In this document: piece by piece, positions 1 through 64,000 of the stretch
Position numbering within the stretch: the first letter of the stretch is position 1
How the letters are laid out: the number at the start of each line of letters is the position of its first letter
IMG/VR virus record: IMGVR_UViG_3300012157_000001
Location: 32,001-96,000 of that record
Direction: 5' to 3' (one strand)
DNA from: a virus
Lineage: Duplodnaviria > Caudoviricetes
Length of the DNA: 64,000 nt
Notes under the pieces: generated by a model
What the model was told of the DNA's origin: nothing
The model's input: only the letters and a program-made list of their open reading frames with translations
Database searches by the model: none
Translations under genes and position numbers: made by a program

Positions 1-6
1 CCAGCA

Positions 7-770
7 GAGCCTGCGGAGCGGCGTGGTAGCTCCGAGTGGTGCGTCAGCACCGTCTTCGCACGGAACCCGTACCCAGCAGAGCCGGCGGAGCGGCGTTGAT
101 GCTTCGACCTTCGATCCAATCCATTGTGTTAGAGCGCGCCCTGCGCGGTTTCGGATATACTGGCGCCATGGCTCAGAAGCGAAAAAAGAGCGGTCTGCCC
201 AGCTGGTTTCCGTTCGCACTCGGTGCATCTGCGGTGCTCATTCTGTTCGCGGGTGCTCGATCGGGCTGGAGGACGAGCGCAACCCAGGGGACGCCGCTCC
301 GTGGCTGGCCAGGTCGACGAATTGCATGAGAGCCTGCGGAGCGGGCGTTGTGCCTCCGACTAGTGCGCGTAGTGCATTTGAGCCAGCGGCGTGGCCTGGT
401 GACGTCGAGCGGTAGTAGTCGGCGTTGGTCAAGCCCGCGGAGGGGCGTTCGCTACTCCGACATCAGTCATCCCAAGGCTAGAGCCGGCGGAGCGGCAAAA
501 AAACTCCGAGACGTCGAGCATTACCGATTGGTGCCCGCAGCAAGAGCCAGCGGAGCGGCGTCACTGTCTCCGACAGGTTGCACCATCGTCTTTTAGCTCA
601 CGGAGAGGCGCTGCCATCTCCGACCACCAGATGAGCGTCGCGGAGCCCGCGGAGGGGCGTTGTGCCTCCGGCGCCATGCCTGAGGCCACCTCCGACAGCC
701 ACATCGTTCGAGCCCGCGGAGGGGCGTTGTGCCTCCGAGAGCCTCTGCTGCGACGTGCCCGCGGAGGCGC
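7..770. repeat. Degenerate repeat-spacer array: ~29-30 nt repeats (GAGCCNGCGGAGNGGCG-N6-7-CTCCGA) with mostly ~20 nt unique spacers; CRISPR-like, no cas genes in the window
   Basis: Copies at 7-35, 79-107, 330-359, 380-408, 431-460, 481-509, 544-573, 594-623, 643-671 and 710-738, with a partial copy from 755. May continue upstream of the window. Confidence 0.85.
168..329 (+). CDS. Small membrane protein (53 aa) lying inside the repeat array
   Basis: MAQKRKKSGLPSWFPFALGASAVLILFAG: basic N-terminus plus a hydrophobic helix. TATACT lies 6 nt before the ATG. Confidence 0.55.
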   Translation: MAQKRKKSGLPSWFPFALGASAVLILFAGARSGWRTSATQGTPLRGWPGRRIA

Positions 771-811
771 CATTGACCCGCGTGTGCCACCGATGCTATC
801 ACTGGCGGCAC

Positions 812-1405
812 ATGGCAGACGACGATAAACCGGCCAAGCCGGCGGAGCCGTCTCCTCGCATCGAGGCGCCGATGATCTTCGTGCGCGGCGGAACCACGAC
901 GGCGAAGCACGATGTGCTTATGGCGAAGCAACGCGCGGATACCGAGCAACGTCGCGCCATTCAGGACCGGCAGTATCAGATCACGCGCGAGGACCCGATG
1001 GCCGCGCGCATGCATTCTATGAAACTTGCGGGCGCCGACTCGCCGAAGATCGTCGTCGCGGTCAAGCATCCGAAGGAGCTGGACTTCAAGGAATGGGTCA
1101 TCTGTGACCTGCTCGACCAGGGCACGGAGAAGGTTCTGAACATGCGGTGCCCTCAGTGCGCCGCAAAGAACCCGGGCCACGAGCCCGACTTCATGATCAA
1201 GCAGTCGAACCGGCGGTGGCACTTCGACCCGCGGCCGCCGAGGTGGATGCGCGACCTCGGGACCGACCGGATCTGGGTCAACCCGGCGGACGGCAGCACG
1301 GTCGTGGTGGCGGGCAGCGTGACGACCGACGACTGGATCCGGTGTCCGGGCCTCGGGTGCGCCTGGCACTTCAAGATCGACGACTCGGTGGCGTACCCCA
1401 AATGA
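812..1405 (+). CDS. Hypothetical Zn-binding protein
   Basis: CPQC and CPGLGC motifs. Start placed at ATG 812, after a TTGACC-18-TATCAC promoter; the ORF-track extension to 662 runs through the repeats. Confidence 0.65.
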   Translation: MADDDKPAKPAEPSPRIEAPMIFVRGGTTTAKHDVLMAKQRADTEQRRAIQDRQYQITREDPMAARMHSMKLAGADSPKIVVAVKHPKELDFKEWVICDLLDQGTEKVLNMRCPQCAAKNPGHEPDFMIKQSNRRWHFDPRPPRWMRDLGTDRIWVNPADGSTVVVAGSVTTDDWIRCPGLGCAWHFKIDDSVAYPK

Positions 1406-1842
1406 GCGATGATACCCTTCAGAGCGGTGCGGACGTTGTCACCTCGGCGTCCGCGCCGGCACGGCTGTCGGCTACACCCGGCGGCCGTGCGCTTTCTGAG
1501 GAGCCCGAGCTCACAGCAGTGGATGCGGCGGAGCTCCGTGCTGCCGAGCTCGCCATCGCAGGAGAGAAGGATCGCCCGCTCACACTCGAATTCGGGAAGC
1601 GGCTCGACCGGTTCATTGCGGACGCCCTCATCGAGCACACGAAGGACCATCCGCTCGCCGACCCGTTCCAGGTCATGGAGACGCTGCTCAGGATCTCCGC
1701 CGGCATCGCGATCGTGCGTGACCGCGACGCAATCTGGTTTCAGAGCTACGCCCGCGGCATCTACGACGAGGAACGGCAGGCGCGTCCGGAGGGCAAGGCG
1801 CCCGTGGTGCCGGTCGCGATCACTGGGCGGGAGGACCGTTAG
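1402..1842 (+). CDS. Hypothetical protein
   Basis: ATGA overlap with the upstream stop codon. Confidence 0.6.
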   Translation: MSDDTLQSGADVVTSASAPARLSATPGGRALSEEPELTAVDAAELRAAELAIAGEKDRPLTLEFGKRLDRFIADALIEHTKDHPLADPFQVMETLLRISAGIAIVRDRDAIWFQSYARGIYDEERQARPEGKAPVVPVAITGREDR

Positions 1843-1845
1843 CCC

Positions 1846-2334
1846 ATGGGAGTCTGGGGCACGGGGCCTTTCGACAACGATGACTCAGCCGACATGATTG
1901 CCGGCCTAGCACGGAAGGTCCATCGAGTTCTCGAACGGAACGATAGTGACGACTACGGGGAGGCCCGCGCCGCGGCGGCGTTCGTCCTATTGGCGCACGG
2001 GACAGACGTGCTAGGCGGTCCCGGTCTCGATGTGGTGCTGAAGGCGCTCGTCAAGATGCGGGAGAACAACGAGTGGCTGGCCGGGTATCGCCAGCCGCAG
2101 CAAATCGCAGCTGCGCTCAACAAAGAGATCGGCGCCGTTATTGCGAGGATGCGAGCCTGCAAAGGCTGCCGGCGGGGGCGCGATGAAGCCGAGTGGAAAG
2201 AGATAGAAACGCTGGCGCGAAAAGCACGACGGGCGCCGGTGCCGGCTACCACTTGGCGAACAGGTCGTCGAAAGGCGCGAGTGAGCAAGGCGCGCCGCCG
2301 AAGGATCCCTCGAATAAAGGAGCGCCGATCGTGA
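1846..2334 (+). CDS. DUF4259-like protein
   Basis: N-terminal MGxWGxGPFDNDxxAD signature. Confidence 0.7.
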   Translation: MGVWGTGPFDNDDSADMIAGLARKVHRVLERNDSDDYGEARAAAAFVLLAHGTDVLGGPGLDVVLKALVKMRENNEWLAGYRQPQQIAAALNKEIGAVIARMRACKGCRRGRDEAEWKEIETLARKARRAPVPATTWRTGRRKARVSKARRRRIPRIKERRS

Positions 2335-2960
2335 AGCTCGACTTCGACGCTCTCACGCCTGCGCAGCAGCGCGCCGCGGGCAATGTTGCGATCAATCAAG
2401 ATCTCGGAGAGAACCCGCGAGTACTCGCCGCGCTGGAAGATCTCGGCGTGCTGACCTCGTACGAGGAGAACCAGGGCGGACATCCGCCGCTCATGGTGAA
2501 GCGTTACGCGATGCCGGTGAGCGTGCACATGGCGTGGTGCGAGTGGTGCTCACGGACGCCGAAAGAAGAGGCGTTGCCGTGAGTGAGCTGAAGAAAGAGT
2601 GGCTCGCGTACCTATCGCTCGTCGGGCTCAGTGTCCTAGCTGGAGTCATCGGCGGCTACTCCATCGGCCACAACAGCGCCGAACACGACATCGCTGGTCG
2701 GTTCTACCACCGCTGCCGCGAGAACCTTGGTCTGTTTGAGCCGATGACGACGCTCCAGAAGGGCGAATCGGCGTGCGCGCATCTCATCACCGAAGAGCTC
2801 GGAATCGAGAACCGATGGGCCAAGGAACTGCCCTAAGATGGCACGCGACGTCGAAGTCCGTCGTAACGGCCAGGTCGTCGGCCACGCAAGGGTCTGCAGC
2901 CAGGACGACATTGTTCCACCGCGTGGGCTCCCCGCGCCTCGCGAGGACTACGAAGAGAAA

Positions 2961-3644
2961 GTGAGCACCAGCATGGACAAGGACAAGCACAAGGCTGCGC
3001 TCGATGCGCTCGCGGAGCTGATCCGGGGGGAGTTGGCAGGTGAGGACCGCGCACGCTTTTCGCGCGTGTGTCGGCTCGCCCTGATCGGTCAGAAACTCAT
3101 GGTGGAACTGAACCCTCGCGCGGAGGACGTGGACGAGGAAATCGAGGGCGACGAGTTCCACCAGCTCGGTGGGGTCTATCCGGCGCGGCGCCGCCGCCAC
3201 GGCGAGCTCATACTCGGCGCCGGCAACGACCAACAGCAAATGGTTCGAGAAACGTTGGCCATGCTGGGCCCCGCAATGGGCGGCCTGCAGCAGCAGAACG
3301 ATGCTCGGCGGCGCGAGTCGATGGCTCGCGAGTTGAACCAACTCATCGACGCTCGCGAAGTGCTGAAGGAACAGGACCAGGCTGCAGCCGGCATGCTCAC
3401 GAAGCGGATCGATGCAATCCTCGCGGCGATGGGCGAAGAAGAAAAACCGAAAGGAGACGAAGATGGACTTTCAGTGGTTCCTGCCGTCGATGTACGGCGA
3501 CATCAAGCTGAACCGAGTCTCGGCAGACTCAACGAGGATGACCCTCAATGGTCTCTCGCCGACGGAGAAGGAGGCGGTGCAGGCGCTCTTCGAGCGGGCG
3601 ACGAACCCGGGCGCGCTCCGCAAGTCGTGGGCCACGGCGGATAA
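2961..3644 (+). CDS. Hypothetical helical protein; 3' end overlaps the next gene by ~180 nt
   Basis: Protein-like coiled-coil sequence. Start uncertain (2838 or 2961). Confidence 0.55.
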   Translation: MSTSMDKDKHKAALDALAELIRGELAGEDRARFSRVCRLALIGQKLMVELNPRAEDVDEEIEGDEFHQLGGVYPARRRRHGELILGAGNDQQQMVRETLAMLGPAMGGLQQQNDARRRESMARELNQLIDAREVLKEQDQAAAGMLTKRIDAILAAMGEEEKPKGDEDGLSVVPAVDVRRHQAEPSLGRLNEDDPQWSLADGEGGGAGALRAGDEPGRAPQVVGHGG

Positions 3645-4284
3645 AACTGCGGCCGTGGACCTAGACTCCATGAGGGAGCAGGTCGTCGAGCTCGACGCAC
3701 CGATCACGAAGGTGCAGGAGTTCCTACAAAAGCAACTGAAGCCGCACCGGAAGCAGATTTCGGCGGTGCGCTTCTCGAACGGTCATGTCGAGCAGCTCAC
3801 GGAGGCAACGCTGCAGGTGATCGACGCACCGGCCGAACCCGACGTGGCGCAAGCAGTCGATACGCCCGCCCCTGCGAAGGAGAAAAAGAAGCCCGAGCCG
3901 AAAGGTGCCGTTACTGTGGCGCAGCCCGTGCGCGGGTGTCCCGCGCCGGACTTCGATGACGTCGAGGTCCGAGCGAGCCGCGTGCTCAAGGCGTTTCTGA
4001 CGCGGGATCAGATCGACGATTTCGAACGGCGGCAACAGTTCGTTGCCATCGGTGCCGACACCGGTCACCGGTACCTGCTCACGTCGCGGCACGCAAGGCG
4101 GGCGCTCTCTCAGTACGGCCATCGGACGCTCTACGACATGGACGAGCGCCTGCCGATGTGCGTCCACGACTGGGAGGTCCCGGCGCCGGAGGAGCTCTTG
4201 GCGCTCTTCGTTCACCTGTCACTGCCGGGTTTGGAGGAATACGTCCGGAGCATTCCGGACAGGGACGGCATCCTTGCCCACTGA
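3463..4284 (+). CDS. Hypothetical phage protein
   Basis: Strong RBS (AAGGAG at 3451) before ATG 3463; 273 aa. Confidence 0.75.
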   Translation: MDFQWFLPSMYGDIKLNRVSADSTRMTLNGLSPTEKEAVQALFERATNPGALRKSWATADKTAAVDLDSMREQVVELDAPITKVQEFLQKQLKPHRKQISAVRFSNGHVEQLTEATLQVIDAPAEPDVAQAVDTPAPAKEKKKPEPKGAVTVAQPVRGCPAPDFDDVEVRASRVLKAFLTRDQIDDFERRQQFVAIGADTGHRYLLTSRHARRALSQYGHRTLYDMDERLPMCVHDWEVPAPEELLALFVHLSLPGLEEYVRSIPDRDGILAH

Positions 4285-6972
4285 AGCCGAAGGAGAGGTC
4301 ACCGTGGACGAGAACGGCGTCGTGCGGCTTCCAGATGGCAGCGGCTGTTTCGTCGCTTCGTTCCCGCTGAGGAAGTCGCATTGGATCTACGCTGAGGGCG
4401 ACAACGATCCGCCGATGCCAATGCGCATCGGAGTCGGGCCGGAGCGGGCGGCGCTGGAGGCTCAGATCCGCTCGGCAGCGAAGTACGCGATACGTGCGGC
4501 GACCATGAAGGGAACGGAAATGGACTTCGATCCGGACGCGATGGTCCAAAACATGATCATCGGCCTGCTCGGCTACTGCACGCACGACGGCTCCCACGGG
4601 GGCCGTCTACCGGAGGACGCGGTTCTCGGGAGGCGCCCATGAAGATCGAAGTAAGGACCGGCGACGACGGAGGCGCGGAGGTCATCCTGTCCGACGTGTT
4701 CTCGGGCCTAGGCATCCGGACCGACGCCGGCCTGTTCGGCATCGCACAGCGAGACGGCGGCATCGAGGTGCTGCTTAACGGCACAACCGTGTGGGCGAGG
4801 GGCGCGAGCGCGGAGGACTTGCCGAACACACTTCCGCCGCCGCCGGCCATGACCGAAGAACGAGCTGCAGCGATTGCGAAGGTGATCAGCAGGCTGAGCA
4901 CACGGATCGGTCCTATGTTACGCGACGAGAAGGAGCATTTGGGCGTAGCAGTCGCGCTGACGACGATGGCGGCCCACCACGTGCTTCACGATGGCGCTAC
5001 CGAAGCGGACTTTTTGGATGTCTGCCGGATGGCCTGGAAGAAGTCTTTCGAGGCACACAAGGACTGCGGAAAAAACTGACCGCACCGATGGCAGATACCT
5101 CGCGCAGCTTCATTGGGGAGCGCCTGAAAGCGGCGTGGGCCCATCTACGCGAGCAGAAGGTCGGTGACCTGTACGACCGCGCCAAGCTCTGGGCCGATGC
5201 CGTGTCGCACGGAGCCGACCCGATCGAAGCGATGCACGGGCACCTGTGCGGTCCCGAGTGCGAGCACTGGGAGACAATGAGCGCCGAACGCAAAGCGAAG
5301 CTGCGGAACGCGCCATGGAACAAGCGGAGCTGAGAGATGAGCGACCCGACAGACGATCCCGACGACACGCCTTACGTGCATCAGGTGCTCTACACCAACG
5401 ACCTCATCCGAATAGTCTCCACGTGGCTCGGTGCCCTGTTCACAGTCGCGGATCCCGAGCGTGTGCGCCGAGCGCTGCAGCACGTGCTCGACAACTGGCC
5501 GCGACAGGTAGAGATGTTCGAGAACATGCGGCGTATCGCGCAGCAGGTGGAGGAGCGCAACAAGAGGCAGAGCCAGAAAGGCGGTGGGAATTGACGGAGT
5601 TCGGCGGGCTCGGCGGCGTGAGCGGCGGGAGACCGAGAAACACGGCCGATCTCTTCGAGGCGGCGATCGAACGCGCCTTTGGCGATCGGCTGCGGCACGA
5701 GCGCCGCCAGGGCCTGGACGCACGGAAGGGCGACAACGAGGAGGGAGGATTGTGGGACCGCGACGGGCTCGGAGCGCGACTTTGGGGCTCGCTCGCGAAC
5801 ATCGACTGGATCCACGAAAATGGCGACACGGCGGGCTACTCGTTTCGCGCAGCCGGCGACATGATCGCAGCGGTGGTCGGGGAGGGCGACTACATGGATT
5901 GGTACTGCTCATCGGACGCTGGCGTGGTCGACTCCGAAGTCGCTGAGGGCCTGCTGCGGGAGGGTTGGAGGCCGGAGGCGTGAACCGCCGCGAGCGCCGC
6001 GCGCAGCAGTCGTGGGCCCGAAAGGACCCACGGCTTCAGGGCATGGAGATCCGCTACGGCGGACGGACGCTCGTCTTCCACATCCTGGTGAACACTGACG
6101 AAGACGCGGAACAGGTCGTGTGGAGGCTCAAGCGCGCTGCCCCTGGCCCGAAGCAGGTGATGACTCTCGTGGCCGGTCGCAAACCGGACACGGCACACTG
6201 GGCGTCCACATGGGAAGGAGCCGGCATCCCGACCCTTTTCGCCGGACGCACAATCGCGATGGAGATCTACCTCAACACGGACGAAGAGCCGGGGCCGATC
6301 TCGGCGCGCCTCCTCGCGGCCGCTCGGGTGCCGGGAAACGCGGCGACCGCGGCTGAGCTGCGGAGGCTAGGCAACGTGCCGGATTCAGAGGACGTGAGTC
6401 TCGCCGTCATCATTGCCTGCGGCGACGTCGATGCCGAGGCGGCTCGTTCGGTGTGGGAAGCGACCTTTCGGGCGGGTGTCAAAACGGTGGAGAACGAGAA
6501 CTGATGCCCGACGTTACGACAGGTCGCGTCGGCGCTCTGGAGCGCGAGGGGCCGTGCCACTTTTGCGGTCGGACGGTCTCCCAGTACGCAGTCGTGGGTG
6601 AACCACGGCGAAGCTTCTTCGAACACGAGCATCCATGGTGCGAGGAGTACACCGCAATCGCGGCGGAGCACGGGCTCAGCGCAGAACACAACCCAAAGGA
6701 CGACGATGCCGAAAACTAGCGGCAAGCCATTCAGCCGCATCGTGGAAGCCATCGGCCGCAAAAAGGGCAGCTGGGTCGTCACTGTTCATCAGGGTCAGGC
6801 TCTGCTCGCTGCCGGCTCTATCAACGTAGTCAAGGCTGCCGGAGGCTTCATTGTGACGCTGCGCCTGAGCCGCGACGAGCTACTGAATCTGAGGCGCGCT
6901 GCCGACGAGGCGTTATCTGCTCTCGACGCGCAGTCGCCGCCGCACTAGCGAACAACCCCAAGGAGAAACGTC

Positions 6973-7365
6973 ATGCACGTGCTTTCGTCAATGACCATCG
7001 TCGCCAAGAAAACCGAGGTGCTCGCAACGCTCAAGAGCAACCGCGCAAAGCACTCCGAGATCGTGAAAGAGGCACGAGAGGGCTACATGGAAAAGGCACA
7101 GGCCGCGCTGAAGGAGAAGCTGGAGCACCTGCGGTCGGGCAAGCTCGCGTCGCTCTCTTTTTCACTGCGCGTGCCGCTCGACTACACGAAGGTCTACGAC
7201 ACGGCCATCCGAATGCTGGAGCTCCACCAGAACGACACGATTCAGCTCGACGCCGCGCAGGTACGCAACCTCATGCAGGACGAGTGGGACTGGACGGACA
7301 GTTTCTACGGCACGAATATGGTGTATTCGAAGATGGCGAACGACTTTCACAACGGTGAGGAGTAG
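6973..7365 (+). CDS. Hypothetical phage protein
   Basis: AAGGAG RBS; helical 130-aa protein. Confidence 0.75.
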   Translation: MHVLSSMTIVAKKTEVLATLKSNRAKHSEIVKEAREGYMEKAQAALKEKLEHLRSGKLASLSFSLRVPLDYTKVYDTAIRMLELHQNDTIQLDAAQVRNLMQDEWDWTDSFYGTNMVYSKMANDFHNGEE

Positions 7366-7758
7366 CCGGGCCGCGTATCGGAGGGCCTCGATGGACGACG
7401 AAAAAAAGAAAAAGGCACCGCCGATGCCGGTGCCAATGACCCGACAGCAGCGGCGGCAAATGAAGCGCGGGCGCATGAAGCTCATTGAAGGGGGCAAGCG
7501 ACCGGATGCGCCGAGCGTGGACATGTCGGAGCCGGCGGGGCGCTTCGCGTTCTACCTGCACGACTTCATCGTGCGCTACGTGGCGAAGAATCCTGATCTC
7601 GAAAAAACGGCTGCATGCGCGGCGGCGCTACAGGTCGCGGCGAAGTTCGCGGTCGAGGTCGAAGGCGACGAAGAGGGCTTTGCGGTGGCCGCTAAGCACT
7701 TCTTCAACGGCGAGTGGCAGGCGCGTCGCGGCGCTCCACCACCGCCGAAGGGCACGGG

Positions 7759-9060
7759 ATGAGCAGTCCTGACCAAAAGCTCGTTGCGGAGAACTACTGG
7801 GCGCCAGGCATGGCTGCCGTGAACGACTACGGCGTGATGTACCAGGCCGAGTGGGAAACGCTGTGGGACGGAACCGCCGTTGCCGCGCGTCTCCACGCTC
7901 GTGCGCTCGCGGCGCAAGGTATCCCCGTGCTGCTGAAGTCCTTCTCGGGCATCGTCGTGAACGCGGAGGGCGTGCCAGAACCGGTGTTCGCGGCGGGCCT
8001 TCCAGAGGCGGTGAAGGCCGAGGTCGGCTCGCTTCCAGAAACATCGATCGGGACGCTCGCGATCCTGCTGAAGCACCTGGTTGTCCGTGGGCAAGGCGCC
8101 CTCGACGGATACCTGATGCCTCGGCACGTGGCGCACTCGGACGTTACGGCGCTGCTGGCGCTTCGGAAGGCAGTCTACGACTCAACGATCACGTACACCG
8201 TGTGGGAGCGGGATCGCGTCGCGCCCGGGATCGCTCAGCTGCTCGGACGGTGCGGGCAAGCGTGGGTGCCGTGCAGCCAGAATGCCTCGGCGCTGATCCG
8301 GTCTGGCGTGCCGGCGGAGAAGGTACGGGTCGTGCCGCATCCGTACGAGCCGACCGACTCGATGTGTCGACTCACCGAGCGTAAGCCCATGACCGGCAAG
8401 CGGTTCTATTCGATCGGGCGCTGGGAGCCGAGGAAAGGACTCCACGAGCTCATCGGCGGATTCATGCTCGCGTTCCGACCGGGCGATGATGTGACGCTGA
8501 CGATCAAGACGAGCCCCGGGACGTGGAAGGGATACCCGAATCCAGAAGAGAGCGTCTCCTGGTGGCTCAAGCGGTTCGACTACTGGAGCGAGAAGACGCT
8601 CCACCCGCACCTTGTTGTCGATCATCGGCGGTACCCGAGGAGCCGCATTCTGAAGCTTCACTTCGACAACAACATTTACGTGTCGGCGTCACACGGGGAG
8701 GCATGGAACCTGCCGGCGTTCGAGGCGAAACTTGCCGGTAACCGGCTCGTGCACGTCCCGTTCGGCGGCACGGCGGATTTCTGCGTGGCCGATGATGTGC
8801 CGGTCGCATACGTGATGGAGCCGGTGGCTGGGATCTACGGCTGGGAGCCGGACGCCGAGTGGGCGAGCGTGACGATCGACGAGATAGCCGCGGCGCTTCG
8901 CATGGCGAAAGCGCCAGAGGCTTACGTGCGACCGGAGCACTACGAGCGCACATTCAGCTTCGATGCAGTCGGTGAGAGGATGGCGAACCTCGTACTCGCG
9001 CAGCTCGACGATGTGGATCCGAAGGCCGGAGCCTGGATTCGGGAGCGCAGGCGCAGATGA
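7759..9060 (+). CDS. Glycosyltransferase, GT-B fold (GT4-like)
   Basis: FYSIGRWEPRKG and YVSASHGEAWNLPAFEA (E-x7-E) motifs. Confidence 0.85.
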   Translation: MSSPDQKLVAENYWAPGMAAVNDYGVMYQAEWETLWDGTAVAARLHARALAAQGIPVLLKSFSGIVVNAEGVPEPVFAAGLPEAVKAEVGSLPETSIGTLAILLKHLVVRGQGALDGYLMPRHVAHSDVTALLALRKAVYDSTITYTVWERDRVAPGIAQLLGRCGQAWVPCSQNASALIRSGVPAEKVRVVPHPYEPTDSMCRLTERKPMTGKRFYSIGRWEPRKGLHELIGGFMLAFRPGDDVTLTIKTSPGTWKGYPNPEESVSWWLKRFDYWSEKTLHPHLVVDHRRYPRSRILKLHFDNNIYVSASHGEAWNLPAFEAKLAGNRLVHVPFGGTADFCVADDVPVAYVMEPVAGIYGWEPDAEWASVTIDEIAAALRMAKAPEAYVRPEHYERTFSFDAVGERMANLVLAQLDDVDPKAGAWIRERRRR

Positions 9061-9549
9061 AACCGCTGGACGTCCTCTCCATCCTAGTCACGTCGCACGG
9101 CGATGAGCTCGCACAACGCTTCGGTCGCAGGACCATGGAAGCGTTTAAGGAAATGCATGAACGCCGCCGCGAGCTGACCGACAAGCAAGAGACGTGGGTC
9201 ATGGACGTCGGCGAGAAAATGGGCATCATCACAGCGCCCGGAGCAAACCTGTTTTCGAGGCTTTCGCCGAAGGAACAAGCGCGGCAACGGGCGCAGGCGA
9301 AGAGGATTCTTCCGTGGGAAAAGTGAGTGTGGCGGAGGACAACGACATTCTTGGTCAGTTTCGGCGTGCACATGAGCGCGCAGAACGAGTGGCCCACCAC
9401 TACGGGTTCGCTTTCTACATAGCCAACGGCTTCTACAACGAGTACGCCGGCTGGAAGAGCGAGGACCGAGTAGCGACGGAGGTCGAGCAGGAACTCTGGG
9501 CGGCGCTGGACAGGCTTGCGCCGGCCGACTTGTGAAAGGGACGACGACG

Positions 9550-9822
9550 ATGATCGAACATCAGCACCACAACCTCGACGACGAAGGCAAGCCGGCCGGT
9601 GGCCGTGTCAAGGCTACCGGCTTCGACTTCGAGTGGAACAGCGGTCCGCCCGACAAGCCCAATGGAGCCACGCTCGAAGACGTGCTGGAGGCAGCGATCG
9701 GTCGTCTGGAGTTTCTGCAGAAGGCGCAGCCGAACCGCGACAAGGCGATTGCGCTCAATCATCTCGAAACGGCGTTCTTGTGGTTCCAGAAGAATGAACG
9801 GAAGGGTAAGCGGACCCCGTGA
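9550..9822 (+). CDS. Tad1/Acb2-like anti-defence nucleotide sponge (divergent)
   Basis: WNSGP..NGATLEDVLEAAIGRLEFLQ...RDKAIALNHLETAFLW follows the Tad1 pattern Q.GP...G...DL......RL..FQ....REN..A....EEA..W. Confidence 0.6.
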   Translation: MIEHQHHNLDDEGKPAGGRVKATGFDFEWNSGPPDKPNGATLEDVLEAAIGRLEFLQKAQPNRDKAIALNHLETAFLWFQKNERKGKRTP

Positions 9823-10521
9823 AGTGGAAGCCTGAGCCACGGGCTCTTCTGTCGCTGCCGTGCACGGGGCACATGTCCGAGCCGAAGCAGGACTGCGACA
9901 AGAGGATCGATATGCTCTTCCCGTTCAATCTGGAGAAGCTCACATCGGAGCTCAAGCGAGCGGGATGGTTCGTCACGGCGGTGACTCCGCCAGGCACGAA
10001 TCCGCCGGTCATGAGCGTGCTCTGCGGCGACTGTGCGGACGCGCTGATACCCGAGCTGACCGAGGCCACACGACAGGTCTGGAAGAAAAGGGACTCATGA
10101 CGAAGGTGCCTGGTCAGGGTGGCCCGTACTTCAGCCTCACGGAGAGTGAGTGCGGCCCTGCGCTGAAAGCGATCCTCGAACGGGAGGGGGCCGAGAACCT
10201 GGTGCAAGAGCTACACCGATGGATGCGTAGGCGTAGGGTGGAGGACGTCGCCTCGCTCTTTGATTCGCGCACCGCAGGCATGACCTGCGGCCCAGCCTCC
10301 GTCGTTCGCGGCTTGAAGGAAGCCGTCGAGTCGGGCACCGCCGAGAACCATACGTACCACTTTGCGATGACGGCGATCGTGTATGCGATGGCTCTGGAGA
10401 AGCTAGACCCAGAGTTCTTCAGAGAGAAAAGGCACATGGTGGACTCCGCAGCGTATGAAAAGCGGCGGCGCGAAATAATGGAATACGTCCGCCGGATCGC
10501 GGCAACGGAGGACACAACGTC

Positions 10522-11631
10522 ATGACGCCGACGGTTCGCCTCTACGGTCGCGGCGTCGGCCACGGATCGCACGCCCAGGTGACCGCGGGCTTCAGAGCCG
10601 CGCTGCAGGAGGCCGGGCTGCTAGCCGGCTTCGTGGCGTTCGACTGCGACCCGCCCCCCGACGCTCCGCAGCCCGGCGGTCCGCTCGCCCCCCGCGCGGT
10701 GTTCACGGGGCCGCTGGGCTTCCTGCCGGCGATGCGCCGCGGGACGCGACACGCCGAGCGGTACGCGATGCTCGCGCCGAACAGCTCGTTCGTACCCGGC
10801 AATCTCATGATGGCGCTGGAGCAAATCTGCACGGAGATCTTGGTGCCATCGAAATGGGCGCAGGACGTCGTCGAGGAGAACACGAGCGTCTCTGTTCGCG
10901 TGGTGCCTCACGGCGTAGATGCCGGCTTCACGGAGAACCAAGAGCTGCGCGCGACGGCGCGCGCGGCGTATCGGCTCAGCGAATTCGAGGTGCTCCACCT
11001 CTCGTCGACGGCCTACGACCGAAAGGGCACGCTCGCGCTCTTAACGGCGTGGGGCATGCTCACCTCAAAGGGCGAGCTGCCGCAGGAGTCGAGGCTACGA
11101 CTCGTCCTCGAAATCGAAGCGATGAGCAGAACGATGGCGTGGATGGCGGAAAACGCCGGGGCCCTCGCGCTTCAGAACGTGTACGTAACGGCGCGCATGG
11201 ACGCCCCGCCCGCGCGGCTCGCGGACACGTACTCGTCGCACCACGTCGTGTGTCAGCCGTCGCGAGGCGAGGGGTTCGGCATGGTTCCACTGGAAGCGCT
11301 CGCGTGCGGCGTCCCGATCGTCGCCACGGCGTGTACGGGGCACACGGAGTGGTTTCAGCCTGGGCTAGCCGGTGCGGTGCGGGTGGAGCATGGGCTCAAT
11401 GCGCCGATCGACGATGGGCCTGGTGCCCTCGCGCCGACGGTCGAGCCCGATGCCATTGCGGCGGGGCTCAAGGAAGCGTACGCGCGGTGGGAGCAGCTCG
11501 ACTCGGCTGCCGCGGCCGCGGCCGCGGCCGCCCGTGCGCAATGGGCCTGGTCCAGGCAGCTCGCGCCGTTCATGAAGGAGCTTAGTTCTCCGGTAGAGGC
11601 CGACGAGTGGCCAAAGCCGGCACAGCAGTAA
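10522..11631 (+). CDS. Glycosyltransferase family 4 (GT-B)
   Basis: VPSKW, VVPHGVD, DRKG and QPSRGEGFGMVPLEALACGVP motifs. Confidence 0.9.
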   Translation: MTPTVRLYGRGVGHGSHAQVTAGFRAALQEAGLLAGFVAFDCDPPPDAPQPGGPLAPRAVFTGPLGFLPAMRRGTRHAERYAMLAPNSSFVPGNLMMALEQICTEILVPSKWAQDVVEENTSVSVRVVPHGVDAGFTENQELRATARAAYRLSEFEVLHLSSTAYDRKGTLALLTAWGMLTSKGELPQESRLRLVLEIEAMSRTMAWMAENAGALALQNVYVTARMDAPPARLADTYSSHHVVCQPSRGEGFGMVPLEALACGVPIVATACTGHTEWFQPGLAGAVRVEHGLNAPIDDGPGALAPTVEPDAIAAGLKEAYARWEQLDSAAAAAAAAARAQWAWSRQLAPFMKELSSPVEADEWPKPAQQ

Positions 11632-12341
11632 GGAGACGACGAAAATGAACGATCAGAATGAAACGACAAACCAGACCCCGACTCCGACGGAAGCCCCGAC
11701 CCAGCCGGTGCCTCCCGACAAGCTCGCGCCGTTTCGAGCGCTCTTCGGTATGCCGGTGGCCGTGCAGTTCGCGGCGCAGACGCCTTACGTGCAGGTGGCG
11801 CCGTTGACTGACGCGGTGGGCAACGTCCAGGCGGTCCAGATTCCGAACACGACGCGCGTGATCGGACTTCCGGCCGTCGCGGAGCCCCAGCAGGCGATAG
11901 CGGTTGCGACCGGTGTGCTTCGCCCGTCTGAGGACGGAACGTGGCTCATCATCGAGGAGCGGATCGGAATTCCGCGCTCTGCGCATTCCCTGGGAGGCCA
12001 GGCGCTGATGGACGTCTACGTGCGGCCAGAGTTCGTCACTCACATCAGCTTCGTGAAGGCCATCGAGCTGCGCCGACCGGCGCGCGAGCCCGAGGCGTGA
12101 TCATGAAGCATACGTGTGCGTTTAGATCATCCCACGATCCTGACACGCTGGAACCGACTGGCCCGCGCTGCAACAAGCGCGCGACGCAGGAAATATATTG
12201 GCAGGATGGCCGAGTCTCCCCGTCGTGTCCGCAGCACGGCTTGCGCGCCCTAGAAAAAGAGGCGCGTGCGCTGGTGGTTCGCGTAACTCGCCCGCAGTCG
12301 GAAGCCCAGTGGGCGACCGCCGGATAGGCTTCTTCTAGGTT

Positions 12342-12989
12342 ATGCGCGACGAAGGCGAGTCCCGCTTCCGGCGCTGGCTACTCGACAAGGTCAAGCGCTC
12401 GCGATGGGTGACGTACCCCGCCGACACGGCGGAGTCCGTCGCGAGGAGGATTGGTGTCCAACCGGATATCATCCTGCAGGCTCAGCGGGAGCTCGCCGCC
12501 GAACGCAAGGCGGATGGCAAGGTACCGATGGTGCTCGGCACCGGACGGACCAAGCGCCCGAAGCGCCGGCAGATCGACGTCGACATGCCGAAGGAAGTGT
12601 ACGAGGACTGGTTGCTGTACTGCAGGACGCGGGGTCTGCCAGGATCGGTCGTCATCCGAAGCGTGGTCCATACTTTACTCTCTGGTCCAGAGAATCCATC
12701 TTGGATTGGGCGCCGGTGCCGCTACCGCGGGCAGATGTTGAGTCTGGCCGGCTACACGCAATTCGTGCAGCGGGGCTGGCCGTACAACATTAAAACGGAC
12801 GTGTCGGAGGGCGCAGCCCGCGCCCTCGCGGTGAGGGCAAGGAACCTCGGTTGCACGCTGGCAGCCCTGGTCAGGGGCGCGGTGATCGATGTCCTCGAAG
12901 GCCGAACAAAGCGCCTAAATATCGTGAGTTCCTCGGATGCTATGTGGGACGACGAGACCCGGTACTGGGTGGGCATTCCGCGGGCTTGA
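12342..12989 (+). CDS. Putative DNA-binding protein (HTH plus two RHH-like units)
   Basis: AESVARRIGV helix-turn-helix-like segment, followed by two strand-helix-helix-like segments. Confidence 0.4.
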   Translation: MRDEGESRFRRWLLDKVKRSRWVTYPADTAESVARRIGVQPDIILQAQRELAAERKADGKVPMVLGTGRTKRPKRRQIDVDMPKEVYEDWLLYCRTRGLPGSVVIRSVVHTLLSGPENPSWIGRRCRYRGQMLSLAGYTQFVQRGWPYNIKTDVSEGAARALAVRARNLGCTLAALVRGAVIDVLEGRTKRLNIVSSSDAMWDDETRYWVGIPRA

Positions 12990-13021
12990 CAGCCGACGGC
13001 AGCGATGACAGCGTTGGCAGC
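12986..13021 (+). promoter_or_regulatory. Sigma70-like leaderless promoter TTGACA-17-CAGCGT-7-ATG
   Basis: Nearly identical to 62502-62537; same layout at 58828, 61442 and 23923. Confidence 0.65.
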
Positions 13022-13330
13022 ATGGGAACGACCAAGAAAGAGCTGGTCGAAGATCTGTGGAAGAAGCCCTACTCGCTGAAGCGCGCCGAGATCGAAAAGC
13101 GCGCGAAGCGGGGCGACTACCACGACTTTGATTCGGAGCTAGCGGGACCAAAGATCGCGCTGGTGGACGACCTTCGAGCGGCCGGCTTCGGTGACTTGGC
13201 CCAGAAGGCCATCGACGGCGCCTACGACGATGAACGCCCGACGGTCGAACAGATTGAGGAGATGCGACAAGAGTTGGGTCCAGAGTTGTTCGACCAGGTC
13301 ATGGACTCGAAGCCAAGGGGTTCAGCGTGA
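13022..13330 (+). CDS. Hypothetical phage protein
   Basis: ATG directly follows the leaderless promoter; AKRGDYHDFDS motif. Confidence 0.7.
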   Translation: MGTTKKELVEDLWKKPYSLKRAEIEKRAKRGDYHDFDSELAGPKIALVDDLRAAGFGDLAQKAIDGAYDDERPTVEQIEEMRQELGPELFDQVMDSKPRGSA

Positions 13331-15017
13331 GCACGAAAACGTCGTGGATACCGGACGAGCCGGCGAGCAAGGAAGAGCTCCTGGCACTGGTGGCGCGGAT
13401 GCGCGCGGTCAGCAACGCGACCTACGATCTGTTCTTCACAACGGGCATGGGTGGAGACGTCCACGCCTTCATCGAATTTTGCGGTGTGCTCTCAAAGTAC
13501 GTCGACATCTGCGAGCGCTGCGCAGAGCAAGGGATCGATTTCCGGTTGCTGAACACGCACTCCGGACGAGGCTTGCCCGTAGAAGTGCACGACATGCGGT
13601 ACCTCGGCGAGAAGCTGGACTGCATCCTCGGGCCGGCGATACACGCGAACCCAGCCGCGAGTGCAGCACTTCGGGAGGCGCTGTTCCGAGACGATGCTTT
13701 CACACCCGCCGAGCTTGGCGTAATGGGCAAGCTCGACCCCGTGAATCCGAAGGCGGTGCTTGCGTGGCTCGGCGGCGAGGGTCCGAATCCGTGGGAGACC
13801 TCTGAATACAGGCTCGCGATGACGCTTCAGCTCGCAGAAGAGCTCCGCCGCGACGGCTATCACGTCATCGTGCGCGATCGTGACGGCCGTATCGTTGGCC
13901 CAACCGGGATGCCGGAGGGCTGAGCCGATGAGCGTCACCGGGAAAATGATCGACGATGCTGAATCGCTCGCCGAGGAGCGCCGGCAGCAGCTCGAATCGG
14001 AACGGATCGCGCACGTCGTCACCAGGCAAGAGCTCATCGAAACCAGGGAGCTCCTGCGCCAGGCAGCGGCCTGCGTGCCCGAGTGGGGCTTCCCATACAA
14101 GGCGCTCCCGTACAAGGAGCTGCGGCAGCGTATCGAGGCGGTGCTGGCCGCCCCGGTGCCAGGGCTCCCGGACGAGTGGGCAAAGCCGCCGGAGCAGCCA
14201 GCGACGGGGCCGCTGCGGAGGAAGCTCGGCGTTGCCCGCGGCGTACTCAACACGGTGCTCGACTCGACGACGATCGGCGGCCCACCGATGCCCACTCAGG
14301 CCGAGCTTCGGCAAGCAATCGACGAGACGGCGGATACGTGAACGTGCTGGAAACCCTGAATCACCTGACGATGCCGGCGGCGCTCGTCATCGTTGCCGTG
14401 ATCGCCGCGCTCGCGTGGCTCGGCACGAAAAACTTCTTCGTCGCCGTCGCGATTGGCATCGTCGCGATCATCGCCGCGGTGCGGTTCTTGTTCGGGGTGC
14501 ATCTGTGACGGTCCACATTCTCTATCAGGGTCTGCCGCGATGCCGCTTCTCGACGGAGGTGCCCAGAGACTGGCCGGAAGGTCACCAGTGGGTTTCGGAT
14601 GCGGACGCCGACCAGGCCACGTGCCAAGAGTGCCTGCGCGAGGCTGAAGTGATCTCGAACGCAAAGGGGCGGCGATGAGGGGTGCGAAGGCAAAGCGTGG
14701 CACGCATGGGCTACGAAAGCGGTGTCCGTGCTGCAGAAAGCTCCGGAAGTTCACTCATCCGCCGGACCACGAACGGGCGGAAGGCTGGACCAAGGTCGGC
14801 GACCAGTGGATCTGTCCGATCTGCGCGCAGCAGTCGATGTGGCACTGCTTCGAATGCAACAAAGTGGTCGTGGTGGCCCCGAAGGTCGTCACGCGCGACG
14901 GCGGTCGCTGGATGCCGGCGCCGCCAGACTGGCTTTTCGTGAAGGACCACGACGAGCTGACGTTCGTGTGTTCGGAGAAGTGCATACAGGCAATCTACGC
15001 GAGGAACGACTGAGACG

Positions 15018-15713
15018 ATGGCAAAACGAAAAGTCATAGCGATGAGAATTCGCTCGTTTCATGACGAGCAACGGGTGAAGGTGCTGCGCAACGACAAGGG
15101 TATCGCGGTAGGTGCCGTTGGCACAGTGAGGCGACTCCGCCGGAACGACAACGGCGCGTGGGTCGAGCTCGATCGCCGCCACAAGAATGAGGCGGTTCAC
15201 CCGTTCCTGAGAGGAGACGACCGAGACTGCCACGTGCTCGCGTATCCGGAGGACTGCGAGATGCCGCTGCAGACGTCACGCGACCGCCGCCGCCGCGACC
15301 GCGCCGAGCTGACGCCGACGGCGTTATCGATCAACGAATTCGGTCGAGATCACTGGTCGACGCTGCTCTACGTCGAGGCTCGCTGCACCGACAACAGCGG
15401 CGTTCCGGATCGGCGCAACATGCGCTGCATCGACAGCCGGCACCCGCAGTACTCGCACGGACACGATTCGAGCGCGTATCCAACGCGCTTGGCCGGCGAT
15501 AAGCTGCTCCCGAACCACGACGACTGGGACTGCGTCGATGACTTGGAGCGTGTTGGTCTCGTCGTGATCGGCGGCACAGGCACGAACCCTGTTTGGGAGA
15601 TGACTGCGGAAGGCCAGCGCATCGTCGGGCTACTCCGAACGCACAAGCAGAGCGGTCAAGGCCTCGGGGCGTTCATCATGGTGCCCGACGCGCAGGAGGC
15701 GGTGGGAACGTGA
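15018..15713 (+). CDS. Hypothetical two-domain phage protein
   Basis: SH3-like N-terminal part and an FGRDHWSTLLYVE...HDDWDC C-terminal part. Confidence 0.65.
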   Translation: MAKRKVIAMRIRSFHDEQRVKVLRNDKGIAVGAVGTVRRLRRNDNGAWVELDRRHKNEAVHPFLRGDDRDCHVLAYPEDCEMPLQTSRDRRRRDRAELTPTALSINEFGRDHWSTLLYVEARCTDNSGVPDRRNMRCIDSRHPQYSHGHDSSAYPTRLAGDKLLPNHDDWDCVDDLERVGLVVIGGTGTNPVWEMTAEGQRIVGLLRTHKQSGQGLGAFIMVPDAQEAVGT

Positions 15714-16135
15714 GCACGACGCAAAGTGAAGATCCTACCGAGCGCGTCGACCATCCGCGCTGGTACAACCAACACGCGAGCGGGATCGAGTGCATCGAGA
15801 TCATTGAGCACTCGCCCGGAAACCTGAGCGCGGCGGTGAAGTACATCTGGCGCTGCGGCCTCAAGCAATCCGAGACGCCGCTCCGGGATTTGCAGAGCGC
15901 GCGCTGGTACACCGAACGCGAGTCTCAGCGCGTCGACTTGTACGAGCTCGACGACGATCCTAGATTGAAGACGGATGTCATCTGGCGCGCGCTCGCCAGG
16001 AAGGTCATCTGGGCCGACCGGGACAGCACGCTCGCCGACTACCTAGAAGAGCTGCTGAACGGAAGCTTCACGGAGATGCTTGCCGCGATCGATCACGCGA
16101 TCAGCGAGCTCGACGAGCGGAAGGCTGCGCCGTGA
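15710..16135 (+). CDS. DUF3310 domain protein
   Basis: VDHPRWY...IECIEII...AVKYIWRCGLK...DL..A.WY signature. Confidence 0.85.
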   Translation: MSTTQSEDPTERVDHPRWYNQHASGIECIEIIEHSPGNLSAAVKYIWRCGLKQSETPLRDLQSARWYTERESQRVDLYELDDDPRLKTDVIWRALARKVIWADRDSTLADYLEELLNGSFTEMLAAIDHAISELDERKAAP

Positions 16136-16655
16136 CGAAACGACAACGAGAGGTGAAGGCCGCGCGCGCAAAACGGAAGAAAGCTCTCGCGTTGCTGCGA
16201 GAGGCGAACAACGTCTTGTTCGCGCGTCGGCGTAGGCGGCGTAGGCTCCTGCGTCGGCCGCTGAGAAGAAGTAACCCAGAGGAGACTGCCTTCTACACGT
16301 GGCTACACGATTTCGAGGTGCTGCTTCCCGCCGTGGCGCGCACTGCCGGCTCCGGAACGTTCACGTCTGAGGATCTTATCGTCAAGGCCACCCAGGCAGC
16401 CGATCGGATGAAAGGGGAGGTGGCGGCACGTCGCCCCAGCAGTCTCGCTGAAGTCGACAGCGGCCGGCATATTCGTCGCCGCCGGCTCGGAAAGCATGCC
16501 GACTGGCGTCACTGGCAGCACGTGTTCGACGGCTTAGTACACGCGCTGGCGGAACGTAGTGGACTGAACTCGGACGCCGTCATCGATCGTGCTAGCGAAC
16601 TCACGGATGCAATGCTCAACGAGATTGATAAACGTCGCCCGCGGAGGTCTGCCAA

Positions 16656-17495
16656 ATGAACATCGTCCGATCGATCGCAACCAGTGACCGCGCGCTTTTG
16701 GAGCGCGTCTTCGAGCAACGCTGCAAAACAATCGTTCTGAACGACAGCGTCGCGCTGACGCGCGTGCTCGGCGACCTGATGCTGTACGTAGACACGCGAG
16801 ACACCGGAGTCGCCCCGCACCTTCTGATGAGCGGCTACTGGGAGTTCTGGGTGACGCAGGCCATCGCGCGTCACTTGAAACCCGGTATGGTCTGCGCAGA
16901 CGTGGGTTCGAACGTTGGTTACTACACGCTCCTGATGGCGGCGCTCGTGGGCGAGAAAGGCCGCGTGCACTCCTTCGATATTCTGTCTACGAATTGCGTG
17001 CTGCTGCGGCGCAGTGCGGAAATCAACGGCTTCCGCGAGACGGTTTCGGTGCATGCGCACGGTATCGCCGATCGCGAGGGCGACGCGCCGATTCGGGTAC
17101 CCACATCATCGTGGGATGGCTCGGGCCATTTCGCCAGTGCGGCGCTCACGGAGGTGATGGGCGGCGAGACCAACACATCGGAGGCGTATCAGCCGGGCAT
17201 CGTGCCGGTGCGGCCCCTGGACGCGATTGACTTCGGCGAGCGCCTCGACTTCGTGAAGATCGACGTCGAGGGCGCGGAGCCGCTGGTGTGGAAGGGGGCA
17301 GTCGAGACATTCCGCCGGTACAACCCGGTCATGTGTATGGAGTACGAGAGCCTTCGGCTGGGCTACCCAGAGTTCCTGGTGCTCCTTCGGAAGGATGGTC
17401 TCCGGGTGCGTTACGTCGAATACGACTCGAATCTGGTGGACCTGCCGGAGTCGCCGGATCCCGAGCGGCTCTACATGCTGTGGGTGACGCGATGA
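16656..17495 (+). CDS. FkbM-family SAM-dependent methyltransferase
   Basis: DVGSNVGYYT and VKIDVEGAE motifs. Confidence 0.9.
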   Translation: MNIVRSIATSDRALLERVFEQRCKTIVLNDSVALTRVLGDLMLYVDTRDTGVAPHLLMSGYWEFWVTQAIARHLKPGMVCADVGSNVGYYTLLMAALVGEKGRVHSFDILSTNCVLLRRSAEINGFRETVSVHAHGIADREGDAPIRVPTSSWDGSGHFASAALTEVMGGETNTSEAYQPGIVPVRPLDAIDFGERLDFVKIDVEGAEPLVWKGAVETFRRYNPVMCMEYESLRLGYPEFLVLLRKDGLRVRYVEYDSNLVDLPESPDPERLYMLWVTR

Positions 17496-20085
17496 ACCTT
17501 CGGCGCATCCTAACGGCGCGGCCGGTGGATCTGCCGATCTACCGGCAGTACGTGGTCGACCACCCGAAGCACGGTGCAACGGCGCTCGTCTACATGCTGC
17601 CGTGGTCGGTCACTCTCGGAATCGTCGTCGTGGGCATGCTCGTCTGCGCGCTCGGGAGTCCGTGATGGCGCACGTCGTACAAGTCGTGTACACGCCCGTC
17701 CGAGGTGGCGACGGCTCGGAGTTGGTCGCGATCCGATTGCCGGACCGAGAATCGGTGAGGCACTACCTGCGCGGCGAAGCGCCGAGTGCGGCGGTGTGCC
17801 TGGCGCTCGAAGCGGCATCGCGCAGCGTTGCGCGCGACGAGGTGCCGTCCGGTGACGGCTTCACGGTGACGGTCGTCTTCGTGAACGAAGCCGGTGAGCC
17901 GCTCACTCCCGTTGAGCCGATGCCGCCTGAGCAAAGAGTCATTCAAGTCCCGGCGGACCATCCGGCCTGGAACGCGATCGACGACGACGACTGGAATGGT
18001 CACACGTTTGGCAGCTGGCTGCGAACCTACGTAAAGGGTGCGACCGTAGTGATCTGGCCACCCCACGACTACGGCGACAGGCTCGGAAGATTTCTGGCGG
18101 CGCTGCTCAACGCAGGCGCCGAGCGCATCGTAGCCGGAGCGGCCACGTGAGCTGTCGGCGCATCGGCACCGCAATTCTCAACGTCGCCAATCCGGCGTTG
18201 CGGATCCGAGTGGGCGGCAAGCCGTTCCTGTTCGAGGATCATCCGTTCTGTGGTCCGTTGCCCTGTTACTCGGACGGTACCGAGCGTCGGGTCGGTCAGC
18301 GTAGCCCGTTTTGGGAAGCGGTGACGCGCTGGTACCAGAGCGGCAAACGAGTCGACCGGGAGGGCTGGTGCGTGGTCGAGGAGCCGACGCCATGAGCACG
18401 GACGAGGCACTGTTGCTCCCTCGCTTCTGCGAGCGCACCGGCAACCCGTGCGGGACGGACACTGTGCACAACGACGAGCCGGGCTGCTCTTGCCGGCAGT
18501 GCATGCTCTGGTGCCTCGAAGAACTCAAGCAGCGTTGGCTTGCGATGGACCTCCAGCGTACGGAAAATGAAAAGCTCCGCATCGCCTTGTCGGACTGCGC
18601 GAACCACGCCGCTGGGTTCAGGTGCACGTCCGGCATGTGCTCAACGGAGTTCCTGCTGAACGTTCCCGAAGAGGTACGGCTACAAATCGGCGCTCGCGAG
18701 CGAGACAGGGACGCGACCAGAGCGGCTCTGGTTCGCGTAGAGGCCGAGCGGGACGCAGCCCGGGCCGAGGCTCAGGCGATGGAAAACAGCTACATCGCGG
18801 AAAGCTCACGCAATTGTGAGGCGGAGCGCGCGCTTCGCGACGCGCTCCTGGACGTCCTGAGCTCTGCCACGCCACATCCGGTCGAGCACCCATCGATGTG
18901 GCGCACGTGGCGACAAGCCAACAAGCTGCTCGGACGGGATCCGGACACGCACGTGATACCGACGGCGGACAAGGATCTGGAGCAATACCTCATGACGGAG
19001 CGCCCATGAAAGCAGTCACCGAGCACGAGCGCGCGCTAAGGCTTCAGAAGCAATACCGCGGCAGCATGGCGAACCACGTCATTCTTAGCCGAGTGATGAT
19101 GACCGAGAGGCAGGCATCGTTCACGATTGGACGGCCCGGCGATAGCACATACACCGCCGAGATTGTGGTGCTTCGTTGGGGTCACCTGCTCGTCCACGGT
19201 GACATCGACGCAGTGATTTTCGGCGTGTGTAGCGGCTACGAGTCGTGGCGGGACGTCCTCGATTGGATGGGCCGCGCTGACTACGGCTACGCCGAAGAGA
19301 AAGCGTCGATCGGCTCCACGTGTTCCGCGATGGCGCGGTGCTTCGACGACGAGGTCGCGCTCTCGAAGATCTGCTACTGGCGCCGGCACCGATACATCCC
19401 AGACAAGGAATCCGCCCGCGAGCTCTGGGACCACGTGCAGAGCGGCGAGTGGCACGAGGCGCAAAGTAGGCTGTACAGCATCGACTTCGAGCTCAATCTC
19501 GACGACGTGACCCATCCGCGGGTGTTCATGGCACAAGCAGCCGTCAAGCGGCTCTGCGAGCTGCTCGACGCGGAAAAAGCGGTCAACGTAGCTCAAGTCG
19601 AGGCGGTCACATGACGCAGACGAACGCCGGGGAAATGGACGAAAGGGTGCATCTGACGGTGGAGCAGGCGATGGGGATGCTCGACGTCAAAGGTACTCGG
19701 GTGCACACGCTCGTGAATCCAGCCGTCAATATGATGGTGGGCGCGGACTGGGACGTCGAGCAAGTGCGTGCCTGCTTCGAGGAGAACGGAGTCGAGCTCG
19801 CCGGACACACCGCCACGAGCATGGGCCACGGCCTCGCATCCAAAGATCGGGGTCGCTGGGTGTACTTCGCCACGCGCGAGGGAAGCAAGGCCGAGGTGGC
19901 ATCTTGAGGGACGAAGTTGTCGCTGCGGCGGAGGCGGTACTCGTCGCGGCCAGGGAGCTGCCAGCGGTTGGCGCTGGTAAGGAACAGGTTCTCGTCGCGC
20001 TTCGAAAGTACGACGCGGCGGAGACTCGACTGGATGACGCAATGGACGCCTACATGGCAGCAGCGGCAGCGAAGGGAAAGAAACG

Positions 20086-20709
20086 ATGATCGTCGTGGTG
20101 TGGTTCGTGAACATCCTGATTTCGTGGTTCAACGCATGGGGCTGCGGCAAGACGTGGGCGGAGACCCGCGCGGCCGGCGGCATGCCACACTTTCTGAACT
20201 GGATGGGTGCGATCATGAGCGCGAGCGGCTTCACGTGGTGCTACACGCTGCTCGCTTGCCTGCTTGGCGGTGGCGTAACGCACACGGTGGACGGCAGAGT
20301 CGTTCCGTACCTGTCGGAAGCGCAGATACAAGCCGTCGCCGGCATGGGGTACATGATGGTCATCCTGCCCGTGCTCGGAAGCGGGCTCGCAATCACGCTG
20401 CACTCGTGGGGCGTGTTTTATAGACGCCGTAGTTTCGGCAGCGGTGCGGTCGCTGGGTGGAACACATTCGCGCAGGCCTCGAACATGTACCACGCGGCCC
20501 AGGACATCCCGCGAGTGTGGGGAATGCTCGGGGGTTTCTTCGGCGGCAAGAGCAAAAGCGGCAGCAGCGACAGCAACGGGAGCAAACTCGTCATACTGAT
20601 CGCCGCCTGCGCGCTCCTAGCCGGCATCCTGACCACGTATACGATTCTGACGTCGACGGCGCGCGCCACCGCCAGGGATCGGTCGCTGCGCTACGCGAGG
20701 GTCGCGTGA
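20086..20709 (+). CDS. Multi-pass membrane protein
   Basis: At least four hydrophobic segments. Confidence 0.7.
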   Translation: MIVVVWFVNILISWFNAWGCGKTWAETRAAGGMPHFLNWMGAIMSASGFTWCYTLLACLLGGGVTHTVDGRVVPYLSEAQIQAVAGMGYMMVILPVLGSGLAITLHSWGVFYRRRSFGSGAVAGWNTFAQASNMYHAAQDIPRVWGMLGGFFGGKSKSGSSDSNGSKLVILIAACALLAGILTTYTILTSTARATARDRSLRYARVA

Positions 20710-20908
20710 GAGTCGGTGTCGCGGCGCCGGAACCGATGCCGGAGGTCGTTGTCCTCGTCGGCGATGAATCATCCCACGATGGTCCCGGCTGGTACTACTA
20801 CGACGCGGAGTATCCTGACGAAGGCTCGTGCGGAGCGTTCGCAACGCGGGAGGAAGCCATCGCGCACGCCGAGGAGGCTGGATACGTCGTTCGGCCGCCG
20901 GGTGTCCT

Positions 20909-21181
20909 GTGAAGGCCACGAAACGGCAGAAGCCGGAGCCGTGGGACCCAACGCGCCTCAGCTTTCGAACGGTCAGGGAGACCAGCGACCGGATCCGCGC
21001 GCTAGCGAAAAAGGAGGGAATGACCGTCACCAGCCTGATCGCTGAGGCTATCTACATTCACCTGCATCGCTTGGAATCGAGAGGTGATCGGAAACGCCGC
21101 CGGATGCTCGTTTGCGGGGCGTGCGGCAAGCCGGCAGTGGATGCTGCCACTGATGGCAGGAAGAAGAGCAGGCAGCCGTGA
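20909..21181 (+). CDS. Ribbon-helix-helix (CopG/Arc-like) regulator
   Basis: LSFRTVRETSDRIRALAKKEGMTVTSLIAEAI; coupled to the methyltransferase by a GTGA overlap. Confidence 0.55.
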   Translation: MKATKRQKPEPWDPTRLSFRTVRETSDRIRALAKKEGMTVTSLIAEAIYIHLHRLESRGDRKRRRMLVCGACGKPAVDAATDGRKKSRQP

Positions 21182-22962
21182 GCACTCTGTTCTACGGAGA
21201 CAACCTGGACAACATGCGGCGGCTCCGCGACGAGACGGTGGACCTCTGCTACATCGACCCGCCGTTCAATTCGAAGCGCACCTACAACCAGATCTACAAC
21301 AACGTCGGACGAGAAGATCGCGCGCAGGCCCGCGCCTACACTGACACGTGGGAATGGGGCGACCGGTCGATCGAAGGATTCCAGGAAATCCTGGGAAACA
21401 AGCACGGGCGGTTCCCCGCGAAGACGATCGATCTGATCAAGGGGCTCCACAAGGTGCTCGGCGAAGGCGGTCTGCTCGCGTATCTCGTGAGCCTGACCAC
21501 ACGAGTCACCGAGATGCATCGGCTCCTCCGACCGACGGGGAGCTTCTACCTGCACTGCGACCCGACGGCGAGCCACTATCTGAAGATCGTGCTCGACAGC
21601 ATCTTCTGTTCGCAGTGCGGCGAGTTCCAGAACGAGATCGTGTGGCGCCGAACCGGCGCGCACGGCAAGACGCAACGCTTCGGGCCGATCCACGACGTCA
21701 TTCTCTTCTACACGAAGTCCGACACATACACGTGGAACCCGGTGAACCGCCCGTATATGCGCGGCCACGTGAAGGAGTACTTCGTGCAAGAGGCCGACGG
21801 CCGTTGGCGGACGAATTACTACGGCAACGTCCTCACTGGGTCCGGGCTCCGCGGCGGCGAGTCGGGGAAACCGTGGCGTGGCTTCAACCCGAGCGCCAAG
21901 GGCCGGCACTGGGCAGTGCCGGGAAAGTTGATCGAGGAGGTCGATGAAGATCTGTCGAAGTTATCGCAGCACGAAAAGCTCGACCGGCTCTACGAGCTCG
22001 GCCTGATCACGATCACGCCGGGCGAGGCGTGGCCGATGTATCAGCGCTACATCAACCGCAGCGACGGCCAGGCCCTGTCGGACCTGTGGGCGTTTCAGCC
22101 GTACACCGATGGCACCGTCTTCGAGACGGCGGACGGTATCGACGCCGACGTGCGGTGGCTGTCGTCGAACGATGCGGAACGACTCGGCTACCCAACGCAG
22201 AAGCCAGAGGGCCTCCTAGAACGCATCGTACGCGCGTCGAGCAAGGAAGGCGACACGGTGCTCGACGCCTACTGCGGCTGCGGAACCACAGTGTCGGTTG
22301 CGCAGCGTCTCGGCCGTGAGTGGATCGGCATGGACATCACGTACCAGTCGATTTCCCTGATCCTCAAGCGCTTGGAAGATGACTTCGGCGAGAAGATAGC
22401 CGAGAGCGTGAAGCTCTCGGGCGTTCCGAGAGACATGGAGTCCGCCGTCGCGTTGGCGCACAAGAAAGACGACCGCGTCCGAAAGGAGTTCGAGAAGTGG
22501 GCGGTGCTGACGTACACGAACAATCGCGGTGCGGTAAACGAAAAGAAGGGCGCGGACGCCGGCATCGACGGAACCGTGCACTTCATGACCGCGGAGAAGG
22601 AGAACGCGCTCATGGTGCTCCAGGTGAAGTCCGGCGGCGTCGGTCGAGGCGACATTGCGAAGCTCCGCGGCGACATGCAACGCGAAGACGCCGAGCTTGC
22701 CGTCTTGATCACGCTGGAATCCGCGAAGGCGCCAATGGTCAAGGAAGCGAATGCCGCGGGGCGCTATCGGCACGAGGTCATGGGCCGGGACTACCCGAGG
22801 ATCCAGATCGTGACCGTCCAGGAGATGATCGAGAAAAGACGCCGGATGGATCTGCCGGTGGAGTGGAAAAAGGAGGCGCCGGCATCCAGTGCTACTGCTG
22901 CCACTGGCGGCACGCGCCGTGCAAGGCATAATGGGAAGAGGCTAAACAATGTTCCACCGTAA
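21178..22962 (+). CDS. Beta-class N6/N4 DNA methyltransferase with a C-terminal Mrr-like PD-(D/E)xK domain
   Basis: YIDPPFNS (motif IV) precedes YPTQKP and LDAYCGCGTT (motif I); C-terminal DAGIDG...QVKSG. Confidence 0.9.
   Translation: MSTLFYGDNLDNMRRLRDETVDLCYIDPPFNSKRTYNQIYNNVGREDRAQARAYTDTWEWGDRSIEGFQEILGNKHGRFPAKTIDLIKGLHKVLGEGGLLAYLVSLTTRVTEMHRLLRPTGSFYLHCDPTASHYLKIVLDSIFCSQCGEFQNEIVWRRTGAHGKTQRFGPIHDVILFYTKSDTYTWNPVNRPYMRGHVKEYFVQEADGRWRTNYYGNVLTGSGLRGGESGKPWRGFNPSAKGRHWAVPGKLIEEVDEDLSKLSQHEKLDRLYELGLITITPGEAWPMYQRYINRSDGQALSDLWAFQPYTDGTVFETADGIDADVRWLSSNDAERLGYPTQKPEGLLERIVRASSKEGDTVLDAYCGCGTTVSVAQRLGREWIGMDITYQSISLILKRLEDDFGEKIAESVKLSGVPRDMESAVALAHKKDDRVRKEFEKWAVLTYTNNRGAVNEKKGADAGIDGTVHFMTAEKENALMVLQVKSGGVGRGDIAKLRGDMQREDAELAVLITLESAKAPMVKEANAAGRYRHEVMGRDYPRIQIVTVQEMIEKRRRMDLPVEWKKEAPASSATAATGGTRRARHNGKRLNNVPP
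22908..22923 (+). promoter_or_regulatory. Sigma54 (-24/-12) promoter
   Basis: CGGCACG-CGCC-GTGCA, GG-N10-GC spacing, 25 nt before ATG 22949. Confidence 0.5.
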
Positions 22963-23878
22963 TCTGAACGTTCTGTCCGTAGTCCTGTTGTTCGCCGGCT
23001 GTGGCGGCGGCGATTTCAGCACCGCTGGGCTCGAAACCGGCGGCGTGGGCCCCGAAGGCACCGGCGGCGCCGTTGAGGCCGACGCTGGAGCGGCGGGCGC
23101 GAAGCAGGGCACCGGCGGCGTAACCGGTGTGACGGGCGGCCAGGCGGCCGTTACGGGCGGTTCGGCCGGTATCGGGGCTGACACGGGCGGGACGGCCGGC
23201 GGTGGCACAGGTGGCCAGCAGGCGGGTTCCGGGGGCGATCCTGTCGGGCCGGGCGGCGGGGCGACCGGCGGCCAACAGGCAAGCACAGGGGGCCTCGGCG
23301 GCGGTACAGGAGGGAGCCCTGGCACCGGTGGCGCCCAATCGTCTGGCGGCGTTGGCACCGGAGGCGTCGCTGGATGCCAGCCGCCGTACGCCGACCAGCT
23401 GACGACTGCCCTGCTGGCCGCCCTTCCGCCCAGCATCACCTGGACGGCGTTTTATTCCTACGTATCGACCACGACTTGTCCCGCGTACGCTGCCTGCGGA
23501 CCGCTGGGAGGCTCGACGCCGACGCCGAACTGCGGGGAACTCTTCATCAGATGGAATTCCGCGGACATTCGTCCTGGCGGCGACGTGTACATTTCGTTTT
23601 CTGCTCAGGTCAATACTGCTGCCCGCTACGGATGCAGCGGCGCAATCATCAACAGCTGCTCAATCGAGGCGGCCACCACGCAGGGCACCGTCAAGGTGCA
23701 CATCGAAAACACAGCGGGGGCGCCAGCTCTTGCCTGGAAGCTGACCGCGCCGCAGTCGTTCACCACGTGGAACGCCACCAGCAGCTGTCCGAATTTCGAC
23801 GGGACCGCCGCCGGCACTGACCTCAACGCAGAGCTCCTGGCCGCGATACCTGTCACGCTGACGGGTTCCTGTCAGTAA
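22949..23878 (+). CDS. Gly/Thr-rich lipoprotein with a Cys-containing C-terminal domain
   Basis: Lipobox LFAG-C followed by long GTGG/ATGG linker repeats. Confidence 0.75.
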   Translation: MFHRNLNVLSVVLLFAGCGGGDFSTAGLETGGVGPEGTGGAVEADAGAAGAKQGTGGVTGVTGGQAAVTGGSAGIGADTGGTAGGGTGGQQAGSGGDPVGPGGGATGGQQASTGGLGGGTGGSPGTGGAQSSGGVGTGGVAGCQPPYADQLTTALLAALPPSITWTAFYSYVSTTTCPAYAACGPLGGSTPTPNCGELFIRWNSADIRPGGDVYISFSAQVNTAARYGCSGAIINSCSIEAATTQGTVKVHIENTAGAPALAWKLTAPQSFTTWNATSSCPNFDGTAAGTDLNAELLAAIPVTLTGSCQ

Positions 23879-23959
23879 CGAACCAGCACGAATTCAGCGC
23901 TTCCTGACACGGTGCCGTTTTGTTGACGGCTACGCCCGGCGAGCTGTAGCCTTCGCGAC

Positions 23960-24403
23960 ATGGCACTCGTTGTCGGTGACATCGTTTCGATGAGCCTGGA
24001 GGCCTACGAGAATCTCAATGGACTTCTGGGTCCATTGGTCCAGGCGCAGCCGCCGAGGTTCGGTAGGGTGGCCGCGGCAGACGGGCCCCCCGCCACGATC
24101 GTGGATGTTCTCTGGGATGATGGCCGGTTCGAGGAGGACATCCCGGTGGTGGCGCTCGACAAAATCGATTCACCTGACGCAGGCATAGTCGCCACCCTCC
24201 AGGGCTTCGTGCTCAAAACGAATCCGTCGGTCGTGGCGCAGGCGGAAAGTCCAGAGTTTCAGGGCATCGCCATTGCGTTCTACACGCGCGACAACAACGG
24301 CGCCGGTACACCGACCGAAACACTGGTACTCATGCGTCTGAATTTCTTCGGGACGTACCGCGAGCTGCTCGCCTCTACGCTTCAGGTAGCCACGGGCCGG
24401 TGA
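23960..24403 (+). CDS. Hypothetical protein, leaderless start
   Basis: TTGACG-18-TAGCCT-7-ATG (23923-23962). Confidence 0.7.
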   Translation: MALVVGDIVSMSLEAYENLNGLLGPLVQAQPPRFGRVAAADGPPATIVDVLWDDGRFEEDIPVVALDKIDSPDAGIVATLQGFVLKTNPSVVAQAESPEFQGIAIAFYTRDNNGAGTPTETLVLMRLNFFGTYRELLASTLQVATGR

Positions 24404-24814
24404 GGAGTACCGCGCCGCCGGCAAGCTCGGAGTTACCGAGCCGCGCCGCCTGCATCGCGGGCCTCCGAACGGCACTCACGGATGCGAGGGCCGCTGTCGA
24501 AGCGTGGCGTGACGAGCGCATGGATCCCATGGCGCGCCTGCTCAACGACGCGACGGCTGCGCTGTCACGTGCGAATCGGATGGCGGCCCAGCTGACGCAG
24601 ACGATTCCCTCGCACTCGCGTCGCGTGCGTACGGTGCTCCGAGCCGTGGAGCAGGTTACCGAGGCACTACGAATCGTCGATCGAGCCCGCATGTGGGACT
24701 GGTCCCAAGAGGACCAGGCGGCGGACGATGCGATGCAGGTAGCGATGGTCCGGGCGCTCGGCACGGCGGAACGCGCGATCGACGCGACGGTCTAGAGGGG
24801 AGGCCCGAGACCGA

Positions 24815-25549
24815 ATGCCCGCAGCATTGGGTGTCCCTCAGTTTGCGGACAACCTGAACGGATCGCCCTCCGCCGTTTCGGTGACGGTGGGCAACGGGGA
24901 CGCGATCCTCGTAGCGGTTACCGTGAGCCTCGCGTTCGGCGGTCACACGGTCTCAGTCGCTGATGGGGGCGCATCCTACTCGGAGATCGGCTCCGCGCTG
25001 CAGGACACAACGAACCAGCAGGAGATTCGAGCTTGGTACAAGCCGAACTTGGCTTCGGGTTCGTACAGCGTTGCGGCCACAATCGGAAATCCTGTCGCCG
25101 GGCAGACGTATGCGGGGATCTGCGCCGTCGCAGTGCAGGGTGTGACGACATCTCCTTTGACCGCGTACGGCCCCGGGCTCAAACAGGTGGGCCCCGGGAC
25201 GGGCACGGACGCGATCAACTCGGGCTCGTCGCAGACTCCGGGAGCGTCCACATGCCTGGTCATCACGTTTTGTCAAGACACCAGCACTGGCATCTTGGTT
25301 CCGGCCGCCGGAACTGGCTTCGCATCGGCGGGCACCGGGTGGGGCTTCGGCGGCGCGCCCGGAATGCGTATCGCGAGCAAACGAATCACGAGTGGCAATG
25401 CGCAAGGAACGTTTACAGCGCAGTCGGGCGGCGGTAGCGTCACCTACCTGACCCAGATGTTCGCGTTCGCAGGGCTCGGTGCAGCCTCACCGAGCGACAT
25501 TCTTGTCGCTGCGCAACGGCATGCGCGCGACCCTCTAATCAGGATGTGA
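24815..25549 (+). CDS. Putative virion structural/decoration protein
   Basis: G/S/T/A-rich beta-strand pattern; C-terminal VAAQRHARDPLIRM tag. Confidence 0.6.
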   Translation: MPAALGVPQFADNLNGSPSAVSVTVGNGDAILVAVTVSLAFGGHTVSVADGGASYSEIGSALQDTTNQQEIRAWYKPNLASGSYSVAATIGNPVAGQTYAGICAVAVQGVTTSPLTAYGPGLKQVGPGTGTDAINSGSSQTPGASTCLVITFCQDTSTGILVPAAGTGFASAGTGWGFGGAPGMRIASKRITSGNAQGTFTAQSGGGSVTYLTQMFAFAGLGAASPSDILVAAQRHARDPLIRM

Positions 25550-25553
25550 ACCA

Positions 25554-27032
25554 ATGAGCGTATACCGGCAGCCCACATTCTTCGTGCGACGGCCTCCGTT
25601 CCTGCCGTCGAAGGTTCAGCCAGGAGTCACGCCGCTTGTCACGGTGTCCGCGGACGGTCGCTACCTCATCGACGCAGCGGGAAAGCCATTTCGGTTTCAG
25701 TGCGAGGCGGCATGGCCGTCTACGACGCGCGCGACGCTCGCGGAATACGACACGTACTTTCAGGACCGCAAAGCACGTGGCTTCAACACGATCCTCATTA
25801 TGGCGATCGTGCAAGAGGGAGGCTCGTACTCGTGGCAGCGAGCGAACCAAAATGGTGATGAGCCGTTCACGACCGTCGGGCACTTCGACACGCCGAACGA
25901 CGACTACTTCGACTTTCTCGAAGCTGTGATTGATCTCGCGGCGAGCTACGGCCTGCTCATCGTGCTCGCGTACACCTACGTGGGCTTCAACGGCAATCAG
26001 TTCGGCGAGGGCTGGTGGACGGACGTCGCTGCCTCTCACAATACGGAGAGCGTTTGCTACGGCTGGGGCCAGTACCTCGGCAATCGGTTCAAGAACAAGG
26101 CGAACCTGATCTGGTTCTCGGGCGGCGACTACACGATGCCCGACGATGCGACGCGCGCGAAGTACATCAAAATCATGGACGGGATCCGCTCTGTCGGAGC
26201 AATCCAGCTCGCCGGCAGCGAATGGGGCTATCCCGATTCGATTGCAGTCGACCAGGCCGGATACACCTACGGAACGGACCCGAGCGTTGCCGCGCAAAAC
26301 CTCAGCACGTTCTATGCGCAAGGTCAGGGGCAGAACGGCCAGGACTACGGCGCCGCAGATCGATCGTGGGCGGCATCGCCGACGCTTCCGACAATCGCCG
26401 AAGAGGTGATGTGGGCATACGGAACGTACGCGCCGATCGACTCGTCGCGCGCGCCGATTCGCAGGTATCAGCACTGGGCTGTCACCGCCGGGAGCACCGC
26501 GGGAACGTTTTGGGGTGTATGGGACATTGCTGACTGGCACGTGACTGGGACGCCGAAGCTCTGGGAGCAGGCGCTCACGGACATCGTGTCGCTCGACCAG
26601 GCGCGCGCGTTCGAGTTCTACCGACACATCCCGTGGTGGCGCATGCGTCCGAGCGGCACGGCTTCCGGTTACGCGGGCCGGGAGTTGATCGTGTCGGGCA
26701 TCGGGACTGGGGATTCGAAGATCACGTCGTCGATGACGAGCGACGGCATGTGCCTCATCGCGTACGTGCCACCTACCGGAACGGGGGCGACGACGTTCTC
26801 CGTAGACCTTAGGTCGATGTTCGACACGGCGAGGGCGTCGTGGTGGAACCCGACGACAGGTGACTACCAGTCCATCGGTGCGTTCGACAACACGCTTTCG
26901 GCGCAGTCGTTCACGACGCCCGGCGACAACGGAACGGGCTCAAACGACTGGATGCTTCTGCTGGAGGTCGCTACGTCGCTGCCGGCGGTCGCGGCTCAAC
27001 GGACCTTGCGTAACACGCTCTTGAGAATGTAA
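25554..27032 (+). CDS. DUF4038 (apiosidase/GH140-like) protein with a C-terminal putative collagen-binding domain
   Basis: RYLIDAAGKPF, RKARGFN, PNDDYFD, NLIWFSGGD, and WWNPTTG...DWMLLLE. Confidence 0.8.
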   Translation: MSVYRQPTFFVRRPPFLPSKVQPGVTPLVTVSADGRYLIDAAGKPFRFQCEAAWPSTTRATLAEYDTYFQDRKARGFNTILIMAIVQEGGSYSWQRANQNGDEPFTTVGHFDTPNDDYFDFLEAVIDLAASYGLLIVLAYTYVGFNGNQFGEGWWTDVAASHNTESVCYGWGQYLGNRFKNKANLIWFSGGDYTMPDDATRAKYIKIMDGIRSVGAIQLAGSEWGYPDSIAVDQAGYTYGTDPSVAAQNLSTFYAQGQGQNGQDYGAADRSWAASPTLPTIAEEVMWAYGTYAPIDSSRAPIRRYQHWAVTAGSTAGTFWGVWDIADWHVTGTPKLWEQALTDIVSLDQARAFEFYRHIPWWRMRPSGTASGYAGRELIVSGIGTGDSKITSSMTSDGMCLIAYVPPTGTGATTFSVDLRSMFDTARASWWNPTTGDYQSIGAFDNTLSAQSFTTPGDNGTGSNDWMLLLEVATSLPAVAAQRTLRNTLLRM

Positions 27033-27059
27033 CATCGAAGGAAAGGAATCGGAAACATC

Positions 27060-27527
27060 ATGGGCAGAGTATACACGGCGGTTTTTCAGGCAGCGGCGGT
27101 CTCCGCCGCGCAAGATCTGTTCATGCTCCTCGCGAGCTCGACGGTGCCGATCAAGATCCATGCGATCTACATCGGGCAGTCGTCCGACGCGGGGGATGCT
27201 CAGGATGAGCTCCTGCGCATCACGTTGAAGCGCGGCATGTCGACGAGCGGCTCGGGAGGGAGCACACCGACTCCGGTGGCGCTCAATCCGGGCGACCCTG
27301 CAAGCGGCGTCACGGCGCACGCGAACGACACGACCGCCTCCTCGGGAGGTACCATCGTCGTGCTCGACGAGCAGTGCTTCAACGTGCGAGCGGGCTACGT
27401 GTACGTGCCGACGCCGGAGGCGCGCCCGGTCGTGCCGGCAGGAGGCAGGCTTGCGGTGAACCTCCCTACGGCGCCCGCGGATGCGCTCACGATGAGCGGC
27501 ACGATCTATTTCGAGGAGCTCGCCTAA
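27060..27527 (+). CDS. Putative virion structural protein
   Basis: Jelly-roll-like alternating strands, ending in FEEL; RBS present. Confidence 0.6.
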   Translation: MGRVYTAVFQAAAVSAAQDLFMLLASSTVPIKIHAIYIGQSSDAGDAQDELLRITLKRGMSTSGSGGSTPTPVALNPGDPASGVTAHANDTTASSGGTIVVLDEQCFNVRAGYVYVPTPEARPVVPAGGRLAVNLPTAPADALTMSGTIYFEELA

Positions 27528-27531
27528 GAGC

Positions 27532-28047
27532 GTGCGCGTCTACCGGCCGGAGTTCCGCGCTCCGCTACGGGCTCCCCTCATCGCGGCGATTGGAACGAAG
27601 CCGCCCCAGAGCGGGGAGTGGAGGCAGTACGCCCGCTCGATAGACACTACGGGCGGCGGGTTCGATACGGGCAGCGGCGGCTCGGTCACGTTTCGCGTGC
27701 GAACCGTCGGCTCGGAGCGCGAAGTCGAGTGCTACATCGCCTGGGGAGGCGCGGGCCTGTCGGCGGGTACGGGGGCGCTAGTCATCCCGATTTCAGAGCT
27801 CGACACGCTCAAACTGGTCGGCTCGCAGATGAAGGACGTTGGGGGCTCGCTCGACGTCATCTTTCTGGTGAGCGCACGCGACGGAGCGAGTCCAATCGCC
27901 GGGTTCGTCATGAACGGCAACGCGGAGGACGCTGCAACCTCGGTCATGGTGCCGGCTCAAACCGCCCTGGTGGCAGCGTTGGGTGCGCCGACGTCCGGGC
28001 GGACCTGGGCGCTGAAGTTCTCCGTGCCGGTCAGAGCAGTCGAGTAA
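27532..28047 (+). CDS. Putative virion/tail-associated protein
   Basis: Beta-rich; N-terminal VYRP tag resembles that of the 25554 gene. Confidence 0.55.
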   Translation: MRVYRPEFRAPLRAPLIAAIGTKPPQSGEWRQYARSIDTTGGGFDTGSGGSVTFRVRTVGSEREVECYIAWGGAGLSAGTGALVIPISELDTLKLVGSQMKDVGGSLDVIFLVSARDGASPIAGFVMNGNAEDAATSVMVPAQTALVAALGAPTSGRTWALKFSVPVRAVE

Positions 28048-28122
28048 ACAACTTTCTGGGCCGCGTAACGTCTCTTCTGGTACGTCGTCACAGTGACGCC
28101 GCTGCTGCCACTGGCAGCACCA

Positions 28123-28138
28123 TGGCACGCTGCGTGCA
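28123..28138 (+). promoter_or_regulatory. Sigma54 promoter, preceded by the palindrome TGCTGCCA-C-TGGCAGCA (28103-28119)
   Basis: TGGCACG-CTGC-GTGCA; RBS and ATG 28165 lie downstream. Confidence 0.65.
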
Positions 28139-28164
28139 AAGGACGAACCAACCAGGAGAGCCCC

Positions 28165-28503
28165 ATGCGTAAGAACATTGCCAGTGTAATCGATGCGTTC
28201 CACCACCGTGATTCGTACCAGGACAAGACGTGCCGCACGGACGGGAAAGCCATCTACTCGTATTCGCTTCTGATCGCGGTCCGGTACGGCGCCACGGTGT
28301 ACGTGCTCGACGAGTCGGAATCGCCTAGCCGCACAACTACCAGCCAGATCCGGGCGGTCCGCGCGGCCCTCCCGGACGCCAGGACGGCTGGCACCGAGGA
28401 GATGCTGCGCGGTCTCCTGGAAGACGAGCCCGACCGGGAAAGCGGCGAATTCGATACGGGCACGGCCCGTGGCTACCGGGAGGACTTCCACGCGGACGGC
28501 TGA
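28165..28503 (+). CDS. Hypothetical phage protein
   Basis: CAGGAG RBS; TDG..IYSY...SRTTTSQ motif. Confidence 0.7.
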   Translation: MRKNIASVIDAFHHRDSYQDKTCRTDGKAIYSYSLLIAVRYGATVYVLDESESPSRTTTSQIRAVRAALPDARTAGTEEMLRGLLEDEPDRESGEFDTGTARGYREDFHADG

Positions 28504-28626
28504 GTTTCCAGCGCGTCACGCCCAAACGTCACGGTTGCGGCCGGGGTTACGCCCGGCCGTGACGTTTTGTGTCCCGGAGGGAAGACGCAGCCCTTGATCC
28601 CGTATGCTGTCACTGGCAGCATGGTC

Positions 28627-28642
28627 TGGCACAACCAGTGCA
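28627..28642 (+). promoter_or_regulatory. Sigma54 promoter
   Basis: TGGCACA-ACCA-GTGCA, 12 nt before ATG 28655; near-palindrome at 28604-28622. Confidence 0.55.
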
Positions 28643-28654
28643 CAGCGAGACAAC

Positions 28655-28858
28655 ATGAGCACGTACCGCATCATCCGTCACTTCCAGAATACCGACACGC
28701 GCCTGCGCGTCGTGAAGCGCGGGCTGACGCTCGAACAGGCCCAAGAGCACTGCCGCGATCCCGAGACGAGCAGCAGCACGGCGACGAGCTCGCGCGCTCG
28801 GAGCCGGACGCGCGAGCTCGGGCCCTGGTTCGATGGCTACCAGGAGGAACGATCATGA
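28655..28858 (+). CDS. Small hypothetical phage protein
   Basis: YRIIR...GLTLEQAQEHC.DPETSS...WFDGY. Confidence 0.7.
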   Translation: MSTYRIIRHFQNTDTRLRVVKRGLTLEQAQEHCRDPETSSSTATSSRARSRTRELGPWFDGYQEERS

Positions 28859-30740
28859 GCCGGCGCGCGGAAACGATCGCCACGGAGCGCTGGTGCGCAC
28901 GGCTATACCGCGGGGGCACGCAGGTGGACTCGTCACCGCTGTTGCGTAGCAAGGAAGCGGCGGTGCAATGGGCGCGCACTAGCAAGCGCGCCGAATTCCT
29001 CGACGTGCAGCTCTGGTGCCGCCCGGCTGGAAGCAGCAGGTACGAGGCGACGGGCATCGGCTGGTCGGCGGAAGTTCCGGAGCGCCTGCTTCGTAAGTAC
29101 GGCGAGGAACGTGGAGAACGGCCATGAAGACGATTCGGCTCAGCGACATGCTGACGGACGAGCAGATCCAGCAATGTGCAGCGCTGTACCCAAACCGGGA
29201 GCGTATTCGGGACGAGGTTGTCAAGCCGAACATGGCGGAGCTCGACCGAAGGCTCGGCCAGGAGAACGATCCGGACTACCTGAGCTACACGATCGTCTAC
29301 GTGCTCGGCGAAGCGCAGAGAAGGAGCATGTCGTGAGGAACGCGAAGCCGACGCTCAAGGCAGACGTTCTGAAAAACGCGAGGGGCTTGTCCCTTGGGGC
29401 TCCCGTCTCCGTCACGCTCGATGACGACCCGAAGCAGACCCGACGGTTCACGCCGGCAGAGCTGGACTCCCTCATTGGGCACGCGAAGCGCTCGGTGCGT
29501 GTCTACTACGTAGGCGTCGGCGTGCTGTGCGCGTTCACCGTGGGCGCAACGATAGGCGTCTTCTCCGGTCACCGGACCGAGCGGGTGCCGCCGCTGCCGC
29601 CACCGGTTCAGCCGACGTTAGTAACGCGCACGCTTGTTGCTAGGGAGATTCCGAGCGCGGCGCCGCCGTCGTCGGCGCGACCGCGGCTCTTGCGGAAGCG
29701 ACCGATGGTCGACGTCAAACAGCCGCTTTTCTCAGCCTACGAATCGATGTTGAACGAGGAGGACGATAACGATGCAAACCGCTGATCAGGAAACCGTGAA
29801 ACGAATGGAGGAGCACGAGGGACCCCGGCGCGTCGAGTGGGGCCATTGGGCCCTGACGTTCTGCCGAGGAAGCCGTGTGATAGCCGTACTGCACTTCCCG
29901 GTCGGTCCGGGTGGGCCCTCGGACGGCGCCCTCGGGTCGCCGTTGCGAGAGGCGTACTGCGAGGCGTGCCGTGCTTGGGTGGCACGTGGGCGGCTCCCTG
30001 AATCCGCCGTCCGTGCCGCAGCGCAGCTGGAAGGACGCGCATCGTGAGAGGCTGCTTTTACCACGTCGCGCCGCGCTACACGCCCGGGAGCCCCGCCATG
30101 GTGAGCGAGTGGATTGCTCGCCGTGTCGCCGAGCAAGAAAAGGTCTCCATCACGCACGCCCTTTCCGGAGCTTGGGGCGACCGGGAGAAGCTCCGGGCGG
30201 AGCGGCTCGGGCTCCGCGGCATCGCCGAACTGCGCGAGGAGACGAAGAAAGGGTGGCTGATTCTCGACCTCTGCACCGAGGAGCACCTGCTGAAGCTCTA
30301 CGACCCTGAGAAGGTCGGATACCGACAGTTCTACGACCTCGACACCGGCACGCAGCGCGCACTCAGAGTGGCGCCGCCGCCGGGCGTCGAGGAAGTCGAC
30401 CGCGAGTTTTACAAGCTCGACGAGGCGCTCGCGGCGCACCTCACGCAGCAGGTGCAGGTCTACCGGCCGGAGATGCTGAGCGAAGAAAGGCTTCTGGGGA
30501 TGTTTCCGAAGGCAGCACGAAGGAGAGTCTCCAAGTGACACGTGCGGAGCTCGTCGAGGCTGCATTTATCGCGCTTCAGGTGCGCGACCATATGAGAGAA
30601 GGTCGGGGCGCGCCGCTCGTCTCCGACATGGAGCGTTTCATCGAGGAAGCAGAGACCGTCGCTGAATTGTGCAAAGAGGCCAATGTCAGGCTTGCCGCGC
30701 GTCGTACGGTTCGGCCCTCGAAGCGGAGTGCAAAGGCGTC

Positions 30741-31157
30741 ATGAGCGTGGAGGCCACATCGGCGCTCCTGGCAACCCTCGCCGCGGCCAGGAGGTCATCC
30801 GATCACGAGATCGAGAGCGCGATCAGTGAGCTACGTGCCGCGTACAAGCACATCGTTGAGGCTGCAGAGGTATCGGCGGCGCTCAACTTCGGGGTGGGTA
30901 AGTCATCATCGACGCCGATGACCGAGCTGGAGGACTACCTGGCGACCACGCGAGAGGCATTGGCGGAAATCACGATGGTGCTGATCGAGCTGCACCCGAA
31001 ACAAGCGGGTAACCTCGGCGTGAACCCGAGCCCAGCGTCGTTTGCAACCGATGCTCGAAACGGCATGCAGGTGAAGCGTCTCGCGAAATGGGAAGCCGAG
31101 GCGCTCCGAACGGTCGTTGTCGAGGCCCTTGCCGGCGACGCGAAGGCGTCACAATGA
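30741..31157 (+). CDS. Helical protein, paralog of 31911-32315
   Basis: Shared RE.LAE....L.ELHP..A...LA.WE....RT.VV.ALAG. Confidence 0.7.
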   Translation: MSVEATSALLATLAAARRSSDHEIESAISELRAAYKHIVEAAEVSAALNFGVGKSSSTPMTELEDYLATTREALAEITMVLIELHPKQAGNLGVNPSPASFATDARNGMQVKRLAKWEAEALRTVVVEALAGDAKASQ

Positions 31158-31910
31158 GCAAGCCGTCGTCACCAACTGTCCCCGCCGAGCAGCTCCCCCG
31201 CGCCGACGTCGCGTACCTGCTTCTGATCGCGAGGAGCGGTCCGTTCGTTGTGCTGCGCGTGCCGGCGGAGTGTGAGGTCACCGTGGGTCGCAGAGGCCGT
31301 GAGAGCCACGGCGGCCGGTATCTGCCGAAGTGGCCCGAGATCGTCAGCGGCGCCAAGGCGATCCTCGCGGAGCACGGGCTCCCTCCGGAGGACTTTCTGA
31401 TGCTCGATCGCATCGTAGAGCCGTGGGACTGGGCCACACCGTGGGGCGGCAAGCTCCTGATGGCCGACCTGCGGTTACGTGCGCTGAAGGCCGACGCGGC
31501 GTTCGACGGGCATCCAGAGGTGTATCGAAAGCACTACCTCTACGACTGGGTCGGCAAGGCGTTCACGCGCGTGCGGGGCCCGCTGGAAGAGCAGCAACCG
31601 GAAGCCGTCGAACCGAAAGGAACGACATGAGCCCGGAATGCTGGAAACGCCGCCTAGCAAAACTTGGGCTCGCGCTCACCGTCTACGATAGAAGCCACAT
31701 GCTTGGAGACGTGACGCAGGAATGGACCGTGTTCGTCGAACCGATAGATCGTTCTCGTAGCGACCCTCGGTTCCGACCCCTGATTGGGATTGCGATCCAT
31801 CAAAGTCGTGATGAAGCGATCCGGATCGCGGTCTCGGACTTCGAGTTCGCCGAGGCCGATCAGCTGCGCGAAAAGGTCGCGTTGGCGCTGGCCGGAGAGC
31901 AGAGGGCGTA

Positions 31911-32315
31911 GTGAACACGGGAATCGTCGCGGAAGAGCTGCGTGCTACCGCGGCGCTGCAGGGCGATGCTGCCATGGCGCTTGGACAAAGCATTCGAGAG
32001 GCAGCCCGGTCCTACGGTTCAATCGAGCAAGCCCACCAGAGACTGGTAGCGCTCATTGCGGAAGAGAGCGGCAGCGAGCTGCGCGAGTTGGTCGAGTACC
32101 TGGGATTCGTCCGCGAAATGCTCGCCGAGCTTTCAGTGGCACTCGTTGAGTTGCACCCCGATAAGGCGCAGTTTCTTCAGATAATCGAGCCACTGGCTTC
32201 GGTGGCTCGCGACGGCATGCGGAACAGGCACCTGGCGGACTGGGAGACTCAGACGTTTCGCACGATCGTCGTCAAGGCTCTCGCGGGCGAGACGCCGGAA
32301 CCGAAGGAAGGATGA
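31911..32315 (+). CDS. Helical protein, paralog of 30741-31157
   Basis: Same shared motif as 30741-31157. Confidence 0.7.
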   Translation: MNTGIVAEELRATAALQGDAAMALGQSIREAARSYGSIEQAHQRLVALIAEESGSELRELVEYLGFVREMLAELSVALVELHPDKAQFLQIIEPLASVARDGMRNRHLADWETQTFRTIVVKALAGETPEPKEG

Positions 32316-32553
32316 GCGATGGAACGAAGGCAGTGCCCATGGTGTACGGACGGAGAGATCCTGCGAGACGACGAGCGCAAGGCAACCGGTCACTCCGATC
32401 CGGTCTGCAACGGCTTCATGGACATGCTCAGGGAGTCGAGCGGTTTCGCTCGGATGACAATCGACCTCGTCGACGACGACAACAACGTCGTGGAGAGCTT
32501 CCCTACCACTACCGGTCCGCGCGTGGTCGTACCGGAGAAAGACGGGTAGCCCG

Positions 32554-32781
32554 ATGCGCGTCAAATTCGACGCTGGTGGCGAGATGACGGCGCGCGACGT
32601 GTTCGCGATCTCGCTCCTGCTGAAGGAGCGCAAGCTGGAGGACGGACAGGAGGCTACCCGGCTTGACCTCGCTCGGCTGCTGGAGTGCACGCATGAGGGG
32701 GGCGATCAAATGAAGTTCCATGCTGGCGCGGAGATGACGGTACGCGACGTACTGGCTATCCAGCGGCTGCTGGAGGAATAG
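32554..32781 (+). CDS. Small protein with an internal duplication
   Basis: KFDAGGEMTARDVFAI..LL.E versus KFHAGAEMTVRDVLAI..LLEE. Confidence 0.6.
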   Translation: MRVKFDAGGEMTARDVFAISLLLKERKLEDGQEATRLDLARLLECTHEGGDQMKFHAGAEMTVRDVLAIQRLLEE

Positions 32782-33985
32782 GAAAGGAACGAAAGTTTTG
32801 CGCAACGAGATTCATGTGGATGTGGACGACTGGTCGGTGTTCCGATTGGCACAGCTTCGAGAGCAACGTGAGCCAGCTGGGCTGCGCATCGTCATCGACG
32901 AAGACAGGCGCGTCACTGATCTCTACATCGTGCGCGCTGACGGTACGATCGAGCGCCAGCCAGAAAGGTAAACGGCGGATGGACCCTCGCAAGTTCGCCC
33001 GTCCACGTACTCCGCACATGCGATCGTGGCGACTGCATGTTGCTCTCATGGCGGACCGCATCGAGCGTCGAATCGGTGAACGGCTCACGGACGACGAAGT
33101 AGATCGGCTCTCGCTCGCTGGTGACCCGCTCGTGCTCCGGGAAACGTGGTTTCATTGCGGCGGATATCTCGTGGTCGAAGACGGTCGCCTTCGTCTCTCG
33201 CGGGAGCTGCGTCGCCGAGAGCCGGCACACCACAGCGTACTTCGCCGGGACGCAAATGAGCCATTTCCCCGCCCCGCGCGGCGCCGCCGTTGACAGCACT
33301 GCTGTCGCCTGATAGGAGGAACAGATATATGGTCACGCCAACATCGCAGATGAACCTCGACTGGGAGAACGCTCGGGAGGGCGCCAAGGCTCGGGACCGG
33401 GCGATAGACCAGGTGGAGCGCGGCACCGGCGAGTGGCAGGTCGAGGCGCTCAATGCAATCCGAAGCGTTGCGGCGTCCAAGCCGGAGCTGACCACCGACG
33501 ACGTGTGGCGCGCGCTCGGACGCGACCCCGAAGTCGAAGGGCGAGCCATGGGCGCGGCGATGCGGCACGCGGCGAAGCTCGGGCTGATCGAGCGCACGGA
33601 CCGGACGGCGCGGAGCCTGCGCGTGGCGTGTCACCGACGCGACCTGCGCGTCTGGAGGTCGAAAATCCACCGCTGAAGAGGGAGGCTGGTATGAGCGCCG
33701 AAAGGGACATGAAGTACATGGACGTGATCGATCTGCTCGCACAGACGGCGCTCGGTCGCCTGAACGCGGCCGCGAAGAAAGTTCGATCAAGGGCCGGCGA
33801 GGGTCTCCACGACGAAATGGTCAAGCTGCTGACCGAGGCCCACGCGGCCGGAAAGCGTGAGGCGCTCGAAACGGTCGATGCGGTGCGGGTGGGAGTCGTG
33901 CCGAATTTCACCGAGGAACAGATAGCGGCTCACGAGGGAATCCTGGCGATGGCTCGCCGAATCCTGCTCGGAAAGGACGAGGCTG

Positions 33986-34267
33986 GTGCGCCTGCGTGAC
34001 GCCATTCCAGTTCGCCACGAGCGTTCGGATGCCTTCGTGAAAGGGGCGCGTGGCTGCAGCATCGAGCAGGTGCGGAGCCCGGTGTACGCCGTGAGCCCAG
34101 CGGCGACGGAGCTTCGCGAGCGGCGCGTGCGGGCCAGCGTATCGCTGCGCGACGCCGCGTCACGCGCTGGCATCAGAGCGGTCGAGTGGTCCGGCGTCGA
34201 GCGTGGGCGACTGGTGCCAGAGTCTACGGCGGACTGGGACGTGCTGAGAAAGGCGATTGCAACATGA
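33986..34267 (+). CDS. XRE-family HTH protein
   Basis: LRERRVRASVSLRDAASRAGI..VEWSGVERG. Confidence 0.7.
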   Translation: MRLRDAIPVRHERSDAFVKGARGCSIEQVRSPVYAVSPAATELRERRVRASVSLRDAASRAGIRAVEWSGVERGRLVPESTADWDVLRKAIAT

Positions 34268-37091
34268 GTGGAGACGAATGCAACCACTGCTGGGACGCGA
34301 ACGGAGACGGGATCCGATGCTGCGTCTTCTGCGGGGTGACAGACGAAAGGGACCGAACGGAGAAGGTAGTGAACGCGCAGGTCGAGGAGTTTGAGCGCAG
34401 TACCGGCGACGGCGCGTACGAATGGTCGATTCCTACGCATCCGGATCCCGACGGCACCCCGTTCAGAGTCTTCGTGTCGATCGACCCGGAGATTGCCAGG
34501 CTCATCTGCGTGGAGGAGGCGAAGGTCACGAGCGTGAACCCGGGAGCCCGTAGGCTCGAAGTGGAGCCGGCCGAGCGACGCAGGATCAACATCACGATCG
34601 GCGAAGCGCGGTGGCTGCTGACCTCGCTGCCGAAGGCTATCGCGAAGATCGAGGCCGAGTGGGCCAGAGACGAGGAGTCGACTTGACCGAACCAGCCGCA
34701 CGCGAATGGCAAATGATTTTCCTGGTCGCGCAGCACGACGGGCCCGGATGGCAGCCCCCGTACATCCTCGAACGCGAGGCCTGGCACCTGCCAGAGCATA
34801 AGTGTTGGAACGTCAACGTTCGCGAGCCAGCGTGCCGAACGCGCTCGATTCAATCCGTTCCGGAGGAGAAAGTCTACCTAACGCGCGAAGCGGCGGAGCC
34901 GCGGCTGCAGGAAGTGCTTCGCGAGAAGGGCGGATGATGACGAGCACACCGGCACGTTTCGCAACCTACACCGAGGACGGCGGCGAATGGGTCGTCAGGG
35001 TCCTCGCGGATGAAGTGCGCGAGCGCGCCGGGGGTAAGTTTCGGACCGTTCACCTCCTATGCGTTCGGGAGATCCGGAGGAGTCCGCGCTGCGGTTCGAT
35101 TCCGGAGGGCAACGAGTGGCAGTCGGACGAGCGCATCGGTTACGAGGGCGCCGCCGGTTGGACGCTGAGGTACCAGCCAGCTGACAAGGCCGATGTCATC
35201 CACGTGTGCCTCTGGTCGAGCCAGCCGGACATTCTGATCGCCTGCGACCACTCGTGGACGACGCCGAAGTGGGGCGACGCCAAGACGGGCACCGACGACG
35301 TCTTCTGGACTGACGACGGTCGCCGGTACACGTTCGATGAGAATCTGACGAACTGCGCGAAGTGTCTGGAGACGCTGGCCGATCCGGAGAAGCGGATGAA
35401 AGCAGGGACGCCGTGAAGAACCCGGAGGCCATGAAAGCCTGGGACCTCCTGCGCGGCGGAACCGTCGTTGATACGGTGTTCTTCGTCGAGAGCATGGATC
35501 GGGCGCAAGTCGGGCTTGCGCTCGAACACGACGGTTACGTCCGTGGCGCTTTCAGCGCTCACCCAGCTGAGGAGCGACGTGGGCGGATGCCTCACGACAG
35601 GGCCGTAAGGTGGTCAAGATGAAGCGCGAGACCGAACCGACGCAAGCCACTGTGCGCGAAGTCTACGGAGAGCTCGTGCTCGATGATCCGGCGGCGCTCA
35701 GTGTCGCGCGCGCAGTCGGAAAGCACAATTGTCGAGCCACGGCCGAGTTGAACGCCGACCGGATCGTGCACTTCACCCGGCGCATCGCCGAACGTGGCCT
35801 ATCCGCAAAGGACGCTCTGATCGTGATCATCAACATGGACGACCAGTTCGGCTCCGACGTGGGCGATGCGCTCATGCCGGGGCACGACTGGCAGGCGCAT
35901 CGAGACCGTGGGGAAGTGCCCTTTGCTCGCGGGCTCGCCGGCAGAGAGGGAATTCAGGGAGTCCTCGACGGGGTCGACCCGGAAGCAGCGACCAAGCTGC
36001 GAGGGCTGGCAACGGCAGTCGTGGTGTTCGACCACGGCACGGTCGAGGTATTTGACGCCGCGTCGATTGCTGGAGGAGCTCAGTGACCCCTGCTCAGTCC
36101 AAGATAGACCGCGAGCTATGGGTCCGGTTCATGGAGAAGCTCATCGAGCAAACCGAGAGCGGCATATTGTCGTGGGAGATGCGCTACACGGGCGAGTACG
36201 CCCGATACGCAGTGTGCGTCATTCTCGACCGGCAGGTGTGGTTCCGTGCGCTGGATTCGCAGGTGGAGGTTGTTGAACCGAACGGTATGCGCTGGACGGT
36301 CCTTGACACCCTAGACACTGAAACCACCAAGCTGTGGCGCATCAAACGACTGCAGCGGGCAATCAGCGCAAGCGTGTCGCCGGAGCACGCCGATCGCGTG
36401 CAGCAGTTTGCGCGCGAGTTTCTAGGCGAGGTGCCCCCGTGAGCCGCTGCCCTTCATGCGGCCAGGTCATTGAGACCGAACGCGACAAGGCGAACAGGGA
36501 CGTCTTCGTCTGGACGTCAGTGTCCGTGTTGTTCATCGGCTCCGCGCTCGCGGCTGCGACCTGGACGTTTGCGTGGTGGATCGACCGCAAGGACATGCTC
36601 TGCATCCAATTGATCCTCGTCGCCGTTACGGCCTGGCACTGGGTGCGATTCATTCGGGTCCGGAGGCGGACGGACCGCGGAACTGCGCCATGAAGGTGAT
36701 GCTGCGCTCGCCCCCGTGGCTTCAATCGGTAAGGGCAACGCTGCTCCGCGGCGTGTGCGCTTTAGTTGGGCATCGCCCTGTAGCCTTGGAGAGCGAGCGG
36801 CACGAGCTCGACCAGACACCGCGATGGCGCTTCCGATGCGGCGACTGTGGAAGGAGGTACTGGTGGCCATGAACGACGCGAAGCGACCCGCAAGTGCACC
36901 GGAGCGGATGTGGATCGTGTTGAGCTCGAATGCCGAGCGGCACATCATCGAAAAGGAACCGATCGAAGGGATCCAGCAGTGGGCCGCCGGACAGAAGGGC
37001 ATCACCGTCATCGAGTACGACTTCAAGGCAGTCGTCTACCATGCGCCGGCCGCAGCGCCGAAAAAGTGAGACCGCGGCAGCCGCGCGTGTC

Positions 37092-37457
37092 ATGTCCGAG
37101 CAGCGCCGGGCATTCCTTGCGCTCCAAGGCAAGACGTTTCCACGCATCGGGGACAGAGGTCGCTACATCCACAACGAGATCGACCTCGGAGCGACGCGCC
37201 CGAGCGATGAGCGGACGGAGGCCGCGGTCGTTGTGCTCGCCGTTTCCGTGAGCGGTCTCACGGTGACCGTGCGCTTTGCGGAGCGATGGTCTCGCGTTCG
37301 TTTCTGCCGAAGGCCGTTCTGCATCCATCGCCGCGGCAACGGAGCCGACGGCAGCGGCTGGTACCTGCCGTGCACCAGCAAACCAACCACTCGGCGCCTC
37401 ACGGGAGAGGTTCTATTCACTCCAGGTGACCCCGTCTTGCCGTGGAGTCTCGCGTGA
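37092..37457 (+). CDS. Paralog family A, copy 1
   Basis: MSEQRRAFLALQGKTFPRIGDRG...VLAVSVSG. Confidence 0.7.
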   Translation: MSEQRRAFLALQGKTFPRIGDRGRYIHNEIDLGATRPSDERTEAAVVVLAVSVSGLTVTVRFAERWSRVRFCRRPFCIHRRGNGADGSGWYLPCTSKPTTRRLTGEVLFTPGDPVLPWSLA

Positions 37458-37870
37458 GCTCGCGGCGCTCGATGTCCGAACGGCAGCGTGTTCTCTTTGC
37501 GCTCCAGGGCAAGCGCTTCCCGCGAGAAGGGGAAATCGGGCTCTACACGGGGCGCGAGCGAATCGAACGTATCAGTCAACTCGGGGTCTGCTTCCCGGAC
37601 TCCGCGCGCGTGTACGCCCGGGTCGAGGTCGTCCGCTTGTCGCCGACTGGGCAGACGCTCTGGACTAGGTTCTTGACCGATGTTGCGCGGGCGCGATGGG
37701 GCACCGATGTACACCGGTGGTGGCGCTACCCGAACGAGCACTATCGGGTCGTAGTAGAAGGCAATGAGGTTCTGTACGCGGCTGGCTTCGATGCCAAGCG
37801 GGCGCCGCAGGGAGAAGTCAGCTTTCCGCGTGTTGGCTCGTGGCTCGTCGTGCCGAAGGACGCACTCTGA
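37454..37870 (+). CDS. Paralog family A, copy 2
   Basis: MSERQRVLFALQGKRFPREGEIG...VEVVRLSPTGQTLWTRF. Confidence 0.7.
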   Translation: MSSRRSMSERQRVLFALQGKRFPREGEIGLYTGRERIERISQLGVCFPDSARVYARVEVVRLSPTGQTLWTRFLTDVARARWGTDVHRWWRYPNEHYRVVVEGNEVLYAAGFDAKRAPQGEVSFPRVGSWLVVPKDAL

Positions 37871-38181
37871 TGGCCCGCGGCATGTCCGAGCGCCGTCGCG
37901 CCTTTCTGGCGTTGCAGGGCGAGAGGTTCCCTCGCATCGGGCAGCGTGGTTGGTGGTCGGGTCCGCGAAGTGAGATCACTCGTCGTTCGCCGCGGGCCGC
38001 CGTGGAGGTCGTTTGCCTTTCGGCGAGCGGCAAGACGATCTGGACCAGGTTCGTATCGGCCCACTCGCGAGAGCGATTCGGTAAGGAGTCGCATCGGTGG
38101 TGGCTCAGCGGTCATGGCCCGCACAACATCGCCTACTGTTCCTTCGGCAACGACCTGTACGGCACGGTCTGGTTCAAGTGA
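37870..38181 (+). CDS. Paralog family A, copy 3
   Basis: MSERRRAFLALQGERFPRIGQRG...VEVVCLSASGKTIWTRF. Confidence 0.7.
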   Translation: MARGMSERRRAFLALQGERFPRIGQRGWWSGPRSEITRRSPRAAVEVVCLSASGKTIWTRFVSAHSRERFGKESHRWWLSGHGPHNIAYCSFGNDLYGTVWFK

Positions 38182-38513
38182 GCAAGCCCCGCACGATGTC
38201 CGAGAAGACGCGCGCGTTCTTCGCGCTGCGCGGCGACGTGTACCCGCGCGAAGGCGACCGCGGCATCTTCTCTGAGGGATTCGCCGGTATCATCGACGCC
38301 GAGTTCAGCGACGACAAGCAACGCACCGTCGAGGTACGGCGCGTCTCCGCGACCGGACATCGAATCTGGACTCGATTTGTGCATCCAGACGGACAGCGCC
38401 GATTCGGGGAAGGGATGCTCGAACACCGGTGGCTGCGCTCCGAGAACTACGTCTACTACAGCACCGGCTCGAACGCGCCGATCGGCGAGGTTCGTTTCCG
38501 AGCGATGCGCTGA
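38178..38513 (+). CDS. Paralog family A, copy 4
   Basis: MSEKTRAFFALRGDVYPREGDRG...VEVRRVSATGHRIWTRF. Confidence 0.7.
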   Translation: MSKPRTMSEKTRAFFALRGDVYPREGDRGIFSEGFAGIIDAEFSDDKQRTVEVRRVSATGHRIWTRFVHPDGQRRFGEGMLEHRWLRSENYVYYSTGSNAPIGEVRFRAMR

Positions 38514-38895
38514 GAAAAGGGCAACCAAGAATGGCACGCAAATACATCGGAACGACCGCTACGGAGCAGCTCATCATTGGGTGCGCGGTGTCGTGGGCGA
38601 TGCTGGTACGCCGCGGAGCGCCGCGCGCGTTAATTCGATCGATCGAGGACATGTTGCTAGACGCCGTAGAGGCCTGGCAGAGGGAGGGTATGGCGGCTCT
38701 CGCGCGGCACCCGCACGTCAAGCCGGTGCCACGGAAGCGCAGGCGCAAGCGGTGACCGAGCGTACCGTGTTACGCTAAGGGTGACGGTCTGGTTCCGGAC
38801 AGGCTGCAAGGACGCCAGAGCTGGCACAGATGCCAGGGCGGCCAGAGGCGCCACCGCCGCTGGTTCTGCCGGTGACGCGAGTGGCAGCACCCGTC

Positions 38896-38911
38896 CGGCA
38901 CGGGGCGTGCT
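38896..38911 (+). promoter_or_regulatory. Sigma54 promoter
   Basis: CGGCACG-GGGC-GTGCT in an intergenic gap, 13 nt before ATG 38925. Confidence 0.5.
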
Positions 38912-39883
38912 ACTATCCGGTGGCATGGCAATCACGGATACCACTGTCGAGGCTCCTGCCTGGCATGCAGTCCTACGCGAAGAGGTGGCGAGAGCAACGG
39001 CGACGCTCCGGTTCCGGTGGATGGCGCTCCAGTGGTTCACGGGGGTACGCGCCACGGGCTTTATCCGGACGGACAGGTGGCCACTGTGAGCGCTTGCAGC
39101 CGAACTAGCTGCGCGGGCGCCCACGGCGAAGGCGGCACGGCGGCGGATCCGGATCACATCGTCCTTCACTCGCACGAGCGACGGGACGGACGCCTGAAGC
39201 GTCACCGGTGGGCCGCGAACAACGGCGACCGCTGCGCGGACTGCGGCCTGAACCGCGAAGGCGCGGGCCACGGCCCATACGGCGCGATGCGGTACTACTT
39301 CGACAGCGGCAAGGGCTACGACTACAAGGCGCCGCCGTGCGTGCAGGAGGGAAGCAGGTGACGCGCTACATCGACACCGAGAACGGCACGCCGGGCAACG
39401 CGCTGCATTGGACGATGCAGCCGCTGGACGCCGACGTCGTCGCAGTACTCCAGAGAATCGACGAGACAGGACGGCTCCGCGAGCGGGACCGGTTCAACAT
39501 CGCGTATCTCGTGGCCCGCGGTTGTCTCCACGTGGACGTCGACGCCGAGCCGATGACGTTCAAGATCACCCAGAAGGGCTACGATGCTCTCGCGTTCTAC
39601 GTGGAAACGGTGACATGACGAACCTCGATGAGCTGAACAGGGCCGTGACGGCCGCGATTCTGGAGGCCGAGGGGCTCGAACGACGCGGCGAGGATGCCCA
39701 GCAGGCCTACTTGAAGGTGGCGATGGTAGAGGCGGATATCTCTGCCGCGACGACGCCGGATACGCTGGAAGGTCAGCTCGCGCGGCTCGGCGCCATCAGG
39801 GCCGCGCTCAAGGCAGGCGAGGCCTCCGTGGCGCTCGCTCTCGTCGAGGCCCAGTACGCCGAGCGCGCCGGCAAGGAGCCGCT

Positions 39884-40321
39884 TTAGCGGTCCTTTTTCG
39901 GCAGCGGGATCCCTAGCCCAGGCTTGGTCTGCGGGCGCCGTGGTTCCTCGACCGGTTCGAACCGCGTCTCCTCCGTGACGGTGACGGCCCGCAGATCTTT
40001 GATGCTGATGGCCCGGGGCGTCTTGTCCGGGTCCGTCGACAGCGAGGCGCGAAGTCGCCTTTTGATGACGCGCAGGTCGTTTTCGAGCATGGGGAGCTTG
40101 TCGAATAGGGCCGCTATTTCCCTCAGTTCGGTTGCAAGTGAGATCCGCCGCGGTTTGTCATCCTCCTCGGCCCCAAAGGCTCCAAGCATCGATACGAGCC
40201 CCTCTAGCTCCTCGACCGTCTTGATCGTCGCCCCGATGAGCGCATCCACCTCCATGGCCTTTCTCGATGCGGACACAACCGAGTCTACCGCGCGGGGCAA
40301 GATGCCGCGCGTTTTGCGCAA
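39884..40321 (-). CDS. Hypothetical protein; the only free-standing minus-strand gene I could support
   Basis: Protein-like helical sequence. No credible + strand gene here; converges on the 39615-39887 gene. TTG start inferred. Confidence 0.6.
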   Translation of the reverse strand: MRKTRGILPRAVDSVVSASRKAMEVDALIGATIKTVEELEGLVSMLGAFGAEEDDKPRRISLATELREIAALFDKLPMLENDLRVIKRRLRASLSTDPDKTPRAISIKDLRAVTVTEETRFEPVEEPRRPQTKPGLGIPLPKKDR

Positions 40322-40866
40322 TGGTTCCGCGGGCCAACGCTGGTACCGGAATCGGCACCTCTCGCTTTCAAATCTTACCGCGGCTGCGACATGGTCAGCA
40401 TGGAAGACGACTTCGAAGACGAGCCGGCGCTCACGCCGGCCGAAGCGGAGCTGAAGGACAGGGCCATCCAGCGCACGCACGCGCTCGCTTACGCGCTCCT
40501 GGAGGCGCCGCCGGGCAGTTTCTGGAACCTCCGGCTCCACCGCCGGCCAGAGTGGCGCCCGGGCGTCCTGCACTGAAAGCGCCTTGGTCCGAAACCCGAA
40601 CGCGAGCGCGATGCCCGGCGTACGGGTTCCCGGCGTAATTGAGCGGGCTCGCAGCGGCGGATCGAGCATGATTACTGCGCCGCCTGGCCGATTTCGCACC
40701 GTCACCGAATGCGTGGACCTATTGGAGCCTGGCGACGAGATTCGGGCCGGTTCCGCGCGTCCTCCGACGGAGGCGCCAACGGCACGTGTGGCGCCGGCCA
40801 AGGCGCGCCATTCGGTATAGCACTGACTACGCAGGGGGGCGCAATAGTGTTACGGTCGAGCTCACT

Positions 40867-41280
40867 GTGCCACGCCGGAGCCGCGACTACGAGCAGGCTG
40901 CCCTCGACTTGGGGACCTTCCGCGTGGATTCCCAGGGGCGCGTGTGGCGCGTTCGGCACTACGGTAAGCCCTGCGCGCCGAGCCGGGCGGACGGCGTCCA
41001 GGGCGACGGCTACCGGTCCGTCTACCTGCGCCTCGACGCTCGTCGCGTCCGCGTGCTTGCCCACCGGCTCGTATACGTGGCCCTCATCGGGGCGATCCCC
41101 GACGGCTGGGTCGTCCGGCACCGCAACCGCAACCGGGCCGAGAATCACCCATCGAACCTTTTGCTCGTGCCCCCGTCGTTCAGTCTCCGGCCCGGCGCTG
41201 CTGCCACTGGCGCCGCCGCCGCCACTGGTGTATCTGGTCGGAGTGGCGGCTCTGACATCTCGGTCGCCACGGACGAATAG
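40867..41280 (+). CDS. HNH endonuclease (HNH_3 / NUMOD4-associated type)
   Basis: GY..V.L...AHRLVY...G.IP.G..V.H.N.NR..N...NL. Start uncertain. Confidence 0.8.
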   Translation: MPRRSRDYEQAALDLGTFRVDSQGRVWRVRHYGKPCAPSRADGVQGDGYRSVYLRLDARRVRVLAHRLVYVALIGAIPDGWVVRHRNRNRAENHPSNLLLVPPSFSLRPGAAATGAAAATGVSGRSGGSDISVATDE

Positions 41281-43783
41281 AAGCGAACCACGGCACGTCC
41301 GACAGGCACAGAAAAGAGGACCCGATGGACGAGGGACTTGAGTTGATCAACCGCTTGGAAGCGCTTGGGCTCCGCGACTGCGAGGTCGACGGCCTCGAAC
41401 GAGTGTCGGTTCCGTTCGAAAGCTTGGACAAGCTGCTCCGTCGCGTGGAGCGCTCGCTGATTGTCGATGACGGCAAAGAGCCCTCGCTTCCGGTTCGCAC
41501 TGACCAGTGGGAAACGCTTGTATGTGTGGGAGAACCGCGGACAGCGGATTCGGACCGACCCTGGTGGCTCCTGCAGGTGGTACCGACAGAGGTCAAGTCA
41601 TGGCCTGGAGAACCACTGAAACCCCAAGCCGTATGCCTGTGGGTTCGTCGGAGGTCGTCCTGACGCAGTCAGTCCGTCCTGGGCAGTCGCTGGCCGATCT
41701 GCGGCTCACGATTCCGCAATCGGCGCTTCTTGCGGTGCTACCGGACTCGCCGAGCGATGGACGTTGCTGCAAAGGCCCAGCGGGCCGCGTCGCGATGGCG
41801 CTCGTGGACAAGGGCTACGCGAAGTGTGTTGGGCGAACGATGAGCGACCAAGGCTACTTCGCGCGCACTGTGGCCGGCGAGGCCGCAAGCGCGGAGTACA
41901 AAGCGTGGGTGAGCGGCGTCAGAACCGGATCTGGAGCTCGACATTGATCCAATGGTGGCGCCACGTCTGGAATGCCGTACGCCACGGCTGGCGTACCGGC
42001 CTGAATACGTATCGTCATAGCCGGGCCAGTTCTCGGTGGTCACGATGAAGCAGAACAAGAAACCACTGCCGCCGCTGACGCACGCCCTCTCGCTGGTGTT
42101 TTCTACGCCGAACCCGCGCCGTGACCAGCGCGCTACAGAGGCATACGTCGATGTGAACGGTTGCGCCGGTTTGCTCGACGACAGAGGAGCGACGACAATG
42201 AGCCGCGAGAATTCGGCGCTCTGGGCGCGCTTGATTCTAGAACAGCAGGGCTGGGAGTTTGGTGCGGACTGGGCGCGGAGGTGCTCCAAGTGAGCCGCGA
42301 AGAGCTTCGACGTCGCTACGAAAGTAAGCGCCCCAGGCGACCCATTGGTCATGGCGCCACGGGCGCAGAACTCGATAGGCAGCGCGATGAGTACCTGCGT
42401 TTGCGTCGTCCTCTAGCTCAGCGGATTAGGGCTCGCAGATGAAGCAGTCTGGCCGATTGGTTACCGAGGCCCAACGGCGCGTATTCGCGAATCTGCGGCG
42501 CGGGCGCGAGGCGTACTACGGCTTCGACGGCATGTCCGCTAGAGGAGGCCTCACTCGCACGATCGCCTCGATGCAGAGGAAGGGCTGGATCTCGTCGCAG
42601 ATTCAGCTCACGATCGACGGCAATGCGCTGTGTGACCAGCTCGGCATCGAGAGGCGGTCGTGAAGCAGTCGCGAACTAGGGTCCGGAAAGATCCGGTCTC
42701 GGGAATCCCGAGCCCTCCACCTATCCCGCACGCCCCCGACTGCAAGTGCGATCCGTTGCTCCACCGGTACAAATGCAAGCACTGCAAGCGCGTGGTCGGC
42801 TGGTGCATGGGTGCGCACGACGCGGTGGAGCGCCGGAGTGGTCCGATTTGCGACGACTGCGTCTGTCTGCTCATTCATCACGATGAATCCTTGTTGGACC
42901 TGGCGGAAACTCTGGAACAAATGGAACAGGATGATCCGACCATACGCGCCGCGGCGGCCCACTACTACGCCGCCGTGAAGAGGATTTTGGGTGAAGGAGG
43001 ACGAGGAGTGCGAACGTGACCAAGGCAGAGCGGATTCGCGCGGCAAGGGGCTTCGTCTTCGGCGCACTCGACGGAGCCATCAACCACTCGTGGAGCGACT
43101 ACGACCCGATCATGATGGGTTGGAGTAAGCAAGAACACCACGCGGTCATGACCGAGGTCGGGAGGATTCGCGACAAGTACCGCCGCTCCGCGGTGGGCGC
43201 GAGACTGGCTCAACGGTCACGGGGCCGAACGTGAAGCAGGGCACTCAGCGAATTCGCAAGGGCGTCCCGCCGGTCAGTTCCGCGGCGCTGGCAGAGCGTG
43301 CGGCGTTCACTCGGGGCTACGCTTGCGCGCTCGCAGACTGGGTGCGCCTCTTCAACGAACCGTCGACAGCCGCAGACGTTTTGCATCACAGCGGCCTGAA
43401 GCTGCTCCACCTCGAAGAGGCGGGCGTCGAGCCTTACGATCTCGACGTGCTACGGCCAGAGGTGGTTCGCCGGAGCAGGAGAAGAAAGTGAAGCCGTTGG
43501 ACCTGATTCGTCAGGCGTACTCTTTCTTCCTGTTCTGGAAGTGGGATCGTGAGTACTACGCCGCGGCGCGCCGGATGAGAGGATGTGTACACATTCGAAC
43601 GATGTTCGTGGACGTCGGAACGCCGCCGTACGATTGCGTCGAGAAGTGCCGTGACTGTTGGGCGCTCCGGCTACCAAAACTCGGAGGCGAATGGCCTACC
43701 AAGGAGCTGGAATGGACGCCGAACGCAGCTAACCCGCGCCGAGCGCGTCAGGTGAGCGCGCCCGAGAAAGCTGCGGTGCAGCC

Positions 43784-44062
43784 GTGAAGCAGTACGTGCT
43801 CGTGGTCGGCGCTTGGTTGCTTCTCGGCTGCGAATCCGCTCCGCCTCCGCCTCCGCCGGCTCCGGCGGAGCCGAACCTGGCGGCGGCCATCGCAGAGCTC
43901 AATGCGGATCTCCTGGCCTGCATGCGACGAGAGAACGATCGGCTGCGCGAAGAGAAGGTCGCGCTCGACGCCAAGATCAACGCCGCGATCGAAGAGGCGG
44001 CGACTCTACAAGCCGCTGCACTAGCTAGCGCGCAGCCCAGAAAACCGAAGCGGGAGCAATGA
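43784..44062 (+). CDS. Small lipoprotein with a coiled coil
   Basis: LLLG-C lipobox and Pro-rich linker. Confidence 0.55.
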   Translation: MKQYVLVVGAWLLLGCESAPPPPPPAPAEPNLAAAIAELNADLLACMRRENDRLREEKVALDAKINAAIEEAATLQAAALASAQPRKPKREQ

Positions 44063-47000
44063 AAGGTGAGCCAGTCGCACTACCGAGTCCTTGTGCCCGT
44101 AGTCTTTTGCGACCATGACGGCTTTGCGTCCGGAGTTGCGGACGGCGAACCTTCGGCGCGATGGCCTACCGAGGTGTTTGCTAACGATTCGTGGTTCGAG
44201 ATCATTCGGGATGGTGGGCCGCCGCTCTACGGAGTTCGCATCCGGGTGAAGGAGCATGCACCGTGAGTCAGCCTGAGACGTTCATGCCCGGAGAAGAACC
44301 GGAGGTCGCACCGGGCGTGCGTGCGATGGTGTTCGATACGCCGAACGGAATCTACATTCCGGTGATAATTGCCGATCGGCCAGGCAGGGGCGACGTCGCG
44401 CGCTACCTCGACTCGCTGCCAGCAACTCGGCGCGTTGTGTTTCCGACGGTCATCAGCGCTCGGCTGCGCGCGATGCTGGAACGTCGCGGCTTTGAGTTGA
44501 CCTCCGAGTGGTCTCCAGAATTCGGGGAGCACGTGGACATCTACGAGCGACTCGGAAGCGTGCATCAGGGAGAATCCCGGTGAGGCGAGCTCGCCACCTC
44601 ACGCCGTACATCCGCCGCCGACACTCGGGCGACCGGGCAGACAGCCTTCGCACCGCGCTCCGCATGGAGGTGTTCGGTGCGCGCTGCTACGTGCTCGTGC
44701 AGCGTGGGGTTCCACGCCGTGTGCTCGAAGTCGGTCGTACGCGGCGCGACTTGGCATCTGGCCTCGCTCTGCCCCCATCGGCGCGGCACGTGCGGAAGTG
44801 GGCGCGGCGCTTCCGGAAGTTCTGCAGCAAGGGAGCTCGGCCATAAGTGGGAAAGCTCGACCCTGCGAAGCCCGAAGGCACGACTGGACGCCGTGGAGGC
44901 GCCCCCCAAATCACGATACCGGGCAAGGCCTACAAGAAGCGCGTCTACGTGCATCGCGAGACGATCGAAATCATCGAGGCCATCGAGAAACGGCAGGGCG
45001 ATAACACGTCCGCGTTCGAGGCTATGTTTCTCGTCAAAATGATCCGCTCCAAAGATCTCACGATCGCAACCCTCAGGGAGCACCTGCAGAAGCTCGGACG
45101 CGAGAAAGCCGAGCTCGCCCGACGTCGGAGGCCCGCGTGAATCTCCTGACCGACGATGAGGAAGCGCGCGAAGCCACCGTCGACGCGCTCGCCGGACGCG
45201 GCCGTAACGACCGGACGCTACGGGCAGACATCCGAGCGGCACGCGAGCGACAGCCTGAGCACCTGCGACATCGGTTCTGCCGCATCTGCGGGCCTTTCAT
45301 GATGGAGTCCTGCCCGGCGGCGCCCGCGCACGATCTTCGACCGGAGGAGCCTTGAACGCGGCCCCGCCGGCCATGTTCTACTGTGGCTGCCACGGCGACT
45401 CGGGGCATTACCTCTGGACCGAGGACGAGGCGACGTCGCACTCGTTTTGGAAGCTGCAGCCATGGGGAAACGGCATCGACGGTAACCTCCAACCGTTTGC
45501 CCGGAACGGCTTCCATGTACCGAACGGCGCCGCCCGCTTCACCCAGGCCCACGGATGGTCGGCGCTCTCGTGGTGGGATAACAGCATCGACACCCGACAC
45601 GGAAGCCACTCAACATTCGTTGTGGAAGGCGAATACCCGGCCGAGGTGGTACTCGCGATGGCGCGCGCGCGGTTTCCGTGGGTGTTCGCCCGATTCAAGT
45701 ACGAGATCGTTCTCGGTGGAGGTGATAAGTGACGAAGCAGCAAGCCCTATCGGTGAGGTCGCTCTCAGGTTTGGACCGACTGGACGCGCGCCTGGAAGCG
45801 ATCATCGTCTCCGACGAGAGCTTTCTCTACTACGCTCGGCAGTGGCGGCTGCTTCGACACCACCGCGCGCAGCTGCGCGACATGGCTAGCCGGTATCCGG
45901 TGATCATCGACTTTCGCGATGTGCGTGTCGTGCTGGAGAGCCCAGAGGAGGTCGACCGTCTCACGGCGAACATTCGAGCAAAGCTCAAAGAGCGATGGAC
46001 TTCGTAGGGGATGAAGACGCCACGCGGTCTGCTCTGCAGGTCGCGCTCCGAGAGCACGACTGGGAGACCCGGGCCGCCGGGGTGCCTCGGGATGCGCTCC
46101 CGTCGGCGAACGTCGCTCGCATGTTCGTGACCGAGCTCCGTGCTCGTGGCTGGAAGCTCACGAAGGACGACGTCTGCGTGGTGTGCGGTACCGTCCTGAT
46201 TCCGGACGATACGGAACCGCACTGCGAAGGGTGTGACGTCGACGGCCCCAGGTACACCGACCCGCCGGAGACATGATGCATGAGCCTCCTCAACGCATTT
46301 CCCCGTCCGCTGCTCGAAGCGCTCGCCGCGCACGAAACGCTCCGCAAGCTCGGCTTCACGCCGGACCAAATCTTCATTCATCAGAACCCACCACCGCTGC
46401 TCGACATCGCCGTGGTGCTCCGGCACCAGGGCAAGCAGTTCGCGGTCACGGTCGGCCAGTACGCCGCCGAGGACTGGCTGGACAAGTGGAAGGAGCTCGT
46501 CGGGCTCTTTAATTCACGTCAGCTTCCAGAGGACGAGTTCCAGACGTTCTACGAGAGCTCGCTCACCGGCGCGAACCACGTCTCGCTGCTGCTCGCGCTC
46601 GACCGGAAAGGCATCACGCCTCCGGGCGGATCGAACTGAGAAAGGATCGCTGCCCAATGTCCGACGACGTAGTCCGCAGAGCATTGGTTCGAGCCGTTGT
46701 CGATTGGAGGGCCGCCGCCCAGCACGGTCACCCCTACGACGCGGAACGCCCGATACCCGACTTCTTCACTCTGGAGGCTTTGGCAAAGTACGCGGGCGCG
46801 CTCGCGAAGGATATTGCCGAAACACGCGGCGACGTGCGGCCGATTCGCGATGGGCTCTGGGAGCTTCTGCCGGAGCAACAGCCGATCCCCATGCGGCTCT
46901 TTTGCGAGCACTGCCACGCGCAGCACGTCGACAAGGGGCGCTTCGCGACGCACATGCACCACACGCATACGTGCCAAATCTGCGGCCTGACGTGGCGCCC

Positions 47001-48402
47001 GGCGAAGGTGTTCACGGTCGGCGTGCAGTTCATCCCGGGATTCAAAGACACGGAGGCATAGATGGCTGAGAAAGCACCGATTCATTTCACCTGTCCCTGC
47101 TGCGAGGCACAACACACCCGCGGCTACTTCGACGGCGTGGCCCTGTTCCGCTGCCTGCGCTGCGGATATCAGGGTTACGGGTTCCACCCCGACCCGGTCA
47201 TCGACAAGGGCGTCTACGAAGAGCACAAGGCGGCGAATGAGTGGAACGTGGCGCATGGACTCCAGGCTCACGACCCGTTCAGCAGGCCCGGGCTCGGTGT
47301 CGGGACCGAGAGCGCCGGATGAGCACGAGCGAAGCTCACGGCGTGCTACCAGCCGCTCTGCGGATGTGGTTCGACGCACCGAATCTCCTAGCGAGCTACG
47401 AGCGCCACGGCATCGTGATCGTCACGGTCGGTTTGCGCATAGAGGCTGCCGCTGCTGCCGCTGCGAAGCTTGCCCAGATGATCGCAGACCACAGAGCGGC
47501 CGGAGCTGGCGATCCGGAACGCCTCGACACGCTGGATGAGCTCGTCGTCATGATGCGCGACGTGTTGAGGAACAAGGACGGGCAGATCTTACCCCTCGAC
47601 GTTAACGACGCTTCGCCACTCGACGCGCTGTTCGGAGCGACCTCGTGAAGTGGTTCGGTAAATCCTGGGGCGCTCCAGTCTGCACGCCGGAGGACAGGGC
47701 ACCGTTGCCCGACGCGCCGTGCGTCTGCTGCGAGACCCGGTTCAAAGCGGATGACCAGGGCGTCATCCTGCCGTTCGTGGGAGGCCCGGACGATCCACCG
47801 GAACTGCCGTACCACCTTGCGTGCTTCCGAGATGCGCTCGGGCTCGCGCCAAAGGATGAATCATGAGCCTGCGCGACGACGTGCGCTGGGTCCGCGAGGC
47901 TGCGGACGGCCTGCTCGTCGGGTGGCTGCCAGGGCGGCTGCCGAAATGGAGCACTAGCGAGGGCGAGCAGCTCGGCTGGCTCGTGCTGCTCCTCTGGAGG
48001 AAGTTCTACGACGCGAGCATGGCGCGTACGGTGCTCGAAGCAGAGGTGCAGACCCTGAAGGGCGACGTCGACGGCCTTCGCGCCACGAACGAGCGGCTGA
48101 CGGACCTACTCGACCAGCCCGAACGGGAGGAAGTTGTAGAGGCGCTCGCGGTAACAGGGAGACAGATCGGAAACTACTGGGTCCAGGAGTTTGATGGTGA
48201 CCCGATGGAAATTGCGCTGTGGGATGGCACTGTGTGGTTAACCTGTGGCTCCGCAGTCGGCAGCGCGGAGGTCCACAGGGTTCTTTCAAATCGGATACCC
48301 GAGCCCTAAGGCGCAACCCTGATCGCAACAGTTACTGGGAGGTCGTACAGCCGCGGTGGAACCCAGGAGGCGTAGCTGGCTGTAGCGGCAGCAGTGGCGT
48401 CA

Positions 48403-48418
48403 TGGCATGCTGCGTGCA
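48403..48418 (+). promoter_or_regulatory. Sigma54 promoter
   Basis: TGGCATG-CTGC-GTGCA; 48401-48418 matches 28121-28138 at 17 of 18 positions. Confidence 0.65.
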
Positions 48419-48632
48419 TTGGTTAGCAGTCCAATGACCCGCCGAGCCGATGCCTACGAGATCACAGTGACGAACGACGAGACGGCCGGACTGCTTCGTC
48501 GCCTTGATGCCCTCGGACTAGGTGACGGCCTGGTTGTTCGAAGCGCGGCTCGCAGGATGAGCCTCACGTACGACACTCTGGTCAAGCTGCTCGACGCGGC
48601 GGACTGCAAAGCAACCAAGGAGCTCCCCACCA

Positions 48633-49094
48633 ATGTCCCACTACGATGACCACAGAGTCCGTGCTGCGCGCGAGCGCGAGAACCGCGCCTTCGATCAGAA
48701 GGCCATGACCCTCTCGTTCGAGGTCTCGAACCCCAAGTTCGAGATGACGGATGACGACAACGAACCGGAGTTCGTCACGCTCGTCCTGCCGGCGAGGTAC
48801 GAGGTGTGCGACACGTGCGAAGGCAAGGGATCCCACGTCAACCCGTCGATCGATGCCCACGGCATCTCGGGCGAGGAGTTCGCCGAGGATCCGGACTTCG
48901 AGGAAAGCTACCTGTCCGGTCGCTACGACGTAACGTGTTACGGCTGCGGCGGGATGCGCGTCGTGCCAGTTGTCGATGAGGACCGCGCCTCGAAGGCTGA
49001 CTTTGTGCTCTACGAAGAGCACGCCGACGAGTGCGCGGCCTACGATGCGGAAGAGGCTTCAGAGGCTCGCTACTTCGCAGCGTTCGACCGCTGA
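48633..49094 (+). CDS. Acidic Zn-finger phage protein (CxxCxGxG-type)
   Basis: CDTCEGKG...HVNPSID...CYGCGG. Confidence 0.65.
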   Translation: MSHYDDHRVRAARERENRAFDQKAMTLSFEVSNPKFEMTDDDNEPEFVTLVLPARYEVCDTCEGKGSHVNPSIDAHGISGEEFAEDPDFEESYLSGRYDVTCYGCGGMRVVPVVDEDRASKADFVLYEEHADECAAYDAEEASEARYFAAFDR

Positions 49095-49537
49095 GGGCGC
49101 TGAATGACCGCTCGCACCCTCCGCACTACCGACCCGAAGCGGGCCGTTGACGGACTTCGCGGCGGCCGGCGCGTACGGCTCGACGTGCCACCCGCGCAGG
49201 TCGATGCAATTCGCGCCATCTTCGCCGCGCACTATCCGCCTGCCGTTATCGCGCGGCTCGACGTTCGGGGATCCGAGGTCGCGGAGCGCGCCGGATGCCT
49301 CGCCCTACGCACCACGCGCCAAGGCGTCCGCGTCGGCCTCTATCGGTCGCTAGAAGCTGGCCTGGAGTCGGATCCGAGCGTCCCGTACACGACGGTCTGC
49401 GAGACGCACGGAACGCTGGTGTGTCACGAGACTCGGCGCGCTGCTGAGCAGTCGCTCTCGCATCCGGAGTCGTGGTGCGATCAATGCCGGGGAGAACCAC
49501 CGGAGGAGTGCGTAGGTTCAACCGGAGGCTGACGACC

Positions 49538-49846
49538 ATGACGACGAGTGCCACGACCACCAAGATTCGATACCGTGTGCTCTACCGCGAGTCCGGGCGC
49601 GATATTTCGGTCGCCGCCCCGGCTGTTGTGAGCCGCGCGAGGTACCGAGACATCGGCCTCGTGGAGGCTGATGATCTGGAGGGCCTGTTTCGGGAGATGA
49701 ACGCCGTAGACGGAACAGAGACGTGCCGCAAACTGCGTGTGCGCAGCATGTCCGTTGGCGACGTTGCGATCGACACCCGCGTGGGCCAAGGCGTGGCGTA
49801 CTACTGCGCGAGCTACGGCTGGCGCCGCGTGGGGTTTGTGCCGTGA
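49538..49846 (+). CDS. YodL-like protein
   Basis: LEGLFREMN...RSMSVGDV...YYC...GW. Confidence 0.55.
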   Translation: MTTSATTTKIRYRVLYRESGRDISVAAPAVVSRARYRDIGLVEADDLEGLFREMNAVDGTETCRKLRVRSMSVGDVAIDTRVGQGVAYYCASYGWRRVGFVP

Positions 49847-51117
49847 GCGACGCTTACTCGACGGACAATTTGCTCATCGACGCAGCGGCACGTACGGAAG
49901 AAGCCATTGCGTACTGCCGCAAGGCGCTCCAACAGATTGACGACACGCCCACGCGGCTGGCGCTCGGACAGGCTATCCTGCGCATACAGGACGGGCGCCA
50001 CGAGATCCGGAGCGCACGCGAAATGCTGAGCGAGCTCGACAAGGGATGAATGAGCGACGAGGAGGCAAACGCCGAAGAGGCACCCGAAGCGCCGCGGCGG
50101 CTCACGTGGCTCTGCCCGATCTGCCGCCAGCGGCTGTGGCTCCGCACCGCCAGCGAGGACGAGGCGATATTTCACGAGCGCTGCGAAGCGCACCGGCGCG
50201 CCAAGCGCGTCTGTAACGCACGAGTGCTGATGAAACAGCTGAAGTCCAACGGGTTCGTCCCGCTCCGGCGCGCCTCACTGAACGACTTCACCACCGAATA
50301 TCTCGGCTTGAACGATGCCGGGCTCGTCCAGTGGCATCCCACGCACATCATTGGCGACTCCTATGTTCGCTCCACTCCGTGGGGACCTGTTTGGGCAGCC
50401 GACTACGACCAGTACCTACGACGGAAGCGGAAGCTGTCGCTCCAGCGACGGGTGGTTGAGCTCCGAGAAGCGGCGGCGAGTCCCGAGTCGATCGACAGTC
50501 TCAGGGCCTTCCTCGCGTTTGCGCAAACGGACGAGGTTGACCTCGGCGGTGAGCCATGACAGCATTGGCAGCAATGAATCTGTGCCTGAGCAACCACGAG
50601 GCGCATCTCGTCCGCGACGCCCTGGCGTTCGCGGTGCGAAACAGTTTCGGATCTGCCGGACAGCGGCGTGCGCTGGTGGCCATTGCCGAACACCGAATAC
50701 TTCACGAGTTGCTCCATCCGAAGAACCGGCGCGCGAAGCGCCCGATGAGCCCGTGGCGTGTGTCCACGTGGCGGCAGGAGATGTACGAGACCAAGAGCAC
50801 GTTTCTGCCGGCGCCCAGCCTCAAGGCCGTGCTCTGCCTCGTTCGCATCCTGTGCGGTCCGGGAAACTGGACGGCAAAACTGGTGACGTCCACATGACCG
50901 ACGTGGACCCGGACACCACGGGCGCGGATGTGACCGCGCTGCGCGCGGCTATCGAAAAAGCGGACCGGCTCATCGAGAAAAACCGGGAAGCAGGCACCCT
51001 GCTGGTAGACCTGAAGCGATCTCTCGTCCTGCGCCTGTTGCACACGCAGTACCCGAGCCTGAGCATCACCGACGAAGCAAAACTCCTCAAAGGATACGGA
51101 GTGCAGCTGCCGAAAAC

Positions 51118-52023
51118 ATGACCTCCCGAACCTCAACAGCTACCATCCCGAAGATGGAGACCAGCACGCGCTACATCGGGTTCTGTCCGGTCTGTCAGCG
51201 GCAGATCAAGGTTCAGAGCGGCCTCCTGGTGCACCACGGCTACAAGCGCCCAGGGATCGGCGTGATTGTGGGCGACTGCTTCGGCGTGAACATGCCGCCG
51301 CACGAGCTTTCGTCGGAGACCGCGCAGGCGTACTTGGAACAGGCGGTCGTGCCACGAATCGTTGCAGTGGAAAGGATGCTCGTGCACCTGGGACCACCCG
51401 GTGAGCCGGAGTGGCTGCAGTTCGAGGAGTTCAACCGCGAGACCCGGCAATACGAGCCGGTGAAGCGGTCCCGCTCGGAGGTGTCCGAGTACGACTGGGA
51501 GCGACGGCTCAGATCCGTCCGTATCCAAACGCGAAACGAGCTGGAGTACTGGCAGGGCGAGGAGAAGCGTCTGGAGAACCTCGTGGCGACCTGGCAGCTG
51601 CAGCCGCTCATGACGGCAGAGGAGGAAATCGCGAGGGCCACAGAGACGCGAACCGAACGCACGCGCCGGAGAGAGGCCGATCGCGAGCAGCGTGTGGCCG
51701 AGGCCCTGGTGAGCCTCCAGCAGCGGATCGACAGCGCCGTACGGAACAAACGGCCCGCTACGATCGAGGACTTGTTCCGTGAAGGTTACCGCAAGCTCAT
51801 CGAGCTCAGCGGCAACCGGCTCGAACGCGATGACGTTCTCCGTCTCTTGGAGCGCGACCACGTGTGGCGGGCCTTCGGCCTCATCCGCCCCGATGGCTCG
51901 TACCTTTTAGAGTGGCAGGAAGTCACGAAGGCATTCGAGCCCTGGAGCCCGTGGGACCGCGGACGCGCTCCGGCGCCCTTTCCTGCTGAACTCGGCGGGG
52001 GCAAGGCCAAGCTCCGGCGGTGA
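51118..52023 (+). CDS. Hypothetical phage protein with an N-terminal Zn-binding domain
   Basis: GFCPVC...HHGY.RPG.G...GDCFG. Confidence 0.7.
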   Translation: MTSRTSTATIPKMETSTRYIGFCPVCQRQIKVQSGLLVHHGYKRPGIGVIVGDCFGVNMPPHELSSETAQAYLEQAVVPRIVAVERMLVHLGPPGEPEWLQFEEFNRETRQYEPVKRSRSEVSEYDWERRLRSVRIQTRNELEYWQGEEKRLENLVATWQLQPLMTAEEEIARATETRTERTRRREADREQRVAEALVSLQQRIDSAVRNKRPATIEDLFREGYRKLIELSGNRLERDDVLRLLERDHVWRAFGLIRPDGSYLLEWQEVTKAFEPWSPWDRGRAPAPFPAELGGGKAKLRR

Positions 52024-53027
52024 CCCTTGCAGGGGAAGCGGGACGTGATAGAACCGACTGCATCGGCAGCAAGATGGCGAAGAAAAAGAAGCAAGAGCAG
52101 GCGGAGCCGAGCTGCCAGCTCGTCATCCGCGAACGACTGAAGGCACTCGACGATGCGGCCGACTCTGCCGTAGAGTCGGTTGCAGATCACGTCGGAATCA
52201 GCAACGCCGTGAGCACGGTTGCTACTGGGCTTTTCATGTCGGCGGCCAGTATGGCCTGGCACGTAACAGAGCTCACCGAGGAGGAATTCGTGGAGACCGC
52301 TCGCCGATGCTACCAGCGGATCGCCGAGACCCATGCTCACTGCGAGCGAGGTGGGGGCACGGAAGGCTCTGTTCCTCACCATCACGCGCGCGAGAACCTG
52401 AACTGAGCTCCGCACATGAGCTCGCGTAAACGCACGCTGACCAAAGACGACTGGCACAAGGTGTTCGGGCTCCGCTGCCGATCGAAGCGCGGGCAGCGGC
52501 TCTCGGAGGACGAGCAGGCCTTGGTGGACGCAGCGTACCGCCAGGACGTCGACAGGTACGCCGCAATGGAACCAGACGTCTTCGACGCGACCGTGCCGTT
52601 TGGGTCGCAGGCTCGGGCTCGGAGAGTAAAGCGTGGCGGATGACGGAGACCTTCAGCACTGGAGAGACGAAGCGGCGCGGCTTCGCGACGAGCTCCGCCG
52701 GCTTCAGAAGGCGCATGCGATCCTTGCGCACCGGGAGTGGTTCGCTGTCGGGCCCGACGACGGAAGCGCCCTGCGCGATCCCGAAGGGCGCTTCACGCTC
52801 TTCTTCTGTGACAGAAGCGGTACATTCCCGTGCTGCACGCTCGGTCCAAAGGACGTGCTGCTCGTCGGCCGCTACACCGGCGAGCCGGAGCGCGAAGCCG
52901 CGGTCGTCGCGCTCGCGGGAGAGACTTGAACCATGTGGAACGGCCTAGACCCCTGGGATCTCTACTCGCTCTTCGCGTGCGCGATCGTCGGGTTCGTCGT
53001 GTTGGCGAGGTGCCTCTACGAGCTTCG

Positions 53028-54536
53028 ATGACTGTTGCCGCGCTGCGCGTCGAACTGGAGCGCGAGGACGTGATGTGGGGCCTCACGATGATGCGCAGAG
53101 CGGAGGCCTGGGAACGATGGGAAACCGCTGAGGCATTGGTGCGCAGGCATCTACCAACGGGCGTGTACGTGCGCATGCCGCTTACGCTGATGCCGGACTG
53201 GTACCGTAATCTCTGGTGGGACCGAACACAGGTCGACGGTCGCGCCGCCCTGAACGACATCGACCAGCGAACTGTGGAGCTGAGAGGCGTGGGACCCGGA
53301 GGCACCGAGACGCTCTACCGTGTGGCCACCGTCGACTTCCTGGACGCAGTGCTAGCAGGCATCATCGGGGACGCCTCATGACGCTCGCCGAGATTCGAGA
53401 GATTCTTCTTCGCGAGCTCGCCGTTTCTGCGCTATCCGGTCGCGAGAACAATTACTTCAACTTCGAACGCGGCGGACCGCGATTCACTCTACTTCGGAGG
53501 GTCGGAAAGCCGCTCGTGCTTCGTCACGTGCGCCGCGGGCAGCGCATTCGTTGGTACGAGAAGATCTACAGCGACGAGCCCCTCATCGTGGAGCGCGTCG
53601 AGACGGAACAGGTGATGTTCGAGAGCCCACGCCTCGTGATTCGGATGTCGCACTTCCTCAACGCCATCGCGAAAGGTGCGGCTCTGGACGCATGAGCATC
53701 GCGACCCTGAAAGAGGATCTCATGCGTGAGCTCGCCGTTGCGGCGCTGGCCGAACCGCCCGCGGGTTTCCTGCCGATCGGTGGCAGCACGGACCTGATTG
53801 ACTGGGAGAGTGGACCGACCTCTCCGCTACGCCGAGAAGCGTTGTTCCGCGCCCGGGGCCCAGCGCTGATCGTCGCTCACGTCCACGCCGGCTCGCGTAT
53901 CTGGCTCGCCACGGGTACTTTCCCGCAGAACGGTATCGTATCGATCGTGGAGACCAACGTGGTCCATTGGACCAACGATCACGTCGGCGTCTCTCGGCTC
54001 TGCGTTCGCAGGGACCCTGCGCGTCCACCACGGCGCTTCGAAACGGAGCACATGCCGCTCTTCCCGGAGCCGAGCCACATCGCCGCCTTTCTCTCGAACG
54101 TACTCCACGGCCATGTGCAGGACGCATGAAGCTCGGCGAGCTCATCAAAGCCGCGGAGCGGCGCTTGAAACGGGTCGAGCGCACGCTCGCGTTCGACCTG
54201 CTTCGCGGTGATGACTGGGGAGCGGACAAGCGTCGATACCGCGCGTACGAGAAGGTTTCGGTTGGCGAGTACATCGCCACTGGCGATGAGGTCGAGTTCC
54301 ACCGCTCGCTCCTGCCAAAGGATAGCCCTTGGTACGGTGCCACGGCGCCCAGCCAAGCGTTCCACTGGAATGACTGGACGCGGCTGACGGTCGATCGCAT
54401 CGGCCCGGACTGCGTGCGCGTCCTGCTACCCGGACGTGGTAGCCACCCGATGCCCGTCGGCGACTTTGTGCGCGCCGTCGTGCGAGGCCACATACGCGAG
54501 CCTGTTTCCGCTGGGTCGGAAAATGCGCCTACTTGA
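53028..54536 (+). CDS. Four tandem family-B paralogs (53028-53381, 53378-53695, 53692-54129, 54126-54536)
   Basis: ATGA-coupled; N-terminal RE.A..AL motif (weaker in copies 1 and 4) and C-terminal F...V..G.I.D/E. Confidence 0.65.
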
Positions 54537-54605
54537 GGGAATGTTGCTGTCACTGCTGTCGTAGGCTACTCTGGCGGCATACACGCCGTAAAACAAGGAG
54601 ACCCG

Positions 54606-55352
54606 ATGACCAACGTAGTGATTTCCACCGAACGCGCGCGAGGCTGCGGTTACCGCAAACCTGCAAAGGACGGGGTGGGCATCTACCTCGTCGGCGATGG
54701 GCTCGGCGAACCTTGCGGGCTCTTGCCGTACCCCCTGGAGGTGTGCCCGTGCTGCGGCGGCGGCATCAAGGCGACCCGAGGCTGGACGTGGGTCACGCCG
54801 CAACTTCTCTTCGGCAAGGGGGACGTCCTGAGCAAGATCGCTGGCGTCGAACGCGAGTGCGAGAAGGCGCGACATCTCAAAACCGTTAGCGCCACACGCA
54901 GGATCTATGACGAGCTCGCAGCGAACGGTGCGTGCGCCAGGTGCCCGATCGGCAATCCGCCGGCCGGGCTGCACGGCCTGCTCTGGATCGGCGAAGCGTT
55001 CTATGCGACACCGGACGACTTTTCGCGCGAGGCGCAGGCGCAGGGCGTCTCTCGGAAGATCAAGGCGGTCCCGAAGGGCTTCAAGCTCGGCGAGACGTGG
55101 GTCATGCTCGCGCATCGCAAGGCCGTGCGGAACCCGGAAACGGGCGCACGAGAGCTGCCCGGAATCTTCACGATGTTCAAGCCGCGCGGGATCGATCTCG
55201 TGATCAAAGACGACGACGACGTCCCGGAAAAGGCGACGAAGCTCGCCGAACAGATCGGCGACGGCGCTCGGATCGTGAAGGTCGTTCGCGACGTCGACGC
55301 CCAGCTAGACATGGCCAAGGCGCCCGAGGCGCCGCAACCGGAAGCGCACTGA
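54606..55352 (+). CDS. Cys-rich hypothetical phage protein
   Basis: RGCGYRK, CPCCG and LLWIG..FY; AAGGAG RBS; TTGCTG-17-TACTCT promoter at 54544. Confidence 0.75.
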   Translation: MTNVVISTERARGCGYRKPAKDGVGIYLVGDGLGEPCGLLPYPLEVCPCCGGGIKATRGWTWVTPQLLFGKGDVLSKIAGVERECEKARHLKTVSATRRIYDELAANGACARCPIGNPPAGLHGLLWIGEAFYATPDDFSREAQAQGVSRKIKAVPKGFKLGETWVMLAHRKAVRNPETGARELPGIFTMFKPRGIDLVIKDDDDVPEKATKLAEQIGDGARIVKVVRDVDAQLDMAKAPEAPQPEAH

Positions 55353-55355
55353 GCC

Positions 55356-55679
55356 GTGAGCGGCTCGGTGCTGATCGTGGGGGGCGACCGAGCCCCCCAC
55401 GGGATCGATGCGCTCGCCGCTCGCTTCGGTCTACCCGTCGAATGGGTCGAGGGCACAACCCGCAAGGTCGAGCAGGCGGAGCGCCGCGTACGATCCGGCT
55501 CGGTCGCCGCGCTCGTGGTCCTGGACGGTTATCTCTCCCACCGGACGTTCGGCACCCTGCTGGCTGCCAGCCGGGCTACCGGTACCCCGTTCGCCTACGC
55601 CGGCCGTGGCGGCAAGGCAGCCGTGGCGGCCGCCGGAGAGGCGCTGGCCGCCCCTTTGGCGGCGCGGAGGGTGGCCTGA
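55356..55679 (+). CDS. DUF2325-like protein
   Basis: VLIVGG...VVLDGYLSH....A.....P. Confidence 0.6.
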   Translation: MSGSVLIVGGDRAPHGIDALAARFGLPVEWVEGTTRKVEQAERRVRSGSVAALVVLDGYLSHRTFGTLLAASRATGTPFAYAGRGGKAAVAAAGEALAAPLAARRVA

Positions 55680-56799
55680 CCCGCTCGGGCGTACCGCGTA
55701 CGCCGCGCACCCAGCGGGCCGCCGCGGCGGCGGCGCCCACCGGCGGCGAGGTGCTCGTCCTGGCCGCTCCCAGGCTCGGGCGGGCGCCATGGCCGCCCAC
55801 CTACCTGGCGCGGGTTCACGACCTTCGGGGGCAGCTCAACGACCTCGGGAGCCTGCTGCGGCCGCTCCAGGACGCCCACCGGGCGTTCAAGGCGCTCGGC
55901 GGGGAGGAGCCGACCGAGGGCGTCACCGAGCGCTGGACGCTGCCGGCTGGGGCCTCGCTGATCGTCGAAGCCGGATTTCGCTTGACTACCGAAGTAGGCG
56001 ACATCGGCCGTGGCGTGATTCCGCCTCCTGACCCGGTAGTGTGCCTCGCGTCGGCGCTGCACACCGCGGAGCTCTGGGCCGAGGCCATGACCACCTTTGC
56101 GCAGGCCGCCCGCTGGGCGATCGAGCAGGCTGAGCAGTGGCACGTAAGCGTTCCCGGATTCGACTGAATCGACCTTGTGACACAATGGAGAGACCGTGAC
56201 GAAGAAGAACACAAAGACGGATCGCGTGAGCCTCGGACCGGTGATCGGCCCGAATGCACGGCTCGCCATGCGCGAGACGGATGGGAACATCGAGCCGATC
56301 GTTGTGCGCCGCGTGCTCGACGGCGAGCCGCTACACGACGGTACTGAGATCTCTGCTGTCGAGAACCCCAACTGCAGCTGCGGTCACTGGCAGGACTTGA
56401 AGCCGGTGTACAAGCGCGAAGGGCGCGCGACCGAGAGCGGCCCGGCTCAGGTCGCGACCCCCGAGTACAGAGCTGGCTACGACCGCATCTTCGGGAAGCG
56501 CCCGACGGTGGGGCTCGCGTGAGCCTACTGAACCTGGACTTTCTCGTTGGTTGCCTGTGCGGCTCTTTCGTCATCCCCGCACTAGTCCGCCGGATGTCGA
56601 CGGGGCGATGGGACGGCTGGATCGAAGCGCGCCGGCAGAAACCAGCGCTCGGCTCTACTGTGCTCGCGTGCCTTCCGTGGACGAGCGTTCACGCGGTGAC
56701 GTACAACGGGCCCGACGGCGGCGGAGAAATTCCCGAGGATGCACCAGCTCTGCTGGCGTCCAATGCCACAGCGCCCTCACTTCCGGGTACGCTAGGAGC

Positions 56800-57801
56800 A
56801 TGTCCAGCGCCCTAATCACCGTCACGAGCCGTGCGCTCGAACCGGCCAAGGCAGCGGAGCTGCGCGCGACCGCCGAAGGGGCTACCGAATTCCTGAAAGC
56901 CGCTCGTGCCCCGAGCACACATGCCTCCTACGCATCGGACTGGCGGCAGTTCAGCGAATGGATCGAGGGTCACGGACTCGACCCGATTCCGGCGGATCCG
57001 CGCATGGTTGCCCTCTGGATCAGCCACATGGCGCGCGCTCTGAAGCGCAAGCCGTCGTCGATCCGCCGAATGCTCACGGCGATCGGAACCATCCACCGTC
57101 GCGCAGGCCATCCGAACCCGTGCGAGCAGGAAGTTGTCCGCGAAGAGATGCGCGGGATCGCCAACACGCTCGGCGTGCGACCGAAGCGGGCGGCGCCGCT
57201 CTTGATTCCACACCTGGAAGCCATCATCGCCGGCATGGGCGAGGGGCTCCGGGCCGCCCGTGATCGCGCGATCGTCCTCGTCGGCTGGAGCGGCGCTATG
57301 CGTCGGAGCGAGATCGCGGCTCTACGTGCCGAGGATCTGACGTTCCTCGACAAGGGCGTCAGCGTGCTGATTCGCCGGAGTAAGACTGACCAGGAAGGTA
57401 AGGGAGAGAACGTAGCCCTCTTCTACGCGACGCGGACGGCGCTCTGTCCCGTGCATGCGCTCCAGGAATGGATGCGCGCCGCGGCGATTACGGCGGGGCC
57501 GCTCTTTCTCCGCCTGAGCAGCCACCGCGACGCGCAGATCATCGCCGATCCGATGTCGCCAGAAATGGTTCGGTACATCGTACAGACGTGGACCGACCGC
57601 GCAGGTGTGCAGCCTGAGCAGATCGGTGCGGTGTTTTCGGCGCACTCGCTTCGCGCCGGCTTCATCACCGAGGCCGCTCGCAACGGCAAGGCCGAGTGGA
57701 CGATCGCGAAGCAGTCGCGTCATAAGAGCGCCGACGTGCTCCGGACGTACATCCGAACCGCCGATGCGTTCGAAGGGAACGCGGGAGAAGGACTGCTGTG
57801 A
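56800..57801 (+). CDS. Tyrosine recombinase/integrase (Cre/XerD-like) with an N-terminal SAM-like domain
   Basis: RDRA...MRRSE (R), RRSKTDQ (K), HSLRAG (HxxR), SRH and YIR (Tyr); AGGAG RBS. Confidence 0.92.
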   Translation: MSSALITVTSRALEPAKAAELRATAEGATEFLKAARAPSTHASYASDWRQFSEWIEGHGLDPIPADPRMVALWISHMARALKRKPSSIRRMLTAIGTIHRRAGHPNPCEQEVVREEMRGIANTLGVRPKRAAPLLIPHLEAIIAGMGEGLRAARDRAIVLVGWSGAMRRSEIAALRAEDLTFLDKGVSVLIRRSKTDQEGKGENVALFYATRTALCPVHALQEWMRAAAITAGPLFLRLSSHRDAQIIADPMSPEMVRYIVQTWTDRAGVQPEQIGAVFSAHSLRAGFITEAARNGKAEWTIAKQSRHKSADVLRTYIRTADAFEGNAGEGLL

Positions 57802-58127
57802 GCGCCTACGAGGCGGCGCTGCTCCGAGAATCGGTGGCGCATGTCCTGGCCGGCGGCCGCGTATGTCCAGTGTACGGGCTGCCGCACTGGGTCTGCTCTA
57901 CGTTGCACTTGATCACCGGCGTCTGCCGCACGGTGACGACGGGGCGCTTTGAACGGGTCAGTGGCGGGTTCGCATCGAATGCCGACAAGAGCGGCATTTA
58001 CCGGCCGTGGATAGTGAGCCGCCCTGAGTGTCCGCATCACCCGGACGCGCAGGGCGAGACGTACTGGTCGACGCCCGCTGCCTCCACGCTCGATTGCGAG
58101 CAGCAGGCGATACAAGGCGGACCGTGA
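57798..58127 (+). CDS. Cys/His-rich protein, paralog of 58327-58812
   Basis: VCPVYGLPHWVC..LH..TG..R.VT.GRF.R...CPHHP. Confidence 0.7.
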   Translation: MSAYEAALLRESVAHVLAGGRVCPVYGLPHWVCSTLHLITGVCRTVTTGRFERVSGGFASNADKSGIYRPWIVSRPECPHHPDAQGETYWSTPAASTLDCEQQAIQGGP

Positions 58128-58326
58128 GCAGTTCTTCGACCGACGTACTGGCCGAACACGACGACGAGCACTGCGCTTGTGGCTGGGAGCGCATCCTGGA
58201 GATCGACTTCGAGGGGATACCGGCAGCGGTTCTCGCCGCATTTCCGCCTTCGTTCACCGTGCTTTACCGCTGCCCTCGCTGCGGCCTGCAGTGGAGCGTA
58301 CACTTCGACAAGGAGCCCGAGAACTG

Positions 58327-58812
58327 ATGGCGCGCGCCGATGATATGGCTGGCGTCTGTGACCGCGAGTGCGCCGTTACCGCCCTCTCCGGGGCGCAAGT
58401 CTGTCCGATCTATCGTCTTCCGTGCTGGCTCTGCGTCGTGCTCCACATCATGACGGGGACCCTCCGGAGCGTGACCGAGGGACGCTTCGATCGGTTCGCC
58501 GGCCGCAGCTTCATGTTGCCGCTCGACGGCGATCAGAAGTACCTCTGGTCGCTGTGGCTCGTGTGCCCCCACCATCCAGGTGCCAGCACCATTGAGTACG
58601 CCAAGCGCCACGGACCCTCGTATTGGCACTACGCCGAACCCTCGCTCACGTCCACGCCGGTGACGCCGGCAAGGAAGGTGAGCGATGGCACATCACAAGC
58701 GGAAGCGACCGAAAAAGCGGCGGGCAGGCTGCCTCTACTGCAAGCCCCACAAGGCGAACGGGCAGGACGCGCAGCGGCGCCAAGAGATGCGCGCCCGGCT
58801 CTCGGAGGCTGA
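58327..58812 (+). CDS. Cys/His-rich protein, paralog of 57798-58127
   Basis: VCPIYRLPCWLC..LH..TG..R.VT.GRF.R...CPHHP. Confidence 0.65.
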   Translation: MARADDMAGVCDRECAVTALSGAQVCPIYRLPCWLCVVLHIMTGTLRSVTEGRFDRFAGRSFMLPLDGDQKYLWSLWLVCPHHPGASTIEYAKRHGPSYWHYAEPSLTSTPVTPARKVSDGTSQAEATEKAAGRLPLLQAPQGERAGRAAAPRDARPALGG

Positions 58813-58831
58813 GCAGCGGAGCGACGCTTGA
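58685..58831 (+). CDS. Small basic CxxC protein (48 aa), absent from the ORF track
   Basis: MAHHKRKRPKKRRAGCLYCKPHKANG...; purine-rich RBS upstream; TGA at 58829-58831. Confidence 0.6.
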   Translation: MAHHKRKRPKKRRAGCLYCKPHKANGQDAQRRQEMRARLSEAEQRSDA

Positions 58832-58863
58832 CGGCCGGCGCTGCCGCTGGCAGCGTTGGCGGC

Positions 58864-59223
58864 ATGGCATTCGACCGATTCGTCTACTGGAGGAAAGGGA
58901 CGCGGCCCACCCGCGAGCAGGTGCAGTTCGTCCTGGAGGACTACGTGCGGGATCTGGCTACCGAGGTCAAATGGGAGCAGGACCGGTTCCTAGTGACGCT
59001 CCCAGGGATGGGCTCCCATCCAGCCGCCCGGATCGACGAGTCGGATACGACGCGCCTAGCCGCTGCGGAAGAGCGAAAGAATGAGCGATGGTTCGAGGTC
59101 TACGTCGACACGGACAACATCGACGTGATCACTCGGCGCGGGGACTGGATCACCAACGCCATCGCGACGGAGTTCGCCCGGATCTGCGCACAGTTCTGGC
59201 AGGGCGACCTGCAGATGGGGTGA
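58864..59223 (+). CDS. Hypothetical protein, leaderless start
   Basis: TTGACG-17-CAGCGT-7-ATG. Confidence 0.7.
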   Translation: MAFDRFVYWRKGTRPTREQVQFVLEDYVRDLATEVKWEQDRFLVTLPGMGSHPAARIDESDTTRLAAAEERKNERWFEVYVDTDNIDVITRRGDWITNAIATEFARICAQFWQGDLQMG

Positions 59224-59233
59224 AGAGCGGCGC

Positions 59234-61432
59234 ATGGTTGCGATGTCCGACGTCGTCGCTGGCACCGAGCGCTGGCACGTGGCGCTCGCCGACTGCCTGT
59301 TCGCGCTCTCTTGCCTACCTGACGCTTCGGTCGATTCGATCGTGACGGACCCGCCGTACGGTCTAGGCACGCGAGACCCGACCGCCGAAGAGCTCGTCGC
59401 GTACCTGACATGTGGCGAGCTAGGGATTCAGCCCAAGGGCCGTCAGCACTGCGCGAACACAGTCCTTCGGGGCGCCTGTATCACGAATCCTAATGATCCT
59501 GAAGCCTCTACTTCGCAATTGACGGTCACGTTTCGTGTCCGCTTCTCTTCTGCTTTTGCGATGGCTGTCCGGAGTGTCCAGCTCCAGCACGAGGCGCTTC
59601 CCCACGAGAAAGTCGACAACATAGGCGGCGAACCCCAACTCGATGACATGCTGGTACCGGCACCGCACTCCGCGCCTACGCAGCGCACTCCGAACAGCCA
59701 GTTCCGTCTTGGGGAATTCCAAGGTTCTGCCGGATGCGTAGGTGTGTGCCGCTGTTTTACGCATCTTAGCGAGTCCCGCTTTGCTGTATCGGTACGGCTT
59801 GACGACGACTCGCTTCGAGAGCCCGAGGCTTCTGCCAGCGTAGTGACACCGACGAGAACAAAACTGCGAGCCGTGCTTACTCTTGATCTGGGAACGACAT
59901 CGGGAGAACTTTGTCTTGCAGACGGCACAGACCAGACGGACAGCGGTCTCCTGCTTGCGCCCACGAAGAATATAGGAACACCGCCTGCTGCAAGTGGTGT
60001 GTCTCCCTCGCTTCAACAGCCACTTCACAGCTCGGTAGGCCCGTCCACAGACGGGGCACGCACGATCCACGTGGCTGTTCCCGTCGCTCTTCTTCGGCGC
60101 TTCCACCAATCCAGCGTCTCACACAAAGATTTCATGGGCAAGGACTGGAGAATCCCACCTATTTCCGTCTGGCGAGAGCTTTACCGCGTCTTGAAGCCCG
60201 GGGGCCATGTGCTTTCGTTCGGCGGCACCCGTACCTTTGACTTGATCGCGCTCGGCCTCCGCGCGGCGGGCTTCCAGTTCCGCGACACGATCGGCGCCGA
60301 GGGCGTGCTGCGGTGGGTGCAGTCGCAGGGCATGCCGAAAGGGATCGACGTCGCGAAGGCGATCGACGCGATGGTCGGAGTCGCGCCTACGGTCATCGGC
60401 ACTCGCGTGCTCACGGGATCGGCGGCCATGTCGACAGCCGAGAAGGGGGGCACGTACGCGGCCGCAACGCGCAGCGCCGGCAGGAAAAAGGAGGTTGCCG
60501 TCACAGCTCCGACGTCGCCCGAAGCGCAAGCGTGGGACGGATGGAACGTCGCGCTGAAGCCGACGTGGGAACCCATCCTGATCTTTCGCAAACCGCTCGA
60601 CGGCACCGTGGCCGAGAACGTACTGCGCCACGGAACCGGGGGGCTCAATGTCGACGGATGCCGCGTGCGAGTCGATCCCGATGCAGACGCGGATCAGCTT
60701 CGACCGGTGAGCCGCGGCCAACGCACCGACGATGACGGCTGGGGCATGAATGCAACCGGCAGCACCACTGGGCAGGTGGTGAGCCCGGAGGGCCGCTGGC
60801 CACCGAACCAGCTGCTCTGCCACCTGCCGAGCTGTCTGCCTACCAAGACGATCGACGTCTGGGATTGTGCACCAGGCTGTCCCGTAGCCGCGCTCGACGC
60901 GCAGAGCGGAGAATGCCCCGCCGGTATCGCGGTCCTACGCAACGGCGGCGGGGGCAAAATATTCGGAAGCGAAAACACGAGAGGTCCGTCGCCGGACGGC
61001 GGATACACGGACACTGGCACGGCATCGCGGTTCTTTCCGCAGTTCGGCTGGGATCCAGTGCTCGACGGTCCTGGCTTTCTGTACGTTGCGAAGGCGTCGG
61101 GCGCCGAACGCGACGCCGGCCTCGACGGCGAGATCAACACGCACGTCTCTGTGAAACCCGTCACGCTCATGCAGTGGCTCATCCGCCTCGTGACACCGCC
61201 CGGGGGACTCGTGCTCGATCCGTATTCGGGTAGCGGTACTACCGGAGTTGCCGCGATGCGCGAGGCCGGAGGCTTCCGTTTCCTAGGGATCGACGTCGAC
61301 CCGGACTACGTGCCGATCGCCATAGCACGGATCCGTCACGTCTCCGGTGGGCACTACCGGACGCTCGCCGAGATCGCCGCCGCGGCCGCCGCGGGTTCCG
61401 CCGGTCCACAGAAGCAGCTCGGCCTCTTCTGA
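59234..61432 (+). CDS. Beta-class DNA methyltransferase (N6/N4) interrupted by an in-frame ~230-codon insert
   Basis: SIVTDPPYG before the insert; DFMGKDW, RVLKPGGH, ALKP.WEPI, H.SVKP and LDPYSGSGTTG after it. Confidence 0.9.
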   Translation: MVAMSDVVAGTERWHVALADCLFALSCLPDASVDSIVTDPPYGLGTRDPTAEELVAYLTCGELGIQPKGRQHCANTVLRGACITNPNDPEASTSQLTVTFRVRFSSAFAMAVRSVQLQHEALPHEKVDNIGGEPQLDDMLVPAPHSAPTQRTPNSQFRLGEFQGSAGCVGVCRCFTHLSESRFAVSVRLDDDSLREPEASASVVTPTRTKLRAVLTLDLGTTSGELCLADGTDQTDSGLLLAPTKNIGTPPAASGVSPSLQQPLHSSVGPSTDGARTIHVAVPVALLRRFHQSSVSHKDFMGKDWRIPPISVWRELYRVLKPGGHVLSFGGTRTFDLIALGLRAAGFQFRDTIGAEGVLRWVQSQGMPKGIDVAKAIDAMVGVAPTVIGTRVLTGSAAMSTAEKGGTYAAATRSAGRKKEVAVTAPTSPEAQAWDGWNVALKPTWEPILIFRKPLDGTVAENVLRHGTGGLNVDGCRVRVDPDADADQLRPVSRGQRTDDDGWGMNATGSTTGQVVSPEGRWPPNQLLCHLPSCLPTKTIDVWDCAPGCPVAALDAQSGECPAGIAVLRNGGGGKIFGSENTRGPSPDGGYTDTGTASRFFPQFGWDPVLDGPGFLYVAKASGAERDAGLDGEINTHVSVKPVTLMQWLIRLVTPPGGLVLDPYSGSGTTGVAAMREAGGFRFLGIDVDPDYVPIAIARIRHVSGGHYRTLAEIAAAAAAGSAGPQKQLGLF
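59420..60109 (-). CDS. DUF559/Vsr-like endonuclease with two N-terminal CxxC...CSxxC Zn fingers (putative homing endonuclease)
   Basis: TE......L.......YQ.......VDF......LELD...H......D..RD..L...GF.IIRI; CPVC...CSRRC and CAVC...FCSRRC. Confidence 0.85.
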   Translation of the reverse strand: MVEAPKKSDGNSHVDRACPVCGRAYRAVKWLLKRGRHTTCSRRCSYILRGRKQETAVRLVCAVCKTKFSRCRSQIKSKHGSQFCSRRCHYAGRSLGLSKRVVVKPYRYSKAGLAKMRKTAAHTYASGRTLEFPKTELAVRSALRRRGVRCRYQHVIELGFAAYVVDFLVGKRLVLELDTPDSHRKSRREADTKRDRQLRSRGFRIIRIRDTGAPKDCVRAVLTALGLNP

Positions 61433-61478
61433 AGACGTGCCTTGACATCGCGGCGACGCCGGTGGCAGCTTTGGCGTC

Positions 61479-62275
61479 ATGGCCTACAAGGGCCCCGTCG
61501 CCACGATGCGCGAAGAGATGGAACGGGAGAGGGCCGCATTCGCTCTCACCGGCGAAAAGCCACTCGAACCGGACTCATGCCCGATCGCTCAGAAGGTACT
61601 GCGTGCTCGGCTGTTCACGCCTTTCCCATTTGTCTTCCTCAGCGACGGCAAACCGTTCCGACCGTGGCGTATAGGAATGGAAATGGTTGCGCCCAAGTGG
61701 TTCTGGGATGGAACCGGGCGCGCGTTGAACGATGACGCCGATGGGCTCGTGGTGGTGTGGACACGCAAGGCCCATCGTGCCTGGAACTCTCAGAGGTTCG
61801 CGACTCGCAGCATCGCCTCCGCAATCCTGCAGGGAGAGATCAAGGACGTTTTTTGGTGGTGACCGATCTGATCCCCGCGAGGCTCCTCCCCGTCGCCGCG
61901 ATTCGCGCGGACATGGATCGCGAACGCGCGATGCGTGGACTCACCGGCGAACAGGTGCCTCAACCGAGCAAAGACACCATGGACGTCGAAGACGTTCACC
62001 TCCGCAAGGCCCTGATGCGGAAGCTCCGATGGCCACGTGACGGCGCGCGCAGGCCGTGGCTAGTCGGCATCGCGATGCTCGGTGGGCCGGGCGCACCCTG
62101 GCAGGGCGTCGGCAACGTCGTGCGAAGCTGGTCGGCTTCTAGCTTCTGTACCGTTTGGCAAAAGCTGCCACTGAAGGAGCACCCACAGATGAAGCAGTGG
62201 AAGAGCCAATGGGTGGACGTGAATCGGATGGCTCTCGACATCTTCTACGGCCACATCACGGATCCGTACCGATGA
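61479..62275 (+). CDS. Two further family-B paralogs (61479-61862, 61859-62275)
   Basis: ERERAAFALTGE / DRERAMRGLTGE, RPW..G..M, and C-terminal I..G.I.D; leaderless promoter at 61442. Confidence 0.65.
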
Positions 62276-62537
62276 TGCTCCTCAACTGCACCCACTGCGA
62301 CGATCTCGTCGTGCTCTTTGAGACTAGGGAGCGGTCCTGCATCTGCGGCCGGTCGAGCGGACAGCTAAAGGGGCTCAAGGGCCAGGAAAAGCCCGCCGTC
62401 ACTGGCGCTGCCCGCATCGTCGAAATACCGTGGGAAGAGTACGACCAGGCGTCCAGCGGGACCTGGCAGCGCTGGCGTATTCTCAAGGCGCCGCGGCAGG
62501 GTTGACACCATACGGCAGCGATGGCAGCGTTGGCAGC

Positions 62538-63097
62538 ATGACGGTTCTGTTGTGCCTAGGCGCTGTTCTCCTGGGCTACGCCGCCCGAGCGGCACAGGAA
62601 CACTATCTTCAGCGTCGTCGCGAGCGCGCTCTTCAGGCTCTCAGCGGAGAGCTGCCCGACTGGGAGAAGCGCTCCAGGGACCTAGAGGACCACGCTGACC
62701 GGGATGAAATAGAAGGCAACCTCACGAGCGCAAGGGTGTGCCGTAAGAAAGCGGCCCGCATGCGCCGTGTCGCACTACGGCGCCTAGGCCGCGGCCGCGC
62801 GGCGCTCCCATGATGATGACGTACCTGTTCACGCACCTCGCTGCGTGTGCGCTCGGATACGGCGGGCGCGTCTTCCTCGAATGGCGACAGCAGCGCCACC
62901 GTGAGCGCCTGCTCCGAGCACTCGGCGGCAAGCTACCGGACTGGGAGGAACAGGCGCGGGCGCTGGAGAGCACGGCGCACCTTTGTCTTTCCGAGATGAC
63001 CCAACTGTCGGGTGCTACGCACGCCGCGAACACCTTGCGCGCAGAGGCGGACATCACTCGTCGCCGAGGGCGCCGACGTGACCGGGAGTGGCTATGA
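62538..63097 (+). CDS. Two membrane-anchored family-C paralogs (62538-62813, 62810-63097)
   Basis: TM helix plus RER.L.AL.G.LPDWE....LE..A. Confidence 0.7.
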
Positions 63098-63540
63098 AGA
63101 GCCGGTTGGACTGGCTCGTCGCGCTCGCGTGGCTCTCATTCGCGTGGGCGTCTGCGCGAGCGCCCTCTTTCGGTCCACCCATGAAATACATTCGGGTATT
63201 CGACGCGGTGCTCGCTCTCGCGTGGGCGACGTTCGCATGGCTGAGCTACGCGCGCCGACAGGCCATGCTCCGTGAGCGCGCCTTTGCGGCTCTAGCTGGA
63301 CCGTTGCCGCCGGCTGCAAGTACGGTCCTTAAACTCGAATCGAGAGGTCCGGCCGTGCTCCGGTGGAAGGCTCGACTTTGCGAGCTCGGCTACGACGTGC
63401 CAGCGGACGATGTGTTTGACGAGAAAACAGCTATCGCCACCGCGGCCTACCAGCAGTCGCTCGGGCTCGTAGGAGACGGGATCGCGGGTCCGAAGACGCA
63501 GCGCGCTCATTTTCGACGCCGCTTCCGGTGGTTCCGATGA
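63094..63540 (+). CDS. Membrane protein with a C-terminal peptidoglycan-binding domain (PG_binding_1)
   Basis: Two TM helices, then L....GPAV......L..LGY....D..F...T..A...YQ...GL..DGIAGPKT. Confidence 0.8.
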   Translation: MKSRLDWLVALAWLSFAWASARAPSFGPPMKYIRVFDAVLALAWATFAWLSYARRQAMLRERAFAALAGPLPPAASTVLKLESRGPAVLRWKARLCELGYDVPADDVFDEKTAIATAAYQQSLGLVGDGIAGPKTQRAHFRRRFRWFR

Positions 63541-63821
63541 CGACGATCGCGCTTTTCGCCATCAGTGGCGTCGCGGGCTTCGGCCTGGGGACCCTTCTCG
63601 GCTACTGTGTTCCGAAGCTCTACGCACGGGCGGTCGCAAAAGCTGTCGAGCGGGAGCGCGTCGTGGCCGCGTTGGCGGGACAGCAGGTACCAAGCTGGGA
63701 GCGGACCGCCTCGGAGCTGGAGCAGGCGGCGGTCGAACAAGCGAAGCGCGGGAATACAACCCGCTCGCAGGCGCTGCTTGACCAGGCCGCGGGAGTACGC
63801 GCCCGAGGCGCGGCACGTTGA
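63537..63821 (+). CDS. Membrane-anchored family-C paralog
   Basis: TM helix plus ERERVVAALAGQQVPSWER.A..LE..A. Confidence 0.7.
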   Translation: MTTIALFAISGVAGFGLGTLLGYCVPKLYARAVAKAVERERVVAALAGQQVPSWERTASELEQAAVEQAKRGNTTRSQALLDQAAGVRARGAAR

Positions 63822-64000
63822 CGGCCGGTGACGCCAGTGATAGCGTCGGCTGCACGACGACGATGGACTCAGACGCCGAGCGACTCCGACGCATTCGGTG
63901 GTGCCGCTGCGGGCAGCCGTGGATCCCGGCGGCTGGCCTCTACGGCACGACCGAGGAGACGGAGTGCTGCGCCTGCGTACTCCGTCGCATGCTTGCCGAA

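Follow-up and report, generated by a model that had tools for sequence, protein, structure and literature searches.

The closest described relatives of the system analysed here are the type V-M CRISPR systems, in which the effector Cas12m works with crRNAs of 50–60 nt (PMC11013384). The Cas12m2 crRNA has a 36-nt scaffold, the first 7 nt of which are disordered, and combines a stem with a pseudoknot (positions −22 to −17 with −8 to −3); guide and target form a 17-bp duplex (PMC10442227). In GoCas12m, the RuvC triad is H322-D497-D590 (PMC11013384). Phage-borne Cas12m is already known from a preprint on phage MV-1 (bioRxiv 10.64898/2026.09.14.751636), so that a phage setting is not in itself unique.

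Here, we consider the beginning of a 64,000-nt stretch of DNA (the window) that corresponds to genome positions 32001–96000 of a virus record (IMGVR_UViG_3300012157_000001) that is 179,401 bp long, has direct terminal repeats and is derived from a freshwater sediment metagenome. We regard window positions 1–782 as, probably, the leader-distal part of a CRISPR array (array 1) of a phage-borne, adaptation-less type V-M-like system. The observations behind this reading are the anatomy of the arrays, the homology of the effector, covariation at the RNA level, spacer turnover between relatives and the absence of cas1, cas2 and cas4. Coordinates refer to the window unless given as genome positions.

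Array 1 and its repeats

Array 1 occupies genome positions 31249–32782 on the plus strand, comes after an M15-peptidase-like gene and comprises 22 units. Units 12 and 13 are the first inside the window; among units 1–13, a period of 72–75 nt prevails, and two are of a short class. An earlier note, made from the letters of the window, had described a Cas-less array of ten repeats and a partial one and proposed inspection of the upstream sequence for more repeats and an effector. The count is correct (Table 1), and the array does continue upstream for 750 nt, mostly with regular 72–75-nt periods, but the effector gene lies 113.6 kb downstream of array 1. The array is therefore Cas-less locally but not genome-wide, where a Cas12m-like gene is found beside a sister array with the same repeat. 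The note's list of spacers also overlooked a 223-nt gap at 109–331 containing a conserved 53-aa gene, which divides array 1 into sub-arrays 1a and 1b.

In a structure-aware scan, all 41 fully paired units fell within the two arrays, and the same scan of the rest of the genome on both strands returned 22 unrelated matches, which is background (13–28 in shuffled genomes). Thus, paired units exceed background only in the arrays, and the genome contains no solitary repeats. Rfam, run in E-value mode on both arrays, matched no family.

Table 1. Features of the leader-distal part of array 1 and its 3' flank (window coordinates)
Feature	Position	Strand	Description
Repeat unit 12 of array 1	1–36	+	5' tag 1–8, pseudoknot core 9–36; long-class
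Long-class spacer	37–72	+	36 nt
Repeat unit 13	73–108	+	core 81–108; G·U pair in S2 (3' arm CTTCG); ends sub-array 1a
Nested 53-aa gene	168–329	+	basic N-terminus and one hydrophobic helix
Repeat unit 14	324–360	+	core 332–360, S1 3' arm with one extra G; 21-nt spacer 361–381
Repeat unit 15	374–409	+	core 382–409; fourth S1 pair A-U; S2 is CGGCG/CGUCG, fully paired; spacer 410–432
Repeat unit 16	425–461	+	core 433–461; spacer 462–482; unit and spacer missing en bloc from relative L026
Repeat unit 17	475–510	+	core 483–510; loop 3 is seven A; 22-nt spacer from 511
Repeat unit 18	538–574	+	core 546–574; spacer 575–595
Repeat unit 19	588–624	+	core 596–624; most diverged 5' half, both stems retained; spacer 625–644
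Repeat unit 20	637–672	+	core 645–672; 39-nt interval 673–711
Repeat unit 21	704–739	+	core 712–739; last complete unit; 17-nt interval 740–756
5' half repeat	757–770	+	fused to promoter region of next gene; S2 unpaired
Promoter-like element, TTGACC-N17/18-TGCTATCA(C/G)T	776–806	+	outside array; conserved in L026 and array-less L030
First gene past array 1	812–1405	+	197 aa, no family; marks array 3' boundary

The repeat core consists, in order, of S1-5' (GCCN), one nucleotide (usually G), S2-5' (CGGAG), S1-3' (N'GGC), a loop of 7–8 nt, S2-3' (CTCCG), A, and G or C. By its sequence, each repeat is an H-type pseudoknot, with stem S1 (GCCN/N'GGC) interleaved with stem S2 (CGGAG/CTCCG). The CGGAG/CTCCG pairing had been taken for an alternative to S1; it corresponds instead to the second stem of the pseudoknot, which forms together with the first (PMC10442227). 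The inner window between the arms, rightly described as variable, is reread as loop 3 of the pseudoknot. The covarying N/N' pairs originally listed are correct (by core start, G-C at 81 and 483, A-T at 382, and C-G at 433, 645 and 712), and the other four units mismatch; some decay is therefore real, given that the fourth S1 pair is lost in 4 of the 10 window units.

Pairs were counted in an alignment of 51 distinct units taken from the phage, from its relatives and from arrays in metagenomes. All aligned units have a 7-nt loop, a choice that leans the result slightly towards structure; units with an 8-nt loop pair in their own register. Both stems covary: changes on both sides of a pair were observed in 27 cells versus 9.2 ± 2.4 in shuffles, none of 500 of which reached 27. 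S2 is paired in 99.6% of cells, and two of its pairs vary in both partners (AU/CG/GC in one, GC/GU/UG/AU in the other). At the fourth position of S1, GC, CG, UA, AU and UG pairs all occur, and 23 of the 51 units are unpaired there. With slid 3' partners as a control, pairing amounted to only 38–59% of cells. G·U or U·G pairs are found in 8 cells at one S2 pair and in 3 cells of S1. Because these would be A·C on the other strand, the structure is one of RNA, read in the direction of the effector gene.

The topology of the repeat and its G·A closing pair match the Cas12m2 crRNA scaffold (PMC10442227); the position beside S2 tends to swap G…A for A…G, in agreement with the non-canonical G(−23)·A(−2) pair seen in the crRNA structure. 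The repeat pattern had zero exact matches among 185,579 prokaryote species, each represented by one genome (GTDB), and no match in IMG/VR, where the window's own record may be masked.

The spacers fall into two length classes. The long ones are mostly 36–39 nt after removal of the 8-nt 5' tag, with a GC content of 0.64; the short intervals are 17–24 nt, with a GC content of 0.56, and give periods of 45–53 nt, close to the sum of the 29 ordered scaffold nucleotides and a 17–20-nt guide (PMC10442227, PMC11013384). The repeats of the tail are heterogeneous and no longer carry the conserved 8-nt 5' tag. The ~50-nt units of the tail are probably compact crRNA cassettes, still usable and not junk, though some decay is evident. 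The spacer of unit 17 is followed by the remnant of a unit that is intact in the close relative L026. After unit 20, the interval 673–711 contains …CCTCCGAC with GCCT..GGCC before it; it resembles the relic of a unit minus the S2 5' arm, and the true spacer there may be only ~15 nt long.

Protospacer searches covered only part of sequence space and returned chance-level matches at most. A search of the phage GenBank collection with window positions 1–3000 and both arrays gave one 38-nt chance match (E 0.5), and the spacers had only chance matches of 14–17 nt to the phage's own genome. Comparison of both arrays with two related viral records likewise remained at chance level, and exact 22-nt scans of three spacers in IMG/VR gave no match.

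The nested 53-aa gene differs from its counterpart in L026 by 12 synonymous and 3 nonsynonymous codons, which indicates purifying selection, and its region is 90–99% conserved in metagenome contigs of relatives. It may be co-transcribed with the short units. The promoter-like element past the half repeat probably starts a long block of small plus-strand genes. In L030, a relative with a downstream gene 79% identical to that of the phage, other genes occupy the position of array 1 (L030:1555–4001), including a 321-aa minus-strand ORF. Since TTGACC-N17/18-TGCTATCA is conserved even in this array-less relative, array 1 is an accessory, lineage-specific insertion in an intergenic region. The downstream block of relatives (L030:7656–7976 and 8271–8594, and L031) encodes an Acb2/Tad1-hairpin-like protein and a GT4-conflict glycosyltransferase; a counter-defence role of these genes near the array position is possible.

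At the leader side, all eight array leaders compared share, without variation, an 8-nt motif, CGCTCGCA (mostly ACCGCTCGCAAA) (L009:2855–2925, minus strand; L010:2725–2740, plus strand; and relatives L011, L012, L013, L018, L022 and L023). It lies ~55–60 nt ahead of the first repeat beside the effector and only ~13 nt ahead of array 1. We considered that the motif might be a general phage promoter and rejected this, its intergenic occurrences being found only at arrays. Scans of both arrays for sigma-70 promoters and terminators gave nothing above shuffles.

Array dynamics among related phages

The same design is found in other phages: in L012, L013, L022/L024 and L025 (the last with an effector of 26% identity), the effector gene is followed by a co-oriented array with a period of ~73 nt and the same pseudoknot. 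Related phages keep the repeats and carry different spacers near the leader, and whole units are gained or lost in the tail; in one relative, 234 nt stand in place of the 1502-nt array. In contigs of four soil metagenomes, the same repeats are joined by other spacers, both long (32–40 nt) and short (18–23 nt). The earlier note had named spacers invariant across related phages, with no targets, as a finding that would count against a guide array; relatives carry other spacers between the same repeats, and the arrays possess the unique spacers, differing between kin and with polarity, that characterize a CRISPR array. In close relatives, contigs assembled from short reads terminate within the first identical repeat that follows the effector gene.

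The complete 152.9-kb phage G002, the record of L025 and its distant, 26%-identity Cas12m-like gene, has at least 10 scattered arrays or mini-arrays on both strands, for example at 36.8–40.1, 72.7, 80.0, 91.5, 96.0 and 103.8–107.2 kb.

The most serious alternative is that the part of array 1 in the window is a decaying, non-functional trailer, made of old units with no usable guides, and that only the regular upstream units work. Degeneration at the trailer end is usual in CRISPR arrays, and the tail fits this pattern: the 5' tag is lost, the spacing is irregular (17–39 nt), loop 3 has diverged, and there is a half repeat along with remnants of units. However, both stems are paired in every complete unit of the tail, by way of compensatory or wobble changes. 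The comparison with L026, whose downstream gene is 96% identical, provides examples: in addition to unit 15 itself, with its altered S2, the orthologue of this unit in L026 has CGCCG, and an extra unit of L026 has CAGAG/TTCTG. In the L026 orthologue of unit 17, an S1 pair is U·G instead of G-C. The tail spacers common to the two phages are nearly identical while loop 3 differs, and whole ~50-nt units have been inserted or deleted between them. The tail of the array is 90–99% conserved in contigs of relatives. Moreover, the sister array ends in the same block of short units, relatives carry different spacers of 18–23 nt, and the length of the short units clusters tightly at the minimal crRNA size. 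On these patterns of substitution, the tail units are under selection, and we consider a dead trailer unlikely compared with a leader-distal segment that still supplies guides.

The Cas12m-like effector and the sister array

The single effector gene of the genome lies at genome positions 146424–148505 on the minus strand and encodes 693 aa from a GTG codon, or ~669 aa from the Met used by relatives. Pfam and NCBIfam searches with the protein gave nothing meaningful; phmmer against the PDB matched Cas12m 23vw_A (E 2e-8). A family profile built from 25 homologues of 39–94% identity matched Cas12m 23vw (7.7e-35), UnCas12m4a (5.8e-17) and Cas12m2 8hhl (6.6e-11). An alignment-based AF2 model had a pLDDT of 76 (a single-sequence model, with a pLDDT of 39, was unusable), and its top Foldseek matches were Cas12m2 8hhl_A (3.6e-15) and GoCas12m 8pm4_A (1.5e-14), followed only by other Cas12 and TnpB structures; VIA-align yielded Z scores of 17.2 (496 residues) and 16.8 (476 residues). 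The sequence profile, the predicted fold and the structural alignment all identify the effector as a relative of Cas12m (type V-M).

The active-site regions are not conserved. The RuvC-I column is occupied by R in this effector and by D, H, N, S, A or E in its relatives, and the RuvC-II position of the clade is G or A. The structural alignment stops at residues 541–566 of Cas12m chains of 592–604 residues; GoCas12m, in particular, is aligned over residues 1–566 of 604 only, so that D590 and the zinc finger are outside. The effector ends ~40 disordered residues past the last aligned helix and has no CxxC pairs; it thus lacks the combination of RuvC triad and zinc finger.

An exhaustive profile search retrieved 2,885 cluster representatives at E ≤ 1e-3 and 449 at E ≤ 1e-30. 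All of the nearest 47 representatives are without a zinc finger, and more distant ones keep the CxxC pairs and a WDQD.NAA motif. As the zinc finger is absent in the nearest relatives and kept in distant ones, the effector belongs to a derived, C-terminally truncated clade. Peptide patterns of the effector family found no relatives in GTDB genomes, one for each of 185,579 prokaryote species. In a set of C-termini (P0001–P0100), a disordered tail that contains G.AR and closes with the tripeptide A-A-E is common to most clade members and to some relatives with a zinc finger, and this tail may be a conserved C-terminal tag.

Array 2 begins 71 nt downstream of the effector gene, runs from genome position 146343 to 144939 on the minus strand, and is inverted relative to array 1. 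It has 22 units of the same repeat family and the same layout, with 15 regular units followed by mostly short ones. The two arrays, 112 kb apart, share one effector gene. According to a gene map based on GC3, the genome is organized into two transcription arms, which start back to back near 156 kb and run towards each other to meet near 105.5 kb, and each array is inside one arm, co-oriented with that arm's genes. No Cas1, Cas2 or Cas4 was found in the complete 179-kb genome; the absence of cas1 and cas2 is usual for V-M / V-U1 and viral systems.

Outside the window, genes for RecT, an IstB-like loader and a DnaB helicase are located at the divergence point of the arms (genome 156976–161898), and an SNF2 helicase with DUF6011 is encoded just downstream of array 2 (genome 142010–144667). 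Among the large proteins tested with Pfam, there was no terminase, portal or capsid.

With an effector in hand, the units could also be viewed as effector-binding handles without a guide role, either a sponge or decoy (akin to the RNA anti-CRISPR decoy proposed in the note) for a host Cas12m, or cis elements that let the phage Cas12m-like protein handle phage transcripts. The scaffolds are the most strictly conserved part of the tail, the units sit between a small gene and the next promoter, and G002 scatters mini-arrays throughout its genome, all of which would suit such a role. Against it, every repeat of this genome lies in one of the two arrays, and the intervals between scaffolds in the tail are conserved between kin and guide-sized. 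A decoy in particular finds no support: the phage encodes the cognate effector itself, and a search of the 185,579 species representatives brought no host repeat, and hence no candidate host system to be decoyed, into view. We judge handles devoid of guides to be very unlikely.

It is most improbable that the repeats act as DNA, be it as ssDNA hairpins or protein-binding sites (both also entertained in the note), as iterons or as a family of REP type. In its favour, a cluster of imperfect repeats at a module boundary is in principle able to bind a protein. Against it, the G·U and U·G pairs would turn into A·C mismatches if read from the opposite strand or as duplex DNA, and work only as RNA of the plus strand; the interleaved stems cannot form a cruciform, a Cas12m-like effector adjoins the sister array and the arrays of kin, spacers turn over between kin, and the pattern is absent from single genomes of the 185,579 cellular species and from the rest of the phage genome.

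Proposed function and comparison with known systems

Of the functions originally proposed, a processed guide array of a programmable system is thus the one supported by sequence covariation, effector homology and spacer turnover. By analogy with characterised Cas12m, transcription, processing, DNA binding and targeting would proceed as follows. Array 1 would be transcribed rightward, along its gene arm, and every repeat would fold into a compact H-type pseudoknot scaffold. The single Cas12m-like protein, encoded beside array 2, would bind each scaffold, and the pre-crRNA would be cut upstream of each scaffold, as characterised Cas12m does without RuvC. The 17–20 nt after …CTCCGA(G/C) would then guide PAM-dependent binding of double-stranded DNA. 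Given that the effector clade is without conserved RuvC-I/RuvC-II residues and without the zinc-finger/RuvC-III segment, the expected outcome is silencing by binding and not cleavage, with rival phages, other mobile elements or host genes as presumptive targets. Several points weigh against this reading of array 1 as part of a V-M-like system: the searches described above gave no protospacer for any spacer, the tail repeats are heterogeneous and partly decayed, the array and the effector gene are 113.6 kb apart, and the effector clade has lost domains kept by every characterised Cas12m.

More tentatively, and with well under even confidence, we suggest that the ~50-nt units are natural minimal crRNA cassettes (a scaffold and a ~20-nt guide, with nothing to trim), built and reshuffled without Cas1-Cas2, for example by recombination or duplication of whole units. 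They might serve a Cas12m lineage that, minus the zinc finger and RuvC-III, has turned into a pure RNA-guided repressor. The phage would deploy it with an array in each transcription arm, and its targets would be rival phages or genes of the host.

The findings place in phages, together with arrays, a large clade of Cas12m relatives without zinc finger or RuvC-III (at least 47 clusters at 50% identity); this clade may represent a very compact RNA-guided DNA binder that naturally lacks nuclease activity. The arrays illustrate the evolution of CRISPR loci without Cas1-Cas2: repeats drift while compensatory substitutions preserve the pseudoknot, whole units are gained and lost, and a second, guide-sized class of spacers arises. 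If the short units work, they represent the natural minimum of a Cas12m crRNA, which bears on the design of multiplexed guides. What a phage would silence with ~40 guides becomes a testable question.

Among virus-encoded systems, CRISPR-CasΦ (Cas12j) of huge phages, as well as the mini-arrays and solitary units of viruses, are adaptation-less and thought to act against competitors, and the present system shares with them the virus-encoded, adaptation-less character. Cas12j, however, cuts DNA with an active RuvC and belongs to another branch of Cas12 (Foldseek match of the effector model to Cas12j, E 0.044). Viral mini-arrays usually borrow a host effector, whereas this phage brings its own.

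The closest similarity is to type V-M, as represented by MmCas12m2, GoCas12m and MsCas12m (8hhl, 8pm4, 23vw; PMC10442227, PMC11013384). Shared with these are the fold and sequence family of the effector, the 36-nt repeat with a pseudoknot scaffold in its 3' ~29 nt and a G·A closing pair beside the spacer, the order of effector gene and co-oriented array, and the lack of adaptation genes; by analogy, DNA binding without cleavage would be shared as well. In contrast to type V-M, no RuvC-I or RuvC-II residue is conserved here, and the zinc finger and the RuvC-III segment are missing. The system resides in a phage and has a single effector gene for two large arrays, of which array 1 is detached from the effector; repeats are heterogeneous within an array, spacers form two length classes, and a protein gene is nested in the array. 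With membership in the wider V-M family and a V-M-like mode of working, yet without the triad and zinc finger, it is best described as a variant of type V-M and not as the new programmable system that the earlier note had envisaged.

The nearest counterpart in a phage is MvCas12m of myxophage MV-1 (bioRxiv 10.64898/2026.09.14.751636), which shares with the present system a Cas12m carried by a phage, an array beside the effector, the absence of cas1/2/4 and spacers for which searches gave no targets. By its description, MvCas12m (610 aa) is set apart by an intact D-E-D triad and one array of 8 spacers, whereas here the triad and the C-terminal domains are gone and there are 2 × 22 units. Specific to the present phage are the truncated effector clade, one gene for two 22-unit arrays, one per arm, the heterogeneous repeats that keep their structure, the guide-sized second class of spacers, and the conserved 53-aa gene within the array.

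Follow-up and report, generated by a model that had tools for sequence, protein, structure and literature searches.

The window analysed here is a 64,000-nucleotide stretch of DNA from a virus of the Caudoviricetes (IMG/VR record IMGVR_UViG_3300012157_000001, positions 32,001 to 96,000). It contains a DNA methyltransferase open reading frame (ORF) whose N- and C-terminal segments are separated by an insert, and the minus strand of this insert is occupied almost entirely by a nuclease gene (Table 1). The insert length, 705 nt, is a multiple of three, and the host frame is open throughout. The two frames are codon-aligned: each plus-strand codon begins at a position congruent to 2 modulo 3, and minus-strand codons fall on the same triplets. 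GC content drops from ~0.66 to 0.58 across the insert, and only 18 of its nucleotides lie beyond the nuclease ORF. The two genes share the codon at the left junction, where empty alleles carry CTG or CTC.

Table 1 Features of the methylase locus and its insert, in window coordinates.
Feature	Position	Strand	Description
Read-through DNA methyltransferase ORF	59234..61432	+	732 aa; PF01555, N6/N4 type, beta-class motif order
Methylase N-terminal segment	59234..59422	+	aa 1-63; motif IV DPPY at 59348-59359; native peptide TRDPTAEELVAYLTCGEL
Shared junction codon	59420..59422		host Leu63 CTA, antisense of the nuclease TAG stop
Insert	59423..60127		705 nt, 235 host codons (aa 64-298); in place of the 12-nt DTGG segment of empty alleles
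Antisense codon-aligned nuclease gene	59420..60109	-	229 aa from TTG 60109; 228 aa from GTG 60106
Vsr-like / DUF559 nuclease domain	59426..59740	-	aa 124-228; PF04480 match
Two Zn-ribbon repeats (CPVC..TTCSRxCSY, CxxC..FCSRxCHY)	59825..60073	-	Cys columns invariant in alignment A2
Nuclease-gene leader inside insert	60110..60127	-	18 nt; host codons SSVSHK
Methylase C-terminal segment	60128..61432	+	aa 299-732; motifs DFMGKDW, RVLKPGGH, ALKP..EP..RKPL, GRWP, SRFF, VKP, DPYSGSGTT

The Pfam search placed the PF01555 domain of the methylase ORF at residues 311-696 only (8.2e-23). The catalytic DPPY comprises residues 39-42, and the DPYSGSGTT block of the C-terminal segment is AdoMet motif I. The protein aligns with ShiLan gp65 and TeardropMSU gp95. 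In the AF2 model the N-terminal exon (pLDDT 77-91 over residues 10-40) packs confidently onto the methylase core, the conserved blocks of which have pLDDT values of 80-89, and residues 43-304 fall below 50. The host-frame translation of the insert itself has a pLDDT of ~30 with no predicted fold; such an unfolded loop of 235 residues, 21 residues past the catalytic DPPY, could impair the enzyme. On the IMG record the methylase appears only as a 432-residue C-terminal piece starting at M301 (P0160), and the methylase of a relative, L005, is called as pieces of 58 and 461 residues. In both cases the gene callers chose as start the methionine equivalent to Met301, within the conserved FMGK motif.

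By homology the nuclease probably starts at the GTG rather than at the TTG. The pair of Zn ribbons is presumed to be a DNA-binding module; in PHROG matches of the N-terminal half, this module is common to the phage HNH endonuclease families phrog_1271 and phrog_14913. PF04480 (DUF559) matched the minus-strand ORF at 1.8e-8 with 34.6 bits against a cut-off of 20.6, and PF18741 (REase_MTES_1575) matched below its cut-off. The AF2 model, based on 11 homologues, has a mean pLDDT of 88 and predicts a Vsr-like alpha/beta fold. Its best structural match is the catalytic domain of I-Bth0305I (3r3p), with a VIA Z score of 11.0, an rmsd of 3.5 over 92 residues and 21% sequence identity (Foldseek TM 0.71), and the second is Vsr (1cw0, Z 8.2). 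The family profile from alignment A2, compared with PDB sequences, retrieved 3hrl (4e-6), PvuRts1I (4.5e-6) and 3r3p (4.9e-4). Residues D166, E176, D178, D191 and D195 show no variation across A2, and at the alignment level the E-x-D-(G)-x-x-H block coincides with that of 3hrl. The window nuclease is preceded by a weak SD-like GGA only, and the promoter scan of the window gave no sigma-70-like site on the minus strand; in 15 of 25 relatives with the same nested arrangement, the antisense strand has a clear SD-like sequence between -16 and -5.

Borders of the insert and search for splicing elements

The insert borders were set by protein alignment to the insert-less homologues P0161, P0162, P0164 and P0165 and by nucleotide alignment to L068 and L069. 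The peptide TRDPTAEELVAYLTCGEL (..R.P...E.LAYL.G.EL) is found in all four of these homologues. Borders at 59369-60130, derived from TeardropMSU (DPPYELG followed directly by FMGKKWD) and the X3 contig, were considered and rejected. The X3 contig, which reads FMGKGWD after 59368, encodes a more distant methylase that lacks the AYL.G.EL extension, and the junction was placed at 59423 because TRDPTAEELVAYLTCGEL is native to the subfamily to which the window methylase belongs. Direct and inverted repeats at the junctions were limited to short pairs at chance level, with no terminal repeats and no target duplication. A Logan contig of 4607 nt, possibly from the window's own source sample, matches the region without differences, and the left junction is also spanned by a contig from a second sample. 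These independent contigs, together with some 25 other assemblies of the same architecture, rule against an assembly chimera.

A search of Rfam within 58800-60700 returned nothing even at E ≤ 10 apart from two chance-level sRNA/lncRNA rows, and in 13 nested loci no family reached its gathering score. Pfam gave no Hint or intein match on the ORFs at E ≤ 0.1, and no LAGLIDADG match either. The residues at the insert edges, L63/G64 and K298/D299, provide neither a Cys/Ser/Thr nucleophile nor a terminal Asn; visual inspection of the same kind did pick out a true intein in L005. By sequence and model, the insert does not look like an intein (no Hint or intein match, wrong junction residues, no predicted fold), nor does it look like a group I or II intron (no covariance-model match, 18 nt to spare).

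Removal of the insert by an unrecognised form of RNA splicing or bypassing, or by non-canonical protein splicing, would be compatible with the missing signatures, and excision at the protein level would likewise need an open frame. It is nonetheless highly improbable. The covariance models are silent in the window and in 13 relatives, the loop is unstructured in the model and has no Hint fold or suitable edge residues, and the ShiLan element, a hidden-endonuclease insertion discussed below, gave the same negative result (PMC11855218). RNA splicing in particular is disfavoured because removal at the RNA level would not select against stops, yet stops have been purged from the insert frame, as described in the next section. 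A looped-out peptide is the favoured option.

These results agree in most respects with an earlier note made from the sequence of this DNA. Both ORFs exist as it described them, and their codon alignment is confirmed. The two Zn-finger repeats with a DUF559/Vsr-like nuclease that it recognised are supported by the PF04480 score, the invariant cysteines and the I-Bth0305I-like fold, and the nuclease stop was rightly placed at the left junction. Its junctions at ~59422 and ~60122 are essentially exact, and its statements that there is almost no room for a ribozyme and that intein blocks are absent hold. It had offered a looped-out peptide or splicing/bypassing as ways to tolerate the insert; the former is retained and the latter is not needed.

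Nested relatives, stop codon avoidance and empty sites

No nuclease relative was matched by tblastn among 50,697 GenBank phages, and a scan of viral contigs with the single protein found none either. An alignment-based scan of viral contigs with the nuclease family yielded 52 loci. The same nested architecture occurs in about 25 diverged viral contigs and in one NCBI contig. Without exception the nuclease gene is inserted in a PF01555 methylase, and the motifs that flank it are DPPYxL(S), or the AYL.G.EL extension, at one end and (G/D)FMGKxW at the other. Every nested locus has an open host frame, which extends beyond the nuclease by 400-2200 nt in one direction and by 100-600 nt in the other. 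In every tabulated nested locus a host Leu (CTA/TTA) or Ser (TCA) codon, read antisense, provides the nuclease stop, and this codon lies mostly within or immediately past the DPPYxLS motif. The best relative of the nuclease, P0010 (54% identical), has a same-looking pattern in its gene table, which lists products of 66 and 659 residues on the opposite strand. A viral-contig scan with the C-terminal part of the methylase gave two distant loci only. A word-index search with the host-frame insert peptide (residues 60-300) gave no match, because read-through ORFs are not called by gene callers. Such phage methylases and their nucleases are consequently mis-annotated in a systematic way.

The codons TTA, CTA and TCA, which on the nuclease strand would place stops in the host frame, never occur among the 828 Leu/Ser codons of 26 nested copies spanning GC contents of 0.39-0.69, whereas they make up 86 of 485 in 16 non-nested relatives. 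This is a clean quantitative signature of selection for translation across the element. The probability of an open frame, P(open), was computed per locus from each host's own Leu/Ser codon usage. The lowest values are 7.6e-10 for L030 (GC 0.39) and 8e-5 for L028 (GC 0.46). The summed log10 P(open) is about -59, a joint value that overstates independence because the nested loci are related, some of them near-identical. For the window alone, P(open) is 0.07-0.16 by codon resampling and 0.13-0.16 with genome or host codon usage, and 18-22% of the 229-codon gene windows in this genome have an open codon-aligned antisense frame. The open frame of the window is by itself weak, non-significant evidence, and the family evidence is decisive. 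The nuclease paralogue P0009, free of the nesting constraint, also has only 1 such codon among 29 CTN/TCN codons. It lies out of frame inside a helicase intein, a classic niche for homing endonucleases, and the intein frame would be open by chance with P = 0.001-0.004.

Those individual values for the window would suit a mere disruption of the gene, in which high GC content happened to leave the antisense frame open. Such a disruption would, however, also have to fall in the correct register with an insert whose length is a multiple of three (~1 in 9), and the methylase motifs on either side of the insert are intact. The same state also recurs in about 25 diverged relatives, some of them AT-rich (P as low as 1e-9), against the 86 such codons of the non-nested copies. 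The probability left to this reading is practically nil, and at the family level the sequences already refute it. Individual hosts can be broken, as seen in L009, the methylase of which stops 25 codons past FMGHEWDAF, and in L068.

The host-frame insert peptide has a mean identity of 0.33, lower than the 0.45 of the nuclease, as expected if the peptide is a passenger. Sharing of third bases at fourfold sites is 1.12-1.17 times the composition expectation in nested pairs, a small excess confounded by stop avoidance and shared ancestry, and 0.95-1.04 times in non-nested and mixed pairs.

The host frame might also be kept open merely for ribosome movement, sparing the downstream part and genes Rho-type polarity, with the fused methylase inactive or dispensable or with the 432-residue piece from Met301 as the active enzyme. 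The position of Met301 in FMGK, its choice by gene callers and the nearness of the loop to the catalytic motif fit this reading, and the ShiLan work argued that the methylase family is non-essential for the phage (PMC11855218). In contrast, DPPY and its strand are kept in the N-terminal exon of 25/25 insert-bearing hosts, which is unlike a dispensable remnant, and that exon packs confidently on the core in the AF2 model. Amino-methyltransferases need motif IV for transfer, so a C-terminal piece without it would be unable to catalyse the reaction. KPGG, ALKP..EP and the other C-terminal motifs of Table 1 are likewise invariant or nearly so in the 25 hosts, and the motif-I glycine (G666) is nearly invariant; by these motifs, and for the window by its AF2 model, the insert-bearing methylases look functional. 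We regard the polarity reading as very unlikely.

The methylases closest to that of the window, P0161 (56% identical) and P0162 (63%), have an empty site (…EL-DTGG-DFM…), and so does L068, a syntenic relative of 185 kb. At the DNA level the empty site of the L068/L069 type reads …GAA CTG GAC ACC GGC GGC GAC TTC ATG GCG AAG…. At a second methylase site L068 carries a different antisense Vsr-type gene, which does break the frame. The nucleases of L018 and L020 are 99% identical and their methylase cores only 73%. Their DNA is 98-100% identical over the element and 85-95% across ~240 nt of the downstream exon, and falls abruptly upstream, a tract like a co-conversion gradient. The correlation between nuclease and host identity is weak (r = 0.28). 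The empty site in the closest methylases and the nuclease shared by L018 and L020 with such an identity gradient both point to homing, and are indirect evidence for a putative homing-endonuclease function.

The nuclease and methylase could instead form a restriction-modification-like or weapon pair, in which the nuclease would cut host or competitor-phage DNA without or with the methylase mark, nesting would link the two, and read-through would still occur. The nuclease profile fits the Vsr-like domain of the modification-dependent PvuRts1I (4.5e-6) as well as it fits DUF559 proteins, and the sub-cut-off match to PF18741 is in line with this. Non-nested relatives nearly always adjoin methylases (L006 lies next to two), and L024, L031, L042 and L053 are found beside a DPPY mini-exon. 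However, the nuclease is structurally closest to a homing endonuclease, the paralogue in the helicase intein has no tie to methylation, the Zn-ribbon module is common to phage HNH homing-type genes, and the empty sites and the L018/L020 tract also count against such a pair. Homing elements typically insert at conserved catalytic-motif regions, and the insertion site here is of that kind. A weapon pair is therefore considered unlikely.

The earlier note had cautioned that a codon-aligned register often stays open by chance, correctly in view of the values for this genome, and had suggested that a selfish cassette may enter a conserved gene in reverse orientation. The ~25 cassettes at the same site, the empty alleles and the homing-type identity tract favour its proposal. 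The search for similar antisense cassettes that it suggested found all of them in frame and free of the three codons. As for the findings it had named as contrary to its reading, the nested inserts are neither frameshifted nor stopped, no sign of a chimera was seen and no covariance model matched.

Proposed mechanism and comparison with known systems

The explanation that we consider probable is a homing-type nuclease gene placed antisense and codon-aligned in the methylase, without intron or intein, read through by ribosomes and spread by homing. A mobile endonuclease gene of the I-Bth0305I kind (two Zn ribbons and a Vsr/DUF559-like domain) would occupy a beta-class N6/N4 methyltransferase gene at a surface loop between motif IV (DPPY) and the DFMGKxW helix. 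Ribosomes on the methylase mRNA would cross the 705-nt insert and produce a methylase, presumably still active, with a loop of ~235 residues without predicted fold. Selection against TTA, CTA and TCA in the nuclease gene would keep the host frame free of stops, and the junction Leu codon of the host, read antisense, would serve as the nuclease stop. The nuclease would be produced from an antisense transcript. In co-infected cells it would cleave methylase alleles that lack the insert, close to the conserved sequence coding for DFMGK, and the element would be copied in by repair. Nested elements are common in environmental phages of widely differing base composition, and such nucleases probably have long recognition sites beside a conserved methylase motif, of possible interest to enzyme hunters.

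The existence of long antisense overlapping gene pairs in prokaryotes and phages is still debated. If the proposed mechanism is true, the nested elements are among the best comparative cases of an antisense overlapping pair of more than 220 codons with both strands translated, over GC contents of 0.39-0.69, and would represent an unusually well supported natural example.

Homing endonuclease genes are thought to survive in essential or conserved genes by means of self-splicing introns or inteins. The ShiLan work suggested a third way, a tolerant loop combined with an open host frame (PMC9957025, PMC11855218). In the ShiLan domain (Gosselin et al. 2023, PMC9957025; Arsenault et al. 2025, PMC11855218), an insertion in DNA methylases of actinophages contains no stops and does not splice, and an HNH endonuclease is hidden in it out of frame. 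The window element resembles it in the PF01555 phage methylase host, the stop-free insertion lacking an intein or intron signature, the disordered host-frame product, the complete endonuclease ORF in another frame and the patchy, homing-like distribution. However, the HNH enzyme of ShiLan is encoded in a shifted frame on the same strand as its host gene, whereas the window nuclease combines Zn ribbons with a Vsr/DUF559 domain on the opposite strand in codon register. The ShiLan site, after GWGTALKP, is ~150 residues downstream of the window's insertion site, and the window family extends well beyond the actinophages to which ShiLan belongs, down to a GC content of 0.39. The terms antisense, opposite strand, DUF559 and Vsr are absent from the text of the ShiLan publication. 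The ShiLan-type solution thus appears to exist in mirror image, with another nuclease fold, the opposite strand and exact codon register.

Antisense VSR-like homing endonucleases have been described inside inteins of DNA polymerase, minor capsid, terminase and thymidylate synthase hosts (Gosselin, Arsenault and Gogarten, bioRxiv 10.1101/2025.01.02.630785), and reportedly only inside inteins. They share with the window element a Vsr-like endonuclease antisense to a host ORF that must stay open. In those elements the self-splicing intein discards the junk peptide, whereas the window element has no intein and the peptide stays in the methylase.

The homing endonuclease I-Bth0305I belongs to a Vsr-like (EDxHD) family (Taylor et al. 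2011, PMC3239194), and its gene lies within a recA group I intron. The catalytic-domain fold, the phage-borne state and the conserved target gene are common to both nucleases, but the window nuclease is not housed in an intron or intein and its N-terminal region consists of two Zn ribbons. Comparable cases include the 'fractured genes' reported in 2009 by Dassa et al.

Taj-type methylases carry an in-frame LAGLIDADG domain, termed a 'second homing endonuclease' (Gosselin et al. 2023, PMC9957025). It lies in the same methylase loop, a few residues downstream (after FMAKTWDALDGRE), and is likewise without an intein; the loop tolerates large insertions, because this domain occupies it too. Unlike the antisense window nuclease, it is encoded on the sense strand, in frame, as a folded domain of the methylase polypeptide.

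Free-standing homing endonuclease genes split phage genes, for example mobE in nrdA of phage Aeh1. These are also nuclease genes without intron or intein inserted in a conserved phage gene, but they leave two separately translated pieces, whereas the window element keeps one continuous host frame. The second methylase site of L068 shows the split state.

The earlier note had called the cassette undescribed. This holds for the antisense, intein-less form and not for the idea as a whole, given the ShiLan reports of 2023 and 2025 and the 2025 preprint on antisense VSR-like inteins. We lean towards the view that the nested elements form a widespread, undescribed class of homing elements, in which a codon-aligned antisense endonuclease gene sits in a permissive loop of its target, without intron or intein, borrows its stop from a host Leu/Ser codon and persists by purging the three codons that would generate host stops. 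The window element is apparently an antisense, undescribed variant of the ShiLan-like hidden-nuclease insertions.

Architecture and junctions of the insert-bearing methylase

The parent IMG/VR virus record is 179,401 bp long with direct terminal repeats; the window (bases 32001-96000) has a GC content of ~0.65 and originates from a freshwater-sediment metagenome assembly. The Pfam PF01555 (N6/N4 DNA methylase) match to the methylase ORF is confined to residues 311-696, and the catalytic motif IV, DPPY, lies at residues 39-42, far N-terminal of that match. The GC content dips from ~0.66 to 0.58 over the nuclease-bearing stretch. The region is real and not an assembly artefact: an independent 4607-nt contig, whose run may be the window's source sample, spans it with zero differences, and the left junction is also crossed by a contig of a second sample. 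The earlier note had described a codon-aligned antisense nuclease of the Zn-finger and Vsr/DUF559 type inside the methylase frame, with hardly any room for a ribozyme core and no intein blocks; ORF calls, Pfam, PHROGs, GC and Rfam results bear out this observation in every element.

The closest methylases in a 5.8-billion-protein collection are 63% (P0162), 56% (P0161), 52% (P0164) and 50% (P0165) identical, all full-length and insert-less. They share the consensus …DPPYG(L/I)G.R.P…E.LAYL.G.EL-DTGG-DFM..W…, thus the window's post-DPPY peptide TRDPTAEELVAYLTCGEL is native to the methylase subfamily. The junctions were fixed by nucleotide comparison of the window allele (…GAG CTA/705 nt/GAT TTC ATG…) with the empty alleles of relatives L068 (…GAA CTG/GAC ACC GGC GGC/GAC TTC ATG…) and L069 (…GAG CTC/GAC ACC GGC GGG/GAC TTC ATG…). 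The nuclease TAG stop is the antisense of the host Leu63 codon CTA, and only 18 nt of the insert (60110-60127) lie beyond the nuclease ORF, whose start is probably GTG at 60106 by alignment with L011 and L012 (ATG GAA…). All tabulated nested loci have the nuclease stop antisense to a host codon for Leu (CTA/TTA) or Ser (TCA), and in most of them this codon falls within or right after the DPPYxLS motif.

Features of the window and of related loci (L numbers).
Locus	Position	Strand	Feature
Window	59234-61432	+	Methylase ORF; single unbroken 732-codon frame
Window	59420-60109	-	Nuclease ORF; 229 codons, exact codon register with + ORF
Window	59423-60127		Insert; 705 nt = 235 codons, host aa 64-298; replaces 12 nt of empty allele
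Window	56551-57801	+	Tyrosine-integrase-like ORF (judged by eye) upstream of methylase; L068 counterpart matches Pfam Phage_integrase
Window	21178-22962	+	Second, unrelated methylase; 594 aa, DPPFNS type, PF01555 at 5e-39, insert-free, without DPPYxL…FMGK target region
L005	6915-9554	+	SNF2-type helicase with canonical intein
L005	7882-8571	+	P0009, nested in that intein
L006	1693-5774		Relative P0005 (only Zn-ribbon module in common, HNH domain); free-standing, opposite strand, directly adjoins two tandem PF01555 methylase genes
L009	483-1370	-	Nested element; host stops 25 codons past GFMGHEWDAF (truncated or decaying), then unrelated small methylase; antisense frame over nuclease nonetheless open
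L053	1114-6024	-	Nuclease homologue head-to-head with methylase mini-exon ending …DPPYG-stop; next, TTG-started ORF MTIPGLEFMGKDWD…, -1 frame, stop/start overlap (ggTTGAcc)
L053	1114-2874	-	Methylase C-piece with intein (WMYG/CLSEDTEVL…VTGN/SGFPKY)
L053	1479-2291	-	Endonuclease of that intein; 270-aa Zn-ribbon + HNH gene, same strand, other frame
L068	2965-5491		Methylase empty at window's site; different antisense Vsr-type gene at second site; frame broken there (stop at 4353)
L068	4256-5071	antisense	Second-site Vsr-type gene; 271 aa, four Zn ribbons, GDYWHGNP motif, after AERDAGLD
L068	5171-5491		C-terminal methylase piece, separate ORF

Selection on the open methylase frame

The codon-aligned antisense register is open in 18-22% of 229-codon intragenic windows of this genome, and synonymous codon resampling gave P(open) of 0.13 (genome usage), 0.07 (low-GC3 genes) and 0.16 (host's own Leu/Ser usage). 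The caveat raised earlier, that an aligned register may stay open by chance in GC-rich DNA, was therefore apt, and the open frame of the window alone is hardly beyond chance. It is the comparison with other loci that decides. Nuclease relatives are few, numbering four by word index and 472 by exhaustive phmmer, ~10 of them full-length. The best relative with DNA, P0003 (50% identical, locus L005), is likewise antisense to an open DPPY methylase ORF that encloses it. This ORF has 796 codons and was divided by the gene caller into 58 aa and 461 aa; two short metagenome contigs have the same layout. An alignment-based IMG/VR scan yielded 52 loci. The codon-aligned antisense frame is open across the full nuclease gene in ~33 of them (GC 0.39 to 0.69), extending 400-2200 nt past one end and 100-600 nt past the other. 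In every open-frame locus examined the host is a PF01555-type methylase and the insert lies between DPPYxL(S) and GFMGKxWD.

TTA, CTA and TCA account for none of the 828 Leu and Ser codons in 26 nested copies (window, L005 and 24 viral loci), compared with 86/485 in 16 non-nested relatives. P(open) from each host's own Leu/Ser usage is 7.6e-10 in L030, 8e-5 in L028 and 7e-4 in L011. Over all loci the log10 P values add up to about -59, a figure that overstates independence because some loci are near-identical, and the stop-avoidance conclusion holds whatever its exact value. Chance as the explanation of these open frames is scarcely credible, and both the architecture and selection for the open frame are close to certain. 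Selection against host-frame stops is sensible only if ribosomes cross the insert.

All 25 hosts keep DPPY, KPGG and ALKP..EP with little or no variation, and a motif-I Gly (G666) is nearly invariant; the insert-bearing methylases thus look functional. A frame kept open solely for polarity reasons is improbable. An AlphaFold2 model of the methylase, with the 25 insert-bearing hosts as input, has pLDDT values of 77-91 in the N-terminal exon and 80-89 in the core blocks, but of ~30 in residues 43-304. Mean identity between loci is lower for the host-frame peptide (0.33) than for the nuclease (0.45); when examined for extra constraint, the nuclease wobble positions show no more than a small, confounded excess. 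The insert loop is a passenger in the methylase. In Taj-type methylases a folded LAGLIDADG domain lies in frame within the same loop, a few residues downstream, which marks the loop as a permissive spot. In L053 (L024, L031 and L042 are similar) the C-terminal half of the methylase is encoded upstream, so the site of nested elements is exactly where this methylase is split or permuted.

Nuclease, splicing signatures and mobility

The C-terminal half of the nuclease matches PF04480/DUF559 above the curated cut-off, and the N-terminal half has two CxxC…C…C zinc ribbons common to phage 'HNH endonuclease' PHROGs. The predicted structure (11 sequences, pLDDT 88) has a C-terminal α/β domain besides the two zinc ribbons. 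In the PDB this domain is closest to the catalytic domain of the homing endonuclease I-Bth0305I (VIA Z 11.0, rmsd 3.5 Å, 92/98 residues; Foldseek TM 0.71), followed by the DUF559 protein NGO0050, Bax1 and Vsr. The sequence profile agrees with these matches. A Shine-Dalgarno-like motif precedes the antisense start by 5-16 nt in 15 of 25 nested relatives (such as GGAGGacaagATG of L018 or AGGAGaccaaagATG of L030), which argues for translation of the nuclease from an antisense transcript. The motif is weak for the window nuclease, for which no sigma-70-like promoter was found.

An Rfam scan (E<=10) found no intron class in the window region, and none of its families scored at the gathering threshold in 13 diverse loci with nested elements. 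Pfam identified no Hint, intein or LAGLIDADG domain, and intein nucleophiles and a terminal Asn are absent from the junction residues L63/G64 and K298/D299, in contrast to the textbook intein of the L005 helicase (…LVLDEC/CVSGTLVEV…NGILVHN/CHR…). Splicing, which would have to use an unknown mechanism, is very unlikely. The endonuclease position of the helicase intein is filled by the paralogue P0009, a complete Zn-ribbon + DUF559 gene of 229 aa that shares the strand of the intein but not its frame. Across P0009 the intein frame has no stop (chance P = 0.001-0.004), hence this nuclease family is habitually overprinted inside host ORFs.

The closest relatives have no insert at this methylase site. 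One of them, L068, is a 185-kb contig that matches the window in gene neighbourhood, with an integrase upstream in both; the 179-kb phage may be temperate. The nucleases of L018 and L020 are 99% identical, the methylase cores around them only 73%. At the DNA level, identity between the two loci is 98-100% from the nuclease start region through the DPPY codons and 85-95% across the next ~240 nt of the downstream host exon, and it falls abruptly on the other side, the pattern that would be expected of homing with co-conversion. Nuclease and host identities correlate weakly (r = 0.28, 300 pairs). A restriction-like pairing of nuclease with methylase is unlikely. Stop avoidance, the lack of splicing signatures and the empty sites support the earlier note's interpretation of a backwards selfish cassette and, of the two options that it gave, favour toleration as a looped-out peptide over removal by splicing or bypassing. 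The element is likely an antisense nuclease gene of the homing type, which a phage methylase tolerates as a loop that is read through. Ribosomes would translate the methylase frame straight through the insert, and the nuclease would be made from an antisense transcript and its gene spread by homing; we infer the homing function, the activity of the methylase and the antisense expression.

Comparison with known insertions

The ShiLan domain, inserted in frame in actinophage methylases, contains no stops, does not splice and hides an HNH endonuclease on the same strand, out of frame (PMC9957025, PMC11855218). Its host is of the same methylase family as that of the window's element. The ShiLan site, mapped here on ShiLan gp65, follows GWGTALKP, ~150 residues downstream of the window's insertion site, and the ShiLan paper makes no mention of antisense, opposite-strand, DUF559 or Vsr. 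ShiLan gp65 terminates where the L068 second site lies, and the two tails are similar (…RLRADLTPEQ… versus …RLRSDLSEEQ…); an element related to the L068 second-site gene may therefore be unannotated in ShiLan-type phages. A 2025 preprint (Gosselin, Arsenault and Gogarten, bioRxiv 10.1101/2025.01.02.630785) describes antisense VSR-like endonucleases from inteins alone, the host proteins being DNA polymerase, minor capsid, terminase and thymidylate synthase. It also describes out-of-frame EndoVII-like intein endonucleases, but no VSR-like one that is out of frame on the same strand. The window's element likewise has an antisense Vsr-like nuclease, but without an intein. It is the union of two known features, a ShiLan-type non-splicing insertion and an antisense Vsr-like nuclease.
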